Sequence record: EF437941
DNA length: 64,000 nt
Source of the DNA: Escherichia phage Phi1
Direction: 5' to 3' (one strand)
In this document: one piece after another, positions 1 to 64,000 of the stretch
How the letters are laid out: every line of letters starts with the position of its first letter
How positions within the stretch are numbered: position 1 is the first letter of the stretch
The notes under the pieces: model-generated
Databases searched by the model: none
Told to the model about the DNA's origin: nothing
Seen by the model: only the letters and a program-made list of their open reading frames with translations
Made by a program: the position numbers and the translations under genes

Positions 1-227
1 ACGCCGGAACAACCAATAGGGGATTCTTTTAACGTCATAGAGTCGTAACCACTGCCGATAATAGTAATTTCTCTAACATCACCATCATCGTCAATGTCTT
101 CTACCCTAAACGGGCGACCAGCCAACAAGTCAACAATACATCTGTTAATAGACGACGAAAATTTAGTCAGTTCGGCTTTCGACGCTTCGCATTCAATCTT
201 GTAAGTTTTACCAACTTCCCATTCCAT
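1..227 (-). CDS. hypothetical protein, partial (start near 227, continues past window start)
   Basis: Open frame without stops from an ATG just downstream of the nrdG stop, preceded by GGTGA; runs off the window; coordinates approximate. Confidence 0.35.
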   Translation of the reverse strand, partial: MEWEVGKTYKIECEASKAELTKFSSSINRCIVDLLAGRPFRVEDIDDDGDVREITIIGSGYDSMTLKESPIGCSG

Positions 228-237
228 AATAATCACC

Positions 238-741
238 TCAAATAATTTTCACTGGAATACTATTAACAATCTTGTATTGTACTTGATTGTCAGACCCCCG
301 CCACGGCTTCTTCGTTGGCATATCTTTAATATAACGACCATCGATGAACATGTCAACTGATTCTACAATTTTTCTTTGCTCATCATTCAATTGGTCAAGG
401 GTATAACCGGACCATAGCCAAATATCTTTATTTGGCATCCATGATTTTACTTCATCGATGATCCGCTGTACACCCTTTAAATTGCGTTTATACAGTGGAT
501 CTCCACCTAAGAATGTTAGCCCCTGAATAAAATCAGGTCTAAGCAGATCCAGAATCAATCCCATTGTATCATCGGTGAATGGTTCCCCGTTCTTAGGATT
601 GAGTATACTGGAATTAAAGCAACCATCACATGCGTGTGAACATCCGGTAACGTAAAGGGAGACTCTCACTCCCTCACCGTTAACCATATCACAATCTTTA
701 ATATCGGCATAGCGTAGTTTGCCGTATGTATCAGAACTCAT
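238..741 (-). CDS. nrdG: anaerobic ribonucleotide reductase activating protein (radical SAM)
   Basis: CxxxCxxC-type Cys cluster (GCSHACDGCFN) near N-terminus; size and position downstream of nrdD as in T4; ATG at 741 (track start 747 is TTG). Confidence 0.85.
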   Translation of the reverse strand: MSSDTYGKLRYADIKDCDMVNGEGVRVSLYVTGCSHACDGCFNSSILNPKNGEPFTDDTMGLILDLLRPDFIQGLTFLGGDPLYKRNLKGVQRIIDEVKSWMPNKDIWLWSGYTLDQLNDEQRKIVESVDMFIDGRYIKDMPTKKPWRGSDNQVQYKIVNSIPVKII

Positions 742-887
742 ATTCAATTACCCCGAACTCGTTTACAATCTGCGCTTTATAGTAACCGCCGCGAGATGCC
801 AATAGATAAGCTGGGCTTAGGTATTCGTATTCACGGATTTCTACTTGTGCGTTTTCAGTTTCCCAAATCAGTAAAGTCCACATATTT
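738..887 (-). CDS. small hypothetical protein (~49 aa, below ORF-track cutoff)
   Basis: ATG preceded by GGAGAATCAAAT and a stem-loop promoter at ~926-954; overlaps the nrdG start; coordinates approximate. Confidence 0.35.
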
Positions 888-925
888 GATTCTCCTGTAA
901 AGTTGTATCTCGTCTTGATGAATAT

Positions 926-954
926 AGTATAGGGGATCTCGCGATCCCAGTCAA
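926..954 (-). promoter_or_regulatory. early sigma70-type promoter with stem-loop in spacer (PeSL-like)
   Basis: Minus strand TTGACT-GGGATCGCGAGATCCCC-TATACT; inverted repeat fills the 17-bp spacer. Confidence 0.6.
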
Positions 955-958
955 GCGT

Positions 959-1486
959 TTATTTTAAATTTTTTCGAATGTATTCAGACCATTCCTTCCC
1001 TGTCATTTCGGACCCGTTCTGGAAACTGAAATATTCATACGGCATCGAGTCAAGATAAAACAGGATCATACATCGCGCCATATAATACCAATCACGATTA
1101 AAGTAAACTACGTTATCACCAGTACCATCAACCCCTTTATCATAACCATCGCGGGTACGGGAGACCCATTGAATAGTATCAGTTTTCTCACGGATAGTAA
1201 CAGGTTCCCAATATCCAGCACATCCAGCATGACCACACGAACAAGTAAGGAAATATTGTCCTTTTGCTTTGTTGTCATCCCATTCACGATGGATTGGTTC
1301 GATCTCGTGAAACAGTGCCAAACAATCATGATTATGCAACACTGGCTTACCATCAATCAATGCATGGAATGTATGCAAACGACCAGTAGACAAATAGCTA
1401 TCCTCACGCTCAACCAGTTCAATAGCAATCCTTTTAGCTCGTTCTTTGTGTCGTTGTGCTTTACGCTTACGGTTTAATGATTTCAT
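959..1486 (-). CDS. hypothetical protein
   Basis: Minus-strand ORF tiled between neighbours; GAGGTGA before the internal ATG chosen as start; start uncertain (959..1507 in track). Confidence 0.5.
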   Translation of the reverse strand: MKSLNRKRKAQRHKERAKRIAIELVEREDSYLSTGRLHTFHALIDGKPVLHNHDCLALFHEIEPIHREWDDNKAKGQYFLTCSCGHAGCAGYWEPVTIREKTDTIQWVSRTRDGYDKGVDGTGDNVVYFNRDWYYMARCMILFYLDSMPYEYFSFQNGSEMTGKEWSEYIRKNLK

Positions 1487-1503
1487 ATTCACCTCACACA
1501 TTA

Positions 1504-2046
1504 TCAAAGGTCGCGATATAGTACATTATGAAAATGAGAACTTGCATTACCAATATTGTAGATAATAAATTCTTCATCCGGCGCTTGCGCTACAAATTGA
1601 GTATGAGCAACCGCCACAACCTTAAAAATACGATCCGTTATCTTGTGTTTAATTTCTGCTCCTACTTCCATAGGAACATATTCCTGTGTTTCTGTTTCAG
1701 TCGCAAAACAGCCATCTTCTTCATAAGCACGAACAAATCGATCGCAATCAGTACGCTTAACAAATTCAAGAGTATACAATTCTCGTGAATTGTCGGTATA
1801 GACCAATACAGAATTATTATGATAGCGAATCACATACAGGTTATTATCATCGTCAATTACGCAAAAGCTACGGATTCCTTCGCCTTTACTCCAGCAGATA
1901 TTAACCACCGTTCCTCTAATAAAAAAACTTTCCTTTAAATTAAAACTAGTCAATGTGCTAGCGTGCATTTTAACAACAACACCATCGCCAATTTCCAGTT
2001 TACGAAGTTTAACTTCTTTGCTCAGTACACAAAACATCATCATCAT
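1504..2046 (-). CDS. hypothetical protein
   Basis: ORF with GAGAGGA RBS, directly downstream of an early promoter at ~2076-2103. Confidence 0.55.
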   Translation of the reverse strand: MMMMFCVLSKEVKLRKLEIGDGVVVKMHASTLTSFNLKESFFIRGTVVNICWSKGEGIRSFCVIDDDNNLYVIRYHNNSVLVYTDNSRELYTLEFVKRTDCDRFVRAYEEDGCFATETETQEYVPMEVGAEIKHKITDRIFKVVAVAHTQFVAQAPDEEFIIYNIGNASSHFHNVLYRDL

Positions 2047-2075
2047 GTTGTCCTCTCGTTGTTTTCGATGTGAGC

Positions 2076-2103
2076 ATTATACATTAGCTAATCACGTTGT
2101 CAA
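2076..2103 (-). promoter_or_regulatory. early sigma70-type promoter
   Basis: Minus strand TTGACA-N16/17-TATAAT, directly downstream of the nrdD terminator. Confidence 0.6.
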
Positions 2104-2107
2104 CACC

Positions 2108-2141
2108 CCAAAACGAAAAAGCCGACCCTTTCGGATCGGCT
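2108..2141 (-). terminator. intrinsic terminator after nrdD
   Basis: GC hairpin AGCCGATCCGAAAGGGTCGGCT followed by TTTTTCGTTTT on the minus strand. Confidence 0.7.
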
Positions 2142-2146
2142 AAAAA

Positions 2147-4009
2147 TTACATGTGCTTAACGCGGTTTACCATCTCGGAGTGTTTCCCGTGGTTAAATGG
2201 ACGCAGATCAACAGATCCAAGATATCCACTAACGCGACGGATAACATTCATTTTTTCCAGATTATCATTGCCGCAATCAGGACAAACAAAACCAGTCTCG
2301 GTCGCTCTCATTTCCTTAGTAGATCCGCATACATGACACACATCAGAAGGAGTATTAACACCGAAGTAGTGCAATTTATCCATTGCATAGTCTACTACAG
2401 TTTCAAGACCTTTCAGGTTGTTTTTCATGTCTGGGAACTCAACATAAGAGATCATGCCACCGGACGCCAGCCAGTGATAATCTTTCTCAAAGTCGATTTT
2501 CTCAAATGGAGTGACTTTCCGGTCTACGTCGAGGTGGAATGAGTTGGTGTACCAGTCTTTATCGGTAGCGCCCTTAACAATACCAAATTGCTCTCGGTCC
2601 AGTCGATTAAATCGATAGCAAAGGCTCTCGGCTGGCGTACCGTAAAGACTAAACCCAAGTCCGGTTTCGTCCTTCCATTTTTCAGTATAATGACGCAAGA
2701 TCTTAAGAATATGTTTACCGTATCGCTGCACATCTTCCGAATCAAACGGATGAACACCAAACAGGACGCTCAATACCTCATGTAAACCAATATATCCAAG
2801 AGAGATACTAGCGCGACCATCTTTCAGCACTTCAAAAATTTCATCGTTTTGATGAATACGGAAAAATGCACCTTCGGTATACAGTACAGGAGCAACATTG
2901 GCTTTAGCCCCTTTTAAAGCGTCTACGCGACTCATGAGCGCATCAAAGCAAATAGGCATACGATTAGCTAGCTCTTGTTCGAATAGCTCAATTCTGCGCA
3001 TTACAGACGCTTTACCAGCACGACGCGCGGCAATAAGGGCAATACGCGGAAGATTCAGAGTCACAACACCTAAGTTATTACGTCCGTCTAATACTTCTTC
3101 GCCTTTCTCATTATGCCACACACCCAGGAAGCTACGACAACCCATCGGGCTAACCGGAACACTAGATCCAGTGATACTACGGTTATTCTTCGCAGAGATA
3201 TAATCAGGGGTAAGACGCTTACTAGAACATTCCAATGCAAGTTGCTTAATGTCGTAGTTCGGATCTTCCGGGTTAAGGTTTAATCCTTCTTCTAAGAACA
3301 TCACCAGCTTAGGAAACACCGGAGTTATACCATCTTTACCTAAACCTTTAGTTCGAACTTTCAGGATCGCTTTCTGAATCAGTTTTTCTTCCCAGCTAGT
3401 ACCCATACCAAATGTTAAAGTCACAAAAGGCGTTTGACCGTTGGTGGAGAACAAAGTGTTGATTTCATATTCCAACGCTTGATACCCGTCTAGCGTTTCT
3501 TTTTCTGTCTTCTCTTGTGCATAGAGAGTATCAGCTTTGATTCCGTAGGTTTCGGCATCAGCAAGGTGTTTATGATATGTTTTCTCAACATACGGTGCTA
3601 ACACCTGATCGATGTTTGCAATTGTGGTCCCGCCATATTGATGACTTGCCACCTGTGCGATAATTTGAGCGGTTACAGCACAAGCAACACCGATCGATTT
3701 AGGACTTTCGATTTGTGCGCTACCCAATTTAAAACCATTCTCTAACATGTCTTTGAGATTAACAAGACAGCAGTTAGTAAACGGCATAGCGGGTGCATAA
3801 TCCATATCATGATAATGAATATCACCGTCTACATGCGCTTTATAGATGTGCTCAGGTAACACGGTTTTAGCAATCTGTTTAGACACAGCGCCAGCAATCA
3901 GATCTCGACGTGTCGGGAATGTTCGCGCGTCTTTGTTCGCGTTCTCTTTGCTTACTTCGTTTTCTTTACCCGTTGCGATCTCTGTAATGTCTTTGATTAG
4001 TTTTTCCAT
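2147..4009 (-). CDS. nrdD: anaerobic ribonucleoside-triphosphate reductase (class III, glycyl radical enzyme), uninterrupted
   Basis: 620 aa; C-terminal glycyl radical motif RVSGYLG and Cys-x2-Cys zinc ribbon (CHVCGS, CPDCG); single continuous ORF, no intron. Confidence 0.95.
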   Translation of the reverse strand: MEKLIKDITEIATGKENEVSKENANKDARTFPTRRDLIAGAVSKQIAKTVLPEHIYKAHVDGDIHYHDMDYAPAMPFTNCCLVNLKDMLENGFKLGSAQIESPKSIGVACAVTAQIIAQVASHQYGGTTIANIDQVLAPYVEKTYHKHLADAETYGIKADTLYAQEKTEKETLDGYQALEYEINTLFSTNGQTPFVTLTFGMGTSWEEKLIQKAILKVRTKGLGKDGITPVFPKLVMFLEEGLNLNPEDPNYDIKQLALECSSKRLTPDYISAKNNRSITGSSVPVSPMGCRSFLGVWHNEKGEEVLDGRNNLGVVTLNLPRIALIAARRAGKASVMRRIELFEQELANRMPICFDALMSRVDALKGAKANVAPVLYTEGAFFRIHQNDEIFEVLKDGRASISLGYIGLHEVLSVLFGVHPFDSEDVQRYGKHILKILRHYTEKWKDETGLGFSLYGTPAESLCYRFNRLDREQFGIVKGATDKDWYTNSFHLDVDRKVTPFEKIDFEKDYHWLASGGMISYVEFPDMKNNLKGLETVVDYAMDKLHYFGVNTPSDVCHVCGSTKEMRATETGFVCPDCGNDNLEKMNVIRRVSGYLGSVDLRPFNHGKHSEMVNRVKHM

Positions 4010-4021
4010 TGTATCACCTAT

Positions 4022-4044
4022 GAAAAAGCGGGATTTTCTCCCGC
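4022..4044 (-). terminator. intrinsic terminator-like hairpin immediately upstream of the nrdD RBS
   Basis: GCGGGAGAAAATCCCGC plus TTTTT on the minus strand. Confidence 0.55.
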
Positions 4045-4054
4045 TCGTTGATAG

Positions 4055-4549
4055 TTATTTTACCAGTTCTGCTAATTCTTTTTCTTTAGCTTCCAGTTCA
4101 GCCTTAAGCTGTTTAATCTCTTGTCGCTTCTTATTAGCGGCTTCCTGCTTACTATTTCGGATAATCTGATCTAGATACAACTCCCAATCCTGAATATTTT
4201 TGATAATATAACCGTCAACATTAATTGGTCGGATATTTAGTACAGCTTCCAGTTTAGTCGCAAAAACTTTAATTGCTGGTGTGAAGTATTCATATTCGTT
4301 ATCTTCAAACCAATAACCTAGACTTGCATTCTCAATGCGAAGACGAAGTTCAAGATCAAGGTCTTTATCTTCGGTGTAAAGATCTTGCACATGTCCCATC
4401 GAGCTAACAACAACTTTAAAACGAATTTTATCAACACCACCAAACACATCAGTAAGGATACCAGCAATTGAGCTATTAGCGCAAGATTGGTCGCTGAATG
4501 CGTCAAGGTTTTCTTTAGTTACAGTATACCAAACATCTTGTACCCACAT
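4055..4549 (-). CDS. hypothetical protein
   Basis: ORF behind stem-loop promoter ~4580-4607 with GAGAGGA RBS; C-terminal coiled-coil-like K/E-rich tail. Confidence 0.55.
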   Translation of the reverse strand: MWVQDVWYTVTKENLDAFSDQSCANSSIAGILTDVFGGVDKIRFKVVVSSMGHVQDLYTEDKDLDLELRLRIENASLGYWFEDNEYEYFTPAIKVFATKLEAVLNIRPINVDGYIIKNIQDWELYLDQIIRNSKQEAANKKRQEIKQLKAELEAKEKELAELVK

Positions 4550-4579
4550 AATATAATCCTCTCGTTGTTAAGTGGGAGT

Positions 4580-4607
4580 ATTATAGCATACTCCCTTTGC
4601 ATGTCAA
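4580..4607 (-). promoter_or_regulatory. early promoter with stem-loop overlapping the -10 (PeSL-like)
   Basis: TTGACA-N16-TATAAT; inverted repeat GGGAGTAT/ATACTCCC spans the -10. Confidence 0.6.
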
Positions 4608-5782
4608 GCACGAACTTTTTTCTTTACTGCTTTCACCTTCTGGCGAATTGCTCGAATCTCTTCGATCTCTTTTTCAGTCTCTTTAACAATTTCTTTGCGA
4701 TTCTGAATATCTGTATCGAGATTATCATCAAGTTTAGGCAGCATGTCAATCAAGAACTTTTTAAAGTCTTTCAGGTTTCGGATAACAGCACCTTCACCCA
4801 TTACCGCCACCCCTACACCATCCGGCAGATCACCAAACAGCTTAACCAGTTCAGATAGATGACCATGATCTTCTAGTGCTTCTTCCGGTTCAGATGGCAG
4901 TTCAACAAAGTAATAACGTTCATCATTGCTGATCAGGTGATACCAGCAAAGCCCAAAAGATTTAGGAGTATATTCTACACCACCAACTTCAACCGCGTCA
5001 ACACTTCCGAAAGAATCTACTTTAGTTACCTTAAATCCATGTTCCAGCGTTTTAATAATTTCAATAACATGACTGGATACGGTTTCAGTATTAAACCAAT
5101 GAGGCAAATTATGTGGATTTGGTTTGTATCGTTCGCCTACTTTAAATCTCTGACCACGCTCTTGCATACGGACATATTCAACTCGCGTGATTTCCGCGAA
5201 GTATTCAAATTCGCTACCGTCAAACAAGCAATTCCATTGATCACAAAAACGATCCGCCTTAACGGTTTCACCTTTCGCGGTGATCATGGTAGCCGACCCG
5301 TGCAATTCTTCTTCAACTAAAAAGCCATATTCGACAAAATCAACAAGTTTCATGGCTTCTTTGTGCTCTGGATCATGCTCTCCCCAGAATCGCTTAAATT
5401 CTTGCAAACCTTCCGGGGTAAACGAATAACATTTACCTTTTTCAAAGTAAGTCGGCATTGCATCCTCTTTCTTGTTCATCGCTTCGTATGCCTCTTTTGA
5501 GATACGTTTAAAGAATTTACGCTCATCGTGCATAAGCATAACAGCCCAATAATAAACGATATCCTCAGCGGAATAAACTACATCTCCAGCTTCAATAGTA
5601 ATAACATGACCGTGGTCATCTTTTTCTAATACTTTAAAGCCCTTTTCTACGATTCCAGCAACCCGAATATGACCACGGCGCGAAGCATCGGTCGGAATAG
5701 TTGAATAGCGAGAAAAGTCTAGAAACTCATCTTTACCACCTTCACGGAATGCATAGTAATGCCCTTCAAAGAATTTAGCCAT
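4604..5782 (-). CDS. hypothetical protein (paralog family A, two repeated domains)
   Basis: 392 aa; shares a GFKVL...ERKFFKRI(S/T)K domain with the two downstream-adjacent genes; stem-loop promoter at ~5814-5842. Confidence 0.6.
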   Translation of the reverse strand: MAKFFEGHYYAFREGGKDEFLDFSRYSTIPTDASRRGHIRVAGIVEKGFKVLEKDDHGHVITIEAGDVVYSAEDIVYYWAVMLMHDERKFFKRISKEAYEAMNKKEDAMPTYFEKGKCYSFTPEGLQEFKRFWGEHDPEHKEAMKLVDFVEYGFLVEEELHGSATMITAKGETVKADRFCDQWNCLFDGSEFEYFAEITRVEYVRMQERGQRFKVGERYKPNPHNLPHWFNTETVSSHVIEIIKTLEHGFKVTKVDSFGSVDAVEVGGVEYTPKSFGLCWYHLISNDERYYFVELPSEPEEALEDHGHLSELVKLFGDLPDGVGVAVMGEGAVIRNLKDFKKFLIDMLPKLDDNLDTDIQNRKEIVKETEKEIEEIRAIRQKVKAVKKKVRA

Positions 5783-5813
5783 AATATAATCCTCTCGTTG
5801 TTTAAATGGGAGT

Positions 5814-5842
5814 ATCTTACTACTCCCGTTTCATCATGTCAA
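5814..5842 (-). promoter_or_regulatory. early promoter with stem-loop (PeSL-like)
   Basis: TTGACA-N17-TAAGAT; inverted repeat GGGAGTA/TACTCCC. Confidence 0.55.
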
Positions 5843-6405
5843 GCGTTAAATGACTTTTGGATCTCTTTCAGTTCAGCTACTTTATCGGCGCTATACTTTG
5901 CTTGATGTTCCATGCGCTTAAGCTCACCTTTGATATAGGTTTCTAGCTTAGGTTTATTCTCAATCAGAAAATCTTTCAAGTCATCGGCATTTTTAAAGTA
6001 TAGCTGATTATCAAAGCTAAAATCTTCCAGCGTCAATGATACCAAAGAAGACTTCGCAAACAAGTTAATCAGATCTTCCAGAGATTCTTCTTTCTTAACT
6101 GGTTTCATTTCTTCAAACTGCTTTTTAGTGATGCGTTTAAAGTATTTGCGCTCGCTTGCATCAATCATTATTGACGCGCCCTCATAATCATGAGTTTCTA
6201 CCAAATACACTTTACCCATAACATTAACCGTAAGAACTTTAAAGCCCCGGTGAAGCACACCATACAGGAACTTGTTATGTTGTGGATAGCGTTTAACAAA
6301 TTCCTCTGCGGACTCAGAATTACGGAAAGTGTAATAACGACCTCGTTCAAAAACAGCATCATTTGAAGACTTAGACGGATACAATTTATACGTTTTCTGT
6401 ACCAT
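5839..6405 (-). CDS. hypothetical protein (paralog family A)
   Basis: Shares the N-terminal domain with 4604..5782; second ATG with AGAGGAT RBS chosen as start (track start 6423). Confidence 0.55.
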   Translation of the reverse strand: MVQKTYKLYPSKSSNDAVFERGRYYTFRNSESAEEFVKRYPQHNKFLYGVLHRGFKVLTVNVMGKVYLVETHDYEGASIMIDASERKYFKRITKKQFEEMKPVKKEESLEDLINLFAKSSLVSLTLEDFSFDNQLYFKNADDLKDFLIENKPKLETYIKGELKRMEHQAKYSADKVAELKEIQKSFNA

Positions 6406-6419
6406 AATATAATCCTCTA

Positions 6420-6692
6420 TCATTTCACTAATTGAACAGCACGAAACAGAATGCGGTCACACGGAAGCAGCATAAATTCCCAACGCGGATCAAAGTCTTT
6501 AGCGGTGTATGTTTTCCCATCAACAGAGATTTCACTTACATAACCAATAGGTGACACTTTAAGAACAGTAAATCCATTCTTGATTGCTTCGTAGGTATCT
6601 TTCAGACCTTCGTAGTCGTCCTCTAAGAAGTCTTTACGTGCTTGCTCAGATTTAAAAACATAGGCCACGCCAGCTTTAAACATCTTACGCAT
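6420..6692 (-). CDS. hypothetical protein (paralog family A, short)
   Basis: Track ORF N-terminus overlaps the promoter at ~6724-6752; internal ATG after AAGGAGAATCAACA taken as start. Confidence 0.5.
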   Translation of the reverse strand: MRKMFKAGVAYVFKSEQARKDFLEDDYEGLKDTYEAIKNGFTVLKVSPIGYVSEISVDGKTYTAKDFDPRWEFMLLPCDRILFRAVQLVK

Positions 6693-6723
6693 TGTTGATT
6701 CTCCTTCTTGATTAGATGGGAGC

Positions 6724-6752
6724 ATTTTACTACTCCCATTTCTTATTGTCAA
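6724..6752 (-). promoter_or_regulatory. early promoter with stem-loop (PeSL-like)
   Basis: TTGACA-N17-TAAAAT; inverted repeat GGGAGTAG/GCTCCC. Confidence 0.5.
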
Positions 6753-6755
6753 CTA

Positions 6756-7229
6756 CTATCTTAATCTTTGTATGAATTGTTTCTTATACTTCTTCGTGAT
6801 TTCTTCTCGTGTATCAGCGTCGCAGTAATCGAAACCTTCTGCGTCCATAATAGCAACCATCTCCGCTCGTGTCAAGCGTGAAAATCGTTTTACTTTATCA
6901 ACGGCATATTGAGGATGTAAATGATTGTTGGTGTAGTCTCCTTTGATGTAATTAACATAGTTTGTAGCCCAAACAACGAAATCAGCACCTAAAGCACCAA
7001 CACCAAACCGTTTAAAGTCTCCGGTCAACGATCCTTCTAGGCGGTTGCAACACGAATGAAGCAATCCCCTTACGCGGCCTTGCCCTTTCCCTTCTAGATC
7101 GTGGTCGTGGTCAAGATGGTTTTTGCTCATATCCTCAAAAAGTGGCAATTGACAAAGGGGGCAAATGCCCCCCTGTTTTTCGAATAGTTCTTGTTTGTAC
7201 TCTTTAGCACTCTTAGCAGTCAGTAACAT
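6756..7229 (-). CDS. 49: recombination endonuclease VII (Holliday junction resolvase)
   Basis: Strong similarity to T4 gp49 as recalled: N-terminal Cys pair CPLC, HLDHDHDL, RGLLHSCCN; start at ATG after GGAGGGTGA. Confidence 0.9.
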   Translation of the reverse strand: MLLTAKSAKEYKQELFEKQGGICPLCQLPLFEDMSKNHLDHDHDLEGKGQGRVRGLLHSCCNRLEGSLTGDFKRFGVGALGADFVVWATNYVNYIKGDYTNNHLHPQYAVDKVKRFSRLTRAEMVAIMDAEGFDYCDADTREEITKKYKKQFIQRLR

Positions 7230-7253
7230 AAATTCACCCTCCAAAGAAGGTAT

Positions 7254-7535
7254 TTAACCATTAATCTTGTTTTTGACTACAAAGGATCGGAACTCATCAA
7301 AGCCACCGATATAATCACCATCATAGAAAATCTGCGGCATGGTGGCAATAACTTCTACCCCTGCGCGATCCTGAATATCGGCAATGATAGAATCAATCTT
7401 TACCGGGCGACCGTTTTCGTCCACACCATCATTAACCGGAATGTAGATGTAAGGGATCTTACGCGCTTCACAAAGGCGCTTTGCATTCTGGCAATACTTA
7501 CAGTTGTAACCTTCAAAACCAAAAATTTCTACCAT
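7254..7535 (-). CDS. nrdC: glutaredoxin / phage thioredoxin
   Basis: CKYC active-site motif and overall similarity to T4 NrdC; GAGG RBS before ATG at 7535. Confidence 0.8.
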   Translation of the reverse strand: MVEIFGFEGYNCKYCQNAKRLCEARKIPYIYIPVNDGVDENGRPVKIDSIIADIQDRAGVEVIATMPQIFYDGDYIGGFDEFRSFVVKNKING

Positions 7536-7543
7536 GTTATACC

Positions 7544-8356
7544 TCAATCTACGTTAGTTACATAAACTTCTTGCGTATCAGAAGACTTGCCACCTGAACG
7601 ATCTAGGCAATAGGTCTTATTCAACAAGACGCAGTTTAAATCATTCCGCTTGATAAAGTCAAGAAGATGATCATTTGCCTTTCCCTTATGATGCGTGACA
7701 TTACTTATACCAAACTGAAAACCACGCGCCATAATAGATTCTACCCACTGATAGAATTTAATCTCTTCCTCGTCACTCCAGAACTTATTATATTCCGCAG
7801 AAGTGATAAGGTACGGCGGGTCCAAATAAACGAAATCACCTGGCAAGATCTCGATCTCGTCATAACGACCGGACGTAAAACTGATTCGACCGTCTTTGTT
7901 TTCTTCCTTAAAATTCAGGACACGCTCTACCGCGTTTTCGTTAAAAGTCCGGCGACCAAAATTAGCATTAAATTCGCCCTTCCTGTTATGGCGGTTAATG
8001 TTGCTAAAACTGTGCTGAATCAGAACAAACAGAGATAGCGGATCTGGATTCTCATTATACTTCTTACGGAATGCCATGTAAGCATCTTTATCATCACGAG
8101 ACAAATCATTCTCGGCAATAATCCGCTTGATCGTAGAAACCGGATCAGGACACTCGTCAATCGCTTTGTACGCTTCAATTAAGCGGTGATCATAGTCATT
8201 AGCCAGCACATCCCCTTCGACGTACAGAGACACGCTCAAGCCGCCACAAAAGGCATCAACAAAGCGGTTATAGTGCTTAGGGAAATACTTACTAACACCT
8301 GGCAATAGCTTTTCCTTATTGCCAGTATAGGGAATTAAACCTAATGCTTTCTTCAT
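7544..8356 (-). CDS. dam: DNA adenine methyltransferase (alpha-class, DPPY)
   Basis: Motif I FVDAFCGGLSV and motif IV DPPY; overall similarity to T4 Dam as recalled. Confidence 0.9.
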   Translation of the reverse strand: MKKALGLIPYTGNKEKLLPGVSKYFPKHYNRFVDAFCGGLSVSLYVEGDVLANDYDHRLIEAYKAIDECPDPVSTIKRIIAENDLSRDDKDAYMAFRKKYNENPDPLSLFVLIQHSFSNINRHNRKGEFNANFGRRTFNENAVERVLNFKEENKDGRISFTSGRYDEIEILPGDFVYLDPPYLITSAEYNKFWSDEEEIKFYQWVESIMARGFQFGISNVTHHKGKANDHLLDFIKRNDLNCVLLNKTYCLDRSGGKSSDTQEVYVTNVD

Positions 8357-8787
8357 TATCCCTTCCTCAAATAAGTTCTCTCAATCTCTACCAGTTCGAA
8401 AAATTCTTGCCAATCACACGGAAAATTGCAGTTTCCGAAATGATCCTCTTTGTAAAGTTCTTTACCGGATGGCAGCTTAATATCTGTTACGCTGTAGTAT
8501 CCGCAACAATCGCAATCACCCTCTGTATATTTTGTTTTAGTCGGAATATCCATCATTGCCAGATACAAAGGTACATCGTCTTGCTCAAAGTTCATGTAAC
8601 CTTCATGGTCGAATGAAACAAAGTTATCATCGCCACCGAAAGGGATATAATGGTCATAATCGGTTACAGGTTGACCGTGTAATTCCCATTCTACAATTTT
8701 AACATTACCACTAAACTTTATACCCATAATTTCAACAAGAAAATGAGTATCGTCAATGTAAATCTTACTAGGGGTTGGATAAACCAT
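8356..8787 (-). CDS. hypothetical protein (Cys-rich C-terminal half)
   Basis: ORF tiled on minus strand, start overlaps the upstream stop. Confidence 0.5.
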   Translation of the reverse strand: MVYPTPSKIYIDDTHFLVEIMGIKFSGNVKIVEWELHGQPVTDYDHYIPFGGDDNFVSFDHEGYMNFEQDDVPLYLAMMDIPTKTKYTEGDCDCCGYYSVTDIKLPSGKELYKEDHFGNCNFPCDWQEFFELVEIERTYLRKG

Positions 8788-8797
8788 TATATAATCC

Positions 8798-9094
8798 TCA
8801 TATCTCAGAGAATAGAATCTCTGTTAGCTTCACTGACTGCTCTCTGAATGTTAGCGTATACTCGAAAGGAAAGTCAACACCTAATTTCAGAAGAGAATAG
8901 CCTACCGCCTCTTTATGTTTATCGGTTAGGGCGATCCTAACCAATTCCCGTTGAATCTCTTTAGGCGGTGAATGGATAGTAACACGGGTATCATGTAATG
9001 TCCAGTCACCATTTCGAATTAAGATTAACGGTTTATCATCATTGAAGATCACCGACCCCTTTCCGGTCGGTGAGTGTTTTATATTAATCATCAA
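8798..9094 (-). CDS. hypothetical protein
   Basis: Tiled minus-strand ORF. Confidence 0.45.
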   Translation of the reverse strand: MMINIKHSPTGKGSVIFNDDKPLILIRNGDWTLHDTRVTIHSPPKEIQRELVRIALTDKHKEAVGYSLLKLGVDFPFEYTLTFREQSVKLTEILFSEI

Positions 9095-9305
9095 ATTCTA
9101 AGAAATATTCTGGAACGATATAACCGTTAAAGTCATTACACTTATAAAAATGTGGTGCATTTAATGCTGGATGAGCATTAGTAAAGAGTTTACCCTCTAG
9201 AAACAGAATGTAATTAATAGGTCTAATACCGACAGAATCAGGGTCTAAACCTTTTTCTTTCAGTTCAGCCAGCGTTAAAACTCGTCCAGATCGTAACTTA
9301 GCCAT
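9084..9305 (-). CDS. hypothetical protein
   Basis: Tiled minus-strand ORF overlapping neighbours by a few bp. Confidence 0.45.
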   Translation of the reverse strand: MAKLRSGRVLTLAELKEKGLDPDSVGIRPINYILFLEGKLFTNAHPALNAPHFYKCNDFNGYIVPEYFLEFDD

Positions 9306-9591
9306 GATTTACCCCCAATTCATCAAGATTATGTCGCAGCATTTCAGAGTATTTTTCTACTTCCTTAATCTTAGTGTGGATCTCCACGATCTCATCTTCA
9401 CTATCAGAAAGTTTAATGGCAATAGGGGTGCTGCTTTTACCCACCTTGATCGCTTCTTTCAGTTCAACCAACATGTCCGCGTGTTTCAATAGTAATTCTT
9501 CACGTTGAACATAAGCTACGGTCAAAGCCTCATCAGCGATTTCTAAAGCATTTTCAGCGACACCAACAACCATTTTACGAGTAGACAGCAT
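9298..9591 (-). CDS. hypothetical protein
   Basis: Tiled minus-strand ORF. Confidence 0.45.
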   Translation of the reverse strand: MLSTRKMVVGVAENALEIADEALTVAYVQREELLLKHADMLVELKEAIKVGKSSTPIAIKLSDSEDEIVEIHTKIKEVEKYSEMLRHNLDELGVNHG

Positions 9592-9605
9592 AAATTCACC
9601 TCACA

Positions 9606-9914
9606 TTATTTCACATTAACGCCGTCATCAATCCAGCCGACGCTATTTGGTTTAACAGTTTTACCATAGGATGCATACTTAATCAAGCATGGTTTAACAT
9701 CATTATCAAATCTTCCTAAACGTACCCCAAGATCAGGAATATCCATGTATGCGGCTTTATATCCCCATGTGCCATATTCAGAATCAATCTCAACCGGACG
9801 GCCTTTAAAAGCATACACTACACCGTGACGGTCAACGATAACATAGCAATAACCAGCCGGAAGATACACAGTTTCGCCGTAAACTTTAACTGGAGTAGCA
9901 GAAGAGATAAACAT
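9606..9914 (-). CDS. hypothetical protein
   Basis: ORF behind stem-loop promoter ~9949-9977 and GAGGATTATATT-ATG initiation region. Confidence 0.55.
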   Translation of the reverse strand: MFISSATPVKVYGETVYLPAGYCYVIVDRHGVVYAFKGRPVEIDSEYGTWGYKAAYMDIPDLGVRLGRFDNDVKPCLIKYASYGKTVKPNSVGWIDDGVNVK

Positions 9915-9948
9915 AATATAATCCTCACATCGTTCATTTGATGCGGTT

Positions 9949-9977
9949 ATTATAGATTAACCGCATTTTCATGTCAA
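9949..9977 (-). promoter_or_regulatory. early promoter with stem-loop (PeSL-like)
   Basis: TTGACA-N17-TATAAT; inverted repeat GCGGTTA/TAACCGC around the -10. Confidence 0.6.
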
Positions 9978-9984
9978 ACAGTTT

Positions 9985-10293
9985 TTAAAAATCTTCTTCC
10001 GGTTTATATCGACCGTCATCGACTGGTTTTGGACTGAATCCGGTATGTGTGCGCGGCTTCGCTTCCGGTTTACCGGCAATCATCAAACCAAAACATTTCA
10101 GCCCTTTATAACACATAACAATATTAACCACGCTCCAAGTTATAGGCCATATAATAGAACAAATGGCATATGCTCCAATATCGACCTCTTTGGTGTCCTT
10201 GTCGAATCTGGCATACAAGCAAATTATAAGATAGGTGATCATTGCACCAGTAGGCCAAATATAAAGCACATTAACAATATCTTGTGTTGTCAC
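9985..10293 (-). CDS. hypothetical membrane protein
   Basis: Two to three hydrophobic segments; tiled minus-strand ORF. Confidence 0.45.
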   Translation of the reverse strand: MTTQDIVNVLYIWPTGAMITYLIICLYARFDKDTKEVDIGAYAICSIIWPITWSVVNIVMCYKGLKCFGLMIAGKPEAKPRTHTGFSPKPVDDGRYKPEEDF

Positions 10294-10302
10294 GTTATCC
10301 TC

Positions 10303-10581
10303 CTACATGTCTTGCAGAGCATAAAAGCATTTTTCTTCGTAGTCATAGAAAATGTCAAAGTATGCTTTTTCTACATACTCACCATTGATCCAAGCGGCAG
10401 TAACAATCAGAGTGGTCCAGTTAGATCCGCTCTCAACGGTAAAGGTTTTAATACCCAGCTTAACAGCCAAGTCACGAGCAAACTGGTCGCAACCACGACA
10501 GGATGTGATATTGGAAGTTTTGATTTTAAAGCCACCGCGAGTTTTAGAAATTTCTACTTTAGCGAAAGACAGGTTGCTCAT
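10303..10581 (-). CDS. hypothetical protein
   Basis: ORF behind stem-loop promoter ~10624-10652 and conserved AAGGAGAATCAAA-ATG region. Confidence 0.55.
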   Translation of the reverse strand: MSNLSFAKVEISKTRGGFKIKTSNITSCRGCDQFARDLAVKLGIKTFTVESGSNWTTLIVTAAWINGEYVEKAYFDIFYDYEEKCFYALQDM

Positions 10582-10623
10582 TTTGATTCTCCTTAAGAAA
10601 GTATGTTTCGTTTTGATGTGTGT

Positions 10624-10652
10624 AGTATAGGGGATACGTGATCCCCTGTCAA
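10624..10652 (-). promoter_or_regulatory. early promoter with stem-loop in spacer (PeSL-like)
   Basis: TTGACA-GGGGATCACGTATCCCC-TATACT. Confidence 0.6.
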
Positions 10653-10659
10653 CAACTTT

Positions 10660-10965
10660 TTATGATTTTAGTGAATTAACTACTACATCAAAATGATGTA
10701 CAGAGTACACCTTACGAAACACGTATTCATCATGTTTAGGAATCGCCCCTAACCGCTCTATTTCGCTCGCTGACACGATAAACCGCTTATCTGGTGCATT
10801 TACCTTATATGCTTCAACAACGCACGGAAAACGCGTTTTAGCGAGTTCTGGATAGTTTTCCGAATCCATCAGGACAATGAATACCCTATTACATTGATTG
10901 TAGAATCCTGTTTTTGATTTCATCAAGTTTTCTTCTCTGTGAAATTCGTGCAATCTTCCTTTCAT
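10660..10965 (-). CDS. hypothetical protein
   Basis: Tiled ORF; start ambiguous (track 10989), overlaps the upstream gene. Confidence 0.4.
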   Translation of the reverse strand: MKGRLHEFHREENLMKSKTGFYNQCNRVFIVLMDSENYPELAKTRFPCVVEAYKVNAPDKRFIVSASEIERLGAIPKHDEYVFRKVYSVHHFDVVVNSLKS

Positions 10966-11230
10966 GATTTCGTTGGTTCCTGTCTTCATAGTCTACCCAC
11001 TCAACAAGGTCTTTACCTAACTCGAAAGCCCATTCTCGGTCCTGCTTTACGTTTTGTAGGTATGGGCTTTCCGACACTCGACGAAGTGATGTTGTCGTAA
11101 CAAGAATGATCCCAGGAATGGTCGGATGTTCCTTGCCATATACAATAGGACGCGAGTTACTATCAATACCTTGTAAGAAGGTGTATCCTGAATCACTTAG
11201 AATCATATACTTTTTCATTTCACACATCAC
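10889..11230 (-). CDS. hypothetical protein
   Basis: Tiled ORF, ATGA overlap with the upstream gene. Confidence 0.45.
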   Translation of the reverse strand: MMCEMKKYMILSDSGYTFLQGIDSNSRPIVYGKEHPTIPGIILVTTTSLRRVSESPYLQNVKQDREWAFELGKDLVEWVDYEDRNQRNHERKIARISQRRKLDEIKNRILQSM

Positions 11231-11487
11231 AGTTTCCTCAACCAGTTATTAAAGCGAGTAAACCATGATGCTTTTCGTGCTTCTTCTTCGGCTTTGCACG
11301 CACGCAAACCACTGAAACACCATTCATAATCATCACTGAAACATGATTCAACAGGAACACCCGCATTTCGTAGTTCTCTGGTCGTTATCATGAATCCTTG
11401 ACATAATGGGCGACCTTCAACAATGATAGGAAGTTTAACTTTTTCCATGAAAGTATACCCAGCACGGTCAATAATTTCAATCTTCAT
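11227..11487 (-). CDS. hypothetical protein (paralog family B)
   Basis: MKIEIID..G..FM..VKLPIIVEGR...YEWCF pattern shared with 11505..11702. Confidence 0.55.
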   Translation of the reverse strand: MKIEIIDRAGYTFMEKVKLPIIVEGRPLCQGFMITTRELRNAGVPVESCFSDDYEWCFSGLRACKAEEEARKASWFTRFNNWLRKL

Positions 11488-11504
11488 AATATAATCTCAA
11501 TTAG

Positions 11505-11702
11505 TTATACCGCCCAGGCTTCATTTGCACGAAAACACCATTCATACTCAGGAAAATAACCTTTAATTGGTACGCCAGCTTTTTGTAGTTCCTGCGTTTC
11601 TACAAGATAATCAAGCCCATAACGACGACCTTCCACGATGATAGGAAGTTTAACGCCATTCATGAAAGAAAATCCACCGTCATCAATAATTTCAATTTTC
11701 AT
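11505..11702 (-). CDS. hypothetical protein (paralog family B)
   Basis: Tandem paralog of 11227..11487. Confidence 0.55.
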   Translation of the reverse strand: MKIEIIDDGGFSFMNGVKLPIIVEGRRYGLDYLVETQELQKAGVPIKGYFPEYEWCFRANEAWAV

Positions 11703-11946
11703 TTACATTATCTCCATAGATCTTTCCAGCAATATCAATTTCACCAGCGCGAACATCTAGGATAAGATGCGGTAGGTGTATGCAGTTTTCCCACCCTACG
11801 CGCTTCATTTCTTCTACGGTAACGTAAGCCCACCCGTTCGCTGTAATAAAGTCTACTTCAACCTTGATAGGAAAGCAAGACTTTTCTATGTCTTCGAATC
11901 CGACAATATGTTTTGTTGTTGAATATGGAATATATCCGGTGATCAT
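11692..11946 (-). CDS. hypothetical protein
   Basis: Tiled minus-strand ORF. Confidence 0.45.
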   Translation of the reverse strand: MITGYIPYSTTKHIVGFEDIEKSCFPIKVEVDFITANGWAYVTVEEMKRVGWENCIHLPHLILDVRAGEIDIAGKIYGDNVNEN

Positions 11947-12404
11947 TTTGTGATCTCCTTATACTCAACACACCATAAGCGGGTAGCCCATGATAAACGC
12001 TCATAACGCTGGCAGAAATCGGACCATAGATATTGTGCACCGTTCGGCATAGTTGAAATATGCGTTTTCTCTCCAACTTTCACGAAAGAAGTATTCGATT
12101 TTGTGATCTCGACCGGAGTATATCCGAAAGCGGGTTCCAATCCAACATCTGAACTAAATTCCAATTTAACAGAATTTGTTTTTCTGACCGCTGTACGGTT
12201 TCCTTCTGGGTATAGCACAGCAGGTTTAGCGCCTAAGCGGATAAACTCAGTGTTTTTAATAAACAGAATATCATGATAACCGTCATATTCCGACACTTCC
12301 ATAGTAACAGGAAAATCGATATGTGCTAAACCTGGTAGATCTCGCATATCATGAAATGTAGCCATCAACTTTTTCATCTTGTATGCCTCACTCTTCTGTT
12401 TCAT
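11943..12404 (-). CDS. hypothetical protein
   Basis: Tiled minus-strand ORF. Confidence 0.5.
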   Translation of the reverse strand: MKQKSEAYKMKKLMATFHDMRDLPGLAHIDFPVTMEVSEYDGYHDILFIKNTEFIRLGAKPAVLYPEGNRTAVRKTNSVKLEFSSDVGLEPAFGYTPVEITKSNTSFVKVGEKTHISTMPNGAQYLWSDFCQRYERLSWATRLWCVEYKEITK

Positions 12405-12624
12405 TTCTTTTATATGGTACTATAACAGGATTAATACAGCAAGCACCAATTACGTTATGAGCACCACAATTTAAACATTTATAGTCATGGAACTTATTAA
12501 GAAATCGACCAAACTCATAACCGACTAGCGCCGCATGTACTTGAGTCTCGATCTCATCCATATCAGCCAATGTTTTAACCTTCATAGTATAATCCTCAAA
12601 TGGTAGTTTTGCGAAGATGGTCAT
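12388..12624 (-). CDS. hypothetical Cys-containing small protein
   Basis: CLNCGAHNVIGACC motif; tiled ORF. Confidence 0.45.
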   Translation of the reverse strand: MTIFAKLPFEDYTMKVKTLADMDEIETQVHAALVGYEFGRFLNKFHDYKCLNCGAHNVIGACCINPVIVPYKRNETEE

Positions 12625-12886
12625 TACATGCTTTTAATGCATCGGTCGCGGTGTCATAGCGAGTATTATCATAGCACCAATAACCATCTGTCAACTGATA
12701 AATTAATCCATCCTTTTTAGCTTCGATGAAAGACAACTCTTTGAAAGTTTCTACTTTCTTTGCTGATACTCCACGGTCACGGCGTTTATAGAGTTTAGCT
12801 AAAATGCGTTCAGCTTGTTCCTCTTTATCGCCAGACAGATCCCAGATGATGCTTCGGATATGCTTGATTAATTGTTCAGTGGTCAT
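12596..12886 (-). CDS. hypothetical protein
   Basis: ORF behind TTGACA-N16-TATAAT promoter at ~12916-12943 and AAGGAGAATCAAAG-ATG. Confidence 0.55.
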   Translation of the reverse strand: MTTEQLIKHIRSIIWDLSGDKEEQAERILAKLYKRRDRGVSAKKVETFKELSFIEAKKDGLIYQLTDGYWCYDNTRYDTATDALKACNDHLRKTTI

Positions 12887-12915
12887 CTTTGATTCTCCTT
12901 AGTTGGTATGCGTGC

Positions 12916-12943
12916 ATTATAGCATTGTGATTATCTTTGTCAA
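12916..12943 (-). promoter_or_regulatory. early sigma70-type promoter
   Basis: TTGACA-N16-TATAAT directly downstream of the terminator. Confidence 0.6.
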
Positions 12944-12946
12944 CAC

Positions 12947-12982
12947 CCAAAAAACAAAAAAGGCTATCCCGAAGGATAGCCC
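12947..12982 (-). terminator. intrinsic terminator after the gp38-like gene
   Basis: Hairpin GGCTATCCTTCGGGATAGCC followed by TTTTTTGTTTTTT on the minus strand. Confidence 0.7.
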
Positions 12983-12988
12983 ATAAAA

Positions 12989-13765
12989 TTACACGCGAGC
13001 ACCGTAGATCGTGCCTACTTTATCCCAACGAGGGGCATTACCAGTAACGGCTTTACCAGCAGCACCACCGTTATATTCTGTACCGTTACCCTGAGTATTA
13101 CATCTTCCTCCAGCAGCACCAACGTTACCTCCAGCACCGCCTGTATATGCACTAAGAGACCCCGAACCAACAGATCCTTTACCTGGAGCGGAAATGGAGC
13201 CAGCGGTTGCACCAGAACCCATATTAGAGGAAGACCCACCAGCACCGAATGGGCGACCACCGCCACCACCAAATACTAGTATACCCCTGTTACCGCCACC
13301 ACCACCGCCACCGCCGCCAACGATAGCACCGTTATTTGTAATTCGTAGACGTGTACCGATAGCGTTATTGATTGCGTTTCCACCAGCAGCGCCAGCAGCG
13401 TTACTACCACCATTACCCCCACGTCCGTAGACAGTCACACCGGAGTTAATGATCAATGTTACATATTCGTTTGTTAACGAGCTAGGGAAGTCAAGACAAG
13501 GAACGCCAGTAGAATGAGAAACAATATTACCAGTGATAGTAATTACTACCGGAGTAGATCCTTGTGCTTTCATCCAGTTAATAAGAGTGTCTTTATTGTA
13601 AGAGTTACTAGCACCAATGCTATAATGAATCTCTTTAGAGCGTCCGACCATTGCCGACATATACGCCGGACGACCTAAGCGTACAGCTTGCATTGCGGCG
13701 CTCATCCACCGTTGACCAGTCTCGGACACCGCAGATGATCCTACCCATCCAGAAGATATTGCCAT
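12989..13765 (-). CDS. 38: glycine-rich protein, gp38-like receptor-recognising adhesin (T2-type architecture)
   Basis: N-terminus GWVGSSAVSETGQRWMS followed by several poly-Gly motifs separating short variable segments; about 258 aa; flanked by hairpins. Confidence 0.55.
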   Translation of the reverse strand: MAISSGWVGSSAVSETGQRWMSAAMQAVRLGRPAYMSAMVGRSKEIHYSIGASNSYNKDTLINWMKAQGSTPVVITITGNIVSHSTGVPCLDFPSSLTNEYVTLIINSGVTVYGRGGNGGSNAAGAAGGNAINNAIGTRLRITNNGAIVGGGGGGGGGNRGILVFGGGGGRPFGAGGSSSNMGSGATAGSISAPGKGSVGSGSLSAYTGGAGGNVGAAGGRCNTQGNGTEYNGGAAGKAVTGNAPRWDKVGTIYGARV

Positions 13766-13819
13766 AAAATTTCCTCACAAGAAAAGCCCCAATTAAGGGG
13801 CATTGATTGATAATATTAC

Positions 13820-14041
13820 TTAGATGACCTCTGCTTCACCATCCAGGAAGAAAGACCATGTTTTGTTAGGATAGCGAAGCGCCCATGATTCAGCAGTTTT
13901 AACACCAGCTTCGAACAATTGACGGCTGGTTACTTTAGCCATACCATCTTCGATGGCAACGTTTTCAATAATCATCGGGTACTTAGCGCCACGCATGAAA
14001 CCGAAACCAGCGGAAGATTTGATAATTTTAACAGTTGCCAT
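13820..14041 (-). CDS. hypothetical protein (paralog family B-like)
   Basis: Start at ATG after AAGGAGAATCAAAA; KII...GFGFM...YPMIIEN pattern resembles 11227..11487. Confidence 0.55.
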   Translation of the reverse strand: MATVKIIKSSAGFGFMRGAKYPMIIENVAIEDGMAKVTSRQLFEAGVKTAESWALRYPNKTWSFFLDGEAEVI

Positions 14042-14080
14042 TTTTGATTCTCCTAGAAAGTGTCGTGTTTCGATGGGTGT

Positions 14081-14109
14081 ATTATGCAATAACACCGGAA
14101 CGATGTCAA
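14081..14109 (-). promoter_or_regulatory. early promoter (PeSL-like)
   Basis: TTGACA ... CATAAT with a GT-rich inverted repeat; conserved leader follows. Confidence 0.5.
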
Positions 14110-14127
14110 CACTTTCTAAGAAAAATT

Positions 14128-14412
14128 TTAAATTAATCGAATATAGCCCAGAATTTCAGCACCTTTAGCTAGTCCTAAAACCTCCCATTCAAGGTCGCCG
14201 TAGTCATAATTTGCAACCATCAGTTCACCGTTTTTCATGCAGCAATCATGAGAGAAAATTTGCCCCGCATAAACTACGATAGTAATAAACTTTCCTGATT
14301 CTGGCGGTATGGAAGACAAAGCGACCATATGACCATTCAGCTTAGTCACCAGTGATGGAACAATAAAATTCGGGCTTACCTGAATACCGTTAAATTCGTT
14401 TGTGTCTTTCAT
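14128..14412 (-). CDS. hypothetical protein
   Basis: Tiled minus-strand ORF. Confidence 0.45.
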   Translation of the reverse strand: MKDTNEFNGIQVSPNFIVPSLVTKLNGHMVALSSIPPESGKFITIVVYAGQIFSHDCCMKNGELMVANYDYGDLEWEVLGLAKGAEILGYIRLI

Positions 14413-14759
14413 GCCAGACCTCGCAAAACACTAATAGCATAATCATGCTGGTTATTCATAATATCAATTGCATTGTGATAACGAGCTAAACCATCAAGGA
14501 TAAATTCTTGTTTATCCTGTTTCAGTTTGGTATCACGCGCAGCCATAAGAGCATCGAGAACAGGTCCAAAGTGATTATCTAATTCATCTTCGGTTGCAAT
14601 GTTTCCTATTGCATCGTCGATCCGTGATTCTAATGCTTGCTTTTCGTTGATCACTTGCTGGGTATATTCCAACACATCAAGAATATCGCGGGTAACGTCG
14701 CCATGATAAGGTATCCCCGCATGAAGATGATCAATTAATCGCTGAATATCAATGTTCAT
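14409..14759 (-). CDS. hypothetical protein
   Basis: Tiled ORF with ATGA overlap. Confidence 0.45.
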   Translation of the reverse strand: MNIDIQRLIDHLHAGIPYHGDVTRDILDVLEYTQQVINEKQALESRIDDAIGNIATEDELDNHFGPVLDALMAARDTKLKQDKQEFILDGLARYHNAIDIMNNQHDYAISVLRGLA

Positions 14760-15094
14760 TTGTAACCCTCCTCTGAAAGCACATCCCAGATCGTTGCGTC
14801 AAGATGCATTAAATTCCACATAATAGAGTCATAACTACCGAAGCCAGAAGTAAAAATTACATCACACTGGCGATAAGTCTTATGAAAATCGGTAGCGGTC
14901 TTTGCGTCAATAGGCATATCGTCACCGGAAAGCACCAGACATTTAAGAATCATAACTCTGTTAGCCGTTGGCGCTTGCTTAGTCTTTTCAGCATATTTTT
15001 CGATGATCCGTTTTGCCTTTTCTTCTTTGATACGTCCAGACCAAATCCGGTTTCGGTATTGATTCATAATAATTTCAATCACATCATTTTGCAT
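14756..15094 (-). CDS. hypothetical protein
   Basis: Tiled ORF. Confidence 0.45.
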   Translation of the reverse strand: MQNDVIEIIMNQYRNRIWSGRIKEEKAKRIIEKYAEKTKQAPTANRVMILKCLVLSGDDMPIDAKTATDFHKTYRQCDVIFTSGFGSYDSIMWNLMHLDATIWDVLSEEGYK

Positions 15095-15293
15095 TCTTCA
15101 CGGTCTCCATAATTGTTTTGTAAGCCAGTTTAAGATGATCACCGAAAAACTTTGCAGTGTTACCCTTCGGATCGCGGAGCATGGTTTCTACGATCTCATC
15201 GGCAGTAACAATTTCTCCTTTCTTTGCTGCATGTTCTACCATATACTTCAAAGTTTCTTCGGAAGCAAGTGCTGCGGCTACTGGATTAATCAT
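15084..15293 (-). CDS. hypothetical protein
   Basis: ORF behind promoter ~15320-15350 and conserved AAGGAGAATCAAA-ATG. Confidence 0.5.
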   Translation of the reverse strand: MINPVAAALASEETLKYMVEHAAKKGEIVTADEIVETMLRDPKGNTAKFFGDHLKLAYKTIMETVKNAK

Positions 15294-15319
15294 TTTGATT
15301 CTCCTTTGTTGTCGATGTG

Positions 15320-15350
15320 TGCATTATGCTATACCATGATCCGGTTGTCA
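15320..15350 (-). promoter_or_regulatory. early promoter
   Basis: TTGACA then -10-like TATAGCATAAT; conserved AAGGAGAATCAAA-ATG leader follows. Confidence 0.5.
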
Positions 15351-15354
15351 ACAC

Positions 15355-15388
15355 CTAAAAACGAAAAAGCCACCCTTTCGGATGGCTT
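15355..15388 (-). terminator. intrinsic terminator
   Basis: Hairpin AAGCCATCCGAAAGGGTGGCTT plus TTTTTCGTTTTT on the minus strand. Confidence 0.7.
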
Positions 15389-15702
15389 TTGATTATATTT
15401 TATTCACGTCCATTTGTATAGTAGTGTTTGAATCGACCGTAACCAGTTTCAATGGTCATTGTTCTTTGGTGAACAATAGCCCAATAACCGTTACAGGAAT
15501 ATTGCAGATACAAATCTTTACCTTTCATAAACTCATTAAAGATTGTTTCTGCCAGTCATAATAGACAACATCTTCAAGTTACCCATCCATGCGGGTCTTC
15601 CGATTCGGCAGTAATTGAACACGCGAAAGTATGAGGAAGCCAAATGGTTGTGTTAATGCTAGTTTTCTTTTACTTCTGGTATGTATCCCACTGTGACTAA
15701 CA

Positions 15703-16101
15703 TTAAGCCAGTCGAGTGAGTTTATAAATTGTTTTAAAGCATAGAGCTTTGATATCGTCTAAAACACTCTGTAACGAGCTATCAACATCATTATAAATCT
15801 CACTAGCCATTTGCGTTAACTCTTGCAAATAGGCAATTTCGCTAATCTCCTTGCGGACGACCAACGTTGGCTGATAACGACCAGTGATCCCAATATTGGT
15901 TTCAGTGAAATTATCAACCAATTCTTGCATTTCAAGATAGAACTCTTCTAGAGCCTTATGTTTTGCATAAGACCCCGGACCAGTTACCCCAAAATGCGCA
16001 GAATGCATATAAGTAACACTCATCAGACATTCACCGATAAAGCGGTCAACTTTATTAGCTTTCCCATCTTCGGACGTCTTTCGAAAATCACTGAATTTCA
16101 T
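15703..16101 (-). CDS. ferritin-like / Dps-like protein (tentative)
   Basis: HFGVTGPGSYAKHKALEEFY resembles the Dps signature (HWNVKGPNF..H..FEE.Y) recalled from memory; start at the internal ATG (MKFSDF). Confidence 0.45.
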   Translation of the reverse strand: MKFSDFRKTSEDGKANKVDRFIGECLMSVTYMHSAHFGVTGPGSYAKHKALEEFYLEMQELVDNFTETNIGITGRYQPTLVVRKEISEIAYLQELTQMASEIYNDVDSSLQSVLDDIKALCFKTIYKLTRLA

Positions 16102-16390
16102 GTTCTCGATTCTCCATATTATGCAACATAACAAATTGTTGTGCGGCATATTCCCCCATAATAAAACACTGCTTAGAATCCATACATTTACTACGAGCAT
16201 ACATCTTCATAATATGGGCATGAAATTTCTGGCTGGTTTCAATGGAAGGAGATATTTTGTTTACATATACTATCATTGCACCGTCGAAATAATCAGTAAA
16301 GTCACCAGTTGGATCATATTGATCAGCACTAACGCTTCCGACCGCAGTAAAGCATATTGCCGCTGTTAGAGTTTTACGAATAAATGACAT
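16088..16390 (-). CDS. rI: RI-like lysis-inhibition antiholin (signal-anchor periplasmic protein)
   Basis: N-terminal hydrophobic signal; Cys-x6-Cys ... GEYAAQQ segment resembles T4 RI as recalled; adjacent to tk as in T4. Confidence 0.5.
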   Translation of the reverse strand: MSFIRKTLTAAICFTAVGSVSADQYDPTGDFTDYFDGAMIVYVNKISPSIETSQKFHAHIMKMYARSKCMDSKQCFIMGEYAAQQFVMLHNMENREHEIQ

Positions 16391-16458
16391 AAGTCATTCC
16401 CCCAGATTTAAAATATTCAGTTATATTTATAATCTGGGGCTTTATTTATGATTAACTC

Positions 16459-17055
16459 TTATTTGGTAGTACCGTCAATAAAATGTTTACGGCACACAGA
16501 AACATATTTATCCTCTGCACCAACTTCTATTTGAGCACCATCGCGAATAACATTACCATCTTTATCTACTCGAAGGACCATTGTTGCTTTCTTGCCACAA
16601 TGACAAATACCCTTCATTTCGACCAGCTTATCGGCAAATGCCATTAATGCCGCAGATCCTTCAAATAGATTGCCCTGAAAGTCAGTGCGAAGGCCATAGC
16701 ACAGTACAGGGATATTTGCATCATCAACAAGCGCACACAAGCCTAAAACATGCTCTTTAGTCATAAATTGGGCTTCGTCTACAAAAACTGCATCTGGACG
16801 CCATCGATCCGGTCTACGCTTACCTAACGATTCACGATAAACCAAGTCGAAAAGATCATCAGATTTAGTGAAGGTGATCGCTGGAGCACTTAGGCCAATT
16901 CGGGAAACGACTTCACTTTCTGAATCTCGATTATCAATCGCTGGCTTAAGAATTAATACTCGCATATCACGTTCGGTATAGTTATAAGCACTTTGTAATA
17001 GGGAAGTTGATTTGCCAGCGTTCATAGATGCATAGTAGAAATATAATTGCGCCAT
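16459..17055 (-). CDS. tk: thymidine kinase
   Basis: P-loop MNAGKST, FVDEAQF and a C-terminal Cys cluster typical of thymidine kinases. Confidence 0.95.
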   Translation of the reverse strand: MAQLYFYYASMNAGKSTSLLQSAYNYTERDMRVLILKPAIDNRDSESEVVSRIGLSAPAITFTKSDDLFDLVYRESLGKRRPDRWRPDAVFVDEAQFMTKEHVLGLCALVDDANIPVLCYGLRTDFQGNLFEGSAALMAFADKLVEMKGICHCGKKATMVLRVDKDGNVIRDGAQIEVGAEDKYVSVCRKHFIDGTTK

Positions 17056-17348
17056 TAATTAATCTCCAAAAATCCAGCAAGACCTAAACCGATATAAGTC
17101 CATATACCAATAAAAAAGATGTTAATGCTCATGGCAAGGATAAACCCTTTCAGCGTTTTGGGATACCCAACCCAATATTCCCGACCATCTTCTAACCGGA
17201 TCAACTTATTGCCTTGCGAGTCCATATCAACTACAACATGTTTATTTCGAGATTGCACTAGATATTGTTTTACAATCTCTACACCCGCCATAATAACAAT
17301 AACGAAAATAAAAGTCCACACAACAAGATTAATGATAGTCTCAAGCAT
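17055..17348 (-). CDS. hypothetical membrane protein
   Basis: Two hydrophobic helices; tiled ORF. Confidence 0.5.
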   Translation of the reverse strand: MLETIINLVVWTFIFVIVIMAGVEIVKQYLVQSRNKHVVVDMDSQGNKLIRLEDGREYWVGYPKTLKGFILAMSINIFFIGIWTYIGLGLAGFLEIN

Positions 17349-17391
17349 TTTCTATCACCTCCACCCAATCAGGTGTTTCCTGAAAGACTCC

Positions 17392-17583
17392 TTAGCCTTC
17401 ATGATGGTCGCAACCTTTATTGCTACAGTACATCCACCAATCCCACATTCCCCACGGTAAACGCTGCATATCGTCGTTACAACAAGTGAAGATGATAGGC
17501 CAACCACATCTAACACATCGGCAGTTTTCTTTCATGTGAGCGGTATTAGGCTTCTTCATAGATGACTCCAATATAATCGACAT
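17392..17583 (-). CDS. small Cys/Trp-rich protein (putative zinc-binding)
   Basis: Multiple CxxC-like pairs in 63 aa. Confidence 0.4.
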   Translation of the reverse strand: MSIILESSMKKPNTAHMKENCRCVRCGWPIIFTCCNDDMQRLPWGMWDWWMYCSNKGCDHHEG

Positions 17584-17786
17584 TTACATTTAGGGCAATG
17601 CGGTTCTTTAATATAATACCCGTCTGTCTTTGGAACACTAACAGGAGCGGTTTTTATATTATATTCAGTGAAACAACGAAAACAAGTTACGTTTTCTACA
17701 GACTGACGTTTCACCCAATCACCGGAATATAGATCATTTTTATTTGTCATATTCAACCACCACAATGTTAATGTCTGGAGTAGCAA
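17556..17786 (-). CDS. small Cys-rich protein (putative zinc ribbon)
   Basis: CFRCF ... CPKCKC pairs. Confidence 0.4.
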   Translation of the reverse strand: MLLQTLTLWWLNMTNKNDLYSGDWVKRQSVENVTCFRCFTEYNIKTAPVSVPKTDGYYIKEPHCPKCKCRLYWSHL

Positions 17787-18195
17787 TATTAATAATCTCT
17801 TCTACACATTCCCACTCAAGGCCACCGATACCGCAACCGATTTTAGGAATATAGAAAGGCTGTATAGCACCTTCAAAAACATCATTGAGAGACTCAAATC
17901 CTTTCAGGATAGCACCATATTCAGCATTTGGACCCGGTCGGAATTGGGTATAGAGATTCACCCCGCACCAGTTATAACCATTAACTTGATGCGTCCAGAT
18001 ACTAAACCCACCCAACTTTTCTACCTTACCGCGAGAAGTTTGCTTGTCAATCTCTAACGCTTGCGGGAACTCTTTCGCGATCTTTGCAGCAATACCAGCG
18101 CCCATAGTATGAAAACAATTACAACCATGAATTAAATGACCGTTTCCTTGTTTAAACAGGGCGATGAGATCGCCCTTTACAGTATCAATAATCAT
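17740..18195 (-). CDS. macro domain protein (ADP-ribose binding / hydrolase fold)
   Basis: GDLIALFKQG...HGCNC....GAGIA signature typical of macro domains. Confidence 0.75.
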   Translation of the reverse strand: MIIDTVKGDLIALFKQGNGHLIHGCNCFHTMGAGIAAKIAKEFPQALEIDKQTSRGKVEKLGGFSIWTHQVNGYNWCGVNLYTQFRPGPNAEYGAILKGFESLNDVFEGAIQPFYIPKIGCGIGGLEWECVEEIINIATPDINIVVVEYDK

Positions 18196-18210
18196 AATAT
18201 AAACCTCTCA

Positions 18211-18570
18211 TTAGTCACGGGAAGACAACCCAGCCATAAAACGGCTTAACAGTGTGTCGCGATAAGCAAAGCATAATTGCTTATCAGGGGCAGTATCACA
18301 CAGGTTGCGTTTTGTTTTAGCAAAGCTGGCAATACTCAGATCCCATGCTCGATTTTTTCGTTTTTCGTCTCGACCTTGTTTGTATGCTTCATCAAGTTCG
18401 AGCGCGATAAAATCACTACACATGTTATCATCATCACAGAAAGTTTTAATTATCTTTTTGTTGATCTCAAATCCTTTGTATTCGAACTTTGGATAAGGGC
18501 GCTCATTACTAGCAAGCGCACCAGCCGAGAACATCATAGCAATCATAGCAATTATTGTCAACTTTTTCAT
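18211..18570 (-). CDS. secreted/periplasmic hypothetical protein
   Basis: N-terminal signal peptide (MKKLTIIAMIAMMFSAGALA); 4 Cys. Confidence 0.5.
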   Translation of the reverse strand: MKKLTIIAMIAMMFSAGALASNERPYPKFEYKGFEINKKIIKTFCDDDNMCSDFIALELDEAYKQGRDEKRKNRAWDLSIASFAKTKRNLCDTAPDKQLCFAYRDTLLSRFMAGLSSRD

Positions 18571-18577
18571 ATATTCC

Positions 18578-19168
18578 TCAATAGCGTTTAGTCTTAAGAA
18601 TGCCTTTACTCTTTAGATGGTTAGCCTTTTTTAGTACGTCATCAGCATAACCTAATCCGGCTTTATAGTTCCATCCAGCATTGTAAGAAGCTAGCGCGAG
18701 TCGGATATTACCGTTTCGAATATCCAGCCAGTATGCTAACTCATCCATCGCGTAGAATGCAGAAACCTCGCGATTCATGATAAAGTTGATAGTCTGGCGA
18801 TCACTCATTTTAACACCACGCTTTGCATTTTTCGCTTTCACCGTTTTAAGGTAATTTTGAAATAATCCATAAGCATGATGATTTTTCTTTGGTGCTAAGT
18901 TTGCACCCGCGCTTGATTCTTGCCATGCGATACCCGCTAGGATGTGGCCTAAACCCTTTCCGTTATAGCGAATATTCGGATGGTACTTTTTCAACTTACC
19001 GCTTTTCTCGAATTGCTCGCCGTATTGATAGGCGAAATGTAAATTATCTAGTTGGTGTGCTGTAAAGTTGTCTATCGGCGCTTTTTTGATCGGTGCGCTA
19101 GTCGATGCGTGTGTAGCACCAACGGCTAGTGACAGACTCAATACTATCGCTTTTAGAACTTTTAACAT
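18578..19168 (-). CDS. lytic transglycosylase-like (SLT domain) protein with signal peptide
   Basis: Signal peptide then AGIAWQESS...YGLFQ, resembling the SLT catalytic Glu-Ser and GLMQ motifs. Confidence 0.6.
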   Translation of the reverse strand: MLKVLKAIVLSLSLAVGATHASTSAPIKKAPIDNFTAHQLDNLHFAYQYGEQFEKSGKLKKYHPNIRYNGKGLGHILAGIAWQESSAGANLAPKKNHHAYGLFQNYLKTVKAKNAKRGVKMSDRQTINFIMNREVSAFYAMDELAYWLDIRNGNIRLALASYNAGWNYKAGLGYADDVLKKANHLKSKGILKTKRY

Positions 19169-19254
19169 TAATTTCTCCTGTTTGGCTTAACTTTCTGATT
19201 CCATAATATAGCCCTATCACCAGAAAGTCAAGCATTATTTTTAACCAATTTCCA

Positions 19255-19719
19255 TTATTGGTCTACCTTCAAAACAACCGCCGACATTTTACCCGCCAGT
19301 CGTTTTGGATTCTCTATAATCATTCGGCAGCATAGACCGTGATATGGCTTACCCTCTTCGATTAGATCTACTGTCATCCCGATCCACATGTTACCGTCAG
19401 TAATTTCTAATCGATTAGGTCGGTCTTCCATTTTCAGGAAGTCGAAGATCTCCGGCAAACGAGTTTCTATCTTATTGAATAGTTCCATTGTCTTATGTTC
19501 ATCAATATGACGATCGGTTAGACGGTCGATCATATGCGGACTAAAGCGAATGAAAATATACTCACCATAACCATCATTCAAGCACTTTTCTTTGATCTTC
19601 GCATTGGTTTTGCGCATTTCGGTTTCGAAGAATCTACGCAGCTTACTACGGCGAACATGTACGTTAATTGTTTCCATTTTATTATCCTTTCTTAAACAAA
19701 TTGCGAATCCAGTATACAA
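19255..19719 (-). CDS. hypothetical protein
   Basis: Tiled ORF; true start may be the internal ATG (METINVH). Confidence 0.45.
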   Translation of the reverse strand: MYTGFAICLRKDNKMETINVHVRRSKLRRFFETEMRKTNAKIKEKCLNDGYGEYIFIRFSPHMIDRLTDRHIDEHKTMELFNKIETRLPEIFDFLKMEDRPNRLEITDGNMWIGMTVDLIEEGKPYHGLCCRMIIENPKRLAGKMSAVVLKVDQ

Positions 19720-20017
19720 ACGGGATTTCTTTAAACTTGAATTTCTCTATAGTTAATTCTTTAGTAGCAAGATGAATACCATAAGCATCATGTGTCACGA
19801 TATGCCATTTTCTATAGTCCAAATGTGAACAACCGTCTGGATCTAGGTTAATAAGAGTTTCTCGCTCACTAGGATTATTTTTCCACAATTTTGTAATAGG
19901 ATCGCACATAATTCGACCTAGCGTACCATGAATAATCTCACAACGGTAAAGTTTTCCAGCAGTGAGATAGGCGCACCCGTCATAGTCGGTATAAACAAAC
20001 ACTTCTTTAACACTCAT
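19682..20017 (-). CDS. hypothetical protein (paralog family C)
   Basis: GCSHL...W motif shared with 20075..20335 and 20317..20511; start after AAGGAGTATTAAA behind promoter ~20046-20074. Confidence 0.5.
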   Translation of the reverse strand: MSVKEVFVYTDYDGCAYLTAGKLYRCEIIHGTLGRIMCDPITKLWKNNPSERETLINLDPDGCSHLDYRKWHIVTHDAYGIHLATKELTIEKFKFKEIPFVYWIRNLFKKG

Positions 20018-20045
20018 TTTAATACTCCTTTGTTTCGATGGGGGT

Positions 20046-20074
20046 ATATTACTACCCCCGTTTTGTTGTGTCAA
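20046..20074 (-). promoter_or_regulatory. early promoter with stem-loop (PeSL-like)
   Basis: TTGACA-N17-TAATAT; inverted repeat GGGGGTAGTAAT/ATACCCCC. Confidence 0.55.
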
Positions 20075-20335
20075 CTACTTTTTCAAGATTTTTTTAATTG
20101 CGTTCCAAAGACCTTTATTCTCAGGTTGTTTTGGTTCTTCGATCAGTGTCCAGGTTCGACCGTCTAAGTGTGCACAATTTTTAAGACAAATAAAAATCTG
20201 GTGTCCCTTATCATCACGGATATAACCACTATTCGCAAATCTTTCATGTGGTGTATATTCATACAGTGTATTTGGTGTAATATACTTGCGGTTACTATAA
20301 GGTGTCATCACATACATCATGGTACTAACTCCCAT
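20075..20335 (-). CDS. hypothetical protein (paralog family C)
   Basis: Shares the C(A/S)HL-D-x-(R/K)-x-W motif. Confidence 0.5.
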   Translation of the reverse strand: MGVSTMMYVMTPYSNRKYITPNTLYEYTPHERFANSGYIRDDKGHQIFICLKNCAHLDGRTWTLIEEPKQPENKGLWNAIKKILKK

Positions 20336-20511
20336 TTATCACCGCGAAGATGAGAACATCCACCATCAAGAAGGATCGTAATACGAAACCCCGCATCATC
20401 TTCAATATACCCGATAGTCGGTGGATATTCGTCGTCTCGTGCCGGGGTAAAATCATACATCTTTCCCGGTGTGATATCAGTGCCTTTATTGCTATTGGTA
20501 TAAACTTGCAT
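20317..20511 (-). CDS. hypothetical protein (paralog family C)
   Basis: Shares the GCSHL motif. Confidence 0.5.
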   Translation of the reverse strand: MQVYTNSNKGTDITPGKMYDFTPARDDEYPPTIGYIEDDAGFRITILLDGGCSHLRGDKWELVP

Positions 20512-20532
20512 TTTCTTAATCTCCTATATTAA

Positions 20533-21231
20533 CTAACCACGGGTATAGTGTTCCAGAACAACTGTCAGATGAATATATTCTAATAGATCTTTCCAAAAGT
20601 CAACATCTGGTTCTTCCGGCATACCGTTTTTCTTTGCCTCTTCACGAGCGAGTTTAACACGCTCGTAGAGATCTTTCAATTCTTCCCGCACATTATCAAA
20701 GGTTCTTTCTCCTAACTTACACGCTAAAATAGAAGAACGTCGCGCGAGCGGGAATTGTAGATCACCTGTCTGATAGATTTCAAGTAGCTGATAACCAACA
20801 CGCAGAGCATGAGAAAGATCTTTCCAGTTACTGAAATACTTTTCAGATTTGGCTACCTGTTTCTTGAGATAACCAGACAAACCCCACATCCCAACATGAT
20901 AGAATTTATCGCGATGTGTTCGGATGTATTCCCATTCTCTGGAGGATTCGATCAACATGTTACTAGGAGCGTGCACCATGTCAATAGCGCCGATATCACC
21001 TTTACATGCCAGATTGATAAACCGTTTTAGACTGAACATATTAACGTCAATATCGTCTTTGGTGTTCTTGATACCTTGACCGCTAGTGCTTTGGTCATAG
21101 TGTTCTTTCATCGATCCTAAGATAATTTCTTTCGCAGTCGGAACAAAGATACCACGATAATCTTTATCGGAATTTTCAGTATCAAGGCCGTATAAGTGAG
21201 ATCCGAAGACCATTTTAACCATTGTATGCAT
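20533..21231 (-). CDS. Pol-beta superfamily nucleotidyltransferase-like protein
   Basis: N-terminal GSHLYGLDTENSDKDYRGIF matches the hG[GS]x(9-13)[DE]h[DE]h nucleotidyltransferase signature. Confidence 0.6.
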   Translation of the reverse strand: MHTMVKMVFGSHLYGLDTENSDKDYRGIFVPTAKEIILGSMKEHYDQSTSGQGIKNTKDDIDVNMFSLKRFINLACKGDIGAIDMVHAPSNMLIESSREWEYIRTHRDKFYHVGMWGLSGYLKKQVAKSEKYFSNWKDLSHALRVGYQLLEIYQTGDLQFPLARRSSILACKLGERTFDNVREELKDLYERVKLAREEAKKNGMPEEPDVDFWKDLLEYIHLTVVLEHYTRG

Positions 21232-21273
21232 AATTAAACCCTCAGTTGATTAAGAGATTGCATCATATCATCA

Positions 21274-21308
21274 TAAAACGAAAAAGCCAACCCTTTTCGG
21301 ATTGGCTT
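21274..21308 (-). terminator. intrinsic terminator after the GrcA-like gene
   Basis: Hairpin AAGCCAATCCGAAAAGGGTTGGCTT plus TTTTTCGTTTT on the minus strand. Confidence 0.7.
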
Positions 21309-21317
21309 GATGAAAAA

Positions 21318-21734
21318 TTAGAGAGATTCGGTAAAGGTACGCGCGATAACGTCACGCTGCTGGTCTGGAGTCAGACTATTGAAGCGCACCGCGTAACCAG
21401 AAACGCGAATTGTAAGCTGCGGGTACTTCTCAGGATGTTCAACAGCGTCCAGCAACATTTCTCGTAACAATACGTTAACATTCAAATGCTGACCACCTTC
21501 GACAACCGGAGCACCATTATCTACAATGACAGGGCGGAAGCTAGTTGTGTGCAGTGCCAGCGAATCGACGTCTTCTGCGGTGATCACATGATCTTCTGCG
21601 AAAGTTTTACTAACAATTACTTTAGCGCCGATCAGTGCTTTCGGTTCGGATACCAGAATCATAGGCGCGAAGTGTCCACCAATAATAGTACCTTTATGCT
21701 CACCTTTCATGATTTGAATTGCTTTAAATTCCAT
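21318..21734 (-). CDS. autonomous glycyl radical cofactor (GrcA/YfiD-like)
   Basis: C-terminal [13 protein letters not shown] glycyl-radical motif; C-terminal ~60 aa closely resemble E. coli GrcA as recalled. Confidence 0.85.
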
Positions 21735-21744
21735 AATTCACCTC

Positions 21745-21870
21745 TTATAGATCAGGACGTTCGTCATTAACTTTTCCAACCAAAACACCATAGAGTTTAT
21801 CAGGTTGGACTTTACGATTCTTTTTAATTGTAGCACGAAATCGACGAGCTACGCTATCTTTATTTTTCAT
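21745..21870 (-). CDS. small basic hypothetical protein (~41 aa, below ORF-track cutoff)
   Basis: ATG overlaps the upstream stop (TAATG); ends just before the GrcA RBS. Confidence 0.35.
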   Translation of the reverse strand: MKNKDSVARRFRATIKKNRKVQPDKLYGVLVGKVNDERPDL

Positions 21871-22355
21871 TAGTTGATACCTAAGCCAATGAAAATAGGT
21901 TGGTCTTCTACATTACCCATCCCAACACTAAGTCGATTTACTTCTAAAAACTGCAATACGCTGTCAGTAAATCCGCGCATGGTAGTATCTAGGATAAAAA
22001 TTGTTTTGTCAAGACTACGACCTCGCCATGTGATCGGATTCAGGAAAGTTCGGATCGACGTACAATCTACATTTGAAATATTTACATTTTCACCGCGACC
22101 GCGATCTCGGATCGTTTTGACATGTTCCCGCGTTGTTGAAACGATAAAGACACTATAGCCTTTTCGCGTATAATGATCATATAACTTGATTGTAGCGTCT
22201 GTATGCCCTGTTTGACGGCCTAAATTGATTGAGACGATGGAATCTAGGTCATCAGCAAAATTGCGTCGCTTACGGCGTTCTATGATGCCATTTACGGCAG
22301 ATACACACGCAGCATAAATCAAATCTTTACTTTCTAATTTTACATCAATATTCAT
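21870..22355 (-). CDS. hypothetical protein
   Basis: Tiled ORF; GGAG RBS just downstream of a GC hairpin. Confidence 0.5.
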   Translation of the reverse strand: MNIDVKLESKDLIYAACVSAVNGIIERRKRRNFADDLDSIVSINLGRQTGHTDATIKLYDHYTRKGYSVFIVSTTREHVKTIRDRGRGENVNISNVDCTSIRTFLNPITWRGRSLDKTIFILDTTMRGFTDSVLQFLEVNRLSVGMGNVEDQPIFIGLGIN

Positions 22356-22417
22356 GGTAAAGTCTCCAGTGAACGGGGAGAGATCCTTAGATGGTCTCCC
22401 CGTTGATGGTTAATATT

Positions 22418-22807
22418 TTATTTTTGGTCTGGGTATTTGCTGTGTGGTAATTGTAGATGAGGACCATCTTTAAACGATACCCAATCCCCACCCCATTCAA
22501 CAGGAACACCCAATTCTCGACCAGCTTGTTTAAATGCATCAGCGATCATGCGGTAATATTTCATATTCCATGTATCTTTATCTTTCGGATACGCTACAAC
22601 GTCAACCGCGAAACCGTGAAGATGACGAGATTTCATAGTCTTAGATTTACCTTCCGCAACATATTTCTTTTGCGTTGCGAGACTACGCACACCTTCCGTA
22701 ATACCAAAATCGACCGGAGTCAGTTCTAACGCACGATGAACGACTTTTACCAGGTCTGGATGTACACCAACAAGCCGATCTTTGCTTCTTTGAGATAATT
22801 TAAACAT
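22418..22807 (-). CDS. endolysin, L-alanyl-D-glutamate peptidase (peptidase M15 family)
   Basis: SRHLHGFAVDV and WGGDWVSFKDGPHLQL motifs typical of Zn-dependent M15 phage endolysins. Confidence 0.8.
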   Translation of the reverse strand: MFKLSQRSKDRLVGVHPDLVKVVHRALELTPVDFGITEGVRSLATQKKYVAEGKSKTMKSRHLHGFAVDVVAYPKDKDTWNMKYYRMIADAFKQAGRELGVPVEWGGDWVSFKDGPHLQLPHSKYPDQK

Positions 22808-22835
22808 TATTCACCCCCTTTGTGAGTGATAATAT

Positions 22836-23027
22836 TTAGATTCCGGCGATCCTGCATAGAGTTCTTGTATTAGCACCAATAAGGATAGCATTAACGACAA
22901 CCATTCCCCAATCAACCCACGGATTATTATAAATGTTAAATCCGTTTGTTAGGCCAAATACAAGCATTCCAGTACACATACTCAGAGCAACAATCAACAT
23001 CACGGTAAAACCAAATGCAAATCTCAT
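22836..23027 (-). CDS. small membrane protein
   Basis: 63 aa, two hydrophobic helices; member of a tandem array. Confidence 0.45.
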   Translation of the reverse strand: MRFAFGFTVMLIVALSMCTGMLVFGLTNGFNIYNNPWVDWGMVVVNAILIGANTRTLCRIAGI

Positions 23028-23028
23028 A

Positions 23029-23295
23029 TCATTTTCCTTTTCTCTGTTTACGTTTATAAAAGTAATACATTACATCATCACGTCCGGTGATCCAACATGC
23101 TAGGGCAGTAAACAGGTTTACAATTCCCAACACACCTACTGACGCGGCGCTGTCAACAGACATAGGAACAGTAAAGGCCATAGCTAACATAGCAACGCCA
23201 CAAATGACATTAAGCACCATTATAATAAGACCGAAGAAAACCATTGTCAATCCTCCCAAATAAGAAAACCAACAATCACGCCAGTGATAAGACAT
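23029..23295 (-). CDS. small membrane protein
   Basis: 88 aa, hydrophobic helices, basic C-terminus. Confidence 0.45.
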   Translation of the reverse strand: MSYHWRDCWFSYLGGLTMVFFGLIIMVLNVICGVAMLAMAFTVPMSVDSAASVGVLGIVNLFTALACWITGRDDVMYYFYKRKQRKGK

Positions 23296-23438
23296 GATGC
23301 GCCGCTAATAAGACAACCCGCGCCAAGTGATTCCCACCAGATCAGAGAAGCGACAATAACGCAAAATCCCCAGACTACCGCAATCACAACATAGGCAATG
23401 GTCGCCCAAAACATATATTTGTTCATAATAAACCCCAT
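23247..23438 (-). CDS. small membrane protein
   Basis: 63 aa, hydrophobic. Confidence 0.4.
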   Translation of the reverse strand: MGFIMNKYMFWATIAYVVIAVVWGFCVIVASLIWWESLGAGCLISGASCLITGVIVGFLIWED

Positions 23439-23611
23439 TCACCAAACAAATAAGAAAAAAGCCATATCAACAGAAACGAGGCAATTGATCCGGCAAGCAA
23501 AATGATATTAGAGAATCCGCCGTCTATCCAGGCGACAAAACAGAATACGCCAGTATAGAAGCATAAACCCATTACAAAGCATACTATAAGCAACCATAGA
23601 CAAAACGCCAT
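23423..23611 (-). CDS. small membrane protein
   Basis: 62 aa, hydrophobic. Confidence 0.4.
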   Translation of the reverse strand: MAFCLWLLIVCFVMGLCFYTGVFCFVAWIDGGFSNIILLAGSIASFLLIWLFSYLFGEWGLL

Positions 23612-23669
23612 AGAAAGCCCTCCATCGAGATAAATTAGTGCGGGTAGGGGACTGCACTACCCGCTTTGT

Positions 23670-23830
23670 TAATCAACGCAGAGCTTGTTCTAGCGCGATC
23701 CCAAACCATCCACAAACAACGCCCATACAGACAGCTACAAGAAGATTCATTCTCTCTTTAGGGATCATTGCAATCATAACAACAACCATACAGAAAGCCA
23801 TTACCATTGAAGTTAACATTTGTTCAACCA
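23670..23830 (-). CDS. small membrane protein (~52 aa, below ORF-track cutoff)
   Basis: Met-rich hydrophobic minus-strand ORF filling the gap; coordinates approximate. Confidence 0.3.
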
Positions 23831-23833
23831 TTA

Positions 23834-24166
23834 TCACACCTTTAAAGTCATAGACGCATAAACATTAATGCCAGGCCAGTTAGGATCGCAATTATACTCA
23901 ACATCCCACAAATAAAGCGGTTTAGATGTATCAGCCAAGTTTTTAAAATCTTCTACCCACATTTCAATGCTATATGATGGATAAACTAGGCTGTCATATC
24001 CTCCGTAACGTTGGCCTACTGGTCGGTCAGTAAAAACTACCTCAAGATCCGGTAATTCTTTTTCAAGGATAACCGCCAGCGCATAAATCAGACGGTCTTC
24101 CTTGTTACGCTGCCGAAGGACCGTTGTCAGTTGGTTTTTCTGGTTCACTAGCAAGCACCTCCACAT
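23834..24166 (-). CDS. hypothetical protein
   Basis: Tiled ORF; start uncertain. Confidence 0.4.
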   Translation of the reverse strand: MWRCLLVNQKNQLTTVLRQRNKEDRLIYALAVILEKELPDLEVVFTDRPVGQRYGGYDSLVYPSYSIEMWVEDFKNLADTSKPLYLWDVEYNCDPNWPGINVYASMTLKV

Positions 24167-24425
24167 TTTCACAGAATGAAATTTTCACAGACACAATTTT
24201 ACCATAAGTGAAGAATGAATATACATTATCGATATATTCAACGTCACCTACAATCACATCAAACTGCGGATCAGCAACCGCCGCAACATATTCTACCAGT
24301 TCATCAAGAGAATGCAACTTAATTTCATCAATTCGGCTGTATTTGGTTGCATCTTTGATTTTAAAACCACGTTCTTTCAGCTTATCAATTAGAATTTCAC
24401 GCGGAGTTTCAAACAGTTTGCTCAT
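24105..24425 (-). CDS. hypothetical protein
   Basis: Tiled ORF with RBS. Confidence 0.45.
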   Translation of the reverse strand: MSKLFETPREILIDKLKERGFKIKDATKYSRIDEIKLHSLDELVEYVAAVADPQFDVIVGDVEYIDNVYSFFTYGKIVSVKISFCENVEVLASEPEKPTDNGPSAA

Positions 24426-24446
24426 AATATAATCCTCACATTAAAT

Positions 24447-24647
24447 CTAAAATTTGTTAACGACGAATTGCATAATTAGACTAATCACAAACATTGCAAA
24501 CCAAGTATAAATGCAACAGATAAAAGCTACATACAATTCAATCTGGTCAGAGAATACACCGGGTAAAAGCATTAGCAAAATAACAACAGTAAAGACGCTA
24601 GCGATACCCGCAACAAAACCAATATCATTTTTACTAATCGTCATCAA
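24447..24647 (-). CDS. small membrane protein
   Basis: 66 aa, two TM helices. Confidence 0.45.
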   Translation of the reverse strand: MMTISKNDIGFVAGIASVFTVVILLMLLPGVFSDQIELYVAFICCIYTWFAMFVISLIMQFVVNKF

Positions 24648-24853
24648 GTCACCGTTTTGTAAAGAAACACAATAAAATCCAAGACAAGAAAGACAGTGTA
24701 AATGATCATCGTCAAGACAGTAAACACTGTCAAATTTTCATCGTTAGTTAATTCATAGTCGCCCATCCATACAATCACAAGATATAGCATTGAAAGAATG
24801 GAAGCACCTACGAAGTTAAAAAACATATTCTTGAGCGTCATATTAACAACCAT
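24644..24853 (-). CDS. small membrane protein
   Basis: 69 aa, two TM helices; ATGA overlap. Confidence 0.45.
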   Translation of the reverse strand: MVVNMTLKNMFFNFVGASILSMLYLVIVWMGDYELTNDENLTVFTVLTMIIYTVFLVLDFIVFLYKTVT

Positions 24854-25025
24854 CGCGGCTTAAGTCAACAGCAATTGCATACAGCATAATGAATATGCTA
24901 GCAGATCCAAGAATCAATACACCCTCACATTTTGAAACTCGCTCATCAAAATGTAACATTATCCATCCGAGGATGTTAAAGGCGCAGACCGCGCCTATGT
25001 TCGCTAACCAATTAATCTTTTTCAT
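24843..25025 (-). CDS. small membrane protein
   Basis: 60 aa, two TM helices. Confidence 0.4.
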   Translation of the reverse strand: MKKINWLANIGAVCAFNILGWIMLHFDERVSKCEGVLILGSASIFIMLYAIAVDLSRDGC

Positions 25026-25033
25026 AATATACC

Positions 25034-25360
25034 TTAGAAAGAAACAGTTTTCAAGAAATCCAGATTTTCAGTACCGAAAACAGAAAAGTAGTGTTTTCCT
25101 TTTTCGGTTTTAGAGAAAGCGATTGTCTTCTCTACATGGTGACGGAAGCCAGACAGACGATCACCCAGGTCAAGGCGGCAAGCGTAAGTAGTGCCGTTTT
25201 CGAAAGTAACCTCGATTTGAGTTTTGTCATATTCGCTTTCATAGGCTTTTGCTGCCGCGTCCTGTGCTTTACGCTCGAAGTCTTCGAAGTGGAATACTTC
25301 GTTTGCGTTAGCGAATACAGAAGATTCAGAGAAGATAACTTTAACAGATACTGGTTTCAT
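25034..25360 (-). CDS. hypothetical protein
   Basis: ORF behind stem-loop promoter ~25403-25431 and AAGGAGTATCAAA-ATG. Confidence 0.55.
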   Translation of the reverse strand: MKPVSVKVIFSESSVFANANEVFHFEDFERKAQDAAAKAYESEYDKTQIEVTFENGTTYACRLDLGDRLSGFRHHVEKTIAFSKTEKGKHYFSVFGTENLDFLKTVSF

Positions 25361-25402
25361 TTTGATACTCCTTAGTAGTTCGTGTTTCGTTTCGATGGGT
25401 GT

Positions 25403-25431
25403 ATTATGCTATACACCCTCTTGTGTGTCAA
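25403..25431 (-). promoter_or_regulatory. early promoter with stem-loop (PeSL-like)
   Basis: TTGACA-N17-CATAAT; inverted repeat GGGTGTAT/ATACACCC around the -10. Confidence 0.55.
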
Positions 25432-25439
25432 CAACTTTT

Positions 25440-25628
25440 TTAGTCTTTTTTCATAATTTCTAGAGCAGTTTCTACAGCACCTTTCCAACCCTCCCACATA
25501 ATGGACATAGTAATGAAGTTAAAGCACCCGCAGGAATCAACCTTTTTAGAGATAAACCATTCAACAAATCCTTCGCTCATACCATGCTCTTTAGCGGATT
25601 CGCGTAATTGTTCAATTTGGTCTTCCAT
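25440..25628 (-). CDS. hypothetical protein
   Basis: Tiled ORF. Confidence 0.45.
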   Translation of the reverse strand: MEDQIEQLRESAKEHGMSEGFVEWFISKKVDSCGCFNFITMSIMWEGWKGAVETALEIMKKD

Positions 25629-25637
25629 AGTATCACC

Positions 25638-25826
25638 TCAACACTTAACGTTATTCAAACGATTTTGAAAGTACATATAGCAAGCATAATTTTGCTTTGG
25701 TTGTACCGTATCAGATAGACACGCTTTTACAGCCTCGCGGTCCGATGGATCTACACCCTCAGCTTTAAGTAATGCTAAAATCTGGTTATATCGTACTCTT
25801 AGTTGTACTAATGGTTTATCCCCCAT
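25638..25826 (-). CDS. hypothetical protein
   Basis: Internal ATG after GGGGGT RBS taken as start (track 25892). Confidence 0.4.
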   Translation of the reverse strand: MGDKPLVQLRVRYNQILALLKAEGVDPSDREAVKACLSDTVQPKQNYACYMYFQNRLNNVKC

Positions 25827-25836
25827 ATTACCCCCA

Positions 25837-26064
25837 TTATAGTTGATCAGCAATGTATGCGGTGCATTTGCGGAGTTTAGCCATAGCACCACCTTTCATG
25901 TCGCTTGCGCCTACAATGTTCATGATCTCTAAGCGATCAGCCGGATTCAGTCTAGTAGCCCAGATCTGGTTAGCCAGTTCCATTTTACCCATCTGCGGTT
26001 CCATCTCAAACAGTTCACGCTCAAAGTCGATAATTTCTTTTGCGGCGTCTTTAAAGTTAATCAT
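25837..26064 (-). CDS. hypothetical protein
   Basis: ORF behind stem-loop promoter ~26094-26122. Confidence 0.5.
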   Translation of the reverse strand: MINFKDAAKEIIDFERELFEMEPQMGKMELANQIWATRLNPADRLEIMNIVGASDMKGGAMAKLRKCTAYIADQL

Positions 26065-26093
26065 TTTGATTCTCCCGTTTCGTTGATGGTTGT

Positions 26094-26122
26094 ATTGTAG
26101 GGGAGTTATCCTCCCCTGTCAA
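26094..26122 (-). promoter_or_regulatory. early promoter with stem-loop in spacer (PeSL-like)
   Basis: TTGACA-GGGGAGGATAACTCCCC-TACAAT. Confidence 0.6.
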
Positions 26123-26130
26123 CACTTTTA

Positions 26131-26316
26131 TCAGAAATATGCAATATAGTTTGCCAGTCCTACAGAGTCATCATTCGGCATTGCTTTTACTGCCAGTTCA
26201 AACCCTGCTTCAACTTTCTGTTTAGCGGATTCTTCGTTATAACCCCAGATTACCAGAATAGCTACTACGTTTTCTTTGCTTACTGCTTTCAGTGCTTTAG
26301 TGATGCGACGTGCCAT
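26131..26316 (-). CDS. hypothetical protein
   Basis: ORF behind promoter ~26363-26391 and conserved leader. Confidence 0.5.
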   Translation of the reverse strand: MARRITKALKAVSKENVVAILVIWGYNEESAKQKVEAGFELAVKAMPNDDSVGLANYIAYF

Positions 26317-26362
26317 AATTTGATTCTCCGTTTAAGAAAGTGTGTTTCGTTTCGATGGGTGT

Positions 26363-26391
26363 ATTATGCTATAGGCCGGATCTGGTGTCAA
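26363..26391 (-). promoter_or_regulatory. early promoter
   Basis: TTGACA-N17-CATAAT followed by the conserved leader. Confidence 0.5.
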
Positions 26392-26417
26392 CAACTTTTT
26401 TAAAAAAATTTTAGGCA

Positions 26418-26447
26418 ATAAAAAAGCCACTCCGAAGAGTGGCTTAT
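26418..26447 (-). terminator. intrinsic terminator
   Basis: Hairpin AAGCCACTCTTCGGAGTGGCTT plus TTTTTTATTGCC on the minus strand. Confidence 0.7.
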
Positions 26448-26590
26448 AGGGAAGGTAGCGAATCTTCCTTGTCTCCAACCTGCTAGCGGCCTAGCAAGTG
26501 AATGCTTTAGCGTACCGGATCGCCCACATACGCTGTAATAAATGCGGCTAGGTGACGTCCAAATCATTCTAACCGCGCTGTCTTTAGTTC
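26448..26590 (-). ncRNA. candidate small non-coding RNA (late-promoter-like motif to terminator, no ORF)
   Basis: TATAAATA on the minus strand at ~26581-26588, ~130 nt with local hairpins (GGAAG...CTTCC, GCTAG..CTAGC), then a strong terminator. Confidence 0.3.
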
Positions 26591-26594
26591 ACTA

Positions 26595-26813
26595 TTATTT
26601 ATATCGCTTTCTCTCGCGACGTTTTTGATCTTCTTCCTTGATAGAGTTAAATGCATCAAAAAGACACATGACACTGATAATGAACATAACCGTATTTTCT
26701 ACGATATCCAACGGCTTCGCATCAGTACAGATCACCCAAACGGTAAGAAATGCAAATAAGGCAGAAGAGATCACAAGCATGATACTTGCTAAGATATAAA
26801 AAGTCATTTTCAT
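26595..26813 (-). CDS. small membrane protein
   Basis: 72 aa, hydrophobic N-terminus, basic tail. Confidence 0.45.
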   Translation of the reverse strand: MKMTFYILASIMLVISSALFAFLTVWVICTDAKPLDIVENTVMFIISVMCLFDAFNSIKEEDQKRRERKRYK

Positions 26814-27004
26814 GGTTTTACCTCAATTCTTCGATATTCATCACACATCCACGCAGTAAGCAAGAATCCCAACACATAAGCAACAAAATACGTTAATGCT
26901 TCTTCTGGTTCGGTGCTATGCGCCATCATCAGACCAGCGAGAAAGGTCTTAACAATTACATTTAAAATAATTAGCCACGCAAATAATTTCATCGTTTGCC
27001 CCAT
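26810..27004 (-). CDS. small membrane protein
   Basis: 64 aa, two TM helices. Confidence 0.45.
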   Translation of the reverse strand: MGQTMKLFAWLIILNVIVKTFLAGLMMAHSTEPEEALTYFVAYVLGFLLTAWMCDEYRRIEVKP

Positions 27005-27228
27005 TTCGGACGAGTCTTTTCAAACTTATACATTACGCAACAATCTCGAATCATCCACGTAACAAGAGCACCAGTCAACACAGACAACACACAGAAGAAG
27101 TAAAACGGTCCGGTTGCATTATCAACATGAGCAAGCCATGTAAAGAAAACACATGCAAGGAATGTAAAGAACATCATAAAACACAAGAAAGCAAAATATT
27201 TTATGCTACTCATAGCGCCACCATACAA
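26989..27228 (-). CDS. small membrane protein
   Basis: 79 aa, hydrophobic. Confidence 0.45.
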   Translation of the reverse strand: MYGGAMSSIKYFAFLCFMMFFTFLACVFFTWLAHVDNATGPFYFFCVLSVLTGALVTWMIRDCCVMYKFEKTRPKWGKR

Positions 27229-27316
27229 CAGATCATAAGAAAACCCAACGCAATAAGAATTGCATCAAATTTAGTGAACTCCGGTCCACCTATCAACATC
27301 ATTCGTTCCTGTTCAG

Positions 27317-27559
27317 TTATAGATCACAGAGCCATCTTAAAGCACCACATAAAGCGAGCAGAATACTAGGTATAAACGAGATCAAAACAAGTTTGCAAAA
27401 ATCATCTAAGGTAACACCGGAATAGCTACCAACTGTAACAACACCGATCATAAGACACAGAAAGAAAACAAATGCAATCAGAAACAAAGTATTGCTAAAC
27501 AGTTTAGTGATCATTAGACACCCCACGACGGTCAATTTCAAAAACTTTTTTATCATCAA
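27317..27559 (-). CDS. small membrane protein
   Basis: 80 aa, hydrophobic. Confidence 0.45.
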   Translation of the reverse strand: MMIKKFLKLTVVGCLMITKLFSNTLFLIAFVFFLCLMIGVVTVGSYSGVTLDDFCKLVLISFIPSILLALCGALRWLCDL

Positions 27560-27707
27560 CGAAGCATGTCACAACTGCCTCGTTGACTTCCGCAAATTGT
27601 TGTGTTACCCACTTAAGGTCAGATCGAAACAATGTTCTATTAATAACAAATGTTTTACCGCTCTTATCCTTACCCATAAATTTTGCTTTAACCATATCCA
27701 ATTCCAT
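27504..27707 (-). CDS. hypothetical protein
   Basis: Soluble 67-aa ORF, tiled. Confidence 0.4.
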   Translation of the reverse strand: MELDMVKAKFMGKDKSGKTFVINRTLFRSDLKWVTQQFAEVNEAVVTCFVDDKKVFEIDRRGVSNDH

Positions 27708-27719
27708 ATTATCACCTTA

Positions 27720-27878
27720 TTTGCTAATCGCTAAACCTAATCCGAAGAGAGCACCCGACGCTACAGTATACCCGAAAGTTTCAAAGGCAGTAAAGATATC
27801 TAAGCCACCAGCTAACAGAGTTGCAGTAAACAGAGTACCAGCTACGAACATAAAAGTTTTACCGATAAATTTCATTTT
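27720..27878 (-). CDS. small membrane protein (~52 aa, below ORF-track cutoff)
   Basis: ATG after AAGGAGAATCAAA directly behind stem-loop promoter ~27907-27935; coordinates approximate. Confidence 0.4.
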
Positions 27879-27906
27879 GATTCTCCTTTCGTTTGTTTGT
27901 GGGGGT

Positions 27907-27935
27907 ATCTTACTACCCCCGTTTCATGTTGTCAA
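27907..27935 (-). promoter_or_regulatory. early promoter with stem-loop (PeSL-like)
   Basis: TTGACA-N17-TAAGAT; inverted repeat GGGGGTAGTAAGATACCCCC. Confidence 0.55.
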
Positions 27936-27941
27936 CTATTT

Positions 27942-28316
27942 TTAAGAATATTTTACTTCGTCTACAATGTCTTTCATGACATTGATTTCCATTCCGGTCA
28001 GAACACGTTGGAACATGTGCTGAACATACGCTTTCAGGTATTCATTTGATGGCTTGCTATCGAAAGTCTTTTTAGTGTAGTAGTCATCACCGAAAGCTAC
28101 TGTAATTACATTTTCGTCGTCGTTCCAAGCGATATAAGCAAATTTGCCGTTATCCCAGAAGCGAGCACTAATTGCTACTTTTGTTGAATCGAATCCTACT
28201 TCGCTGTGAGATTCAAGAACTACTTGCGTGCCAGTTTCTTTATGAATGTAGTAGCGGGATACTAAGTCAAAGTTACGGGTGTAGTGACATTCGAACTTAT
28301 CTTTAAACATCATCAT
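27942..28316 (-). CDS. hypothetical protein
   Basis: ORF behind promoter ~28355-28383; start at ATG after GGGAGAATCAAAA. Confidence 0.5.
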   Translation of the reverse strand: MMMFKDKFECHYTRNFDLVSRYYIHKETGTQVVLESHSEVGFDSTKVAISARFWDNGKFAYIAWNDDENVITVAFGDDYYTKKTFDSKPSNEYLKAYVQHMFQRVLTGMEINVMKDIVDEVKYS

Positions 28317-28354
28317 TTTTGATTCTCCCAAGTGTTTTTCGTTTCTATGTGTGC

Positions 28355-28383
28355 ATTATGCTATAGTCGTTTATGGTTGTCAA
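28355..28383 (-). promoter_or_regulatory. early promoter
   Basis: TTGACA-N17-CATAAT directly downstream of the terminator. Confidence 0.5.
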
Positions 28384-28387
28384 CACA

Positions 28388-28420
28388 TAAAAACAAAAAA
28401 ACCCCGAAAAATTTTCGGGG
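28388..28420 (-). terminator. intrinsic terminator after the 1-57A-57B unit
   Basis: Hairpin CCCCGAAAATTTTTCGGGG followed by TTTTTTTGTTTTT on the minus strand. Confidence 0.75.
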
Positions 28421-28427
28421 TATAGAA

Positions 28428-28898
28428 TTACAGTTTGGTCGTCCACTCCAGGTCTAGATCTTCGACATATTCATGAGATCGGACAATCTCTAAATCGAAC
28501 TCTAGGTCAGTGCCAAATTTACGCGCACCAACATCATAAGAAAGCGTGATATGCGGTACATATTCAGGATAATCCCACGTCGCACCTAAAGCAGTTCCGA
28601 TATCGTGTCTGAATTGCATGTAGTCGCTTTCAAATGCCAACACAAGCGCATTAGTACCGGATTGAGTTTCAAACACTTTCAGATGGCATAGAGAGCCTAA
28701 AAACTTTTCACCCTCTTCTGGGATAAACGGAACATAGACACGAGAATATAAGATAGTGCTATGCAGTTTATCACGAGGAACGGCATTAGGCAGATCGTAG
28801 AACTCCTGCAATTTTTCAATGCGGTCTAGTGTATCCTCAGTGAATTTAACAGCCGCATATGTACCTTTAACGGATTCTCGAAACGGGGTCATAATCAA
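28428..28898 (-). CDS. 57B: gp57B-like protein
   Basis: Size (156 aa) and position immediately downstream of 57A in the 1-57A-57B order of T4; synteny only. Confidence 0.45.
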   Translation of the reverse strand: MIMTPFRESVKGTYAAVKFTEDTLDRIEKLQEFYDLPNAVPRDKLHSTILYSRVYVPFIPEEGEKFLGSLCHLKVFETQSGTNALVLAFESDYMQFRHDIGTALGATWDYPEYVPHITLSYDVGARKFGTDLEFDLEIVRSHEYVEDLDLEWTTKL

Positions 28899-29161
28899 GC
28901 CTCCGTGATCAGTTCTACTTCCTCTTTATCGTCTTCCGCTGCTTCGTCTTTAGGGAGAAGTGCTTTCACTTCTTCGACAATCGCATCAAGGGAAACAGTG
29001 CCGTTTTCGTCTGGCTGAATACCCAGAATGCGTACCAGTTCCATCAATACACGCTCACGATCTTTCAGTTGGCCTTCTAAGAATGCGGCCTTTTCTTGAG
29101 TGTCAAACAGACGTACTTTCAGGACATTAATCATTTGTTCATGCTGATTGGACATATTCAC
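28895..29161 (-). CDS. 57A: tail fibre assembly chaperone gp57A-like
   Basis: Small acidic coiled-coil protein (88 aa) immediately downstream of gene 1. Confidence 0.55.
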   Translation of the reverse strand: MNMSNQHEQMINVLKVRLFDTQEKAAFLEGQLKDRERVLMELVRILGIQPDENGTVSLDAIVEEVKALLPKDEAAEDDKEEVELITEA

Positions 29162-29187
29162 ATCTCCTACTTGTTGATAACTTTTTA

Positions 29188-29844
29188 TTAAATGTTCGCG
29201 AGAATCGCGCTTTCAAATTCTTCTAATGTGCCATTATTTATAATGATGGTTTCACCGTCAATAGGCAAAATTCCTTTTTCGGTGGAGTGAGTCGATACAA
29301 TACCAGTATCACGCTGAATATGCAACACCTTAGCACCCATAGAACGCATGAGAGCAATTTCAATAGGCTGACGCACATCAACCACTACAAAATACCCTTC
29401 TTCATTTTTGCGCTTCATAAACTCATCCACAAAGAGATTACACCAATAAAGCGGATTGATCAAGTTAACCATTATATCAGTACCGAGAGTGGTTAACATG
29501 AGACGAATAGACCAGACGTTATTATGTTTTTCGCCGATCTCATTAACGACCTTGTAAATCTCAGCCAGACGATCACAAGTAAAGGAGCTACCGCCATACT
29601 TCGAATCTAGCATAAGCAGACACTGAATAAACCACTTATGCGCGGTGTAGGTATCAATACCTAGATCGGCTTCTCTGTCACGCCCTAACCCGTCAAAGTC
29701 AAGATAAGTCAGACCTAAGTCTGGTTGACATTCGCATAAGATTTCTTTGATCGGTGCTGCCAGTTGATAACTGTGTCCATCAATGATTAACGCGGCAGTG
29801 TCTTTTCCTACTCGCTTTTTACCACAAAGTGCAATCAATTTCAT
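29188..29844 (-). CDS. 1: deoxynucleoside monophosphate kinase
   Basis: N-terminal P-loop GKKRVGKDT; LGTD and DVRQ motifs match T4 gp1 as recalled. Confidence 0.9.
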   Translation of the reverse strand: MKLIALCGKKRVGKDTAALIIDGHSYQLAAPIKEILCECQPDLGLTYLDFDGLGRDREADLGIDTYTAHKWFIQCLLMLDSKYGGSSFTCDRLAEIYKVVNEIGEKHNNVWSIRLMLTTLGTDIMVNLINPLYWCNLFVDEFMKRKNEEGYFVVVDVRQPIEIALMRSMGAKVLHIQRDTGIVSTHSTEKGILPIDGETIIINNGTLEEFESAILANI

Positions 29845-29859
29845 TATATAAGCCTCTTA

Positions 29860-30450
29860 TTACTTTCTAAAAGCAGGGTGCATAGCTTTAATACCTTCCA
29901 CCCGCTGACGATCCGCCGCCTGAATTGCTGGGCGAGGAACGATCAGTTGACCATCACGTTCAATGCTCATTGTTTTAAATGGAAGAATTGCAGTACACAC
30001 CAGAGATTCATGCATATCATCGGTGTATGTTAACTCAAGTTCCCCCAATTGTGAACACCAACAACCATAAAAGTTAAAGGTGCAAACAATGTTACGTCGT
30101 TCATTGTCCATCATGTGAACTTGAACGGCTTCCGGCATTGAATCCTTCCACGCTGTGGAATTACCGTTATTGTAGTCTACTATAGAAAGCATCCATGTGT
30201 AAAGGTTTAGATAGCTTTCTAGATGTTCATCGACAATAAACCGAACTACCAACGGGTCAAACTCCACATGACTAGACGGATAATCAGCAACCGCCAAACC
30301 ATATTGACCAGCAACTTGCTTAGTCGGTGGAATGGTTATAGCAGGAAGTGTAACACCTTGACAGTTTAAAGTAAAGCCTTTTGTTAGTTGTCCATCTGGA
30401 ATATTGATCTGCCAGTTACTAGGGTTAGCATAGTTAAAGAGATTAGACAT
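29860..30450 (-). CDS. 3: tail completion / sheath stabiliser protein gp3-like
   Basis: Size and position relative to genes 1 and 2; late-promoter-like AATAAATA upstream; synteny only. Confidence 0.55.
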   Translation of the reverse strand: MSNLFNYANPSNWQINIPDGQLTKGFTLNCQGVTLPAITIPPTKQVAGQYGLAVADYPSSHVEFDPLVVRFIVDEHLESYLNLYTWMLSIVDYNNGNSTAWKDSMPEAVQVHMMDNERRNIVCTFNFYGCWCSQLGELELTYTDDMHESLVCTAILPFKTMSIERDGQLIVPRPAIQAADRQRVEGIKAMHPAFRK

Positions 30451-30639
30451 TACTGATTCCTCAAATGAAAATATTTATTAACAATTGTCGCTTTGCGACG
30501 TGCCGTAGGCACTGACTACTTTTTAACCGAAACAAATTTTTATTATTCTAAAGATCTTTCTTCGTTTTGGTTATGTTTTAACCAATAACTATATTTTTAT
30601 ACAGTAATAAATAAAACGGGTACTATACGAGGACTTCTT

Positions 30640-30894
30640 ATGACAGAAGACATTTTGTTAAAACTCTATGATCGTTTGGATAACGAATTAGCAACATTGC
30701 GGGGTGAAGTTCTCTATTTGTCTAAATGCAATACAGATCTGCTTAAGCAGATTGCAGAAAGGGATGACCAAATAAAATCCCTTTCAGGTGCATTACGTGA
30801 TCGCGACAAGGCATTAGAGATTTTACAGCGTGTTACCAATAAGGAAGAATTAAAAGACTTCTTACATGGTTATGCTCATGCTATCGATCTATAA
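30640..30894 (+). CDS. hypothetical coiled-coil protein (divergent plus-strand ORF in a minus-strand region)
   Basis: 84-aa ORF with heptad-like Leu spacing, ending at a bidirectional terminator. Confidence 0.45.
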   Translation: MTEDILLKLYDRLDNELATLRGEVLYLSKCNTDLLKQIAERDDQIKSLSGALRDRDKALEILQRVTNKEELKDFLHGYAHAIDL

Positions 30895-30927
30895 TAAAAA
30901 AGCCCGTCAATGACGGGCTTAATTTTA
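30894..30927. terminator. bidirectional intrinsic terminator
   Basis: Hairpin AGCCCGTCAATGACGGGCT flanked by an A-run and a T-run; follows the stops of convergent ORFs 30640..30894 and 30925..31956. Confidence 0.65.
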
Positions 30928-31956
30928 ATATGTATCAGCTAATTTAATTATGTTATCAAGTTCCGTGATTGGTAAAGTTTCTGTGTATCCATCTTTCAAC
31001 ATGGATTTGTCAACAACGCCACAATGATAAGTTCTCTTTATTTCCTTTTCAAGTTCCCACGGAATCCAGCCATCAACACTTTGTTTGACGTAAACAAGTT
31101 TGTGAACAAACTTAGATTTCTGCATATGTTGTTTCATTCTGGTTTCTGGTAATTCATTGGTTACACCAAACTTTATAAATTTATCATCTAACGTCTGGAT
31201 ATAAAAATATCCCATCTCAGATGGACGATAGCCAGAAGAACTACATTTCGGACACCCTTTAGATCTATGACCATCAAAAGTACAAAATCTAACAGAAAAC
31301 TCCTGATTGTGTTTATTGCACTTCATTTTCAACCATGATTTATCAGATCCTATCCATCCACCATCAAATTCAATAAAACTATAATTTAATTGGTCGCATC
31401 TTTCAATTATTCGTTTAATAGCCACACTTTCTGGTAACAAGTGTGTTGTCTTTTTACTTTCGTTTACACATTTCTTACAACCACATGTCCCACACTTCGT
31501 GAAGTTAAAGAATTGTGTGTTCTTCCAAATATGGTTATGTTTCTTACATTTTAATATCATTTTAGTAGTGACGTGCTTCCACGCACCAACAAAACCTAAA
31601 AATTCATAGTTTAATTCCTCACATCTTTCTTTTGCTATTTTAATAGCGTCTTCTTCTAGTAAAGACCCGTTACACTGCGGACAGCCTACTATAACCTTTT
31701 TACCATAGAAACTATTGCTAGAAACATCATAGATAGACCCGTGCTTATTGCATTGGATAACAGATCTAGTCAATTTTCCTTTCCATTCTCCAGAAAATCC
31801 TAAGAATGTATGGTCGACAAGTTTACACCTTTCAATAACTTTATCCGCAAATTCTCTAGGAGATTTTGTTACCTTGTTTACTCTGTATTCTATTTCTTCC
31901 GGTTGACGAAGATCATAAACGTGGGGATTGCTCCCCACGGAATTAATATTACGCAT
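30925..31956 (-). CDS. T5orf172/GIY-YIG-like domain protein with three N-terminal Cys-rich repeats (putative freestanding nuclease)
   Basis: Three ~58-aa repeats (IERC..L.Y.F.GF.G.W...KC.KH...GCPxC); C-terminal GYFYIQT...KFGVT...R motif; ATG overlaps the gene 2 stop (ATGCGTAA). Confidence 0.6.
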   Translation of the reverse strand: MRNINSVGSNPHVYDLRQPEEIEYRVNKVTKSPREFADKVIERCKLVDHTFLGFSGEWKGKLTRSVIQCNKHGSIYDVSSNSFYGKKVIVGCPQCNGSLLEEDAIKIAKERCEELNYEFLGFVGAWKHVTTKMILKCKKHNHIWKNTQFFNFTKCGTCGCKKCVNESKKTTHLLPESVAIKRIIERCDQLNYSFIEFDGGWIGSDKSWLKMKCNKHNQEFSVRFCTFDGHRSKGCPKCSSSGYRPSEMGYFYIQTLDDKFIKFGVTNELPETRMKQHMQKSKFVHKLVYVKQSVDGWIPWELEKEIKRTYHCGVVDKSMLKDGYTETLPITELDNIIKLADTY

Positions 31957-32770
31957 CTTTCCACACCTTCCTTGCATCGTAATTTTTTCCCTTTGACAAG
32001 AAACGGAACGTTGGCATGAATATGACATTCCCCCAGTCTTTCGGGCTAATCTCAACAAGTTTTGTTTTAATGTGTCCCGGTAGATATGCTTTGATCATGT
32101 GATCACTTCCACGCATACCTTTTACATCGCTCCATTTGATTTTTAAGCGTGTTTTATTGCTCAAGGTAGGAGTAGATGCATATTGCTTTAAAAGTGCCTC
32201 TAAAAACTGCTGACGGGCTTTAGGCGTTACATAGTGCAAGTTAAGACCCAACATTACAGTATTACCCGCCTTTGTCTTAGAATCACCCAGACAAATGATC
32301 AGCGGGAAAACATCCCAATATGGCAAAGTGTCTTTATACTTCGCATCATACATAAAGGTATAGATTCGCCCTACTTGCGGTTTTACAATCTGGTGTCCCT
32401 TTATTCCCGCTTTTATTGTTTTAGTAAACCACTCCTGTGATTTTTCTTTAGGGCGACTCTTTGATACAGCACGCATAGACGCACGAAAATCATTAATCAT
32501 CATCATTGCGCGTTGCTGCTTATTGAGACCCTTTGCGCCTTTCCCTTTTAGTTTTTCAACTTCTATTGCTGTTTTAATTTCGCTGGGATAACGAGACATA
32601 CTTTTAGTGAAAGTCGCATAGGCTATTCCCTTAGAATCTGCAAATGCTTTAGCTGTCATTCCTTTGGCTTTTGCTTTCGCAAATTCTACACCCAATTCGA
32701 CCCACTGTTTAGACTTTCGTTTTTGGGGAGACGGCTTTTCGTCTTCGGTGATTATTTCAAATACGCTCAT
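31949..32770 (-). CDS. 2: DNA end protector protein gp2-like
   Basis: 273 aa, basic; adjacent to gene 4 as in T4; size and synteny. Confidence 0.65.
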   Translation of the reverse strand: MSVFEIITEDEKPSPQKRKSKQWVELGVEFAKAKAKGMTAKAFADSKGIAYATFTKSMSRYPSEIKTAIEVEKLKGKGAKGLNKQQRAMMMINDFRASMRAVSKSRPKEKSQEWFTKTIKAGIKGHQIVKPQVGRIYTFMYDAKYKDTLPYWDVFPLIICLGDSKTKAGNTVMLGLNLHYVTPKARQQFLEALLKQYASTPTLSNKTRLKIKWSDVKGMRGSDHMIKAYLPGHIKTKLVEISPKDWGNVIFMPTFRFLSKGKNYDARKVWKDA

Positions 32771-32781
32771 AATATTATCCT

Positions 32782-33255
32782 CTATTTGTTAAGCCCTTTA
32801 AAGCCAAACACTTTCTTTAATGCATGTTCGGTTATGATCTTAAACTCCATGTTATGCTTTTGACATAATTTCACGGCAGCTAACCATTTTTCAGTATTTT
32901 TTGTGTATGTCCATACTTCATGCATATATCGTTGCTTTGTCTTCGCGGTCATTCTTTTTGGCTTTTCCGGTGGCCTTGTCTCTTTAGCTGGTTTAACTTC
33001 CCATAAATGCTCCTTGCCATCATCAAACTTAACGTAAAAATCCATAAAGTATCTGTGTCTTTTTCCGTCTGTTGATGACTCATAAGGAATTACTACGGTC
33101 TCAGATCCCCATTTTGCAACTCTAGGATTGCGGTCTAGCCACTGCATGATCCATCTTTCCCAGCTTGAACGGTATGTGATCTTACGTATATCCCCTTTAT
33201 ACTTTTTCTTATTCTCAGGAACATACTTGCCCTTATAAGTGTTAGATCCTCCCAT
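32782..33255 (-). CDS. 4: head completion protein gp4-like
   Basis: 157 aa, divergent from gene 53 as in T4; size and synteny. Confidence 0.65.
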   Translation of the reverse strand: MGGSNTYKGKYVPENKKKYKGDIRKITYRSSWERWIMQWLDRNPRVAKWGSETVVIPYESSTDGKRHRYFMDFYVKFDDGKEHLWEVKPAKETRPPEKPKRMTAKTKQRYMHEVWTYTKNTEKWLAAVKLCQKHNMEFKIITEHALKKVFGFKGLNK

Positions 33256-33270
33256 TTTAGCACCCTTTAT

Positions 33271-33278
33271 TATAAATA
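33271..33278 (+). promoter_or_regulatory. T4-type late promoter (TATAAATA) for gene 53
   Basis: Exact TATAAATA ~33 nt upstream of the ATG. Confidence 0.65.
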
Positions 33279-33310
33279 CATAATACTATTTATCAATTGA
33301 GGGTGCTAAA

Positions 33311-33865
33311 ATGCTCTTTTCTTTCTTCCCTGCCATTGAATACAACGGCAAGATGATTACTGACATTGTGCGCAATTACCGCGCATATTTCAACGCAATA
33401 ATTTCTGATTATAACATACAAACATATTACATTCAAGGTAGTCCACGACCGGAACAAGTTGCATATGAAGTATACGGAAACCAACAACTTTACTGGATCT
33501 TGCTGATGCTTAATGACGTATACGATCCGTTTCATGACTGGATCACCGATCAAGAGACAGCATATGAATCAGCCGAACAGCGATATGCAAATGTAGGAGG
33601 AAATCAAGTATTATACCACGTTGATATTGACGGAAACAAGTATTGGAATCTTACCGAATATCCGAAAGGATCAAGCAATTGGTATGATAAAGGGGATATT
33701 CATCACCGTCATTTGCAGTTTCAGGGTGCATTATCGGCAGTAGACACACTGGAAGATGCGATCCTCCGTAATGAGGAACGACGCAAGATCAAGATCATAG
33801 ATCCTACACAAATTAAACAATTTATTAACGCATTCATTCGAGAAATGGAAAAGGCTGATGTGTAA
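33311..33865 (+). CDS. 53: baseplate wedge protein gp53
   Basis: First gene of the plus-strand late cluster, late promoter TATAAATA upstream; size and synteny. Confidence 0.75.
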   Translation: MLFSFFPAIEYNGKMITDIVRNYRAYFNAIISDYNIQTYYIQGSPRPEQVAYEVYGNQQLYWILLMLNDVYDPFHDWITDQETAYESAEQRYANVGGNQVLYHVDIDGNKYWNLTEYPKGSSNWYDKGDIHHRHLQFQGALSAVDTLEDAILRNEERRKIKIIDPTQIKQFINAFIREMEKADV

Positions 33866-33876
33866 GGTGATTAATT

Positions 33877-35676
33877 ATGCTAATGTTTAATAACTCCGTT
33901 AAATGGTTTACCGGAATTGTAGAAAACAGGGAAGACCCATTAATGCTGGGGCGTGTTCAGGTTAGGATTCATGGTATACATCCCTCGCTATCCGCACACG
34001 GTGACATTCAAGGTCTTCCAACCGAAGATCTATTATGGATTACGCCAGTACAAGATATTACAAGCGCGGCGATCTCCGGTATAGGTCAAAGCCCTACTGG
34101 TATTGTTGAAGGTTCAATGGTATTTGGTTTGGCTTTAGATGAACGTTATTTAAACTGCGTTATTCTGGGTACTATTGCCGGACAATATACAGAGAAACCA
34201 CTCACTACAGAGGGTTTTTGCGACCCTTCTGGTGCATATCCTCGTTATATTGGTAATGATGTTAATATTCTTGCTCGTGGCGGTATTAACCCAGAAACCG
34301 GACAAACAACAAAACCTGATAGTGTCTATATTCGAGATGAAAACACTGGAGTTGCAGTAAATCCAGACGACGAGCCATTAGACCAAATTCCGGTTGATGA
34401 TAATCCTGATTTTACAATCGAAAAAATGCTGCGGGGCGATGAGGGATATCGCGAGAAATGGTATCTTGATTCAGAAGGATATCCGACAATAGGCATCGGG
34501 CATTTGATCATTTATAAGAAAACCAGTGATCTGGGTATTATCAATAATGAACTTTCTAAGCTGGTAGGGCGTGAAGTTACAAACGGAAGACTTACCGCCG
34601 AAGAAGTTAGTAAAGTATTTGCCGACGATATAGAAAAGACTCGTCGTGATATGCGCAAACATCCACGAATTGCACCTGTCTATAATAAATGTAATGCCTC
34701 ACGTCGTATGGCATTAGAAAATATGGCGTTTCAAATGGGTGTTGGTGGATTGGGTAAATTTAAGAATAGTCTTGCTGCGATGTTAGCGGAAGAATGGAAA
34801 CAAGCCTATGATGGATTACGTCAATCGGTATGGGCTAACCAAACTCCAGGACGCTCCAGCCGTGTTTCTAAAATTATTTTAACTGGTAACTTAGAATCAT
34901 ATGGCGTAATTGCTCCAAAGAAAGAGGAATCAATTTCTGATGATCCGCGAGCACGTTTGAGAAATGCCCGTATTGCTGCCTATAAGACGCAGAGAGCAGA
35001 AGAAGACCCAGAAGCACCGTTTACCCCACAAGACACACGAATCATGTTTAAAGAGCCTAAGAGTTCGTATTCCGCAAGGTATCCATATAACCATGTGTAC
35101 GAGTCAGAGAGCGGTCATATTATCGAGATTGATGATACTCCTTCTCATGAGCGATATCATCGTAAACATCCTTCGGGTACATTTGAAGAAACCAGACCGG
35201 ACGGAACGAGGGTAGAAAAGATTGAAGGTGATGATTATCTAATCGTTAAACAAGGCAGGAAAGTAAACGTTAAGGGTAATTTGCAAGTTGTTGTTGAAGG
35301 TGACGCGCAAGTTTATTATATGGGTAATGTGATGCAAACCGTTGATGGTAACGTCACTGAATTTATTCGTGGTAATGTTAATCAGACCGTTGAGGGTACA
35401 GCTAATATGCATGTTGTAGGTGATGTTACCGCTCAGCTTGACGCTAATTTAACGGCTAATGTCAAGGGTAATGCTGAATTAATGATCGAGGGTAACACTA
35501 CAGAGACAATTAAAGGTAACTATGATTTAACCGTTGAGGGTAATTTTAATATGACCGTCAATGGCACTAAATCAGATCAGGTTAATGGTGACTGGTCCCG
35601 TAATTGTGGTGCAAGCGTTAAAGATATTGCATCTGGTACAGTTAAAATTGATGGTAGCCGTATTGATCTTGGGTGA
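33877..35676 (+). CDS. 5: baseplate hub and tail lysozyme gp5
   Basis: OB-fold N-terminus, lysozyme motif (EGYPTIGIGHLI) and C-terminal VxGxxxxx beta-helix repeats. Confidence 0.9.
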   Translation: MLMFNNSVKWFTGIVENREDPLMLGRVQVRIHGIHPSLSAHGDIQGLPTEDLLWITPVQDITSAAISGIGQSPTGIVEGSMVFGLALDERYLNCVILGTIAGQYTEKPLTTEGFCDPSGAYPRYIGNDVNILARGGINPETGQTTKPDSVYIRDENTGVAVNPDDEPLDQIPVDDNPDFTIEKMLRGDEGYREKWYLDSEGYPTIGIGHLIIYKKTSDLGIINNELSKLVGREVTNGRLTAEEVSKVFADDIEKTRRDMRKHPRIAPVYNKCNASRRMALENMAFQMGVGGLGKFKNSLAAMLAEEWKQAYDGLRQSVWANQTPGRSSRVSKIILTGNLESYGVIAPKKEESISDDPRARLRNARIAAYKTQRAEEDPEAPFTPQDTRIMFKEPKSSYSARYPYNHVYESESGHIIEIDDTPSHERYHRKHPSGTFEETRPDGTRVEKIEGDDYLIVKQGRKVNVKGNLQVVVEGDAQVYYMGNVMQTVDGNVTEFIRGNVNQTVEGTANMHVVGDVTAQLDANLTANVKGNAELMIEGNTTETIKGNYDLTVEGNFNMTVNGTKSDQVNGDWSRNCGASVKDIASGTVKIDGSRIDLG

Positions 35677-35684
35677 GGTAACTA

Positions 35685-36251
35685 ATGGTTGAAATTCTTC
35701 CGATGAGTTCAAAATTGGAGGATATCAGCGAGCGAGAAATCTTTGAGGTGGTGTTCTCTTATAAAGCAACTCCACCAGATGCAAATACCACATACACGAT
35801 TAAAGAGTTTAAGATCAGCGAGTATCGCCCTAATAAGGGCGTTACCGTTGAAGAAACTAAAATATCTGGTGAGTATAGGGATAGTTTTTCGCTTGGCGCG
35901 GATTCTCTTAAATATATAACGAAAGATAGAATTAAAAAATCTGCCGGAAGTTTTGATGATTTACCAGATCCAACTACCGCAGATCTATATTATTTTAACG
36001 CTCCTACACGTCTACAGGAGGTTTATACTTATAAAGTAACCCTAACCTATATCCAATCTGTTTCAGAGTCTTCTGGTGGTTCTGGTGAAGGAAATAGTGG
36101 TGGTTCCAATAGCCGAGAGGGTGCTGGTGAAACTAATCCTCCTCCGGTAGTAACCGAACACACAATAGAGAAAGTTTATACTCAAACCGTTTTTGGAAAT
36201 TGGGATGTGTGGGCGCAGCAACTAAGAGATTATGTACATAGGGGTGTTTAA
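35685..36251 (+). CDS. hypothetical protein (position of T4 5.1)
   Basis: ORF between gene 5 and the PAAR-like 5.4. Confidence 0.5.
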
Positions 36252-36544
36252 TGGCTGGATTATCCTACGATAAAGCTAAAACTACAGGGCACGGAAACTA
36301 CCCACCTACTGTAATTAATGCAACTCAATCTAAGGTATTTGTTGAGGGTATCCCTGTATTAGTCGAAGGAGACCCAATTACACCACATACAAAAACAACA
36401 AAGCCTTATGATACACACGGGGGAACTACGGTCGCCAGTACCCCGAAAGTATTTGTTACCGGAAAGAAAGCAATTCAAATGGCAGATCGTATTAGCTGTG
36501 GCGATACCGTCGCTATGGCATCACCGAAGGTATTCATAAAATGA
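36251..36544 (+). CDS. 5.4: PAAR-like tail spike tip protein gp5.4
   Basis: 97 aa, immediately downstream of gene 5; size and synteny. Confidence 0.7.
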
Positions 36545-38445
36545 CAAAGCAAAAGATTACACAAATTCCTGATATTTTTAATGCTGCTACGTTTGATGAA
36601 ATTAAAAGCGCATTAACAGACTGGATGAGAAACCAGGAAGAATTTAAAGATTTTGATTTTAATGGTGCTGGTATTAACGTATTGATGGACTTGCTCGCAT
36701 ATAACACTCTGTATATTCAGCAATTCGCTAACGCCGCGCTATATGAATCTTTTATCAGAACGGCAATTAAGCGTAGTTCAGTTGTTCAAGCCGCGCAAGA
36801 TTTAGGATATTTGCCAGCAAGTAAAACTAGTGCATCGACTACAATTATGTTGCACGTAACACATCCGCGAAATCCGGCAAGTATTCGAATCCCACGAGGA
36901 ACTAAATTTATTGCAAGTGTGGATCGCCAGACGTCTTATCCGTTTGTGACTACCGAAGACGTTGTGAGCGTTTTAGGTTCAAATGGTTTATATACGCCTA
37001 TGCTTAAAGTCGCACAAGGTCGTATTGTTCGTACAGAAATGTTATTTGATCCGAAGAAACAAATTCTGATCCGCGATCCTGATATTGACCGCGCTCAGGT
37101 TAAATTGTGGGTAGACGGTGCTGAATGGAAAGACTGGACGCGAGAAAGCATTGTTAATGCAACTGGCGCTAGTAATATTTTCTATATGCGTGAAACCGTA
37201 GACGGTCATACAGAAATCTTCTTTGGTGAAGGTGAATCAACTTTATCTGCTGCTGGCGGGGCGCTGGAAGCAAATTATATTGGTGGACTTAAGCCGTCAA
37301 CTGGTGCTAATATTGTTATCGAATATATTAGCACTAAAGGCGCGGAAGCAAACGGTTCAGTTAATTTTACATATGCGGATACCCTTGCATCTATCTCTAT
37401 TGTTAAAATTATTGAGAATCCGACAAATGATCGTGATTATGTCGGTGCAGATGGTGGTGGTGACCCTGAATCAATCGAACGTATCCGTGAACTTGCTCCG
37501 GTAATGCGTGAATCTCAGCGTCGTTGTGTTACTGCTTCTGACTATGAGGCTTTTGTATCTAGCCGTTTTGGTAGTATTGTTCAGGCGGTACAATGTTTCA
37601 CCGACCGAGAAAAACCGGGTTATGCTTTTGTTGCTGTTAAGCCTAAATCTGGCTTGCGTTTGACAACTGTTCAAAAAGAAGATATGCGGGATTATCTGGC
37701 AAAATATAATCTTGCCCCTATCACGCCGAGCATCATTGACCCTAACTATCTGTATATTAAACAGAATATTAAAGTTTCCTATTCAATCAATGACTTGTCA
37801 GAATCAGAGCAGTGGTTGCGCGGTGCGGTTATTGATCAGATTGATGCATATTATACCGACGAAGTGGAAATTTTTAACCAGACCTTTAGTAAGTCTAAAA
37901 TGCTTGCTCGTATTGACAAAGCTGATGTATCTGTGATAGGTTCTAGTGCAGAAATAGAGATGGTGCGAGAGATCGACAACTTCTATAAAGCGCCTATGGC
38001 TGGAATCAAGTTTTTAAACCAGTATAAGAGCGGAATCAAGTCTAGTTCATTCAACTTCGAAAAGGACGACAAGCAATATCCGATCCATTATGTAAGTACA
38101 GAAATGAACAAAGAATCCGGTTTAGCTAAATTGCTGGTTGGACCTTTCCCTGTTGATTCTACAATCGCTTTACCGCACTATTCCGGCACTGATTTTGATA
38201 AAGAGGTTATCGACGGTGCGGACCTATACTTTGAGGTTGGAGAGGTTCAGCATTATGACGACCTTATTTCATGGGATCTGGGTAAACTGAATATCAATAG
38301 CGATCGCTTTACTGGTTCATATATTGAGTTGACAGCTAAACCGATTGCTGATAACATCTTTACTAAAGACGGTTCTTTGATCGTGTTTGAAAACGATCTC
38401 CGTCCTCAGTACACAACTATTAGTCTGGAGGCAATTGCTCAATGA
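36541..38445 (+). CDS. 6: baseplate wedge protein gp6
   Basis: 634 aa; synteny 5-6-7-8. Confidence 0.8.
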
Positions 38446-41400
38446 TTAAAGCGCCTAGTGTAACTAGCTTGACAATAGAAAAATTGTCTGCTAATCAGGC
38501 GTATATCACATGGGATGACGTAGGCGAAAACTTCTTTTATTTTGTGGAGTTAGCCGAAACCAGAACACGAGACGGGGAGGTCATCCCCGTCGATGAGTTA
38601 AGCTGGGTAAACCTGGGATATACTGCCGAACAAAACTGGTTTGAGGATAAAAACCTTTTTCCAGAATATTATTACAAGTTTCGTGTAGCAGTAGCCGCAG
38701 AAGGATTTGAACAAAGTAAATGGGTTGAGACAGAAGAGTTTCAGACATTTAAAACAAACGCATATAATTTTTCTATGATGCGAGAGTTCAACCTTGCAAA
38801 CGAGTTTGTTAAGCAAAAGTTTACATATGATAATCGTGATTATATTAAATTCAATACTGATTTAATTCAAGCATCATTGATGAAGGAAGATTTTGTCTTT
38901 AGTCCTGAATATGCAAACATGACAAATATCTCAAACTACATTGTAGTTGATGAGAACTTTCATGAAATACAGGATCACATAGAAAAAGTTTGTACTGATA
39001 TAAACCGCACAATGTTAGCGGAAATGAACGGTGTTTTGTACCTTTTCGAACGGTTCCAGCCGATCGTGAAAGTGTCAAATGATAAAGGCCAATCATGGAA
39101 AGCATACAAGGCTTTTAATGATCGTGTAGGCAATCCGGTTTCCCGCACATGCGTTTATCAGTCTAAAACCACTACTTACGTTTTAGGATATGACCGAATC
39201 TTTTACGGACGACAAGCTAGCGATACTCGATGGATCGCGGACGATGTTCGATTTAGTGATGATACGATCACTTTTGCAAAGGTCGGTGACGAGAACGATT
39301 TAGGCTTTGACGTTGAGGTCTTTGGTGTATTTTCCAGATTAACAGGGGACACCACAAAATACGCCGAAGCTATGGCGTGCAGTGACGATTATTTGTGGGT
39401 TGGTGCTAAAGATGTTATTCGCCGGATTCGTCTTAAGAATACTCCAGTTGATACCGTACAGGGTTCTCCTACGTTTGGCGAAAAAATATTCGACCCTGAT
39501 GTTATCCGAGTAACAGGAAATGATAAAGCTGTCATTCAGAAAATGGATGTGATCGACGGTAAATTGCTTGTATTTGTTACGGGTGAAGTTAAACAGCGTT
39601 ATCAAGATCCAACTAAACCAGAAAACGTTGTTCCGTCAGATGATGCGGGTGTATACTTAATAGGGAGTGATGGTCTGTCTTTTCAGAGAGTATTTGGCAA
39701 CACTCCGCAGGAAAGGGAATATATTCAGCACGGGTTCAGTAATATGTCAACCAATGGTGATGAGGTGTTCATAAGCCATTATAATCATCACTTCGAAAGC
39801 ATTTTACCTGATCCAGAAACTGCCGCGAAATATGAATTAGGCGAAGCTGTGAAATATTCTCAGGAGCCAACTTATCTAACTGATAAGAAAATACATCAAA
39901 CTACTTTCAGAGCAAGTTATGATGATTTGCGTATTTGGGAGCTAGGACCGCAAGCGTATTATAATGAGGCTGATTATACATGGATGCGTCGAAACGGTGT
40001 CCGTGTGTGGATCACAAATGATAATCGCCCGTTGGTTGTTTATCCAGAGGTTATCTATACTCAAGAAGTTGATACATCTGGCATTCTTGACCAAAATAGG
40101 GTTAACCGAGAAGTTTATGATAAAGGGACCGTGACCTGTTATCTTAACAATGTTAAATTTGAAGGATTCAAACAATATGCATCCGGTGTAATGTTCCATA
40201 AAAACACAGGAGAGATCATTGGATTCTATCAATTTAATTATCGTGTTCGTGATCAGGTTGGTGTATATTGGAAACCTACAAATGTAGCATTTGTTGCTGA
40301 ATTGCAAAATCAGGTTCGAGAGGTTCCCTGGGTTCCGGTTCACTACGATCGAGAGCAAGACCCAGATTTGCGACCTTTACTGAATAAGATGACACCGGAT
40401 AGCTTTTTACTTGAGAACGAAAATTTCAGAAAATTCTCTGAATATTATCTGCAATTCTTAAGTGATGGTTCAGGAACATATTATAATAAACTAAAAAATC
40501 TGATTAAAAACAAATATCCACGCGAGCAAGATGCATATGAGTATCTTTGGTCAGAGATGAACAAACGAAACATATATGCAGATAAAAACAAGCGAGATGC
40601 GGTAGTAAGATTCTTTGAATCCCGCAAATCAGATTTTTATTCCACTAAGGGCGTGGAGGCTTCTTATAAGTTCTTGTTTAAGTTACTTTATAATGAAGAT
40701 GTGGAAATTGAGGTTGAATCACAAGCCGGACTAGAGTATGATATTGTTGTTAGTTCAACGAACATTGACGAGGATATCGTAGGTCGCACGATTTATACTC
40801 CAACCGGACGGGCTAACGTGACGTATCTTGAAAGGGAATATGAAGGTGGTCGCCTACGCTGGCGAGTAACCATTCATAACCTGATCGGGCGGTTCGAAGA
40901 AGGTCAAGTGATCAAATCAGAGAAAACAGCGTTTGAAGGGATGATCCTTGTTGGTGTACGTGGTAAAGAGTTGTTGAGTAGTTCAATCGACTATATCAAC
41001 CGCTCACGAAGCCAATACACCATGAAGATTAAAAGTGCATTGCCAGTTTCGCGCTATGCAAATGATGTAATGCGATTCGTTCATCCTGTCGGCTTTGGTT
41101 TTATCGGTGTTACCCTGCTTACGATGTTCATTAACAGCGGGTTGAGCATGAAGCACACCGAGACTATAATTCAATCTCTGAAAAATTATAAGTTTGACAG
41201 CGGATTGCCTAGCGTGTATCCTGATCGGGTGGCAGACCTTGACGTTGACGGAAACATTAAGAAAGACCCGCTTACCGGAAAAGCATTATATTTGACTTCA
41301 CCTTTAATTGGTGATGAATTTCCGGTTCCTCCTGAATATGATCAGGAGAACAGCGAATTGTTCCACGGACTTAAAGCAAGCGAACGAAGATTTGCAATGA

Positions 41401-41528
41401 GTCCACTGTTTGACCAGTCGGCGGTAACATTCTCTATGTTCCGTGAACTTGTAGATAAACGGTTGAAGGATAATATAGGGAATCCACGCGATCCGAAGAA
41501 TCCGACACAGAGGAAAATTAATGGCTAA
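38442..41528 (+). CDS. 7: baseplate wedge protein gp7
   Basis: 1028 aa; synteny. Confidence 0.8.
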   Translation: MIKAPSVTSLTIEKLSANQAYITWDDVGENFFYFVELAETRTRDGEVIPVDELSWVNLGYTAEQNWFEDKNLFPEYYYKFRVAVAAEGFEQSKWVETEEFQTFKTNAYNFSMMREFNLANEFVKQKFTYDNRDYIKFNTDLIQASLMKEDFVFSPEYANMTNISNYIVVDENFHEIQDHIEKVCTDINRTMLAEMNGVLYLFERFQPIVKVSNDKGQSWKAYKAFNDRVGNPVSRTCVYQSKTTTYVLGYDRIFYGRQASDTRWIADDVRFSDDTITFAKVGDENDLGFDVEVFGVFSRLTGDTTKYAEAMACSDDYLWVGAKDVIRRIRLKNTPVDTVQGSPTFGEKIFDPDVIRVTGNDKAVIQKMDVIDGKLLVFVTGEVKQRYQDPTKPENVVPSDDAGVYLIGSDGLSFQRVFGNTPQEREYIQHGFSNMSTNGDEVFISHYNHHFESILPDPETAAKYELGEAVKYSQEPTYLTDKKIHQTTFRASYDDLRIWELGPQAYYNEADYTWMRRNGVRVWITNDNRPLVVYPEVIYTQEVDTSGILDQNRVNREVYDKGTVTCYLNNVKFEGFKQYASGVMFHKNTGEIIGFYQFNYRVRDQVGVYWKPTNVAFVAELQNQVREVPWVPVHYDREQDPDLRPLLNKMTPDSFLLENENFRKFSEYYLQFLSDGSGTYYNKLKNLIKNKYPREQDAYEYLWSEMNKRNIYADKNKRDAVVRFFESRKSDFYSTKGVEASYKFLFKLLYNEDVEIEVESQAGLEYDIVVSSTNIDEDIVGRTIYTPTGRANVTYLEREYEGGRLRWRVTIHNLIGRFEEGQVIKSEKTAFEGMILVGVRGKELLSSSIDYINRSRSQYTMKIKSALPVSRYANDVMRFVHPVGFGFIGVTLLTMFINSGLSMKHTETIIQSLKNYKFDSGLPSVYPDRVADLDVDGNIKKDPLTGKALYLTSPLIGDEFPVPPEYDQENSELFHGLKASERRFAMSPLFDQSAVTFSMFRELVDKRLKDNIGNPRDPKNPTQRKING

Positions 41529-42516
41529 TGAAAATAGTGTGATCTATCGCTCAATCATTACTAGTAAATTCAGAACGGAAAAACTTCTGAATTTCTATAA
41601 TTCTGTAGGCGATGGGGCAAATCAAATTACAATTTATGGAACGTTTGGACGTTCGGAGCCGTGGTCAGAAAACGAAAAAGAGGTGGGCTTTGCCCCACCT
41701 TATCCGACCGATTCAACGGCTGGTGTTGTTGACATGTGGACCCATATGATGGGGGCGGTTAAGATTAACAAATCACTTCTTGATGCGGTTATCCCTCGTA
41801 AAGATTGGGGTGATACCGGACAGGATAACCCGCGCACATTCTTTATCAATGACATTGTTGTTGTCAACTCAGCACCATATAACCGAACTGATGTTGGTAG
41901 CGGCTGGATGGTGTATCGCGTAACCGATGTTCCTGATCGCGGTTACTGCTCGATTTCAAGCATTGACGCTAAAGTAGAGTGTTTGAAGTTGGGCGGAAAG
42001 TGGACACCCACTCATGAATCAATTGCGCCACCTGTAGGAAAGGGCGATTCTATTGATATGGGTGATGGGTATCGTTGGGAATATCTGTACACAATTCCAC
42101 CTGATGCGGCGATCAACCGTTGCACCAATGAACATATTGTTGTTCCATTCCCGGATGAATTGAGACAAGATCCGGCGCGTTGGGGCTATGACAATGTGAT
42201 CACCTGGTATAATGACTATAATCTGCTTTATCGGCTGAAAGTAGTAACTTTGCGTTTTCAGGCTTATATGGACTCTGCGCAATTCCCAACTACCGCGTTA
42301 GTGGGTAATACTGGTTTCCGTCAGTTAAGCATTATCCTTAACCCATTGGAAAAGAAAGCACGCCCTAGCGATCCAGACGTTAAAGCGGTTCAAGATAAGT
42401 ACCGTCCGCAAGACTTAGAGCCACACTCAGGAGAAATGATCTACATGGAAAACCGACAACCTATCGTTCGGTCATTAGATCAAACAGAACTTGTTTCTGT
42501 ATTGTTTGAGTTCTAA
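41521..42516 (+). CDS. 8: baseplate wedge protein gp8
   Basis: 331 aa; synteny. Confidence 0.8.
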   Translation: MANENSVIYRSIITSKFRTEKLLNFYNSVGDGANQITIYGTFGRSEPWSENEKEVGFAPPYPTDSTAGVVDMWTHMMGAVKINKSLLDAVIPRKDWGDTGQDNPRTFFINDIVVVNSAPYNRTDVGSGWMVYRVTDVPDRGYCSISSIDAKVECLKLGGKWTPTHESIAPPVGKGDSIDMGDGYRWEYLYTIPPDAAINRCTNEHIVVPFPDELRQDPARWGYDNVITWYNDYNLLYRLKVVTLRFQAYMDSAQFPTTALVGNTGFRQLSIILNPLEKKARPSDPDVKAVQDKYRPQDLEPHSGEMIYMENRQPIVRSLDQTELVSVLFEF

Positions 42517-42528
42517 GTGTATGATTTA

Positions 42529-42557
42529 AAAGCCAATTCGAGAGAGTTGGCTTTTTC
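42529..42557 (+). terminator. intrinsic terminator after gene 8
   Basis: Hairpin AGCCAATTCGAGAGAGTTGGCT followed by TTTTT. Confidence 0.65.
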
Positions 42558-42568
42558 TATTTTGGGTG

Positions 42569-42597
42569 TTTACAATCTTGTCTGGTAAAGGTATAAT
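42569..42597 (+). promoter_or_regulatory. sigma70-type promoter driving the inserted methyltransferase cassette
   Basis: TTTACA-N17-TATAAT, then RBS GGAGGAGG and ATG at 42630. Confidence 0.6.
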
Positions 42598-42629
42598 GCT
42601 CACATCTAAACAACGGAGGAGGATAAATT

Positions 42630-42887
42630 ATGGCACGTCGTAAATTTACAGATAATTGTGAAGCAATTCAGGTATCCCCTTGCGGTTGGGATGTGATCGC
42701 GAACGGTGAAAAGATTGGAGAGATCATCGATCATACTCATTCATCACTAGCCGATTACACCGATGAACTATGGGAGGGTATCAACTTCATGAATGACACT
42801 AAACGATTCAAGACTATCGACGAAGCTATCTATTTTGTGTATAATCCAACTTTCGGTATGTGGGGAACTAGAAAATGGCACGCGTAA
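42630..42887 (+). CDS. hypothetical protein (first gene of inserted cassette)
   Basis: 85-aa ORF with strong RBS GGAGGAGG behind a sigma70-like promoter. Confidence 0.55.
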   Translation: MARRKFTDNCEAIQVSPCGWDVIANGEKIGEIIDHTHSSLADYTDELWEGINFMNDTKRFKTIDEAIYFVYNPTFGMWGTRKWHA

Positions 42888-43207
42888 ATATTAAATTGCA
42901 TTACACAATGAATAAAGCTAAGTTCCCAATGCAAAAGCATTACTATGGTCTACGTGCACAAGATCCCAAACTCTATGGTACTCATTGGTTTTGTAAACAT
43001 GATAACCAATGGCACACATACGAAGAAATGAACGAGATGATGAAACAGGGTATTGAATTTAGTTATTCTAACTATGACCATCGTATAACTTGCATTCGAA
43101 AATTGAAACGATGGATTCGTAAGAATCCGCAATTTAAAAACTTTGTGTTCTTTATGTCTCATGTTTATTTGGGACATAGCGTTACCGTCACAGCAAAGGT
43201 TAAATAA
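42875..43207 (+). CDS. hypothetical protein (second gene of inserted cassette)
   Basis: 110-aa ORF overlapping both neighbours (translational coupling). Confidence 0.55.
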   Translation: MARVNIKLHYTMNKAKFPMQKHYYGLRAQDPKLYGTHWFCKHDNQWHTYEEMNEMMKQGIEFSYSNYDHRITCIRKLKRWIRKNPQFKNFVFFMSHVYLGHSVTVTAKVK

Positions 43208-44046
43208 TGGCACGACTTTCTAAACAAGAACAAAAATTACATAACCGAGCAATGGAGTTGATTAATTCAGATCGTCCATTGACATATGAAGAAAAAGAAT
43301 TTTGCTATAATAACTATCATGGCGATGGGCTAGGTGGTTCCGGTGCATTCTTTACCCCAGAAGGGCTTGCATGGGATTTTACCATCGATGCACATTGCAC
43401 AGGAAAAGTATTAGATCTTTGTGCTGGGATCGGTCGCTTATCTTTTTGTATGTTACATCGTTGTAAGCCAGAAAAGATCGTATGCGTCGAACTCAATCCA
43501 GAATTTGCGCGGATTGGCAAGCGACTATTACCGGAGGCAGAATGGATCACCAGCGATGTATTCGAATTTGAGTCAAACGAAAAATTCGATGTGGTGATCA
43601 GCAATCCACCCTTCGGGAAAATCAATACAACCGACACAAAGGATGTATTTGAGTACACTGGCGGCGAATTTGAATTTAAGGTTATGACATTAGGCCAGAA
43701 GTTTGCCGATGTAGGTTATTTTATTGTTCCTTCTGGTTCCGCTGGTTTTGCCTATTCCGGCAGACCTTATTATGACGGGACCATGAAGTCTAATAAATAT
43801 CTAAAATGGAGCAAACAAACTGGTTTGGTGACTTATGCCGGATGTGGGATCGATACATCAATCTATCGCGATGAATGGCATAGTACCAACGTTTTAACAG
43901 AAGTGGTTGAGGTTCGGTATTACGAAAAAGAAGCCGTAGAAGCTCCTAAATCACGTCCTAACGAACAAATAGAAGAAAGTAAGGAGATTACCTTACCGAA
44001 ACAGGAAAGCGAGTCTGGGACGCTCTCAGATTTGTTTGACATTTAA
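43207..44046 (+). CDS. SAM-dependent amino-methyltransferase (N6-adenine-type, gamma-class motif order)
   Basis: FFTP motif, motif I VLDLCAGIG, motif IV NPPF in that order; 279 aa; start overlaps the upstream stop. Confidence 0.75.
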   Translation: MARLSKQEQKLHNRAMELINSDRPLTYEEKEFCYNNYHGDGLGGSGAFFTPEGLAWDFTIDAHCTGKVLDLCAGIGRLSFCMLHRCKPEKIVCVELNPEFARIGKRLLPEAEWITSDVFEFESNEKFDVVISNPPFGKINTTDTKDVFEYTGGEFEFKVMTLGQKFADVGYFIVPSGSAGFAYSGRPYYDGTMKSNKYLKWSKQTGLVTYAGCGIDTSIYRDEWHSTNVLTEVVEVRYYEKEAVEAPKSRPNEQIEESKEITLPKQESESGTLSDLFDI

Positions 44047-44050
44047 TTAT

Positions 44051-44077
44051 AAGCCGTCCTTGTGGGCGGCTTTTTTG
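44051..44077 (+). terminator. intrinsic terminator after the methyltransferase
   Basis: Hairpin GCCGTCCTTGTGGGCGGC followed by TTTTTTG. Confidence 0.65.
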
Positions 44078-44086
44078 TATGTATTT

Positions 44087-44094
44087 TATAAATA
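44087..44094 (+). promoter_or_regulatory. T4-type late promoter (TATAAATA) for gene 9
   Basis: Exact TATAAATA ~28 nt upstream of the ATG. Confidence 0.65.
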
Positions 44095-44121
44095 ATACAT
44101 CATAACATGAGGAATTAAACA

Positions 44122-44976
44122 ATGGCACAAGTTCCAAAGAAAAGAATAGACACAGGTACTGTCGGCAATCCATCGACTGGCGATATCTTATATGATGGCG
44201 GTAATAAAATTAACGATAACTTTGATTCAATATATGACGCATTTGCTGATCAGCGGTTTAAAGACGTAGACCACGGCGTGGGAAGAATGGTTATTCATGC
44301 AACCGGATACTATCAGAAGCATCCACGTCAAAGCTACGCTGGTTCCGCTGTTGAGATTGGGAGTCTACACGATATCGATACAACTCAAGGCGCACTTATT
44401 GCTATTCTACCTAAAGCAAAGGTTGGCGAGGGTGTTGTATTCATAAATAGTAACGGTAGCCTTTCAACGACTACACCGCTCAATATTCGAACTCAAGCAG
44501 GTGATTCTATTAGCGGGTATTCCGGTGATGCTACAATAACACAACCATTTTCAAAAGTCACTGTTTGGTGTACTGCCGTTGAAGGTAGTCGCGTAACATG
44601 GCGATTGGGTATCGAAAGTATGTTTACCGATACAACAACGCCATTAGATAAAACAGTTAACGTAACTGGAGTAGCAACAAACGTTGCTATTGCCGCAAAA
44701 ACAGAATATGTTTCCATCAAATTATTAACTACCGCTAGCAATACATCCGGTTCAAAAATGCGTTCAAGTGAAACGCTACTGATGATTGATTCTAAAGCCG
44801 GAAAAGTTTATGCGACGGAATATGCAGTTTTGCAGAAGACAGAAGATGAACTATACACGGTTCGTTATTTCATCGGTTCCGGCGATAAAGTATATGCAGA
44901 GTATAAGGCTACTGGCGAAAATATTCGTTTAGCAGTTAAAGCCGTAGACACTATTAAAATCGGGGTTGCTACATGA
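44122..44976 (+). CDS. 9: baseplate wedge / tail fibre socket protein gp9
   Basis: 284 aa; late promoter TATAAATA upstream; synteny. Confidence 0.8.
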   Translation: MAQVPKKRIDTGTVGNPSTGDILYDGGNKINDNFDSIYDAFADQRFKDVDHGVGRMVIHATGYYQKHPRQSYAGSAVEIGSLHDIDTTQGALIAILPKAKVGEGVVFINSNGSLSTTTPLNIRTQAGDSISGYSGDATITQPFSKVTVWCTAVEGSRVTWRLGIESMFTDTTTPLDKTVNVTGVATNVAIAAKTEYVSIKLLTTASNTSGSKMRSSETLLMIDSKAGKVYATEYAVLQKTEDELYTVRYFIGSGDKVYAEYKATGENIRLAVKAVDTIKIGVAT

Positions 44977-46775
44977 AACAATTAATTAATATCGGTAACG
45001 TTGTTGATGACGGTACAGGTGATTATCTAAGAAAAGGCGGTCAAAAGATTAATGACAACTTTTCTGAACTTTATACTAAGCTGGGGGATGGTGATATCCC
45101 TCATGCATCCGGCGCGTGGAAAACTCACACACAACCAGTATTAAAACCAAATTTTGGTGATGCATGGGCGATTAATACAACGAACAACGCTGTTTCTGTT
45201 GAATTACCTAAAGGAAGCGCGAGTGATTACAATAAAACAATTAAACTTCGTGATGTTTGGCGCTCATGGGCTGCACATAACGTAACATTGAAGCCAGCAC
45301 AAGGTGATACCATTAAGGGATCTCCAATCGACCGTGAGTTGTATAAAGATTTCATGGATGTTGAATTGGTTTATTGTGCGCCCGGACGTTGGGAATATGT
45401 CGAAAATAAACGAGTAGATACTATCACCACTTCCGATTTAAGCACAGTCGCTAAGGAAGTTTATATTGCAACCGAAGGACAAACAGACTTCCCTAATGTG
45501 TTTGGTTCCAATACTTACAATATTCGAAATGTTGAAGTGTATTATCGCGGTAACTTGCTTTATTATGGCAAGGATTTAACCGATGATTCTAACTATGGTT
45601 CAATCGGTGAAAACGGTGATATTGTTCCGCTGGACGGTAAAAGCATTAAATTACGCTTCCCTTGTTCGGCGGGTGATACCATTCAAATCATCACTTATAT
45701 GGACGGTATCGCATCCTTCCGGTCAAGCTATATTACTCATACAATCCGCGTTTATGAAACAGGAATGACCACTTTGGAATCCATCCCAGGTGAAGTTTGG
45801 GTTGGTGAACTAGCTAATAAGAAAGAATTTACTAATGCGGAATTAGGCGTAAGTAAGAGAGATCTTATTAATCCAAATTCATTTGAATTGCTGATCAACG
45901 GCACACAAATGATTAAAGCGGGTGATGCGGATTTACCTTCCTTTATTTGTGAAGGCGCTGACGGTGAAACAGAAGAAACTTGTGCACTTGCTGGCGGTCA
46001 ATGGGTGGAATCTGGGGAAGATTATTCATTGATGTTCGACGAAAACAGCGTGGTGACCGGTATTAAATTATCTAAAGCACTAGATAACCGAGACACTATC
46101 ACTATTCGCTGGTTTAATAATGATATCGGAACATTAATGGAATGGGACGGTGTAGGCGGTATTAAAGAAAAAGCAGATAAAATCTATCTTAATAACGAAG
46201 ATGAAGTTACGCTGACAAATCGAATTGAATATACCGATTTCCAGAATCCAAGCCAAGCAACTAAACGCCCAATGGAAGATTATACAGGTCGTGTGATGGA
46301 TATCTATTCCATATTCGATATTTTCTATCCTATAGGCACAATTTATGAAAATGCGCATAACCCAGCTAACCCAGCGACATATATGGGATTTGGTACATGG
46401 GTACGTTATGCAGAAAAAGAATTTTTAGTTGGTTGGTCTTCTGACGCAAGCGATCAAAACTTCGCACTAAACAACAACGATCTTGATACACATGGTCAAC
46501 CTACACACACCGCAGGGGGTAACGGTGGTGATGTTGCATACCAGATCAAGAAAAATATGATTCCTGAATTACAGAGCGACGATCGAGTTCTTGTAAAAGA
46601 TGATAACGGAAATATTATTATCGGTGGTTGTCAGGTAGACCCTGATGCAGTAGGTCCAGCGTTTACCAAATATCGCGAAGATAATATTAAAGTTAATCAG
46701 GGAAATACCGACCCGTCAATGATTGGTATTCTTCCCCCATACAGAACTGTCTATCGTTGGTTAAGGGTAGGTTAA
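44973..46775 (+). CDS. 10: baseplate wedge protein gp10
   Basis: 600 aa; synteny. Confidence 0.8.
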   Translation: MKQLINIGNVVDDGTGDYLRKGGQKINDNFSELYTKLGDGDIPHASGAWKTHTQPVLKPNFGDAWAINTTNNAVSVELPKGSASDYNKTIKLRDVWRSWAAHNVTLKPAQGDTIKGSPIDRELYKDFMDVELVYCAPGRWEYVENKRVDTITTSDLSTVAKEVYIATEGQTDFPNVFGSNTYNIRNVEVYYRGNLLYYGKDLTDDSNYGSIGENGDIVPLDGKSIKLRFPCSAGDTIQIITYMDGIASFRSSYITHTIRVYETGMTTLESIPGEVWVGELANKKEFTNAELGVSKRDLINPNSFELLINGTQMIKAGDADLPSFICEGADGETEETCALAGGQWVESGEDYSLMFDENSVVTGIKLSKALDNRDTITIRWFNNDIGTLMEWDGVGGIKEKADKIYLNNEDEVTLTNRIEYTDFQNPSQATKRPMEDYTGRVMDIYSIFDIFYPIGTIYENAHNPANPATYMGFGTWVRYAEKEFLVGWSSDASDQNFALNNNDLDTHGQPTHTAGGNGGDVAYQIKKNMIPELQSDDRVLVKDDNGNIIIGGCQVDPDAVGPAFTKYREDNIKVNQGNTDPSMIGILPPYRTVYRWLRVG

Positions 46776-46776
46776 T

Positions 46777-47421
46777 ATGATTTCGAAAACACGTTCAAAA
46801 GCTAGTGTATTTTCCAGCGATGCGGCGTTTATTTCATACGATCCAGGATCGAAAGATCCTGTTATCGGTGGTTCTCGTCCTATTGGTGGTGTTAATGTCG
46901 ATCAATCAAGAAAAGGTTCCTATGTAAGCAACGTTCAATCTGCAATTGATGACCTTTATTCATTGTCAATGATCCGAATTGGTGATGTGTTGGTTACAAC
47001 CAACTCAACTCCACCACAAGCCGCAGGACAGATTGAAACTCTGTCATTTTCTGGTTCTGTTAATAATCAGCATAATCCAGACGCAAACAAAGTATTAATT
47101 GATGTTTTGGGTTATCCATTTATTGTTGATGTTGGGTCTTCCGGCGTTTCTCTATGTGAGAAAGTAACGGAAAAATTTACCGAACTAATGAATAAAAACA
47201 TTATGTTCAAAGAAGTAAAAAGAAAAGGAAGTAGCAACGACCAATTAGAAATTCATTATATCGATTCTCTTGAACATCCACCAACCGATATTAGCAAGTA
47301 CGGAATTACAATCACAGGAAATGTTGATTCTCCTGCTCGTGTTGGTTATGGTTCATGGTCTCGAATGGGTACAGAAGAGAAATTTGGAACTACCCTATAT
47401 TATTTCAAACGTATTGCATAA
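46777..47421 (+). CDS. 11: baseplate wedge protein gp11
   Basis: 214 aa; synteny. Confidence 0.8.
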   Translation: MISKTRSKASVFSSDAAFISYDPGSKDPVIGGSRPIGGVNVDQSRKGSYVSNVQSAIDDLYSLSMIRIGDVLVTTNSTPPQAAGQIETLSFSGSVNNQHNPDANKVLIDVLGYPFIVDVGSSGVSLCEKVTEKFTELMNKNIMFKEVKRKGSSNDQLEIHYIDSLEHPPTDISKYGITITGNVDSPARVGYGSWSRMGTEEKFGTTLYYFKRIA

Positions 47422-47432
47422 GGTGATGTATA

Positions 47433-48833
47433 ATGGCAAACAATACTATTAACCATGTAAAAGACGATGCTCAATACGTCAAGTTTAACCCTGTAAATGA
47501 TTGGCCTCAAAGCATTACCAACGTACAAGCGGCTTTAGCCGCTATTAATGGCTTTGCCGTAAATGGATTACCGGACGCTACGGAAGATACAGCCGGGATC
47601 GCTGCAATCGCAACTCAGGAAGAAGTAAACGACGGGACAGTAGACAATAAGATCGTGACTCCAAAAACACTGGCTGTTAAAATGTCACGTCCAGATGCTA
47701 CAAAAGAAGTAAAAGGCATTACCCGATTTGCCACGATGGAAGAATCGCTGCAAGAGAGCAACGAGAACATGGCAATCGGTCCAGACACACTAAACCATTA
47801 CTTCACCACTAAAAAGGCGTCAGAGAGCGTTCAGGGGACTATTAAGATATGTTCTCTTGAGGCGGCAAAGATTGGCAGTGATGACACAATGGCAGTAACA
47901 CCGAAAAAGATGCACACTGCCATTGCACAGATTGTACCGGGATTAATTCCAGATCAAAACACAGCAACCGAAAGCACACAGGGTTTAGTTCAGTTAGCAA
48001 CCAGTGCGCAAGTTTTACAAGGCCAGATTCGAGAAGGTTTTGCAATTAGTCCTTATGCATTTGCAAATGCTCGCGCCAATGAGAATCAGGCGGGTACTGT
48101 TAAGATCGCCAACCAGTCACAGATGAATGCTGGTTCAGATGATACTGTAGTTGTTTCTGCCAAGAAGTTTGCAAGCACTAAGGCAACAACGTCTCAATAC
48201 GGTATTGTTAAACTACGAGACACCGTAGGAAGTGAGGCTAACGCTGCACTATCAGCAAATGCTAAGGTTCTTCCTAGCACTGGCGGTACGGTAAGCGGAA
48301 ACGTCTATAAAGGTTCAAACTCAGACGGCAACCAGTTTGTTACTAAAAATGAATTAGCGAATCATGCAATGCCAATTGGTGGTATTATCCTTTCTGGATT
48401 CAATGCCGATCGAGGTGACTTTCTGATCTGTAATGGTCGTTCACTGAATAAAAATCAATATCCGCAATTATTTTCTGCGATTGGTTATACCTTTGGTGGT
48501 TCAGGTGACAATTTTAACATTCCTGATATGCGCGGTTTAGTTGCTCGTGGTTGCGATCATGGAAGAAACCTTGATCCAGGTCGTCGATTTGGTTCTTATC
48601 AAGAAGACGCAATGCAGAGAATCACTGGTAAATTCCCTGTAGCTGACCGCTGGCGCGGTTGGTATGGTGGCGCATTTACTGCACAGCGCGGTCAATGGAG
48701 CACGAACTATAAAAACGGTGGTGGTGATGATTGGGGTACTACTGTTAACTTTGACTCAGGAAGATCCGTAAGAACGGCTAACGAGACTCGCGTCAAGAGT
48801 CTGGCATTAAACTATATCATAAGGGTGCGCTAA
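47433..48833 (+). CDS. 12: short tail fibre protein gp12
   Basis: N-terminus and central repeats resemble T4 gp12 as recalled (YVKF...QAA.AAI...GV.G.PDA). Confidence 0.85.
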   Translation: MANNTINHVKDDAQYVKFNPVNDWPQSITNVQAALAAINGFAVNGLPDATEDTAGIAAIATQEEVNDGTVDNKIVTPKTLAVKMSRPDATKEVKGITRFATMEESLQESNENMAIGPDTLNHYFTTKKASESVQGTIKICSLEAAKIGSDDTMAVTPKKMHTAIAQIVPGLIPDQNTATESTQGLVQLATSAQVLQGQIREGFAISPYAFANARANENQAGTVKIANQSQMNAGSDDTVVVSAKKFASTKATTSQYGIVKLRDTVGSEANAALSANAKVLPSTGGTVSGNVYKGSNSDGNQFVTKNELANHAMPIGGIILSGFNADRGDFLICNGRSLNKNQYPQLFSAIGYTFGGSGDNFNIPDMRGLVARGCDHGRNLDPGRRFGSYQEDAMQRITGKFPVADRWRGWYGGAFTAQRGQWSTNYKNGGGDDWGTTVNFDSGRSVRTANETRVKSLALNYIIRVR

Positions 48834-50602
48834 TGATTGAACAATTAAACATCCACGAGATCCCACATGTTGACGGTGTACCAAGCGAAGGACAGCACCG
48901 TATTATTTGGATCAAGAATGGCGAATGTTTAAGCGCAGCAACGACACAGACTGGCAATGACGGGACGCTTAACCGCGCCCCGGTTGCAATTCAAGAAAAC
49001 GTTGCACGCGTAAACGAAAACGCAAAATCAACCGTCGCTAAAGTTAACGAGGTTGTAACGGCGGTTAACGATATTAAAACAACTTTAGGGGTAATTTCTG
49101 ACGGAAGTATCATTGATGTGGTTAACCAGACTGTCGCAAAAGTTGAATCCGTCGAAGAGAACTTAGGAGAAACAGCAAGAACTCTGCAAACAACGGTAGA
49201 CGCTGTATCAGAACTTAACATCAAGATTGGTGATCGCCCCGCTGCCGATCCGAGCACAAGAACAATCTATGATGACATTTCTTTCATCAAACAAGAAATG
49301 GGTTCTTATCCTAACTTTAATATCAATGGTTCCCCTGATGCTGGCAGTTCCGGTTCTGGCATCAAATACCGAGTTATTCAGAATACCGCAGCATTAAATG
49401 ACCACGGTCGCCGAATCGTTCAGCTTGAAAACGACTGGCAAGATTCTGACGTAGGCGAGTTAACAAGACAAGTTAACAAAATGCGCAGTGAGATCGGCGA
49501 CACGTCTCTTGCAACACAAGAAAATGTGTATGTTCGTCTCCGCACCAACGCAAGAAACATTGCTAACATATCAAACGAAGTTCTAGAAGTCAAGAAAGCA
49601 ATTTTGTTTGATTCAATCCCTGATATCGGGACTAAAGTCACTACTCTGGGAACTAATTATGAACTTCTAAACAATGATGTTAATGGTGTAGATTCTGGTA
49701 TTCGTCCTCGTCTTCTGGCTGTCGAGAATAAGATCGGAACGCCTCAATCGGCTGGAAGCATTGATTATCGATTAACCAACACAGAGCGAGAATTTTTAGA
49801 TCTTAAACAGGTTGTTGGTGTAAGCGGTGCTGACGGTTTGCGCGGTGAAGTTGTTCGACTTTCCAATGAGATTGGCACTGACAGCGATCGACATACTCTA
49901 GCCGGACGTCTTAAAGTTGTAGAAAACACTCAGGGTCGGTTAGAAGCAAGCGTACAGGACATGGAACAGATTGTAGGTGATCGCGAATCAGGTTTGACCG
50001 CTGGCGTTATTAAACTATCAAGTGATATCTATGGCGATGATGGTTCAGAAGATCCATTTACTCAGAAAGGCGTGATTAAAATCGTCAAAGAGCTACAAAC
50101 ATCTAACGGAAACAAAGTAGATGATGTACCTGATGACGGTTTCCATTATCTGCGTAAGCGCGGAGAATGGGTGCAAGTTGCATATGCTGCTGGAGCATTT
50201 AAAAATACCGCAGATATTACGGTTGAACTCGACGAACAGGATGTTTATAAACCGATTCCGCTTAACGACATGGCGGCAGAAGTTAATGCTCGTCAAATGG
50301 TGAAAAGTGAATCTGTTGTTACCGTTCAGGACAAAGGTTTATTCCGTTGTGTATTCCGTTGTGCTGTACAAGCTCAACATAATGCAACATTCATTGTTGC
50401 GATTTTCAAAAATGGACAGATGGTATATGAAGCGAAAAATGGTCATTACGGCACAGACGAATTGATCAGCTATTCTACCAGTGCTTTCCTAAATATTGAA
50501 AAGGGCGATCAAATTAACATCCGTATTAAGGGTGTATCTGTCGAAGCAGTAGCACAACCAGTACAAATTAAAGAGTTCCTCTTTGGGATTTCTCCGGTAT
50601 AA
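48833..50602 (+). CDS. wac: fibritin (whisker) with extended C-terminal domain
   Basis: N-terminus (VDGVPSEGQHRIIWIKNGE) matches T4 fibritin; foldon-like GFHYLRKRGEWVQV followed by ~135 extra residues. Confidence 0.85.
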   Translation: MIEQLNIHEIPHVDGVPSEGQHRIIWIKNGECLSAATTQTGNDGTLNRAPVAIQENVARVNENAKSTVAKVNEVVTAVNDIKTTLGVISDGSIIDVVNQTVAKVESVEENLGETARTLQTTVDAVSELNIKIGDRPAADPSTRTIYDDISFIKQEMGSYPNFNINGSPDAGSSGSGIKYRVIQNTAALNDHGRRIVQLENDWQDSDVGELTRQVNKMRSEIGDTSLATQENVYVRLRTNARNIANISNEVLEVKKAILFDSIPDIGTKVTTLGTNYELLNNDVNGVDSGIRPRLLAVENKIGTPQSAGSIDYRLTNTEREFLDLKQVVGVSGADGLRGEVVRLSNEIGTDSDRHTLAGRLKVVENTQGRLEASVQDMEQIVGDRESGLTAGVIKLSSDIYGDDGSEDPFTQKGVIKIVKELQTSNGNKVDDVPDDGFHYLRKRGEWVQVAYAAGAFKNTADITVELDEQDVYKPIPLNDMAAEVNARQMVKSESVVTVQDKGLFRCVFRCAVQAQHNATFIVAIFKNGQMVYEAKNGHYGTDELISYSTSAFLNIEKGDQINIRIKGVSVEAVAQPVQIKEFLFGISPV

Positions 50603-50608
50603 GAAATT

Positions 50609-50633
50609 AAAGGGGCGTTAAGCCCCTTTTTCG
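50609..50633 (+). terminator. intrinsic terminator after wac
   Basis: Hairpin AGGGGCGTTAAGCCCCT followed by TTTTTCG. Confidence 0.65.
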
Positions 50634-50647
50634 TTATAGGTGATATT

Positions 50648-51580
50648 ATGTCAGGATATGTAACCAACAACCCAAGAGAATTAAAAGACGCTATTCTGCG
50701 TCGTTTAGGCGCACCAGTAATTAACGTAGAAGTAACAGAAGACCAGATTTACGATTGTATTCAGAGAGCATTAGAACTCTATGGGGAATATCATTTCGAT
50801 GGTGTGAATAAAGGATATAAAGTATTTCGTGTTAGTGCAGAGCAAGCGCAACATGGGGTATTTGATTTGAGCGATTCTGGAGTATTCGCAGTAACTAAAA
50901 TAATTCGAACAAACGTAGGTAGCGCGGCTACGATGGATGGCACTGCCGTTTATCCGTGGTTTACTGACTTTCTGTTGGGTTTAGCGGGTGTAAATGGAGG
51001 TTTAGGATCTGGCTGTAGTAAATTTTATGGTCCAAATGCAATGGGCGGTGATCTAGGATATTTCGAACAGCTTATGAGCTATCGAGCCACTATGCAAAAT
51101 ATGCTTAATCCTCTTCCCGATTACTGGTATAACAGCGCAAACGGACAACTTAAGATTACAGGAAACTTCCGAGAAGGTGATCTCATTGTTGTTGAATTAT
51201 ATGTTAAAAGCTATGTAGACGTTCCTGATATGATCGGCGCGGTTGCTGGTTATGCTCATGCTGGAGGATGTTCTACCGCTGGCGGGATTAGCGCCGTTTA
51301 TGATAATCCAACTGCTGGTTTAAGCGGGATTGTTGCTGGCATGGGACCAATCAGTGAGAACAAACAGGGCGCATATAATAACCGTTGGGTGAAAGATATG
51401 GCTACCGCCTTCACTAAGGAGGTTTGGGGGTCCATCATGGCTAAACATCAAGGTCTGCAATTACCCGGTGGTGTCACTGTTGATGGTATCCGAATCATTG
51501 AAGAAGCACGCGCCGACATTGAGAAATTGCGACAAGAACTAGAATTATTAGATCCTCCGTTCGGCATCCTCATGATTTGA
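50648..51580 (+). CDS. 13: neck protein gp13
   Basis: 310 aa; synteny. Confidence 0.8.
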
Positions 51581-51589
51581 TTAAATGTG

Positions 51590-51631
51590 TTGACTAATAT
51601 GTTCTCGTTAGTGTATGATCTGACGAGAACA
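51590..51631 (+). promoter_or_regulatory. sigma70-like promoter plus inverted repeat upstream of the homing endonuclease gene
   Basis: TTGACT-N18-TATGAT; 9-bp inverted repeat TGTTCTCGT/ACGAGAACA spans the -10; RBS AAAGGAG follows. Confidence 0.45.
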
Positions 51632-51646
51632 TAAAAGGAGAATCAT

Positions 51647-52231
51647 ATGGCATATTATTATCTATATCAAATAACAAATAATTTAAATGGGATGGTCTAT
51701 GTTGGTATGAGAACGTCCAAAAAACCAATAGAAAAGGATTCTTATTGGGGGAGCGGAAAACGAATTAAAAGAGCAATAAAAAAGTATGGAATAGAGAACT
51801 TCACAAAAACTATTCTTTCCACACACAACACGTTAGAAGAACTAGCTTTAGCAGAAAAAAAGATAGTGACTAAGGAATTTGTAGAAAGAGAAGATACATA
51901 TAATATTGCTCTGGGTGGAGTGAATAGAGGTTCTTTGTGGGATGACATGGACGAAGAAACCAAAAATGAAGCAAGAAGAAAAATATCTGAAAAAGCATCC
52001 AGTCGAAAAAGAGAATCTCACTCAGAAGAGACTAAAAATAAAATGAGTCAATCGGCAAAAAATAGAAATAGAGATTGGGAAAATTTTAAAGGCGCAAGAA
52101 AAATTATGGCAGAAGGTGTTCTATACTTAACCACTCAAGAATGTTGTAGAAAGTATGGGATATCAGCCGCTTCTATGAGGAAACGAGTAAAGTCAACCGC
52201 AGAAAAATGGAAGGAGTTTTATTATGTTTGA
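51647..52231 (+). CDS. GIY-YIG homing endonuclease-like protein (freestanding, seg-like)
   Basis: N-terminal YYLYQITN...GMVYVGM (GIY-YIG), NUMOD3-like [13 protein letters not shown]-terminal HTH-like segment. Confidence 0.8.
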
Positions 52232-52964
52232 CTCTACATTATTTGCCAGATTGGAGTCACAGAAGGATTATGAGAACACTAGACAAACAGAAATTCTCAA
52301 TCCTTATGTGAATTTCAATTCACATACAAATACACAAACTCTAGCCGATATTATGGTTGCCGAGTCTATACAAATGCGCGGCGTCGAGATGTACTACATA
52401 CCGAGAGAATTTGTTAAACCTGATATGATATTTGGGGAGGATGTACAAAGCAAATTCACTAAGGCGTGGAAGTTTGCAGCGTACATAAATTCTTTCGATG
52501 GGTATGAGGGCGCTGGCAATTTCTTTCAATCTTTCGGTTATACCGCTAATGATGAATTAACCATAACCATAAATCCAAATTTATTCAAACATCAAGTAGA
52601 CAACAAAGAGCCTAAATCCGGCGATTTGTTTTACATTCCTATGAGCAACGATTTATTCGAAATCTCATACGTCGAGCCATATCAGCCGTTTTTTCAGGCT
52701 GGCAAAAATGCCATGCGTAAAATTATTGCAGAGAAATTCGTGTATAGCGGTGAGGAATTGCGACCAGAATTACAACGCAATGAGGGAATTAATGTTGATG
52801 AGTTTGCGGATCTGGACCTTGCACCAATCACTAATCTGGACGGGTTAACAGATATCAACTTAGATCAGTACAAAGAAGATAAGCAATTCAGAAGCGAAGG
52901 ACAAGATTTTATTGATCCGTTTGATCCTATTAATGGCAAGGGTTCACCTTTCGCCGATTTTTGA
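52224..52964 (+). CDS. 14: neck protein gp14
   Basis: 246 aa; synteny. Confidence 0.8.
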
Positions 52965-53824
52965 TAAATACTCATAAACAAGGGGGTCAAATGTTCGGTT
53001 GGCACTATAATTCGTCAATTAGACGGTATATTGTATTGCTGGGTAATTTATTCTCCGGCGTACAAATTAAAAGGGTGCGTAGCGACGGTGAGCGTTTTAT
53101 TAAAGTTCCTATCACCTACGCAAAGAAAGAAAAATTCATGATGAGTCTGGACAAATATAACAATATCTCAAGTGAGGAAGATGTAGCAAAGGTAGAAACT
53201 ATTTTACCGCGTATGTGTCTTTCTTTGATTGATATGACATACGCCCAGAACTTTAAAACAAATATTGCAAATAAGACAGTACCAAAATATACGGCTGATG
53301 GAATCAGGAGTGTGACACAATATAATCCTGTACCATATAAGTTTACCTTCGAGTTAGGGATTTATACGCGTAACGAAGATGATATGTTTCAGATAATTGA
53401 ACAGATTCTTCCTTACTTCCAGCCTCATTTTAACTGTAAGATTAAAGAACTACACGGTAATGATGTATGGATTGATCGAGATATTCAGGTCACAATTAGT
53501 TCTATTACTCCAGATGAACAGGTAGGCGAAGATAAGTTTTCTCGTCGTCGTCTTGAGTGGACCATTATGTTCGAATTTATCGGCTTTATATATCCTCCAG
53601 CTACCGACGTTAAGGGGGAAATTAGAACGATTTATCTTGATTTTCATGCCAATTCTCGTGAATTGAATCCTAGCGGTAATTTTGAATCAGTGGATCACGA
53701 GGTCGTTAAACGTGACGTCGAGCAAGAAGATTGGGACGGAACTATCAAAGAATCATATTCTAGTGATATTCCAATACCAGTTGCACCGACTCCACCGGGT
53801 CCACGTATTGTAAGAGAATTTTAA
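52961..53824 (+). CDS. 15: tail sheath stabiliser / terminator gp15
   Basis: 287 aa; synteny. Confidence 0.8.
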
Positions 53825-53837
53825 GAGGTAATTTATT

Positions 53838-56158
<2,321 letters not shown>

Positions 56159-56189
56159 CGATAATGCATAAAAAGATGAGGAAATTCTA

Positions 56190-58190
56190 ATGACTCTATT
56201 ATCACCGGGTTTCGAAACGAAAGAAACTACTCTCTCCACTACCATTGTGCAATCTGCGACTGGTCGCGCGGCACTGGTAGGTAAATTCCAATGGGGTCCA
56301 GCTTTCCAGATTATTCAAGTAACTAATGAAGTTGAATTAGTTAATAAATTTGGTCAGCCGGATAATAACACCGCAGACTATTTCATGAGCGGGGCTAACT
56401 TCCTCCAGTACGGTAATGATCTGCGTGTTGTTCGTGTATTGAATAAAGAAAAAGCGAAAAACGCAACCGCACTGGCTGGTAACATCGAGTTTGAAATCAC
56501 AAACGAAGGTTCAAACTATGAAGTAGGCGATACCATCAAGATTAAACATAACCGTCAAGATATTGAAACGGCGGGTAAAGTAACTAAAGTTGATGGTGAT
56601 GGTAAAGTTAAGGGCGTATTTATCCCAACTGGTAAAATTATCGCTCACGCTAAAGCAATCGGTGTATATCCAGAACTTGATGGCGATTGGACGGCAGAGT
56701 TCACTTCTTCGTCGGGTAACGGTAGTGCGGCGCTGTCAGTAACGAAAATTGTTACTGATTCCGGTCTTCTGTTAACGGATCTGGAAACTTCCCGCGCCAA
56801 TATCACAAATCAAACTTTCTTGACTAAACTCCAGAAGTATGATATGCCAGCGGTAAGCGCGATCTATGCTGGTGAGATTGGCAACTCGCTGGAAGTTGAA
56901 ATTCTGGCACGTAGTGCGTTTAAGAACACTGCACCAGATCTGACCATGTATCCTTATGGTGGCGAGCGCACCGCAGCACGCAACCTGATTCCATATGCAC
57001 CGCAGAATGATAATCAATATGCATTTATTGTTCGTCGCGATGGTGTTGTGGTAGAATCCTATGTACTGTCTACTCTGAAAGGGGATAAAGACGTATATGG
57101 CAATTCTATCTACATGGACGACTTCTTTGGTCGTGGTTCTAGCCAGTACATCTATGCAACCGCTCAAGGGTGGGTAGATGGTTTCAGTGGTATTATCTCT
57201 CTTGCCGGTGGTGTTTCTGCTAACGAAGCAACGACTGGTGGAGTTGGTGCTGATCCGTTCATCGGTGCGATGATGCAAGGTTGGGGTCTGTTTGCTGAAC
57301 GAGAATCTATTCACGTAAACCTGTTGATCGCTGGTGCATGTGCTGGCGAAGGCGATGCGTTCTCTACCGTACAGAAACATGCTGTTTCCATCGGTGATGA
57401 GCGTCAGGATTGCTTAGTAATGGTTTCTCCGCCACGTAGCACTGTTGTTAATATTCCGGTGACTACTGCAATTGATAACCTGATTGCATGGCGCGAAGGT
57501 TCAGGAAACTATAATGAAAACAACATGAACATTAATACCACTTACGCGGTTATTGATGGTAACTACAAATATCAGTATGACAAATACAACGACGTAAACC
57601 GTTGGGTTCCGTTGGCTGCTGATATTGCTGGTTTGTGCGCTCGTACTGATGCTGTATCCCAGCCGTGGATGAGTCCGGCAGGTTATAACCGTGGTCAGAT
57701 CATGAACGTGGTTAAACTGGCAATTGAGCCTCGCAAGGCGCACCGCGATCGTCTGTATCAGGCTGCAATTAACCCGGTGATCGGTGCTGGTGGTGAAGGG
57801 TTTATCCTGATGGGTGATAAAACCGCTACGACTGTTCCTAGCCCGTTTGACCGCATTAACGTCCGTCGTCTGTTTAACATGCTGAAAAAGAATATCGGTG
57901 ATTCAAGCAAATACAAACTGTTTGAAAACAACGATAACTTTACTCGCGCTTCCTTCCGTATGGAGGTTTCGCAATATCTCAGCACGATTCGCTCTCTGGG
58001 TGGCATTTATGACTTCCGAGTACAATGCGACACCACGAATAACACGCCGGATGTAATTGATCGTAACGAATTTGTTGCTAGTATGTTCATCAAACCAGCA
58101 AAATCGATCAACTATATCATGCTCAATTTCACTGCTGTTGCAACTGGTTCTGATTTTGACGAAATTATCGGTCCAGTTAACCAGGCATAA
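56190..58190 (+). CDS. 18: tail sheath protein gp18
   Basis: 666 aa; late promoter TATAAATA upstream; synteny. Confidence 0.9.
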   Translation: MTLLSPGFETKETTLSTTIVQSATGRAALVGKFQWGPAFQIIQVTNEVELVNKFGQPDNNTADYFMSGANFLQYGNDLRVVRVLNKEKAKNATALAGNIEFEITNEGSNYEVGDTIKIKHNRQDIETAGKVTKVDGDGKVKGVFIPTGKIIAHAKAIGVYPELDGDWTAEFTSSSGNGSAALSVTKIVTDSGLLLTDLETSRANITNQTFLTKLQKYDMPAVSAIYAGEIGNSLEVEILARSAFKNTAPDLTMYPYGGERTAARNLIPYAPQNDNQYAFIVRRDGVVVESYVLSTLKGDKDVYGNSIYMDDFFGRGSSQYIYATAQGWVDGFSGIISLAGGVSANEATTGGVGADPFIGAMMQGWGLFAERESIHVNLLIAGACAGEGDAFSTVQKHAVSIGDERQDCLVMVSPPRSTVVNIPVTTAIDNLIAWREGSGNYNENNMNINTTYAVIDGNYKYQYDKYNDVNRWVPLAADIAGLCARTDAVSQPWMSPAGYNRGQIMNVVKLAIEPRKAHRDRLYQAAINPVIGAGGEGFILMGDKTATTVPSPFDRINVRRLFNMLKKNIGDSSKYKLFENNDNFTRASFRMEVSQYLSTIRSLGGIYDFRVQCDTTNNTPDVIDRNEFVASMFIKPAKSINYIMLNFTAVATGSDFDEIIGPVNQA

Positions 58191-58223
58191 TCAGTAAATT
58201 AGCATAGATTAAAAGTTAAATCA

Positions 58224-58244
58224 AGCGGGGAGAAAATCCCCGCT
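58224..58244 (+). promoter_or_regulatory. conserved GC hairpin between genes 18 and 19
   Basis: AGCGGGGAGAAAATCCCCGCT, no U-tract; near-identical copy at 58771-58789. Confidence 0.5.
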
Positions 58245-58263
58245 CTATTAAGGAATATCAATT

Positions 58264-58758
58264 ATGGCACTCGATTTGAATGATATTACACGCGGTTTCG
58301 AGTCTGGCGATTTTGCTCGTCCTAACCTGTTTGAAGTTGAGATCCCGTATCTGGGGCAAAACTTTAAGCTGATGTGTAAGGCTGCGACTGTCCCGGCTGC
58401 TACCGTAGAAAAAATTGCTATAGGCTATCAAAACCGTAAAATTAACATCGCTGGCGACCGTGTATACGACGACTGGACCATCACTGTATTCAACGATGAC
58501 GCACACAAGATCCGTGATGCTATCGTTGCATGGAGCGATCAGACACACGGCACTGGTTCGGCGATCACTGGTGCAACTCCTGCACAATATAAGAAACAAG
58601 CTATTGTTCGTCAACTTAACCGTAACACCGAATCAACTAGCGAAAAAACATTGTACGGTATTTTCCCTACCAACGTTGGTGAAGTAACCCTCGATTGGGA
58701 ACAAAACAACGAAGTTGAAACGTTTGAAGTTACTTTTGCTATCGATTGGGTAGAATAA
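58264..58758 (+). CDS. 19: tail tube protein gp19
   Basis: 164 aa; synteny. Confidence 0.9.
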   Translation: MALDLNDITRGFESGDFARPNLFEVEIPYLGQNFKLMCKAATVPAATVEKIAIGYQNRKINIAGDRVYDDWTITVFNDDAHKIRDAIVAWSDQTHGTGSAITGATPAQYKKQAIVRQLNRNTESTSEKTLYGIFPTNVGEVTLDWEQNNEVETFEVTFAIDWVE

Positions 58759-58770
58759 ATATATTATCAT

Positions 58771-58789
58771 GCGGGGAGAAGTTCCCCGC
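58771..58789 (+). promoter_or_regulatory. conserved GC hairpin between genes 19 and 20
   Basis: GCGGGGAGAAGTTCCCCGC, no U-tract. Confidence 0.5.
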
Positions 58790-58816
58790 CTAATTTCTCC
58801 CAATTCGAGGTGAATA

Positions 58817-60382
58817 ATGTTTAGTAGATTAAAAATGCTTGCGCGTTGGGCTGATTTTGACAACGACAAATACGAAGAACAAATTAAAGATAAAGCAGAG
58901 TCTATCGCCGCACCTAAAAACAATGATGGTGCTACGGAAGTAGAAATTAATGATAATTTACCTGCTAGCGCGTGGAACTCTCTTACCCAGCAATTTTACA
59001 GCACCGACCAGAAAATCAGCACAACTAAGCAATTAGTTAACACATATCGCGGTTTGATGAATAACCATGAAGTCGAAAACGCTGTACAAAATATCGTTAA
59101 CGATGCGATTGTATTTGAAGAAGGTCATGAAGTTGTTTCATTAAATCTTGAGGCGACTGGCTTTAGTGAATCTGTAAAAGAGCGCATTCATGAAGAATTT
59201 AAAGATCTTTTAAACACTATCCAGTTTGATAGGCGCGGTCAGGATATGTTCCGTCGCTGGTATGTAGATTCGCGTATTTTCTTCCATAAGATCATCGGTA
59301 AAAATCCAAAAGATGGTATCGTAGAATTACGCCAGCTTGACCCACGTAATCTTGAATATGTTCGCGAGATCATTACAGAAGACACACCGGAAGGTAAAAT
59401 TTATAAAGCAACGAAAGAATATTTCATTTACACTGTAGGCAATAGCTCTTATTGCGCAGGTGGTCAAGTATTCTCTCCTAATAGTCGCGTTAAAATCCCG
59501 CGTAGTGCTATTACATACGCTCACAGCGGCTTGATGGATTGTGATGATAAATATATCATTGGTTATTTGCATCGGGCTGTTAAGCCAGCAAACCAGCTTA
59601 AATTGTTGGAAGACGCAATGGTCGTTTATCGTATCACGCGTGCACCGGAACGCCGAGTGTTCTTTATTGATACCGGAAACATGAACAACCGCAAGGCTGC
59701 ACAGCACATGAACTCAGTGGCACAGTCTTTTAAAAACCGCGTTGTTTATGATGCATCGACTGGTAAACTTAAAAACCAGCAAGCAAATCTATCAATGACA
59801 GAGGACTACTGGTTACAGCGTCGAGATGGTAAAGCAATCACCGACGTTACTACTTTACCCGGTGCATCCGGTATGAGTGATATCGATGATATTCGCTACT
59901 TTAACCGTAAATTGTATGAAGCGTTGCGTGTACCATTGTCACGCAGTAATCTCTCCGATGCTAATATGGTGATCGGTGGTGACGGTTCAGAAATTACTCG
60001 CGATGAGTTGGAATTTTCGAAATTCATTAGAACTCGGCAATCACAGTTTTCGGAAGTATTGCGCGATCCTCTGAAATATAATCTGATTCTCAAAAATGTA
60101 ATTACGGAAGATGATTGGGATCGTGAAATAAATAATATCAAGGTGGTTTTCCATCGGGACTCTTACTATACAGAAGTTAAAGACGCGGAAATTTTAGAAC
60201 GTCGAATCGGTCTAATCGAACGTATTACACCTTACATTGGTAAATATTTCTCTAACCAGACAGTGATGCGTGACATTCTGAAATATACCGATGACCAGAT
60301 GGACACCGAGAAGAAACAGATCGAAGAAGAAGCGAACGATCCGCGCTTTAAACAAACTCCCGATGAAATAGAGGATTTTTAA
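58817..60382 (+). CDS. 20: portal vertex protein gp20
   Basis: 521 aa; synteny. Confidence 0.9.
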   Translation: MFSRLKMLARWADFDNDKYEEQIKDKAESIAAPKNNDGATEVEINDNLPASAWNSLTQQFYSTDQKISTTKQLVNTYRGLMNNHEVENAVQNIVNDAIVFEEGHEVVSLNLEATGFSESVKERIHEEFKDLLNTIQFDRRGQDMFRRWYVDSRIFFHKIIGKNPKDGIVELRQLDPRNLEYVREIITEDTPEGKIYKATKEYFIYTVGNSSYCAGGQVFSPNSRVKIPRSAITYAHSGLMDCDDKYIIGYLHRAVKPANQLKLLEDAMVVYRITRAPERRVFFIDTGNMNNRKAAQHMNSVAQSFKNRVVYDASTGKLKNQQANLSMTEDYWLQRRDGKAITDVTTLPGASGMSDIDDIRYFNRKLYEALRVPLSRSNLSDANMVIGGDGSEITRDELEFSKFIRTRQSQFSEVLRDPLKYNLILKNVITEDDWDREINNIKVVFHRDSYYTEVKDAEILERRIGLIERITPYIGKYFSNQTVMRDILKYTDDQMDTEKKQIEEEANDPRFKQTPDEIEDF

Positions 60383-60622
60383 ATGAAACAATTTATCGAA
60401 GCAATTAAAACTCGCGATCTAACGCTGATCGAAAAAGAATTTGATAAGATCATGGAGGCTAAAAAAGCCCAGATCATCGAATCTCAGCGTGTCGAAATCG
60501 CATCCAGTATCATGATCGAAGGTGAAGAAGAAAAAGACCGCGATGATGAAGATATGGAAGATGAGGACGACGAAGACGAAGATCGCAAAGACGATAAAAA
60601 AGACAAAGAAGACGACGAATAA
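60383..60622 (+). CDS. 67: prohead core protein gp67
   Basis: 79 aa, highly acidic C-terminus; synteny. Confidence 0.75.
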   Translation: MKQFIEAIKTRDLTLIEKEFDKIMEAKKAQIIESQRVEIASSIMIEGEEEKDRDDEDMEDEDDEDEDRKDDKKDKEDDE

Positions 60623-60634
60623 TAGGAAGCCAAC

Positions 60635-61042
60635 ATGATTAAAGATTTTACTCCTAAAGCTGACTTAGAAACTTTTCTGCCGGAAGCACAGGAAAAATTG
60701 GACATGTTGGCTATGTTTGAGTCAGAAGAACTATTGAAAATCGTTGAAGGTATCTCCGAGGATGAGCCGGAACTGGCGGTAGCAATGCTGTCTATCATCG
60801 ACGGAATTACTGTAAATGAAGCAATGGTTAAACATGTAAACGCACGCGGGGAAGTTGCACGTAAGAAAGATCGCAAAACCCGTGAGCGTAATGCTTACAT
60901 GACTACTGGCCTAAGCAAAGCTAAACGCCGTCAAATTGCCCGTCGTGCTGCAAAAACCAAACGTGCAAATCCATCTATCGAACGTCATGCGGAACGTAAG
61001 CGCAAAAAAGCAATGCGTAAACGTAAGGCGTTAGGATTATAA
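60635..61042 (+). CDS. 68: prohead core protein gp68
   Basis: 135 aa; synteny. Confidence 0.75.
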   Translation: MIKDFTPKADLETFLPEAQEKLDMLAMFESEELLKIVEGISEDEPELAVAMLSIIDGITVNEAMVKHVNARGEVARKKDRKTRERNAYMTTGLSKAKRRQIARRAAKTKRANPSIERHAERKRKKAMRKRKALGL

Positions 61043-61053
61043 CAGGAAACAAC

Positions 61054-61749
61054 ATGGAAAAGAACGAATTACTGATCGAACAATGGGGCGTTCCTTGTGC
61101 TCGCGGTAGTTCGTCATTGCTTGAATCATTTGATGATAAGGCTACAGGAAATCTCTATATTCAAGGGATTTTCCTGCAAGCCGAAACAGTAAACCGTAAT
61201 AAACGCTGGTATCCTCGCAGTGTTCTAGAAAATGCGGTTACTAAATACATACATGAACAAGTTGAGACACATCAAGCTCTAGGCGAACTTAATCACCCAG
61301 CAAGAGCAATGCCAGATCCATCTAATGCTTGCATCATAATTGAAAAATTATGGTGGGAAGGTAATAACGTGATGGGTAAAGCCCGTGTTATTGAAGGGGA
61401 TAAAGGCGCAGGTGATAAACTTGCTGCACTGATTCGCGCTGGCTGGATTCCTGGCGTTTCATCCCGTGGATTGGGTCGTTTGAAAGACTCAGGTCGCGGA
61501 TACAATATTGTACAGGAAGGTTTTGTGTTGACGGTTGGTGTTGATGTTGTATGGGGTCCGAGCGCACCAGATGCGTGGGTAACTCCGGTGGTTGAGTCAA
61601 CGGATAGCGATTCTAGCGCGTCAGACGCACCAGAAAGCGATAAAACCGAAAAAGTGACTAACCCTACAGCCTCACAACAAAACATCGTAGAATCGAATAA
61701 TAGCGCGTTTATGGCGCTCGCAGAAGCGTTATCTAAACGCTATAAATAA
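61054..61749 (+). CDS. 21: prohead core protease gp21
   Basis: 231 aa; position between 68 and 22. Confidence 0.85.
   Translation: MEKNELLIEQWGVPCARGSSSLLESFDDKATGNLYIQGIFLQAETVNRNKRWYPRSVLENAVTKYIHEQVETHQALGELNHPARAMPDPSNACIIIEKLWWEGNNVMGKARVIEGDKGAGDKLAALIRAGWIPGVSSRGLGRLKDSGRGYNIVQEGFVLTVGVDVVWGPSAPDAWVTPVVESTDSDSSASDAPESDKTEKVTNPTASQQNIVESNNSAFMALAEALSKRYK
61741..61748 (+). promoter_or_regulatory. T4-type late promoter (TATAAATA) for gene 22
   Basis: Exact TATAAATA overlapping the end of gene 21. Confidence 0.6.
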
Positions 61750-61780
61750 TAACGTCGTTATCAACAAGAAGGTTATAACC

Positions 61781-62575
61781 ATGCTTAAAGAAATGCTGCT
61801 CGAAGAAGCAAAACAGATCACCGTAGACGTTGCTCTCGATGACCTGTTTGAATCCGTCGAACTGTCGCCGGAAGTAAAAGAAAATTTTGGTACTATCTAC
61901 GCTCAGGCGGTAAAAGCTAATGCTGTTGCTCTGGCAGAAAGCCACATTGAAAAAATCGCCGCTAAAGCCGATGAACTGGTAGAATCAAAGGTCGAAGAAG
62001 CACGCACCGAGATTGAAACCAAACTGTACGAAGATGCAGATAAATTCCTGAATCACTTAGGCGCTAAATGGCTGGCAGAAAATAAAGAAGCCGTTACCCG
62101 TAATATTAAAGCGGATCTGTGCGAATCCCTGATTGGTTCTCTGAAAGATGTTTTCGTTACTCACAATGTTGTAGTACCGGAAGAATCTGTAGACGTTGTT
62201 GCTGAACTTGACGAAGCACTCAAAGAAGAAAAAGAAAAAACCTCTGAACTCTTTGATGCCAAACTGCAACTTGAAAGCGAAATTCGTGGCATGAAGCGCG
62301 AACAAGCGATCAATGAAAGCACTCGTGATCTTTCCGATACTCAGAAAGAAAAAGTAACCGCGCTGATTGAAGGTCTGGAATATAGCGAAACTTTCGATAA
62401 GAAATTAACTGCAATTGTCGAAATGGTTGCTAAGAAAGAAGACAAACAAGCGAAGATTGAAGAATCACTAAATACTGATGCCGACAAGCTGAATGTTATT
62501 GCAGAAAATGTCGAAAAATCAGATAAAAAGGCAACTGTAGATTCCGGCGTATCCCGCTACCTGAATTTCATCTAA
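61781..62575 (+). CDS. 22: prohead core scaffold protein gp22
   Basis: 264 aa, acidic coiled-coil; late promoter upstream. Confidence 0.85.
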   Translation: MLKEMLLEEAKQITVDVALDDLFESVELSPEVKENFGTIYAQAVKANAVALAESHIEKIAAKADELVESKVEEARTEIETKLYEDADKFLNHLGAKWLAENKEAVTRNIKADLCESLIGSLKDVFVTHNVVVPEESVDVVAELDEALKEEKEKTSELFDAKLQLESEIRGMKREQAINESTRDLSDTQKEKVTALIEGLEYSETFDKKLTAIVEMVAKKEDKQAKIEESLNTDADKLNVIAENVEKSDKKATVDSGVSRYLNFI

Positions 62576-62593
62576 TGTAATTCAAATCTACTT

Positions 62594-62601
62594 TATAAAT
62601 A
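62594..62601 (+). promoter_or_regulatory. T4-type late promoter (TATAAATA) for gene 23
   Basis: Exact TATAAATA ~33 nt upstream of the ATG. Confidence 0.7.
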
Positions 62602-62634
62602 CTTTAGGTTAACAACAAACAAGGTTTAAAGAAC

Positions 62635-64000
62635 ATGAAAACTACCAAAGAACTGATGGAAAAATGGTCCCCGCTGCTGGAGAACGAAAAACTGCCGGAA
62701 ATCGCAACTGCGTCTAAGCAGAAACTGGTTGCTAAAATTCTGGAATCTCAGGAAGCGGATTTTGCTGTAGACCCGATCTATAAGGATGAAAAAGTTGTTG
62801 AAGCATTCGGTGGCTTTATCGCAGAAGCCGAAGTTGCTGGCGACCACGGTTATGACGCATCTCAGATCGCGGCTGGTCAGACTACCGGTGCAATCACCAA
62901 CGTAGGTCCGGCTGTTATCGGTATGGTTCGCCGTGCTATCCCTAACCTGATCGCATTTGATATTTGTGGTGTTCAGCCGATGAGCACTCCGACTAGCCAG
63001 ATCTTTGCAATCCGTTCTGTATACGGTCCTAACCCGCTGGCGTCTCAGGCTAAAGAAGCATTCCATCCGATGTATGCACCTGATGCGTTCCATAGCTCTC
63101 TTGCTGCTAAAGGTGCAGCTGTAGGTTCTCCGACCGGGACTCCGTTTGCTAAACTGGCAATCGGTACTCAGATTGAAGCGGGTGATATTGTACATCACAC
63201 CTTCGCAGAAACTGGCATTGCGTATCTGCAAAACGTTACCGCAGAACAAGTAACCCCGACCAAAGCTGGCAGCGAGTCCGAAGATGAAGTTGTCATGAAG
63301 CTGATGGAAGAAGGTAAACTGGCTGAAATCGCTTTCGGTATGGCGACTTCCATTGCCGAAATTCAGGAAGGCTTTAACGGTTCCAGCAATAACCCGTGGG
63401 CTGAAATGTCAATGCGTATTGACAAACAGGTTGTTGAAGCGAAATCTCGCCAACTGAAAGCCCGTTACTCTATCGAAGTTGCGCAGGATCTGCGTGCTGT
63501 ACACGGTATGGATGCTGACGCTGAACTGAATGCTATCCTGGCTAACGAAGTTCTGCTTGAAATCAACCGTGAAATCGTTGACGTCATCAACTTTACCGCT
63601 CAGGTTGGTAAGACTGGTATGACTCAGACCGTTGGTTCTAAAGCTGGTGTATTTGACCTGCAAGACCCGATCGATACTCGCGGTGCTCGTTGGGCTGGTG
63701 AATCCTTCAAATCTCTGATCTACCAGATCGACAAAGAAGCTGCTGAAATCGCTCGTCAGACTGGTCGCGGTGCTGGTAACTTTGTTATCGCTTCCCGTAA
63801 CGTTGTAAACATTCTTGCTTCTGCTGATCAGGGTATCAGTCTTGCTATGCAGGGTGCTGCAAAAGGTCTGAATACCGACACCACTAAAGCTGTGTTCGCT
63901 GGTGTTCTGGCTGGTAAGTACAAAGTGTTCATCGACCAGTATGCTCGTCAAGACTACTTCACCGTAGGTTACAAAGGCGACAACGAAATGGATGCTGGTA
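62635..64000 (+). CDS. 23: major capsid protein gp23 (5' portion, continues past window end)
   Basis: Near-identity to T4 gp23 over long stretches as recalled (GVQPM, NPWAEM, DKQVVEAKSRQLKA); not in ORF track because there is no stop in the window. Confidence 0.95.
   Translation, partial: MKTTKELMEKWSPLLENEKLPEIATASKQKLVAKILESQEADFAVDPIYKDEKVVEAFGGFIAEAEVAGDHGYDASQIAAGQTTGAITNVGPAVIGMVRRAIPNLIAFDICGVQPMSTPTSQIFAIRSVYGPNPLASQAKEAFHPMYAPDAFHSSLAAKGAAVGSPTGTPFAKLAIGTQIEAGDIVHHTFAETGIAYLQNVTAEQVTPTKAGSESEDEVVMKLMEEGKLAEIAFGMATSIAEIQEGFNGSSNNPWAEMSMRIDKQVVEAKSRQLKARYSIEVAQDLRAVHGMDADAELNAILANEVLLEINREIVDVINFTAQVGKTGMTQTVGSKAGVFDLQDPIDTRGARWAGESFKSLIYQIDKEAAEIARQTGRGAGNFVIASRNVVNILASADQGISLAMQGAAKGLNTDTTKAVFAGVLAGKYKVFIDQYARQDYFTVGYKGDNEMDAG

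Follow-up and report, generated by a model that had tools for sequence, protein, structure and literature searches.

The mechanism of the RI antiholin, which binds the holin T and inhibits lysis, is established for bacteriophage T4, in which the endolysin is the product of gene e. T4 also makes Spackle (Sp), a small, exported, disulfide-containing helical protein that is made early. The transglycosylase EtgA of the EPEC T3SS is controlled by a partner protein, EscI, and muramidase inhibitors of the PliC/MliC family occur both as soluble proteins and as lipoproteins. Classical genetics and biochemistry by Marchin and colleagues reportedly linked a locus of T4 called vs with valyl-tRNA synthetase (ValRS) in infected cells, and the purified T4 ValRS-modifying factor was reportedly of roughly 10 kDa. 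The vs gene has been known in T4 for 50 years, and its biological role is still described as unknown; recent work found it to be T4's strongest fitness gene in minimal medium. On M9-glucose, T4 ∆vs has a plating defect that is absent on LB (bioRxiv 10.1101/2025.11.20.689424).

The rI gene is textbook material, and the similarity of vs.1 to SLT-type enzymes has been in print since 2006, when it was published with credit to earlier PSI-BLAST work on T4 (PMC1524935). The value of the analysis presented here lies in a contradiction about Vs that its annotation does not address. Vs looks exported, and its gene appears to be coupled to that of a predicted wall-cleaving periplasmic enzyme found in more than 2,000 large lytic phage genomes.

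Identity and order of the genes

We analyzed a 64,000-nucleotide stretch of DNA (the window) that is 97-98% identical to Krischvirus genomes (RB49/JSE/GEC-3S-like T4-type coliphages). Three ORFs are present on the minus strand at 16088-16390, 18211-18570 and 18578-19168, and the matching Krischvirus records already name them rI, vs and vs.1. By sequence comparison, they are orthologues of the T4 genes of the same names. The gene order of the block, rI-tk-(small ORFs)-tk.4-vs-vs.1-regB, is identical to that in T4. The genes were already known, and our analysis mostly confirms the existing annotation.

The region is predicted to hold three envelope-directed proteins: RI, Vs.1 and Vs. Signal peptides were called with a home-made heuristic together with conservation in homologues. 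All three N-termini have a positively charged n-region, a hydrophobic core without an acidic residue, and small residues at positions -3 and -1. The original prediction of a cluster of signal-peptide proteins was thus borne out by the heuristic, and the catalytic glutamate expected of an SLT enzyme was found on alignment (see below).

RI and the hairpin upstream of its gene

The product of rI (16088..16390, minus strand; 100 amino acids) is clearly an RI antiholin, a regulator of lysis inhibition, as judged from sequence families and structure alignment. It matched PF24205 (Antiholin) with 82.4 bits (cut-off 27; E 2e-23) over residues 4-97 of 100, and phrog_1246, "lysis inhibition", with an E-value of 4e-26. 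It also aligned to the T4 RI structures 6PSK and 6PSH over residues 13-70, with both cysteines matched. Across 27 family members, each of these cysteines is conserved to at least 90%, and the family alignment keeps an F..G..VY motif too. The JSE and GEC-3S records give this ORF the name rI. The assignment of an RI-like antiholin next to tk, made originally from the sequence, therefore holds. Of the motifs cited for it, the GEYAAQQ segment is present, but the cysteines are spaced C-x5-C (CMDSKQC) and not C-x6-C.

The N-terminal segment of RI (16319..16390, minus strand; MSFIRKTLTAAICFTAVGSVSADQ) resembles a signal anchor or SAR domain. Its h-region, within MSFIRKTLTAAICFTAVGSVSA as delimited by the heuristic, is weakly hydrophobic and rich in T, A, G and S; its best nine-residue Kyte-Doolittle mean, 2.03, was the lowest among the three proteins. 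The sequence is compatible with release as a SAR domain and also, through a possible site between VSA and DQ, with cleavage. Given the likeness to T4 RI, we infer SAR behavior. By the same analogy, the weakly hydrophobic N-terminus would carry RI to the periplasm, where its disulfide-containing domain would bind the periplasmic domain of holin T and delay lysis upon superinfection.

The spacer between tk and rI is predicted to form an RNA hairpin (16400..16439, minus strand) with a minimum free energy of -20.8 kcal/mol (z -3.4; none of 200 shuffles was equally stable). Within the hairpin, TATAAATA at 16424-16431 is the late-promoter consensus of T4, and the 3' arm directly adjoins the Shine-Dalgarno sequence of rI. 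It may be regulatory, in that late transcripts would free the ribosome-binding site.

RI of the window and T4 RI have in common their Pfam and PHROG families, their length, an N-terminus that would fit a SAR domain, and a conserved C-x5-C pair followed by a helix. Their genes also have the same neighbors, rI.-1/DUF5856 downstream and tk upstream. In contrast, the two proteins are only about 25% identical, over 53 residues, rI.1 is missing between rI and tk in the window, and a hairpin with a late-promoter motif lies immediately upstream of rI.

Vs.1, Vs and the linkage of their genes

The vs.1 gene (18578..19168, minus strand) encodes a 196-amino-acid protein with the features of an exported family-1 lytic transglycosylase. 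It is 53% identical to T4 Vs.1, and it matched the Pfam SLT domain PF01464 at residues 76-167 with 25.6 bits (gathering score 21.3; E 9.6e-6) and phrog_600 with an E-value of 1.3e-59. The AWQESS and YGLFQ motifs that had suggested an SLT-type enzyme with a signal peptide are both there. The glutamate of the first, Glu84 (codon GAA, 18917..18919, minus strand), is the predicted catalytic acid: it does not vary among 6 diverse sequences or among 77 of the family, and its motif aligns with AIAWNESK of EtgA and with the catalytic-Glu motif SRES of goose-type lysozymes. In YGLFQ, G101 and Q104 are invariant, as are Y162, N163 and G165 of a third SLT motif, ASYNAGW (SYNAG). The closest solved relative by sequence is EtgA, matched by the Vs.1 family profile with an E-value of 6.8e-5; goose lysozymes matched this profile weakly, with the glutamate aligned.

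A lysozyme-like, all-alpha fold is supported by an AF2 model (pLDDT 91.3, pTM 0.87) and by Foldseek, which gave MltD, Slt and Slt70 as best matches with a probability of about 1. The top 19 matches also included Cj0843, other lytic transglycosylases and one GH23 chitinase, with probabilities of 0.82-1.0 but E-values of only 8e-3 to 0.5 and TM-scores of 0.41-0.55. The predicted Sec signal peptide (19106..19168, minus strand) would be cleaved between MLKVLKAIVLSLSLAVGATHA and ST according to the heuristic, and 108 of 120 family members have a signal-peptide-like N-terminus.

Upstream of vs.1 is a sigma-70-type, early promoter-like site (19203..19231, minus strand; TTGACT-17-TATTAT, a 10/12 match). 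Such sites were no more numerous in the region than in shuffled sequences, and the argument for this one is that its position coincides with a promoter annotated in the GEC-3S record. A periplasmic transglycosylase of this kind had been thought unusual, and it is not: we found vs.1 homologues in 2,084 phage records, from Straboviridae, Ackermannviridae and Ounavirinae.

The vs gene (18211..18570, minus strand) encodes a 119-amino-acid helical protein with four cysteines. It matched phrog_1256 over residues 1-118 (E 1.8e-33) and is 27% identical to T4 Vs over its full length, with all four cysteines aligned. PF26829 is carried by cluster P0001, which is 97% identical to it, and its AF2 model has four helices (pLDDT 82). 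The four cysteines are invariant or nearly so in the family alignment. The heuristic places a Sec signal peptide at 18511..18570 (minus strand), cleaved between MKKLTIIAMIAMMFSAGALA and SN, and signal-peptide-like N-termini were found in 58 of 61 family members and also in the most remote homologues recovered from 1.84 billion representatives. The members of both families that lack such an N-terminus are truncated or mis-started sequences. In the Vs proteins of one lineage (loci L014, L026, L027, L028 and L035), a lipobox signal peptide (LSGC) replaces the Sec signal.

This ORF had been described as a small secreted protein with an RI-like CSDF segment. The first part stands as a prediction and the second does not. 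CSDF is literally present, but the resemblance is due to chance, as comparison of the two families shows: BLASTP gave no alignment, and hhalign of the mature-domain alignments gave a probability of 0.2% (E 0.28). The protein is instead the T4 Vs orthologue.

At the vs.1-vs junction (18571..18580, minus strand), the Shine-Dalgarno sequence of vs, TATTGAGGAATATATG, contains the TGA stop codon of vs.1, and a 7-nt spacer remains between the genes. In 33 of 33 loci, vs starts between -8 and +7 nt relative to the stop codon of vs.1, with an overlap of the two genes in 24, which suggests translational coupling. These loci include Acinetobacter phages, and no homologues of regB, tk or tk.4 were detected in the fetched Acinetobacter phage loci that keep vs.1-vs. 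Even on two metagenomic contigs that are only very distantly related, genes for SLT, ValRS_modifier and Antiholin proteins lie within 4 kb.

There are exceptions to the pairing. On contig L040, the two genes are separated by three others; Aeromonas and Vibrio T4-likes, as well as Ackermannviridae and Ounavirinae, carry Vs.1 and lack Vs; and vs is split or truncated while vs.1 is intact in some phages (L028; vB_EcoM_005). Because these phages have a broken vs, and because T4 ∆vs is viable on LB, Vs is not required as an antidote to Vs.1. Because synteny is strong among T4-like genomes, adjacency by itself says little about partnership; in enterobacterial phages, regB and vs.1 are neighbors just as consistently. 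The Vs-Vs.1 partnership that we propose below is based on this linkage.

Possible roles of Vs and Vs.1, and comparison with known systems

The signal peptides or lipobox, the four cysteines and the coupling to vs.1 predict that the Vs family is located in the envelope. Export of Vs is strongly predicted, in conflict with its cytoplasmic annotation. Overall, we think it probable that the locus encodes an RI antiholin, an exported Vs.1 transglycosylase, and an exported Vs that acts in the envelope with Vs.1. Vs.1 would be a soluble, Sec-exported enzyme of about 20 kDa, made from the early sigma-70 promoter, that cleaves peptidoglycan glycan strands via Glu84 in the periplasm of the infected cell. 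Vs would be translated directly after Vs.1 and then exported, with a lipid anchor in one lineage. It would form a four-helix bundle, probably stabilized by two disulfides, and most likely cooperate with Vs.1 or act on it, as a modulator or a tether; its target is most likely not cytoplasmic ValRS. Our best guess is that the pair serves controlled remodeling or maintenance of the sacculus during infection and matters most in slow-growing cells.

A more specific form of this proposal, which we advance tentatively, is that the "valyl-tRNA synthetase modifier" family works in the periplasm, in some cases on a lipid anchor, as a partner or regulator of the early-exported transglycosylase Vs.1, the two forming a peptidoglycan-remodeling module. 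The ValRS link may then have arisen when the genetic vs locus was later assigned, wrongly, to ORF 60.9, or from binding that takes place only once cells are broken, and loss of the module would explain the minimal-medium defect of T4 ∆vs. An envelope role of Vs would mean that its connection to ValRS has to be looked at again and that the annotation of hundreds of genomes misleads (the count is about 1,150 T4-like phage genomes if the tblastn counts of 796 and 353 barely overlap). Early, non-lytic peptidoglycan remodeling by virulent phages would also become testable.

It seems unlikely that Vs is what its annotation says, a cytoplasmic protein that binds and stabilizes host ValRS, with an N-terminus that is unused or exported only in part, a meaningless synteny, and a Vs.1 that works alone. 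Every record examined labels vs a valyl-tRNA synthetase modifier, and the family is named ValRS_modifier; however, the original 1986 T4 record listed only "ORF 60.9", to which the name vs was given later. A translation-related role would suit the defect of T4 ∆vs on M9, which is how the authors of that work read it, and many phages carry Vs.1 without Vs. The predicted mature T4 Vs (11.0 kDa) is near the reported size of the purified factor, which backs the ORF assignment yet implies cleavage. Against a cytoplasmic location are the conserved Sec-type signals, the lipoprotein signal of one lineage, and four cysteines that would be odd in a reducing cytoplasm; in addition, N-His-tagged full-length T4 Vs expressed in the cytoplasm was insoluble (PMC8076793).

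Two other roles would keep the proteins in the envelope. Nolan et al. proposed "some role in cell lysis" (PMC1524935), and Vs.1, with or without Vs, could be an accessory lysis enzyme that weakens the sacculus and aids the endolysin, with proximity to rI marking a lysis-timing module. Many endolysins use the same lytic transglycosylase fold, the vs.1 gene is 1-4 kb from rI in all loci, and the Ounavirinae homologue lies between rIIA/rIIB and the spanins and is called a "putative lysin" in some records. We nevertheless consider this role improbable: with its early promoter and cleavable signal peptide, the enzyme would be at the wall well ahead of lysis, yet infected cells remain intact, and the phage has its own endolysin, an M15 peptidase (22418-22807). 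The vs.1 gene is not known to have been recovered in T4 screens for lysis-defective mutants. It is more improbable still that the pair protects against later phages, by superinfection exclusion or resistance to lysis from without, with Vs blocking tail lysozyme as Spackle does and Vs.1 altering peptidoglycan. Vs is, by prediction, small, exported, disulfide-containing, helical and made early, like Spackle, and its gene is linked to rI, whose product responds to superinfection. However, no sequence or fold similarity was detected between Vs and Spackle or any PDB lysozyme inhibitor, the tight coupling of Vs to its own transglycosylase would be left unexplained, and the M9 plaque defect of T4 ∆vs is seen in single-phage plating.

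The envelope role that we favor can be compared with known systems. The Vs of the window and T4 Vs (PF26829, phrog_1256) have a C-terminal GLS-R motif and their genomic position in common. The annotated function of T4 Vs needs the cytoplasm, whereas the signal peptide or lipobox and the two cysteine pairs of the family predict the opposite compartment. The inhibitors Ivy, PliC/MliC, PliG and T4 Spackle are small exported proteins, as Vs is predicted to be, and the soluble and lipoprotein forms of PliC/MliC can be likened to the Vs lineages. Vs showed no sequence or fold similarity to these inhibitors and is dispensable where Vs.1 is intact, and any inhibition of Vs.1 by Vs is hypothetical.

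T4 Vs.1 (ORF 61.4) is likewise encoded between regB and vs and has the signal peptide and every motif of the Krischvirus protein. The latter differs in the linker that follows its signal peptide, which is 13 residues longer and modeled with low confidence. The ES, GxxQ and YNxG motifs are also those of EtgA, of the IagB/IpgF/VirB1 type and of Slt70/MltD, although TM-scores to Slt70, MltD and related proteins, the best fold matches, were only 0.45-0.55. Vs.1 resembles the small "specialized" secretion-system transglycosylases (EtgA/IagB/VirB1 type) more than an endolysin; like them it is small, single-domain and, by prediction, Sec-exported. It differs from them in having an additional N-terminal helix (Q39..A46-Y47..G50), which is conserved and lies outside the Pfam domain, and in being encoded by lytic phages, which have no trans-envelope machine to insert. 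The control of EtgA by EscI provides a precedent for a Vs-type partner of Vs.1.

Identity and order of rI, vs and vs.1

Three ORFs are present on the minus strand at 16088-16390, 18211-18570 and 18578-19168, and they are almost certainly rI, vs and vs.1, genes that are already known and annotated. A 4.3-kb query around them matched 57 phage genomes at 90-99% identity, almost all of them Krischvirus (RB49, JSE, GEC-3S and their relatives) with E. coli or Shigella as hosts. Every gene of the region is encoded on the minus strand. In JSE and GEC-3S the annotated order is rI.-1, rI, tk, a trio of small ORFs, tk.4, vs, vs.1 and regB, and the three ORFs are named rI, vs ('valyl-tRNA synthetase modifier') and, for the third, vs.1 or hypothetical. 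T4 has the same order with the addition of rI.1 between rI and tk. Vs.1 is 100% identical to its GEC-3S counterpart, as is Vs to that of RB49; no NCBIfam model matched RI, Vs or Vs.1.

The product of the first ORF was recognized by Pfam Antiholin (E 2e-23; 82 bits, cut-off 27) and by phrog_1246 'lysis inhibition', and it aligned to the T4 RI crystal-structure sequences (6PSK, 6PSH) with both cysteines matched, at only 25% identity to T4 RI. These matches bear out the original prediction of an RI antiholin; the GEYAAQQ segment quoted there is present, and the cysteine spacing given as C-x6-C is actually C-x5-C. The two cysteines and an F..G..VY motif were kept in a 27-member RI alignment. The RI hydrophobic segment is the weakest among RI, Vs and Vs.1 and is rich in Thr, Ala, Gly and Ser, as would be expected for a signal-anchor-release domain like that of T4 RI. 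Given this homology, RI would be expected to act as it does in T4.

The 68-nt tk-rI spacer contains a stable hairpin (16400-16439, minus strand; -20.8 kcal/mol, z -3.4). The T4 late-promoter consensus, TATAAATA (16424-16431), lies on its loop side, and the Shine-Dalgarno sequence of rI is directly adjacent to its 3' arm. The hairpin, by analogy to other T4 genes, would mask the rI ribosome-binding site in read-through early transcripts, and late transcripts starting inside it would free that site. The combination of hairpin and late-promoter motif thus suggests that rI may be translated specifically from late transcripts.

Several neighboring features were also observed. The mechanically called ORF at 15703-16200 (minus strand) is too long for rI.-1 (DUF5856), whose true start, as in the JSE annotation, is probably an internal ATG (MKFSDFRK...) that overlaps the rI 3' end. 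Two overlapping small minus-strand ORFs (17392-17583 and 17556-17786) match different 'phage zinc-binding domain' Pfam families (PF23895 and PF23903, E about 1e-23 each), and their starts differ from the JSE annotation. The minus-strand ORF at 17740-18195 encodes a macro-domain protein (Pfam Macro) orthologous to T4 Tk.4, which has been named AdfM, an anti-DarTG2 factor (2025 preprint); a macro-domain gene also lies near the vs.1 homologues of Ackermannviridae (Kuja) and Ounavirinae (Sf18). The GC skew changes from negative to positive at about 34000 in the window, marking a switch of transcribed strand.

Predicted export and the annotation of Vs

The N-termini of RI, Vs and Vs.1 each combine a positive n-region with an unbroken hydrophobic core and small residues at -3/-1. 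The predicted signal segments, with cleavage at their ends, are MSFIRKTLTAAICFTAVGSVSA followed by DQ in RI, MKKLTIIAMIAMMFSAGALA followed by SN in Vs and MLKVLKAIVLSLSLAVGATHA followed by ST in Vs.1. These signal peptides were called by an in-house heuristic (n-region charge, hydrophobic core and -3/-1 residues). Signal-peptide-like N-termini were present in 58 of 61 Vs homologues and 108 of 120 Vs.1 homologues, the exceptions being visibly truncated or mis-started, and T4 Vs and T4 Vs.1 carry signal peptides as well. This conservation among homologues is weightier than the single-sequence heuristic. The signal-peptide-like N-termini originally claimed for the three ORFs are confirmed.

The middle ORF is, as judged by sequence, the orthologue of T4 vs: it matched phrog_1256 (E 1.8e-33) and aligned over its full length with T4 Vs at 27% identity, with all four cysteines aligned. 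The Vs family is small and phage-only. It forms 64 clusters at 90% identity, all matched by PF26829. When 1.84 billion representatives were searched exhaustively with HMMER, no more than 27 clusters (50% identity) were recovered; all were single-domain proteins, 77-134 aa in length, with no non-phage relatives or domain fusions among those representatives. The family conserves an N-terminal signal peptide, two pairs of cysteines (either invariant or conserved to at least 90%), a Gly that follows helix 2 and a C-terminal G-L; the most distant members keep the signal peptide and the four cysteines. In one lineage of five T4-like IMG/VR contigs (L014, L026, L027, L028 and L035, about 7498-7864) the signal peptide ends in the lipobox LSGC and is followed by Lys (MKKLFVLLVVFALSGC then K), so that a lipoprotein is predicted. 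In L028, a frameshift has apparently broken vs into two ORFs.

The original prediction had described Vs as a second small secreted, Cys-containing protein with an RI-like segment. The first part of that description stands; the likeness to RI does not. The idea that Vs is a diverged RI paralogue, based on a shared Cys-loop-plus-helix look and a 'CSDF' string, found nothing in BLASTP and a probability of 0.2% when the mature domains were compared by hhalign.

In every database the Vs family is annotated as a modifier of cytoplasmic valyl-tRNA synthetase (ValRS), and the features of its sequence point to an oxidising location outside the cytoplasm. This topology conflict, which the annotation does not address, is the residual interest of the locus. 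We consider export of Vs very probable; the rival is that it truly acts on ValRS in the cytoplasm. In the 1986 T4 record vs appears merely as 'ORF 60.9' and vs.1 as 'ORF 61.4', the vs name having been attached later. Mature T4 Vs is predicted to be 11.0 kDa and its precursor 13.1 kDa. The purified ValRS-modifying factor is reported to have been about 10 kDa, which fits the assignment of the factor to this ORF and also fits cleavage. Full-length His-tagged T4 Vs made in the cytoplasm formed inclusion bodies (PMC8076793). The T4 gene most depleted in M9-glucose relative to LB is vs, a defect confirmed with a clean knockout in a 2025 preprint that itself states that the role of ValRS modification is unknown (bioRxiv 10.1101/2025.11.20.689424). 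Our literature search found no study on Vs localisation and nothing relevant on the classical vs factor. None of the size, solubility and M9 data proves a mis-annotation, and together they make the location of Vs a sharp question that is easy to test.

Linkage of vs with vs.1 and rI

In all 33 loci with a Vs homologue, drawn from T4-likes in GenBank and IMG/VR, the vs start lies -8 to +7 nt from the vs.1 stop, and the two genes overlap in 24 of them. In the window, the vs.1 TGA sits within the vs Shine-Dalgarno sequence. In each locus rI is located 1.0-4.0 kb further downstream. The vs.1-vs pair is kept together in Acinetobacter phages; the next 1.1 kb there encodes two more exported proteins and includes rI, and no regB, tk or tk.4 homologues were detected within the loci. 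Two very distant metagenomic contigs carry SLT, ValRS_modifier and Antiholin within 4 kb, one of them with DUF5856 (rI.-1) too; on one of the two, the SLT and Vs genes have three genes between them.

The region between vs and rI holds two more small signal-peptide or signal-anchor proteins in L007 (6779-7503; Acinetobacter phage fHyAci03 gp137 and gp136) and L041 (2491-2883 and 3406-3702), making five exported proteins in the stretch with vs.1, vs and rI. The five genes are consecutive in L007 and interrupted by a macro-domain gene in L041. At the vs position of Aeromonas phage phiAS4, just before tk.4, the product of ORF175 (L037, 6072-6512) is an unrelated predicted lipoprotein of 146 aa with the lipobox IYGC. 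The vs slot seems to favor exported proteins. In phages without vs, the vs.1 homologue adjoins genes for very small proteins predicted to cross the membrane once or twice (L006 3654-4707, Vibrio phage Kuja; L038 5518-5688; L039 4749-4997).

We propose that Vs would be co-translated with Vs.1, then exported, and would act in the envelope, perhaps together with Vs.1. The functional partnership itself is a tentative proposal, somewhat below even chances. Vs.1 without Vs is seen in T4-likes of Aeromonas and Vibrio and in Ackermannviridae and Ounavirinae, and in a few phages with an intact vs.1 the vs gene is split or truncated; both observations argue against a strict dependence. Together with the viability of T4 delta-vs on LB, they weaken the idea that Vs is an obligatory immunity protein for Vs.1. 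Vs was also compared with known inhibitors of lysozymes or transglycosylases and with Spackle-like and saposin-like proteins, and nothing significant was matched in sequence or structure; its weak matches to saposin A and to an immunity protein of a type VI secretion system (T6SS) are far below significance. A Spackle-like protection from superinfection is a further rival explanation for the Vs.1-Vs pair.

Vs.1 and the SLT family

Sequence and modelling both indicate that Vs.1 is an exported SLT enzyme, and the original reading holds. Vs.1 scored above the gathering score of Pfam SLT (25.6 bits against 21.3), matched phrog_600 (E 1.3e-59) and is 53% identical to T4 Vs.1. The originally quoted motifs AWQESS and YGLFQ are present, with a third, ASYNAGW; the ES-, GxFQ- and SYNAG-type motifs are the three classical ones of family-1 lytic transglycosylases. 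Invariant residues over six phage families include E84 (WQES), G101 and Q104 (GxFQ) and Y162-N163-G165 (SYNAG). Across 77 sequences invariance persists for the Glu, the GxFQ glycine, the SYNAG Tyr and Gly, W147 and Q39, and is lost for Q104. Thus neither the signal peptide nor the SLT glutamate, absence of either of which would have counted against the prediction, is missing.

Against solved structures, the family profile matched EtgA, the EPEC type III secretion transglycosylase (E 6.8e-5), and, weakly, goose-type lysozymes, with the catalytic-Glu motif aligned in both. An AlphaFold model of mature Vs.1 (pLDDT 91, pTM 0.87) had MltD, Slt, Slt70, Cj0843 and related enzymes as its best Foldseek matches, at a probability of about 1 with modest E-values (8e-3 and up) and TM-scores of 0.45-0.55.

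A periplasmic lytic transglycosylase had been called unusual outside the virion and endolysin genes. The enzyme is neither new nor unusual: tblastn found the family in 2,084 phage records (Straboviridae, Ackermannviridae including Vi01 and Kuja, Ounavirinae including Sf18, and others), and an SLT match for six vs.1 orthologues has been in print since 2006, with earlier T4 PSI-BLAST results cited there (Nolan et al. 2006, PMC1524935). Several Salmonella and Dickeya phage records (Ackermannviridae; H72/H73, P0067 and P0078) name SLT-motif Vs.1 homologues 'RegB endoribonuclease', which looks like an annotation error carried from the neighboring T4 gene. Our literature search found no study of Vs.1 function.

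A promoter-like TTGACT-17-TATTAT lies between regB and vs.1, where the GEC-3S record annotates a promoter. Vs.1 would be exported early and would cleave glycan strands via Glu84. The rival reading is an accessory lysis enzyme. The Sf18 homologue adjoins rIIA/rIIB and the spanins. The true endolysin of the phage is an M15-type peptidase (22418-22807, minus strand; phrog_465, E 2e-68), unlike the e-type lysozyme of T4. A 63-aa membrane protein (phrog_15016; 22836-23027, minus strand) is encoded just upstream of the endolysin gene. Vs.1 is less like an endolysin than like the small transglycosylases of secretion systems, which are controlled by partners.

Follow-up and report, generated by a model that had tools for sequence, protein, structure and literature searches.

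The tk.4 gene of phage Phi1 encodes a stand-alone macrodomain of the T4 Tk.4/AdfM family that carries glutamine at the catalytic lysine position and probably erases DarT2 marks from DNA

What does the small macrodomain gene next to vs in a T4-like phage reverse, and on whose behalf is the modification made? We addressed this question in a 64,000-nucleotide stretch of Escherichia phage Phi1 DNA (record EF437941), which is referred to throughout as the window. An earlier note, made from the sequence of this stretch, had described a 151-aa ORF as a phage-encoded macro domain protein on the basis of the segments GDLIALFKQG, HGCNC, and GAGIA, and had offered two possible roles for it. The ORF is present with an ATG start and lies on the minus strand, which the note had not given (Table 1), and the three segments occupy residues 8-17, 23-27, and 32-36 of its product. 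The macro protein call was right; that the ORF is tk.4, a gene annotated long since, had gone unrecognized. The gene is already known: it is named in phage JSE, whose genome is the nearest annotated one, its domain was described in 2006, and the anti-DarTG2 role of its T4 counterpart was described in 2025.

Table 1 Coordinates of the Phi1 tk.4 gene, its translation signals, and the conserved motifs of its product, as positions in the window
Feature	Position	Strand	Remarks
tk.4/adfM ortholog, 151 aa, stand-alone macro domain	17740..18195	-	ATG-started ORF in ORF list
Shine-Dalgarno GAGAGG	18204..18209	-	8 nt 5' of tk.4 ATG; read from sequence
Zinc-binding ORF (17556-17750), ATG	17748..17750	-	Pfam Phage_zn_bind_2; start overlaps last 11 nt of tk.4
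G8-D9-L10, N-terminal 'GD' motif	18166..18174	-	Aligns with TARG1 KGDL
H23-G-C-N26-C-F-H-T-M31-G-A-G34-I-A36, catalytic-loop Asn and first Gly-rich ADP-ribose loop	18088..18129	-	
Asp50, invariant (101/101), Tk.4-family-specific	18046..18048	-	Alignment A1
N80-L-Y82-T83-Q84, signature NxYTQ	17944..17958	-	Q84 at catalytic-Lys position
P117-K-I-G120-C-G122-I-G-G125, second Gly-rich diphosphate-binding loop	17821..17847	-	

The assignment to the macrodomains was borne out by profile, fold, and conserved loops. The Pfam Macro profile (PF01661) was matched over its full length (positions 1-118 of 118) with an E value of 6e-7 and 29.9 bits, above the gathering cut-off of 22. Structure prediction with AlphaFold2 from 101 homologs gave a model with a mean pLDDT of 97.2 and the three-layer alpha/beta/alpha macro fold. 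Its top matches in Foldseek were to human TARG1 (E 3e-11, TM 0.76-0.82), and the best viral structural match was a protein annotated as tk.4 of Acinetobacter phage 133 (TM 0.90). The earlier note had proposed a profile search, structure prediction, and inspection of the catalytic residues, and had tied its call to the presence of a glycine-rich diphosphate-binding loop; this loop is there, with the residues of both glycine-rich loops either invariant or conserved in at least 90% of 101 family sequences. By structure as well as sequence, the nearest neighbors were found in the ALC1-like class (TARG1, DarG, Poa1p, and SCO6735) and not in the MacroD, PARG, or macroH2A classes. The window protein thus belongs to the ALC1-like (TARG1/DarG) macrodomain class.

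The spacing at both ends of the gene shows it to be part of a closely packed operon on the minus strand. Only 15 nt separate the stop codon of vs (18211-18213) from the tk.4 start, and the GAGAGG Shine-Dalgarno sequence falls inside this gap. At the other end, the 11-nt overlap with the downstream zinc-binding ORF suggests that the two genes share a transcription unit and are translationally coupled. The G+C content of tk.4 (41.2%) is close to that of the window (40.6%). The earlier note had placed the ORF among small Cys-rich and periplasmic proteins next to tk, and this agrees with what was found: tk at 16459-17055 (Pfam TK), two small Cys-rich zinc-binding ORFs (PF23895 and PF23903), a 97-aa membrane protein, a vs gene whose product bears a signal peptide, and vs.1, which encodes an SLT domain along with a signal peptide. 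Promoter-like sites were not above expectation (19, compared with 13.8±3.5 in shuffled sequence), nor were terminator-like sites (3, compared with 2.8), and no dedicated tk.4 promoter or terminator is claimed. No Rfam family was matched in the 15-21 kb part of the window. Plus-strand ORFs of 36-37 aa running across tk.4 were dismissed, as they are without any support.

Some features of the neighboring genes can be recorded separately. A near-consensus sigma-70-like site (18533-18561, minus strand; TTGACA, a 17-nt spacer, and TG-TATGAT; 11/12) lies within vs, at the very start of the gene, some 340 nt ahead of tk.4. The vs gene itself (18211-18570, minus strand) is annotated as a valyl-tRNA synthetase modifier, and its product, like that of T4 vs, has a typical signal peptide (MKKLTIIAMIAMMFSAGALA) at its start, an unexpected feature if such a protein binds a synthetase of the cytoplasm, as it is said to do. 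Window Vs had no Pfam match, and it shares with T4 Vs its position and size and a C-terminal GLS(T/S)R, with no further similarity detected. Two genes downstream of tk.4, the Cys-rich Phage_zn_bind ORF (17392-17559, minus strand) ends early in comparison with JSE EpJSE_00091 (L001 4342-4560); a GEG→G*G change introduces a premature stop and leaves 55 residues in place of 72, with loss of the last 16 residues and of the overlap with the next gene start.

In order to place the gene among its relatives, the 16-20 kb part of the window was compared by megablast, which returned 57 phage records, every one of them from a Krischvirus coliphage of the RB49/JSE/GEC-3S kind. Identity was 95-99% for 54 of the records and 98.5% for the best, phage Cognac. 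Relative to JSE, tk.4 differs at seven codons, four synonymous and three not, a number at which dN/dS is uninformative. The gene order rI-tk-(three small ORFs)-tk.4-vs-vs.1-regB is common to JSE and T4, and from tk to regB it is also that of the window, in what is the early region of T4-like genomes. The T4 protein aligned with the window protein end-to-end (44% identity, E 4e-45, residues 1-150 against 1-152); the two share size, the slot between tk and vs, the NLYTQF…PGPN and Gly-loop motifs, and the stand-alone macro architecture. They come from different genera (Tequatrovirus and Krischvirus), 56% of their residues differ, and the anti-DarTG2 phenotype is known for T4 alone. Similarity between T4 tk.1-tk.3 or T4 vs and the small ORFs or vs of the window was undetectable, so for these genes the synteny is one of position only. 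Sequence, synteny, and motif together place the ORF in the T4 Tk.4/AdfM family.

This family is large and widespread. PHROG 335 was matched with an E value of 1.5e-62, 2,734 phage records contained a tk.4 homolog, and at E<=1e-30 there were matches to 1,339 clusters (50% identity). The window protein was 68% identical to copies in Vequintavirus-like coliphages of about 137 kb (Bas59, JLBYU08, and ECML-10), compared with 44-50% for T4-type Tequatrovirus copies, which hints that tk.4 has been exchanged between phage groups. A bacterial homolog (P0106, from Pelagimonas) had no DarT nearby and was flanked by housekeeping genes only. The existence of such a stand-alone bacterial copy shows that the Tk.4 family is not tied to DarT.

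The orthologous CDS in the JSE RefSeq record is named tk.4 with the product description "phosphatase; contains A1pp phosphatase motif," and PHROGs uses a phosphatase label too. Taken at face value, this would make Tk.4 a metabolic enzyme of the Poa1p kind, an ADP-ribose-1''-phosphate phosphatase or O-acetyl-ADP-ribose deacetylase that cleans up NAD metabolites. We regard this as very improbable. No source of Appr-1''-p is evident, and to our knowledge no 2'-phosphate remains after RNA repair of the T4 type by PseT and Rnl. A 2006 study described the A1pp (macro) domain in tk.4 orthologs from T4-like phages (PMC1524935), and A1pp is a historical domain name (smart00506; PMC1524935) rather than an activity. 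Furthermore, the phenotype of T4 tk.4 is specific to defense.

This phenotype comes from a T4 transposon library grown on E. coli expressing DarTG2, in which tk.4 was the single significant hit (bioRxiv 10.1101/2025.11.20.689424, November 2025 preprint). A clean tk.4 knockout makes T4 sensitive to DarTG2, the loss of read count and fitness of tk.4 mutants is specific to the DarTG2 host, and the gene was renamed adfM, for anti-DarT factor, macrodomain (10.1101/2025.11.20.689424). DarT2 ADP-ribosylates thymidine in single-stranded DNA at TNTC motifs, and the macrodomain of DarG2 reverses this modification (PMC11825919, PMC13309987). Removal of ADP-ribose from DNA was proposed for AdfM by analogy to DarG, the evidence being genetic (10.1101/2025.11.20.689424). 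Of the two roles put forward in the earlier note, it is therefore the countering of a host ADP-ribosylating defense that stands, by orthology to T4 tk.4/adfM acting against DarTG2.

The other role, regulation of the phage's own ADP-ribosyltransferases, found no support. Here, Tk.4 would reverse or tune the modifications made by transferases of the Alt/ModB type, and the close relative JSE does encode alt, a second ADP-ribosyltransferase, and modB. These transferases are an awkward match for the macrodomain, as Alt, ModA, and ModB modify arginine, and ADP-ribose on arginine is removed by ARH/DraG-type hydrolases. Macrodomains of the TARG1/DarG class are not known to cleave this linkage. Since, in addition, tk.4 is not genomically linked to alt or modB and the T4 mutant loses read counts specifically in the DarTG2 host, a role of this kind is hardly to be expected.

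The residues expected to bind and cleave ADP-ribose were examined in a family alignment (A1) of 101 sequences, from which the conservation counts out of 101 are taken. In the GD motif, G8 was found in 94, L10 in 93, and D9 in 77 sequences, with asparagine replacing D9 in 19. This motif contacts adenine in macro domains, and by analogy with the KGDL of TARG1 it would do so here as well. Within the first loop, G24, N26, M31, G34, and A36 were unchanged in all sequences, and in the second P117, G120, and G122 were invariant, with I119 and G125 conserved in at least 96%. In the signature NxYTQ, N80 and Y82 were invariant and T83 and Q84 were each present in 100 of the 101. The motif NxY[TS]Q was found in 133 of 137 further representatives of 50%-identity clusters, and T4 Tk.4 also carries an NxYTQ-type motif. 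Asp50, which is invariant in the family, falls in a column of the profile alignment that holds no acid in TARG1, BT1257, or SCO6735, a glutamate in Mycobacterium tuberculosis DarG, and a lysine in PhiKZ gp104. Columns shared with distant macrodomains were taken from profile-guided hmmalign and HMMER pairwise alignments, as plain MAFFT mis-registered the catalytic loop; the placement of Asp50 and Gln84 is that given by the alignments.

In these alignments Gln84 occupies the column of TARG1 K84, DarG K80, and SCO6735 Gln85, which is the position of the catalytic lysine. N26 falls in the column of SCO6735 Asn27 and of the equivalent DarG asparagine. Human TARG1/OARD1 (PDB 4J5S) resembles Tk.4 in length and in its KGDL, MGAGIA, and PRIGCG motifs, and differs in that its catalytic dyad, Lys84/Asp125, is replaced by Gln84 and Gly124. 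The difference from DarG (PDB 5M3I, 5M3E, and 7OMU) is greater still. The best PADLOC and NCBIfam models were both DarG models, but both were matched in their macro part only, at positions 3-141 of 329 for PADLOC and 2-141 of 338 for the NCBIfam DarG equivalog NF048014, with 49.5 bits against a cut-off of 250. Tk.4 is without the C-terminal DarT-binding domain, Lys80 is replaced by Gln84, and no darT lies beside tk.4, where the flanking genes are vs and the phage zinc-binding ORF. The window protein is not a DarG. Because the replacement of lysine by glutamine is family-wide, the DarG-like mechanism proposed in the preprint cannot, on this alignment, hold literally for Tk.4.

PhiKZ gp104, a phage orphan macrodomain that also counters DarTG2 and has also been named AdfM, cleaves DarT2-modified DNA in vitro, and mutation of its catalytic-loop asparagine (construct N23A) lowers its activity (PMC13309987). 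It and its chimallivirus relatives (PMC13309987) share this asparagine with Tk.4. They form a separate lineage, however, with 26% identity and a pairwise E value of 7e-7 between gp104 and the window protein, and gp104 retains the DarG-type lysine (FPTKD) and goes into the phage nucleus, neither of which applies to Tk.4. As read from sequence, the T4-type and PhiKZ-type AdfM are one name for two mechanistically different active sites.

A closer match to the active site is provided by the Gln-type ALC1-like proteins SCO6735 and BT1257 (PDB 5E3B and 2FG1). SCO6735 outpaces DarG and TARG1 in hydrolyzing ADP-ribose attached to thymidine in DNA, and it rescues E. coli from DarT; its activity is abolished by Q85A, almost abolished by N27S, and reduced by G128E, and a water-mediated mechanism in which the glutamine positions the distal ribose has been proposed (PMC9411070). 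Tk.4 has the glutamine at the lysine position, the loop asparagine, and the equivalents of Gly126 and Gly128, so that N26, Q84, G120, and G122 match N27, Q85, G126, and G128 and are conserved. This match points to SCO6735-type catalysis on thymidine-ADP-ribosylated DNA by the window protein, whose action would accordingly be enzymatic. The likeness does not extend to the whole protein. Identity is about 23-24%, Val25 of SCO6735 is a glycine in Tk.4, and the invariant Asp50 is specific to Tk.4. The SCO6735 subclass is characterized by a mobile loop, 5 residues longer than in DarG and TARG1, that helps bind DNA (PMC9411070). This 5-6-residue insertion of SCO6735 and BT1257, which bears Lys89 in SCO6735, is not found in Tk.4, where the loop is of DarG/TARG1 length. 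The window protein is SCO6735-like only in part, with a shared active site but a different loop.

Together, these results make it probable that Krischvirus tk.4 is an adfM ortholog encoding an early macrodomain, akin to an orphan antitoxin, that hydrolyzes DarT2 marks on DNA. In a DarTG2 host, infection would free DarT2, thymidines in single-stranded DNA would become ADP-ribosylated, and phage replication would be blocked. The phage macrodomain would then bind ADP-ribose through its two glycine-rich loops and hydrolyze the thymidine-ADP-ribose bond, which would restore replicable DNA. Catalysis would most likely be of the SCO6735 type, with Gln84, held by Asn26, positioning the distal ribose for water-mediated cleavage. 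The anti-DarT2 part of this proposal is carried over from the T4 genetics of the preprint across 44% identity and is to that extent putative. Speaking against the proposal, the acidic pI of the product (16.6 kDa, pI 5.3, both computed) and the missing Lys-bearing loop sit poorly with DNA engagement. The loss of the DarG catalytic lysine and the Pelagimonas homolog that has no neighboring DarT also weigh against it.

The absent lysine may also be read in another way, with Tk.4 neutralizing DarT2 mainly by binding either the toxin or its ADP-ribosylated product rather than by catalysis. ICP1 AdfB, which likely interacts directly with the toxin, sets a precedent (PMC11481870), and DarT inhibition in vitro persists in the catalytically dead variants SCO6735 Q85A, DarG K80A, and TARG1 K84A (PMC9411070). 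But the part of DarG that binds DarT is the C-terminal domain, which is absent here, as only the macro part of the DarG models finds a counterpart. Inhibitors that bind a toxin generally co-vary with the toxin in question, and the invariance of the SCO6735 catalytic residues across this huge family speaks for enzyme activity being under selection. A mainly non-catalytic action is therefore rather improbable.

If Tk.4 is an enzyme, its substrates may still differ from, or extend beyond, those of DarT2. One such reading makes it a broader or different eraser, acting on RNA ADP-ribosylation of the CmdT kind, on protein Glu/Asp, or on the products of secreted ADP-ribosyltransferase toxins, so that action against DarT2 would be one activity among others, or a secondary one in Krischvirus. 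SCO6735 and TARG1 do cleave both ADP-ribosylated thymidine on DNA and Glu/Asp-ADP-ribosylated proteins (PMC9411070), the authors of another study speculate that counter-defenses may detoxify other DNA- or RNA-ADP-ribosylating systems (PMC11825919), and most of this very large family, including the stand-alone bacterial copy, is unlinked to DarT. Against this, DarTG2 is the only condition reported to make T4 tk.4 important, and we consider the broader reading unlikely. A related proposal is that Tk.4/AdfM forms a third and mechanistically distinct branch of the TARG1/DarG macrodomains, defined by an SCO6735-like glutamine site, a scaffold of DarG/TARG1 length that has no mobile loop to grip DNA, and Asp50, and acting as a wider eraser of nucleic-acid ADP-ribosylation. 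We hold this to be possible but doubtful. If it is true, this branch would act on more than thymidine modified by DarT2 (on other bases or on ADP-ribosylated RNA, for instance), and Tk.4 would be a general-purpose phage eraser alongside NADAR, to which it is sometimes fused.

Several of the best 150 family representatives contain a Tk.4-type macro domain fused to other domains. These include proteins outside the window with the architectures Macro-NADAR-DUF4326 (P0185), Macro-NADAR (P0194 and P0246), and DUF4326-Macro (P0164). In DarG1 and AdfN, NADAR acts as the DNA ADP-ribosylglycohydrolase specific for guanine, and T4 AdfN, a NADAR enzyme, counters DarTG1 (PMC11825919). The fusion of a thymidine-type with a guanine-type eraser fits a shared cleaning of ADP-ribosylated DNA, which is in keeping with our preferred reading of Tk.4 as an eraser of DarT2 marks. 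In JSE the AdfN-family gene is a separate one, 30.3 (Pfam Phage_30_3).

As the gene is known, the practical value of these results lies in annotation. Many of the Krischvirus and other phage records listed still read "hypothetical protein" or "phosphatase," and such records could become "AdfM-like anti-DarT2 macrodomain." For specialists, the point is the catalytic residue, which is glutamine in the T4-type AdfM and lysine in DarG.

Elsewhere in the window, the homing endonuclease gene EpJSE_00101 of JSE (176 aa) is missing at 21232-21317, a junction that falls between nrdC.11 (20533-21231) and vs.6 (21318-21734). Two counter-defense genes, a gene 57B homolog and dmd, are located at 28431-28892 and 27522-27707, both on the minus strand. 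The gene 57B homolog, called Acb1 (anti-CBASS), is 100% identical to that of JSE.

Follow-up and report, generated by a model that had tools for sequence, protein, structure and literature searches.

A compact RlaP-family nucleotidyltransferase, NrdC.11, in RB49-like Krischvirus DNA and its possible role in tRNA repair

The stretch of DNA analysed here (hereafter the window, 64 kb in length) is, as judged by nucleotide identity, RB49-like Krischvirus DNA: the 4 kb around the gene of interest, nrdC.11, share 97.7-98.8% identity with RB49, GEC-3S and the rest of the best-matching genomes of Krischvirus (Straboviridae), and 57 phage records match this Krischvirus-type region in total. The gene is real and lies on the minus strand, where its reading frame opens with an ATG at 21231 and runs for 232 codons to a stop codon at 20533-20535 (Table 1); an earlier annotation made from the letters alone (the sequence-only reading) had placed it at the right coordinates without giving the strand. 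The orthologue in RB49 (NP_891669.1; 98.3% nucleotide identity) is annotated in RefSeq as RB49p098, nrdC.11, with the product 'nucleotidyltransferase' and the note 'similar to T4 tk.-11'. Two plus-strand ORFs that overlap the gene, at 20809-21030 and 20924-21079, were judged spurious.

On the upstream side of nrdC.11 lie vs.6, which encodes a glycyl-radical protein, vs.8 and the gene for an M15 endolysin, and on the downstream side three small ORFs are followed, at about 800 bp, by the gene for the RegB endoribonuclease, with dmd beyond. Directly upstream of the gene, an intrinsic-terminator-like hairpin, equivalent in position to an annotated terminator of phage GEC-3S, overlaps a sigma-70-like promoter candidate composed of TTGGCT, a 17-nt spacer and a TG-extended TATGAT (9 of 12 consensus positions matched), which would drive nrdC.11 together with the three small downstream ORFs. 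The earlier label of an 'early region' is reasonable in this setting, with a long run of small minus-strand genes in which nrdC.11 is embedded and both the terminator hairpin and the promoter candidate upstream of it.

Table 1. Features of the nrdC.11 locus, in window coordinates
Feature	Coordinates	Strand	Basis or remark
nrdC.11 coding sequence, 232 aa nucleotidyltransferase	20533..21231	minus	ORF list, Pfam, PHROG, RB49 identity
Shine-Dalgarno GAGGG	21239..21243	minus	read from sequence; 7 nt 5' of the nrdC.11 ATG
Sigma-70-like promoter candidate	21262..21290	minus	consensus scan; consensus match alone
Intrinsic-terminator-like hairpin, 10-bp stem and T-run	21284..21308	minus	terminator scan; ends the upstream vs.6 transcript
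N-terminal Pol-beta nucleotidyltransferase domain, residues 1-~112, mixed beta-sheet and helices	20896..21231	minus	
Codons G10-S11 to D22-K23-D24: hG[GS] turn and first two metal-binding aspartates	21160..21204	minus	alignments
Codons D60-I61-D62 of the KNTKDDxD block, candidate third catalytic carboxylate	21046..21054	minus	alignment, model
C-terminal helical domain, residues ~116-232, five long helices including terminal helix 210-230	20536..20886	minus	
Codons K137-D-L-S-H141-A-L-R144, conserved basic motif of the helical domain	20800..20823	minus	alignment

The sole Pfam match of the encoded protein at E<=1 is RlaP (PF10127, 'RNA repair pathway DNA polymerase beta family'), with E=3.4e-14 and a score of 53.6 bits, where the gathering score is 23, and with model positions 24-198 aligning unbroken to residues 7-191; PHROG 388, 'nucleotidyltransferase', matches at E=2e-79. 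A word-indexed protein search returned 288 close homologues, with PF10127 assigned to 120 of 120 among the matches listed, and an exhaustive search of 1.84 billion representatives returned 3,575 at E<=1e-3, including 190 at E<=1e-30. By tblastn the protein is found in 1,618 phage records, mostly T4-like phages of enterobacteria, Aeromonas and Acinetobacter, the remainder including phages of Mycobacterium, Gordonia and Bacillus; the matches bear the name nrdC.11 in Bp7, VR7, RB69 and RB49. The gene is thus the RB49-type orthologue of T4 NrdC.11 and a member of RlaP/PF10127. T4 NrdC.11 and its Straboviridae orthologues belong to the same orthologous group (PHROG 388), with 42-48% identity over both conserved halves and catalytic and basic motifs identical to those of the Krischvirus form (GSHLYG, SDxD, KNTKDDxD and WKxxSHAxR), and the group, present in about 1,560 phage records, shares the character of an early, minus-strand, non-essential gene. 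The surroundings differ, in that the Krischvirus gene has vs.6 on one side and the regB block on the other, whereas the T4-type gene lies beside mobD and the nrdC.x genes. Neither the gene nor its family is new, the latter having a name and by now a partial characterisation, and NrdC.11 orthologues had been matched to the COG3541 nucleotidyltransferase domain already in a 2006 comparative paper (PMC1524935).

The sequence-only reading had assigned the product to the Pol-beta nucleotidyltransferase superfamily and had listed minimal nucleotidyltransferases, CCA-adding enzymes and cyclic-nucleotide synthases as members of that superfamily. The protein belongs to none of these narrower groups, as no Pfam, NCBIfam or PADLOC match was obtained to CCA-adding enzymes or poly(A) polymerases, to cGAS-like CD-NTases or to minimal MNT antitoxins; the NCBIfam and PADLOC scans of the protein gave no informative match of any kind, and searches of PDB chain sequences with the protein and with two profiles gave chance matches alone. 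The superfamily call itself is borne out at several levels, and the profile scores show that the signature is no accident of a permissive pattern. F9-G10-S11, followed after 10 residues by D22-K23-D24-Y25, fits the pattern hG[GS]-x9-13-[DE]x[DE]h, in agreement with the N-terminal peptide originally quoted (residues 10-29), and G10, S11, D22, D24, D60 and D62, together with 33 further positions, are invariant when 20 close homologues are aligned. A wider alignment, which adds Bacillaceae and planctomycete proteins, one mycobacteriophage and one Bacillus phage, leaves G10, S11, S21, D22, P31, D60, G78, K137 and R144 invariant, with Y14, G15, D24, G27, K55, N56, D62, F71, F110, Y121, H141, G174, P205 and D209 at least 90% conserved. 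Because the acidic triad is conserved in this way across phage and bacterial members, it offers no ground for rejecting the assignment, which had been made subject to that check, and the family match, to RlaP above its gathering score, likewise gives no sign of a non-catalytic family.

An AlphaFold model of the NrdC.11 protein is confident (pLDDT 89.2, pTM 0.85) and contains the alpha-beta-alpha-beta-alpha-beta core fold of the Pol-beta superfamily. G10-S11 end the first strand, D22 and D24 stand at the start of the second (residues 24-30), and D60 and D62 at the start of the strand formed by residues 62-67, a predicted placement at strand ends that is as expected for the Pol-beta fold. Among solved structures, the closest folds belong to nucleotidyltransferases of the polymerising or transferring kind, which have an identical two-domain layout. 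Profile, alignment and predicted fold therefore concur, and membership of the Pol-beta superfamily is confirmed at the level of sequence and model.

The same model accounts for the C-terminal half, described before as an extension of the protein without a recognised motif. The extension stands, at about 120 aa, and the lack of a motif does not: as modelled, this half is the RlaP family's own helical, HEPN/KNTase-C-like domain, and it bears the conserved motif WK137-x3-H141-x2-R144, a candidate contact for the triphosphate or for an RNA phosphate. A canonical HEPN Rx4-6H motif was also considered, in the form of R107-x4-H112, and was rejected because H112 is not conserved. The predicted order of elements, from the nucleotidyltransferase domain to the helical domain and its terminal helix 210-230, resembles the published description of the Pseudomonas enzyme PfRlaP.

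The Krischvirus protein departs from most of its close relatives in its architecture. Nearly all of these are 302-344 aa in length and match NrdC.11 in two separate pieces, whereas the Krischvirus protein (232 aa) and the representative P0002 (234 aa, 57% identical) are without approximately 100 residues between the nucleotidyltransferase and helical domains. In the long forms the insertion carries the nearly invariant motifs KYGxKGSR and, further on, YGERARxAxxN, appears in a structure model as a discrete alpha/beta module at residues 131-240, and interrupts the RlaP Pfam model at about residue 134, as happens in the long forms only. Bacterial sequences dominate the Pfam model, and it aligns without a break to the Krischvirus protein; the short layout is therefore the family's canonical one. 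A tblastn search of the window and 72 kb of RB49 (about 136 kb of Krischvirus sequence) gave no separate copy of the insertion module. In P0002 the gene order is M15 endolysin, a vs.8-like gene, vs.6, an inserted HNH homing endonuclease, RlaP and small ORFs, a conserved synteny from which it follows that the short form is an old and stable trait of its lineage. In a crude neighbour-joining tree, whose outgroup is not monophyletic, the Krischvirus pair is nested among the long forms and four other short representatives are scattered singly; since the short forms scatter in this way, and since one of them, P0153, keeps the first residues of the insertion (KYGIKGSKL), the sequences suggest that the module was lost repeatedly and independently. 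The minimised architecture of the Krischvirus enzyme, devoid of the alpha/beta module, is the sole new element in this analysis. Relative to RB49, nrdC.11 shows 10 synonymous codon differences and 1 non-synonymous one (I94V), and relative to GEC-3S it shows 6 and 0; with 16 synonymous against 1 non-synonymous change over the two comparisons, the gene is under purifying selection.

What such an enzyme may do is best approached from published work on its family. RlaP was named by Burroughs and Aravind for its frequent linkage to RNA ligases, who, according to later summaries, predicted that it restores nucleotides lost from damaged RNA ends prior to ligation (PMC7824862, PMC12776372); in jumbo phages, its distribution parallels that of RNA ligases (PMC7824862). 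A preprint of December 2025 describes two Pseudomonas members, PfRlaP and PaRlaP, encoded between rtcB and rtcA (PMC12776372). Both label RNA but neither DNA nor protein, require an RNA 3'-OH, work best with Mn2+ or Co2+, and add 1-2 nucleotides from any NTP, as well as from dATP (PMC12776372). Their preferred acceptor is the 5' half of a cleaved-tRNA mimic, with the broken anticodon-loop end favoured over the acceptor end, and they partly restore aminoacylation of a tRNA-Asp missing one anticodon-loop nucleotide (PMC12776372). In the crystal structure of PfRlaP a nucleotidyltransferase domain is followed by a helical one, with the last helix returning to the nucleotidyltransferase domain, and the authors propose RlaP as an antidote to cut-and-trim ribotoxins such as RloC (PMC12776372), a nuclease that excises the wobble nucleotide and was argued thereby to defeat repair by the Pnkp and Rnl1 of T4 (PMC2610378). 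T4 NrdC.11 is placed in PF10127 by the same preprint, in cluster 5 of a sequence similarity network where the tested enzymes fall in cluster 1a, and is described there as 'of unknown function' (PMC12776372). Our literature search found no assay of any phage RlaP member.

By published description, the Pseudomonas enzymes share with the Krischvirus protein an N-terminal nucleotidyltransferase domain with three conserved aspartates, a C-terminal helical domain, a terminal helix and the same size class. They differ in sequence cluster (1a for the bacterial enzymes, 5 for the phage group), in genetic setting, since the bacterial genes are under RtcR control and the Krischvirus gene is without a ligase neighbour, and in the presumed partner of the phage enzyme, which would be the 5'-phosphate ligase Rnl1 rather than RtcB.

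We consider it somewhat better than an even bet that NrdC.11 is an RlaP-type enzyme which refills the trimmed nucleotides of host-cleaved tRNA before resealing by Pnkp and Rnl1, and this reading is the best explanation at hand. The protein would be made early from its own promoter and would hold two divalent metals, probably Mn2+, through D22, D24 and D60/D62. It would extend broken RNA at its 3'-OH by one or two untemplated nucleotides, the favoured substrate being the 5' half left when a tRNA is cleaved in its anticodon loop. Anticodon nucleases of the host, RloC among them, would cut the tRNA and remove a nucleotide as well, and simple heal-and-seal repair is defeated because of this second step. 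Pnkp would then strip the 3'-phosphate, the nucleotidyltransferase would restore a nucleotide, and Rnl1 would ligate an anticodon loop of full length, making a fraction of the tRNA pool functional again. Against this reading, untemplated addition would give the correct base only part of the time, and a repair benefit in vivo has the standing of a proposal, for the bacterial enzymes included. The family, the intact G-S, DxD and D set, the predicted fold, the purifying selection and the co-presence of Pnkp and Rnl1 come from the phage protein and its genomes, and the substrate and role are extrapolated from a different branch of RlaP. Among the roles listed in the sequence-only reading (tRNA repair, nucleotide signalling, protein nucleotidylation and counter-defence), RNA or tRNA repair as a form of counter-defence has the most support, by way of this bacterial biochemistry (PMC12776372).

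Genome context gives the repair role partial support. Pnkp (pseT), Rnl1 (rnlA) and the nucleotidyltransferase are all three present in 57 of 57 Krischvirus records, each with matches of at least 95%, and the numbers of records with the nucleotidyltransferase and with Rnl1 are nearly equal in phages of Escherichia (605 and 635), Klebsiella (285 and 287), Shigella (83 and 83), Aeromonas (75 and 77), Acinetobacter (69 and 69) and Enterobacter (56 and 56). This co-occurrence in the Straboviridae may reflect a shared pathway, and fits shared descent equally. The adjacency to an RNA ligase that is typical of some RlaP members is absent for nrdC.11: a tblastn search of the 64-kb window gave no match to Pnkp, Rnl1 or the kinase-like protein, and in RB49 about 75 kb separate nrdC.11 from pseT, rnlA and a second kinase-like gene. 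A scan of ORFs for Rnl2 at the end of the window yielded a prohead protease and a scaffold instead, with no ligase or kinase in the window. Among 85 genes flanking the 22 nearest short-form cellular relatives (Bacillaceae and others), a Pfam scan identified no RtcB, RNA ligase, Pnkp or Hen1, the neighbours being heterogeneous housekeeping genes. Of the homologues in other phages, one in a temperate mycobacteriophage and one in a Bacillus phage adjoin glutaredoxin or ribonucleotide-reductase genes and no ligase. Because T4 tolerates laboratory deletion of nrdC.11-mobD.3 (PMC9825161), any role of nrdC.11 must be conditional. A conditional role is as expected for a counter-defence gene.

Several other readings of the protein have to be weighed against refilling of cleaved tRNA. 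It could be an RNA 3'-end tailing enzyme with a purpose other than repair, for example adding short tails that steer the decay of RNA fragments or of host or phage transcripts, or topping up tRNA 3' ends, as part of an early programme of RNA metabolism. Such an activity would suit the broad labelling reported for the bacterial RlaPs, which use each of the four NTPs on rRNA-sized and tRNA-sized species and on plain single-stranded RNA (PMC12776372), and would suit also the position of the gene in a block of early RNA-directed functions that includes regB and dmd, with no ligase adjoining. However, addition by the tested enzymes ends after 1-2 nucleotides and goes to the broken end in the anticodon loop in preference to the acceptor end, no partner that would couple tailing to decay is evident, and the clustering with regB is not conserved in T4-type phages, so that we regard tailing as unlikely, if the most serious of the alternatives. 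Still less probable is a decaying remnant, in which loss of the ~100-aa insertion would have inactivated the Krischvirus protein while its ORF persisted without function. The missing module does contain residues that hardly vary across almost all close relatives (KYGxKGSR ... YGERAR ... N), with no separate copy in the Krischvirus sequence searched, but the catalytic residues are all kept, the codon differences among Krischviruses are overwhelmingly synonymous, a short orthologue with 57% identity persists at the syntenic position, the short layout is canonical as judged from the unbroken Pfam alignment, the predicted fold is confident, and both a Shine-Dalgarno sequence and a promoter candidate serve the gene itself; we find this reading hardly credible.

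The two-domain fold itself raises further possibilities. The aminoglycoside and lincosamide enzymes KNTase/ANT(4'), AAD(9) and LinB likewise combine a Pol-beta nucleotidyltransferase domain with a helical, HEPN-related substrate-binding domain, and NrdC.11 might by analogy nucleotidylate a protein or small molecule, either AMPylating a host HEPN-type toxin in the manner of MNT antitoxins or modifying a metabolite or antibiotic in the manner of KNTase, ANT or LinB. Its fold matches those of KNTase/ANT(4'), LinB, AAD(9), DrrA and MNT-HEPN complexes, its C-terminal domain is HEPN-like, and the homologues in unrelated phages adjoin nrd and glutaredoxin genes, all of which would accord with such an activity, though we judge it improbable. 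An oligonucleotide synthase resembling HalB of the Hailong system (PDB 9dbh), which as a counter-defence would make short oligonucleotides, of (deoxy)adenylate or another kind, to imitate or top up an inhibitory signal of host immunity, seems to us an improbable identity for the protein. Such a signal exists in Hailong, where oligodeoxyadenylate holds the HalA channel shut. The similarity to HalB is one of fold, of a kind common to all KNTase-like two-domain nucleotidyltransferases, but the identity is 12-15%, with no sequence relationship detectable by profile, HalB was not recovered from PDB sequences, whether the search used the single sequence or a profile, and PADLOC gave no match. HalB is moreover primed on tyrosine, processive and dATP-specific, and it is paired with a HalA channel gene, whereas no such partner lies beside nrdC.11; the RlaPs assayed so far depend on an RNA 3'-OH as primer, stop after 1-2 nucleotides and leave protein unlabelled. 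A broader departure from repair, to which we give a slim chance, would have the minimised enzyme, HalB-like and oligonucleotide-making or else RNA-tagging, act against an immune system other than the anticodon nucleases, for instance by producing a decoy or inhibitory oligonucleotide or by capping RNA 3' ends against a tRNA-targeting effector; if this were true, the repeated loss of the insertion module would mark a switch of substrate.

Under the preferred reading, that of nucleotide restoration before ligation, the interest of NrdC.11 lies in T4 biology. The first RNA-repair system came from T4, in the form of Pnkp and Rnl1 acting against PrrC, and how phages cope with nucleases like RloC that excise a nucleotide as well is a long-standing loose end. 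NrdC.11/RlaP, nearly universal in T4-like phages, is the obvious candidate for a third component, and earlier publications have raised the question of a phage RlaP as the missing third component of T4-type tRNA repair. No natural version in its clade is smaller than the RB49-type enzyme, which is convenient for both biochemistry and genetics. For annotation the finding is routine, and a suitable label would be RlaP-family RNA 3'-nucleotidyltransferase (NrdC.11); many GenBank records currently label nrdC.11 'thioredoxin' or 'HNH endonuclease'.

Most NrdC.11 proteins of the Straboviridae carry a conserved alpha/beta module of ~100 aa between their nucleotidyltransferase and helical domains (residues 131-240 in P0037, an example of the long T4-type form). 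The window lacks this module, which seems to have disappeared on several independent occasions. Directly downstream, nrdC.11 is followed by three tandem small ORFs, which are paralogues of one another (36-42% identity) with common Y..T, I.L, C.HL and W positions, and for none of which a Pfam match was found; together with nrdC.11 they probably form one transcription unit. On the upstream side, the junction between vs.6 and the RlaP gene is interrupted by a homing-endonuclease gene in L086, the metagenomic Krischvirus-like contig from which the 234-aa short relative P0002 derives, whereas exactly the same place in the window holds only the spacer with its terminator hairpin and candidate promoter.

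Features around nrdC.11, elsewhere in the window and in comparison loci
Feature	Sequence	Position	Strand	Remarks
Three small ORFs	window	19682-20511	minus	tandem
ORF, 64 aa	window	20317-20511	minus	
ORF, 86 aa	window	20075-20335	minus	
ORF, 130 aa	window	19682-20074	minus	
Tk.4	window	17740-18195	minus	Macro domain, 6e-07
Vs.6	window	21318-21734	minus	C-terminal glycyl-radical motif; resembles autonomous glycyl-radical cofactor, 1.5e-16
Gene 57B homologue	window	28428-28898	minus	Pfam Acb1 (anti-CBASS 2H phosphodiesterase), 1.5e-51
HNH/NUMOD4 homing-endonuclease gene	L086	3951-4547		between vs.6 and RlaP gene
RlaP-like gene	Mycobacterium phage AvadaKedavra (L084)	3995-4747		
RlaP-like gene	Bacillus phage BMBsp2 (L085)	3950-4711		
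RB49p229	RB49 stretch (L003)	32334-32810 (RB49 132333-132809)		outside window; short 'polynucleotide kinase'-like protein

Among the listed homologues, NrdC.11 orthologues are named 'thioredoxin' in many GenBank and UniRef records, a label apparently taken from the nrdC gene-name prefix, and one is recorded as a 'putative HNH homing endonuclease'; PF10127 is present in all of these misnamed orthologues. The RefSeq product name of the RB49 gene 57B homologue, 'RNA ligase', likewise looks misleading.

RlaP-like genes of the unrelated phages AvadaKedavra and BMBsp2 have genes for an NrdH-like glutaredoxin or nrdA/nrdB as neighbours, a setting similar to that of T4, where nrdC.11 lies within the nrdC cluster, and one that could reflect either coincidence or a tie to nucleotide metabolism. 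Finally, RB49 encodes, besides pseT, a second 'polynucleotide kinase'-like protein, RB49p229, whose gene adjoins nrdB and which could represent an additional RNA-end-healing component.

Follow-up and report, generated by a model that had tools for sequence, protein, structure and literature searches.

Among the small glycyl radical proteins that serve as 'spare parts' for pyruvate formate-lyase (PFL), the account in PMC8683613 names two as the only validated examples, E. coli YfiD (GrcA) and the Y06I protein of phage T4. As summarized there from Wagner et al. (2001, BBRC 285:456), both proteins have their radical installed by the PFL activase, and both bind oxygen-cleaved PFL and bring back its activity. 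YfiD's N-terminal half, according to the same account, is required for the binding of cleaved PFL and for efficient activation. Nolan et al. (2006, PMC1524935) reported that vs.6, the gene for Y06I, is Gly_radical-positive in six of six T4-like genomes, RB49 included, and guessed that its product has a role in nucleotide metabolism. A literature search on the physiology of phage GrcA proteins found nothing beyond Wagner et al. 2001, its citations and Nolan et al. 2006, and no demonstration of a benefit to T4 was found.

Here we analyze the vs.6 gene in a 64,000-nucleotide stretch of Escherichia phage Phi1 (EF437941), hereafter the window. A preliminary description had called the product a GrcA/YfiD-like glycyl radical cofactor with a host-like C-terminus, had pointed to Y06I as a YfiD-like protein of T4, had left open whether the likeness to the host protein reflects recent acquisition or strong constraint, and had joined the gene to nrdD and nrdG as a glycyl radical trio and a toolkit for anaerobic growth.

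Results

The window encodes a Vs.6 orthologue

The gene occupies 21318..21734 on the minus strand as an ATG-to-stop ORF of 138 amino acids plus the stop codon. The surrounding 2.5 kb is 97-98.5% identical in nucleotide sequence to GEC-3S, RB49 and about 55 further records, and the window comes from an RB49-like member of the T-even phages, genus Krischvirus. The encoded protein has 99% amino acid identity with RB49 Vs.6, and on this sequence evidence the ORF is the orthologue of RB49 vs.6. Gene order in RB49 and the window runs regB, small ORFs, nrdC.11, vs.6, a 41-aa ORF and vs.8, and in T4 it runs regB, vs.3-5, vs.6, vs.7 and vs.8; the synteny of regB, vs.6 and vs.8 is thus common to both.

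The protein has two parts. The C-terminal glycyl radical domain (residues 78-138; 21321..21503, minus strand) is the equivalent of PflB residues 699-759, and Pfam model Gly_radical (PF01228) matches residues 78-119 at 61.3 bits, where 22.2 is the cut-off. Over these last 61 residues the protein is identical to E. coli K-12 GrcA at 56 positions (92%), to T4 Vs.6 at 89% and to PflB at 82%. The RVSGYAV glycine loop is the same in all four proteins. Within it, Gly113 (codon 21396..21398, minus strand), which sequence and alignment predict to be the radical glycine, aligns with PflB Gly734 and GrcA Gly102 and is invariant in 33 of 33 aligned homologues. The near-identity to enterobacterial GrcA claimed for the last 60 or so residues is therefore borne out, and the peptide quoted in support of it is present; the one letter that had been left unread there is Asp123, where GrcA has Glu. 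A PflB-like signature within this domain was considered and dropped, since bacterial GrcAs often have L95 and E99 as well, which leaves M93 alone as PflB-specific.

Comparisons over the full protein support the same identification. Among solved structures the best matches are the NMR structure of YfiD/GrcA (6owr, E = 5.8e-33) and PflB (E = 5.5e-27). The PHROGs family phrog_1209 is matched over its full length (window residues 3-138 against profile positions 1-121 of 121, E = 3.4e-51), and BLASTP aligns the protein with T4 Vs.6 at 58% over 137 positions (E = 4e-47). The pairwise alignments with GrcA and Y06I take in the whole domain, so the similarity reaches well past the short glycyl radical motif, and the GrcA/YfiD-like identification holds; Y06I, the T4 protein that had been invoked, is indeed Vs.6, the characterized homologue. 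The top NCBIfam model is TIGR04365 (GrcA), which scores 133.8 bits over residues 37-138 (profile positions 28-126), ahead of the GrcA3, PflB and GrcA2 models. This score lies below the equivalog cut-off of 170 bits, as does that of T4 Y06I (151.1), and E. coli GrcA reaches 234; because a validated spare part lies on the lower side, the cut-off splits bacterial GrcA from the phage versions and does not separate functions. We place the window protein with the spare-part proteins of GrcA type, in their phage Vs.6 branch, and do not class it as an equivalog of bacterial GrcA. It has the structural hallmarks of the GrcA kind: at 138 aa it lies within the size range of the kind (~120-140 aa) and stands alone, it carries PF01228 at its C-terminus, and that C-terminus is PflB-like with RVSGYAV.

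The N-terminal half (residues 1-77; 21504..21734, minus strand), a putative recognition or docking region of phage type, is a likely distant homologue of the GrcA N-terminus. It is about 27-35% identical to the validated pair. Among aligned residues, 27 of 58 are shared with T4 Vs.6 and 21 of 64 with GrcA, and Q7, I8, K43 and R67 are near-invariant among phage and bacterial homologues. Homology of this half to the GrcA N-terminal region is likely on these alignments. An AlphaFold2 model of the protein (mean pLDDT 78.8) places Gly113 in a beta-hairpin between two helices, and its C-terminal half matches 6owr and the PFL structures 1cm5 and 2pfl. The N-terminal half is modelled as four short strands with pLDDT of about 75-86; Foldseek returned for it only non-significant KOW/ribosomal-protein-like matches (E > 0.5, probability at most 0.35), and for this reason we claim no fold for it.

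How does the protein compare with its three best-described relatives? T4 Vs.6 is orthologous, has the syntenic position and the two-part architecture, and shares the N-terminal motifs KA(I/Y)QI..G.HKGTI and A(K/R)(V/I)IVSKTF.ED. The window protein differs from it in being 18 residues longer; its N-terminal half bears an insertion with some resemblance to the F/W-LL-SE segment of GrcA. E. coli GrcA/YfiD (6owr; TIGR04365; IPR011140) is likewise small and stand-alone, with the same RVSGYAV loop and terminal helix, but it is bacterial and the window protein is phage-encoded, and their N-terminal halves are weakly alike; residues 1-60 of YfiD are disordered in solution by NMR, whereas AlphaFold2 predicts beta-strands of moderate confidence for the N-terminal half of the window protein. 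The C-terminal domain of PflB (1h16/2pfl, residues ~699-759) shares the Gly734 loop and the predicted fold. The catalytic barrel of PflB, some 700 residues with Cys418/Cys419, is absent from the window protein, which is therefore no enzyme on its own.

A vs.6-type gene is present in 1579 phage records, T5-like phages among the carriers. Many GenBank records already name the gene 'autonomous glycyl radical cofactor', and some phage records have '2-ketobutyrate formate-lyase'. The identification thus holds but was known and annotated beforehand, and the gene is an ordinary one for T4-like phages.

Neighbouring genes and expression signals

A Shine-Dalgarno sequence, GAGGTG (21739..21744, minus strand), is read directly 4 nt 5' of the vs.6 ATG. 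Upstream in the same orientation lie the 41-aa ORF (21745-21870, minus strand) and vs.8 (21870-22355, minus strand), whose PHROGs matches are phrog_13848 and phrog_1488. A strong intrinsic terminator with a 10-bp stem, a 5-nt loop and a T-run (21274..21308, minus strand) starts 9 nt past the vs.6 stop codon and ends the vs.8-vs.6 transcription unit; by terminator scan and folding it has -15.6 kcal/mol and z = -4.5, and it is also annotated in the GEC-3S and G2248 records. The next gene 3' of vs.6 encodes an nrdC.11-like nucleotidyltransferase (20533..21231, minus strand; Pfam RlaP and phrog_388). The vs.6/nrdC.11 junction of the window is an 'empty site', without a homing endonuclease gene.

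The late-promoter sequence TATAAATA does not occur on the minus strand within 4.8 kb upstream of vs.6. Sigma-70-like matches upstream of the gene number 12, against 7.6 +/- 2.7 expected in shuffled sequence; as this is no excess, we assign no promoter to vs.6. The endolysin gene of this neighbourhood (22418-22807, minus strand) is, according to the annotation of relatives, of the Peptidase_M15_4 type (L-alanyl-D-glutamate peptidase) and not a T4 e-type lysozyme.

Purifying selection on the host-like domain

Is the likeness to the host protein a sign of recent capture or of selection? Over the 61 codons of the domain, DNA identity to grcA is 73-74% and third-position identity is 44%, and nearly all differences in the nucleotide alignment are at third codon positions. 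Against grcA, synonymous change has reached saturation (pS 0.79) and nonsynonymous change is low (pN 0.083); taking grcA and pflB together, pS is 0.69-0.79 and pN 0.08-0.13, and the values against T4 vs.6 are similar to those for grcA. The closest bacterial grcA locus has 80% nucleotide identity and 57% at third positions among the best 80 compared of at least 577 loci, all from GTDB representatives with one genome per species, so that an unsampled donor is possible. The copies of T5, Aeromonas phage 31.2, Klebsiella phage Miro and the window share 28-51% of third positions with one another, again at saturation, and despite this saturation 25 residues are invariant over the 33 aligned proteins. 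Within Krischvirus, vs.6 is conserved at 95-99% of nucleotides in 40 records. Against absolute constraint, the C-terminal domains of close Krischvirus relatives are 69-77% identical to GrcA.

The base composition of the gene is mildly shifted. Its GC content of 0.464, against 0.404 +/- 0.031, is the third highest among the 98 ORFs of the window, and by codon usage it ranks in the 5th percentile on the E. coli-like side, with a small set of six E. coli genes as the reference. The codon-usage comparison with the window's ORFs thus gives only a mild host-like tendency, and this agrees with an old host origin or with an expression-related bias but not with recent transfer. Two other minus-strand ORFs, at 62626-63195 and 12989-13765, are the richest in GC within the window (0.49-0.50); the former, whose GC3 is 0.61 where the window averages 0.36, is a stronger compositional outlier than vs.6, and the latter is by position the gp38-like adhesin of RB49.

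Of the two explanations that had been offered for the host-like C-terminus, constraint stands and recent acquisition falls. The data favour strong purifying selection as the reason for the likeness; recent acquisition from the host is rejected on the distribution of differences over codon positions, on the nucleotide alignment and on the distance to the best bacterial locus within the set compared. As a separate observation, Klebsiella phage JD18 has 89% nucleotide identity to a Pseudocitrobacter grcA; K. pneumoniae grcA lay outside the compared set of loci.

The same domain is exchanged in related phages

In T4 (NC_000866) a block of about 180 nt in vs.6 (6558-6740, minus strand) has 97% nucleotide identity to the E. 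coli K-12 grcA locus (locus positions 1067-1252), with a dS of 0.07, in contrast to the 73-74% and the saturated synonymous sites of the window gene. The block covers exactly the glycyl radical domain and has sharp borders with phage-like AT-rich flanks, and along T4 vs.6 GC3 rises from 0.19 for the N-terminal part to 0.41 for the C-terminal one. A grcA-like block at 95-99% identity is found in 629 phage records. These alignments indicate a recent gene conversion between phage and host in the Tequatrovirus-type lineage, unlike the window.

Krischvirus presents a different kind of mosaic at the same locus. In seven of seven relatives compared, the upstream DNA and codons 1-69 of vs.6 are 96-100% identical to the window in nucleotide sequence. 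In six phages, JSE, MIZ4, G37-3, FL04, phiS and JK32, identity to the window falls to 53-79% over the 3' half of vs.6 (70-80% in amino acids), and each of these has a gene for an HNH homing endonuclease directly 3' of vs.6, before the nucleotidyltransferase gene; the HNH genes are of two unrelated types. The window, RB49 and G2248 have no endonuclease gene 3' of vs.6, and G2248 keeps a short divergent patch that looks like the remnant of a conversion. Compared with the alleles of JSE and the others, that of the window is endonuclease-free and the most GrcA-like. Free-standing endonucleases of T4-like phages are known to home with co-conversion of a flanking gene, and the pattern of identities would find its natural explanation in such homing and co-conversion at vs.6.

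The RB49 assembly OZ035808.1, also of Krischvirus, was considered as a counterexample to the association between endonuclease and divergence and was rejected as such: its extra 620 nt hold a different HNH gene that is not beside vs.6. That gene, encoding a 191-aa HNH/AP2-type endonuclease, lies between vs.8 and the endolysin gene of M15-peptidase type (locus positions 2019-2594); its insertion site corresponds to about 22434-22457 of the window, which lacks the gene. The adjacent C-terminal end of the endolysin in this assembly is locally diverged, at 95.5% nucleotide identity against 98.4% elsewhere, which makes this a second case of the pattern close to vs.6.

The anaerobic ribonucleotide reductase genes

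Both nrdD and nrdG are present in the window. The former (2147..4009, minus strand) encodes an anaerobic ribonucleotide reductase of 620 aa that contains RRVSGYLG and scores 582.9 bits with PF13597 and 875 bits with NF006732. The latter (238..747, minus strand) encodes the NrdD activase with a CSHACDGC cluster motif; it scores 166.4 bits with TIGR02491, above the cut-off of 126, and 27.5 bits with the PFLA model, far from the cut-off of 231.75. The longest nrdG ORF begins at TTG (MNMSS...) and RB49 annotates a 168-codon gene; the in-frame ATG two codons past the TTG is the more likely start.

The two genes lie 17.3 kb (nrdD) and 20.6 kb (nrdG) from vs.6, and dozens of ORFs stand in the interval. 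The alignment of Vs.6 with the phage NrdD is limited to RVSGY (5/5), with a BLASTP E of 1.7. We accordingly rejected Vs.6 as a spare part for NrdD, since similarity to the NrdD C-terminus at the level of the domain is absent.

Discussion

What would such a protein do for an RB49-like phage? We propose that it is very probably a Krischvirus spare part of the GrcA/YfiD kind, which re-arms oxygen-cleaved host PflB via host PflA. By homology with Y06I and YfiD, the RB49-type protein would act as they do, with PflB and PflA of the host as its partners; the identity of its glycine loop to that of PflB points to the same two proteins. In this scheme the leftward early-gene block would supply Vs.6 soon after infection begins. 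Trace oxygen would cleave host PflB at the Gly734 radical, and with host protein synthesis off during infection no new PflB or GrcA would be made. The N-terminal half of Vs.6 would help it to dock on cleaved PflB, its C-terminal domain would substitute for the lost PflB residues ~699-759, and host PflA would install the radical at Gly113 within the RVSGYAV loop, whereupon PFL activity would return. The output of acetyl-CoA, ATP and formate would then continue in the microaerobic or anaerobic infected cell, and a plausible benefit to the phage is the sustained production of these three. Every one of 5426 complete E. coli genomes holds matching pflB/grcA-type loci, so a partner is always present; the median is three loci per genome, consistent with pflB, grcA and tdcE, the last of which we infer to be the third.

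The inferred tdcE locus invites a different assignment, in which Vs.6 acts chiefly on TdcE (2-ketobutyrate formate-lyase), or, as a decoy, titrates PflA or sits on PFL and thereby redirects host fermentation instead of repairing it. The label '2-ketobutyrate formate-lyase' in some phage records agrees with this, as does a phage-specific N-terminal half strongly unlike that of GrcA. We nevertheless consider the assignment unlikely: the T4 orthologue is described in PMC8683613 as reconstituting PFL activity and not as inhibiting it, and the domain is nearer to GrcA and PflB than a mere PflA decoy needs, with residues beyond the glycine loop conserved too. Rescue of TdcE, for its part, would be a variant of the spare-part mechanism and not a separate one. 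Still less probable, to the point of being very improbable, is a place for Vs.6 in a toolkit autonomous to the phage, as a spare part or radical reservoir that NrdG activates for oxygen-damaged NrdD in aid of dNTP synthesis. The three genes do share a genome and a strand, each of their products either has an RVSGY glycine loop or acts on one, and a role in nucleotide metabolism was the speculation of Nolan et al. (PMC1524935). A spare part must, however, copy the domain that it replaces, and what Vs.6 copies is PflB, with the whole 61-residue domain 82% identical, whereas its likeness to NrdD is RVSGY alone; NrdD is thus not its target. NrdG is a clear NrdG equivalog and not a PFLA, the genes stand 17-21 kb apart, T5-like phages carry the gene too, and T4 Y06I works with PFL-AE and PFL by the account in PMC8683613. 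The trio of the preliminary description is consequently a thematic grouping and not a functional unit: both reductase genes are there, and all three genes serve growth at low oxygen, but the single toolkit resolves into what would be two independent devices, NrdD/NrdG for dNTP synthesis and Vs.6 plugging into the PFL of the host.

Least probable of all is that the gene is a recently captured host fragment, a 'moron' or decaying passenger without a selected function here. It could draw on the GC rank and E. coli-like codon usage of vs.6 and on the block of 97% nucleotide identity to E. coli grcA that exists in T4-type phages. In the window, the saturated synonymous sites and low pN against grcA and pflB contradict it, as does the 80% nucleotide identity of the best bacterial locus (among the best 80 of at least 577). 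The ORF is moreover intact, with a ribosome binding site and a terminator, is conserved at 95-99% in the 40 Krischvirus records and is syntenic across T4-like genera. The spare part for host PflB thus remains our preferred function for Vs.6.

The comparison among phages raises a further possibility, to which we give a little less than an even chance. The DNA of the vs.6 glycyl radical domain may be a recurrent recombination module, overwritten by grcA in T4-type phages and swapped together with either HNH gene in Krischvirus; the highly conserved 'empty-site' 3' half of vs.6 in the window, or the vs.6/nrdC.11 junction (together 21232-21503), would then be the likely homing target. If this is true, an auxiliary metabolic gene that is kept host-matched by gene conversion would also be a landing pad for selfish endonucleases.

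For the biology of these phages, the principle has been understood since 2001, and the window adds nothing conceptually new to it. What is added here is that purifying selection explains the likeness to the host protein, and that the gene is to be grouped with PflB and PflA of the host and not with NrdD and NrdG of the phage. The two kinds of modular exchange at the vs.6 locus in related phages are the only mildly new material and may merit comparative study. RB49-like phages, as T4, carry a protein that probably sustains host fermentation through pyruvate formate-lyase after oxygen damage, and as an auxiliary metabolic function this suits the gut with its fluctuating oxygen.
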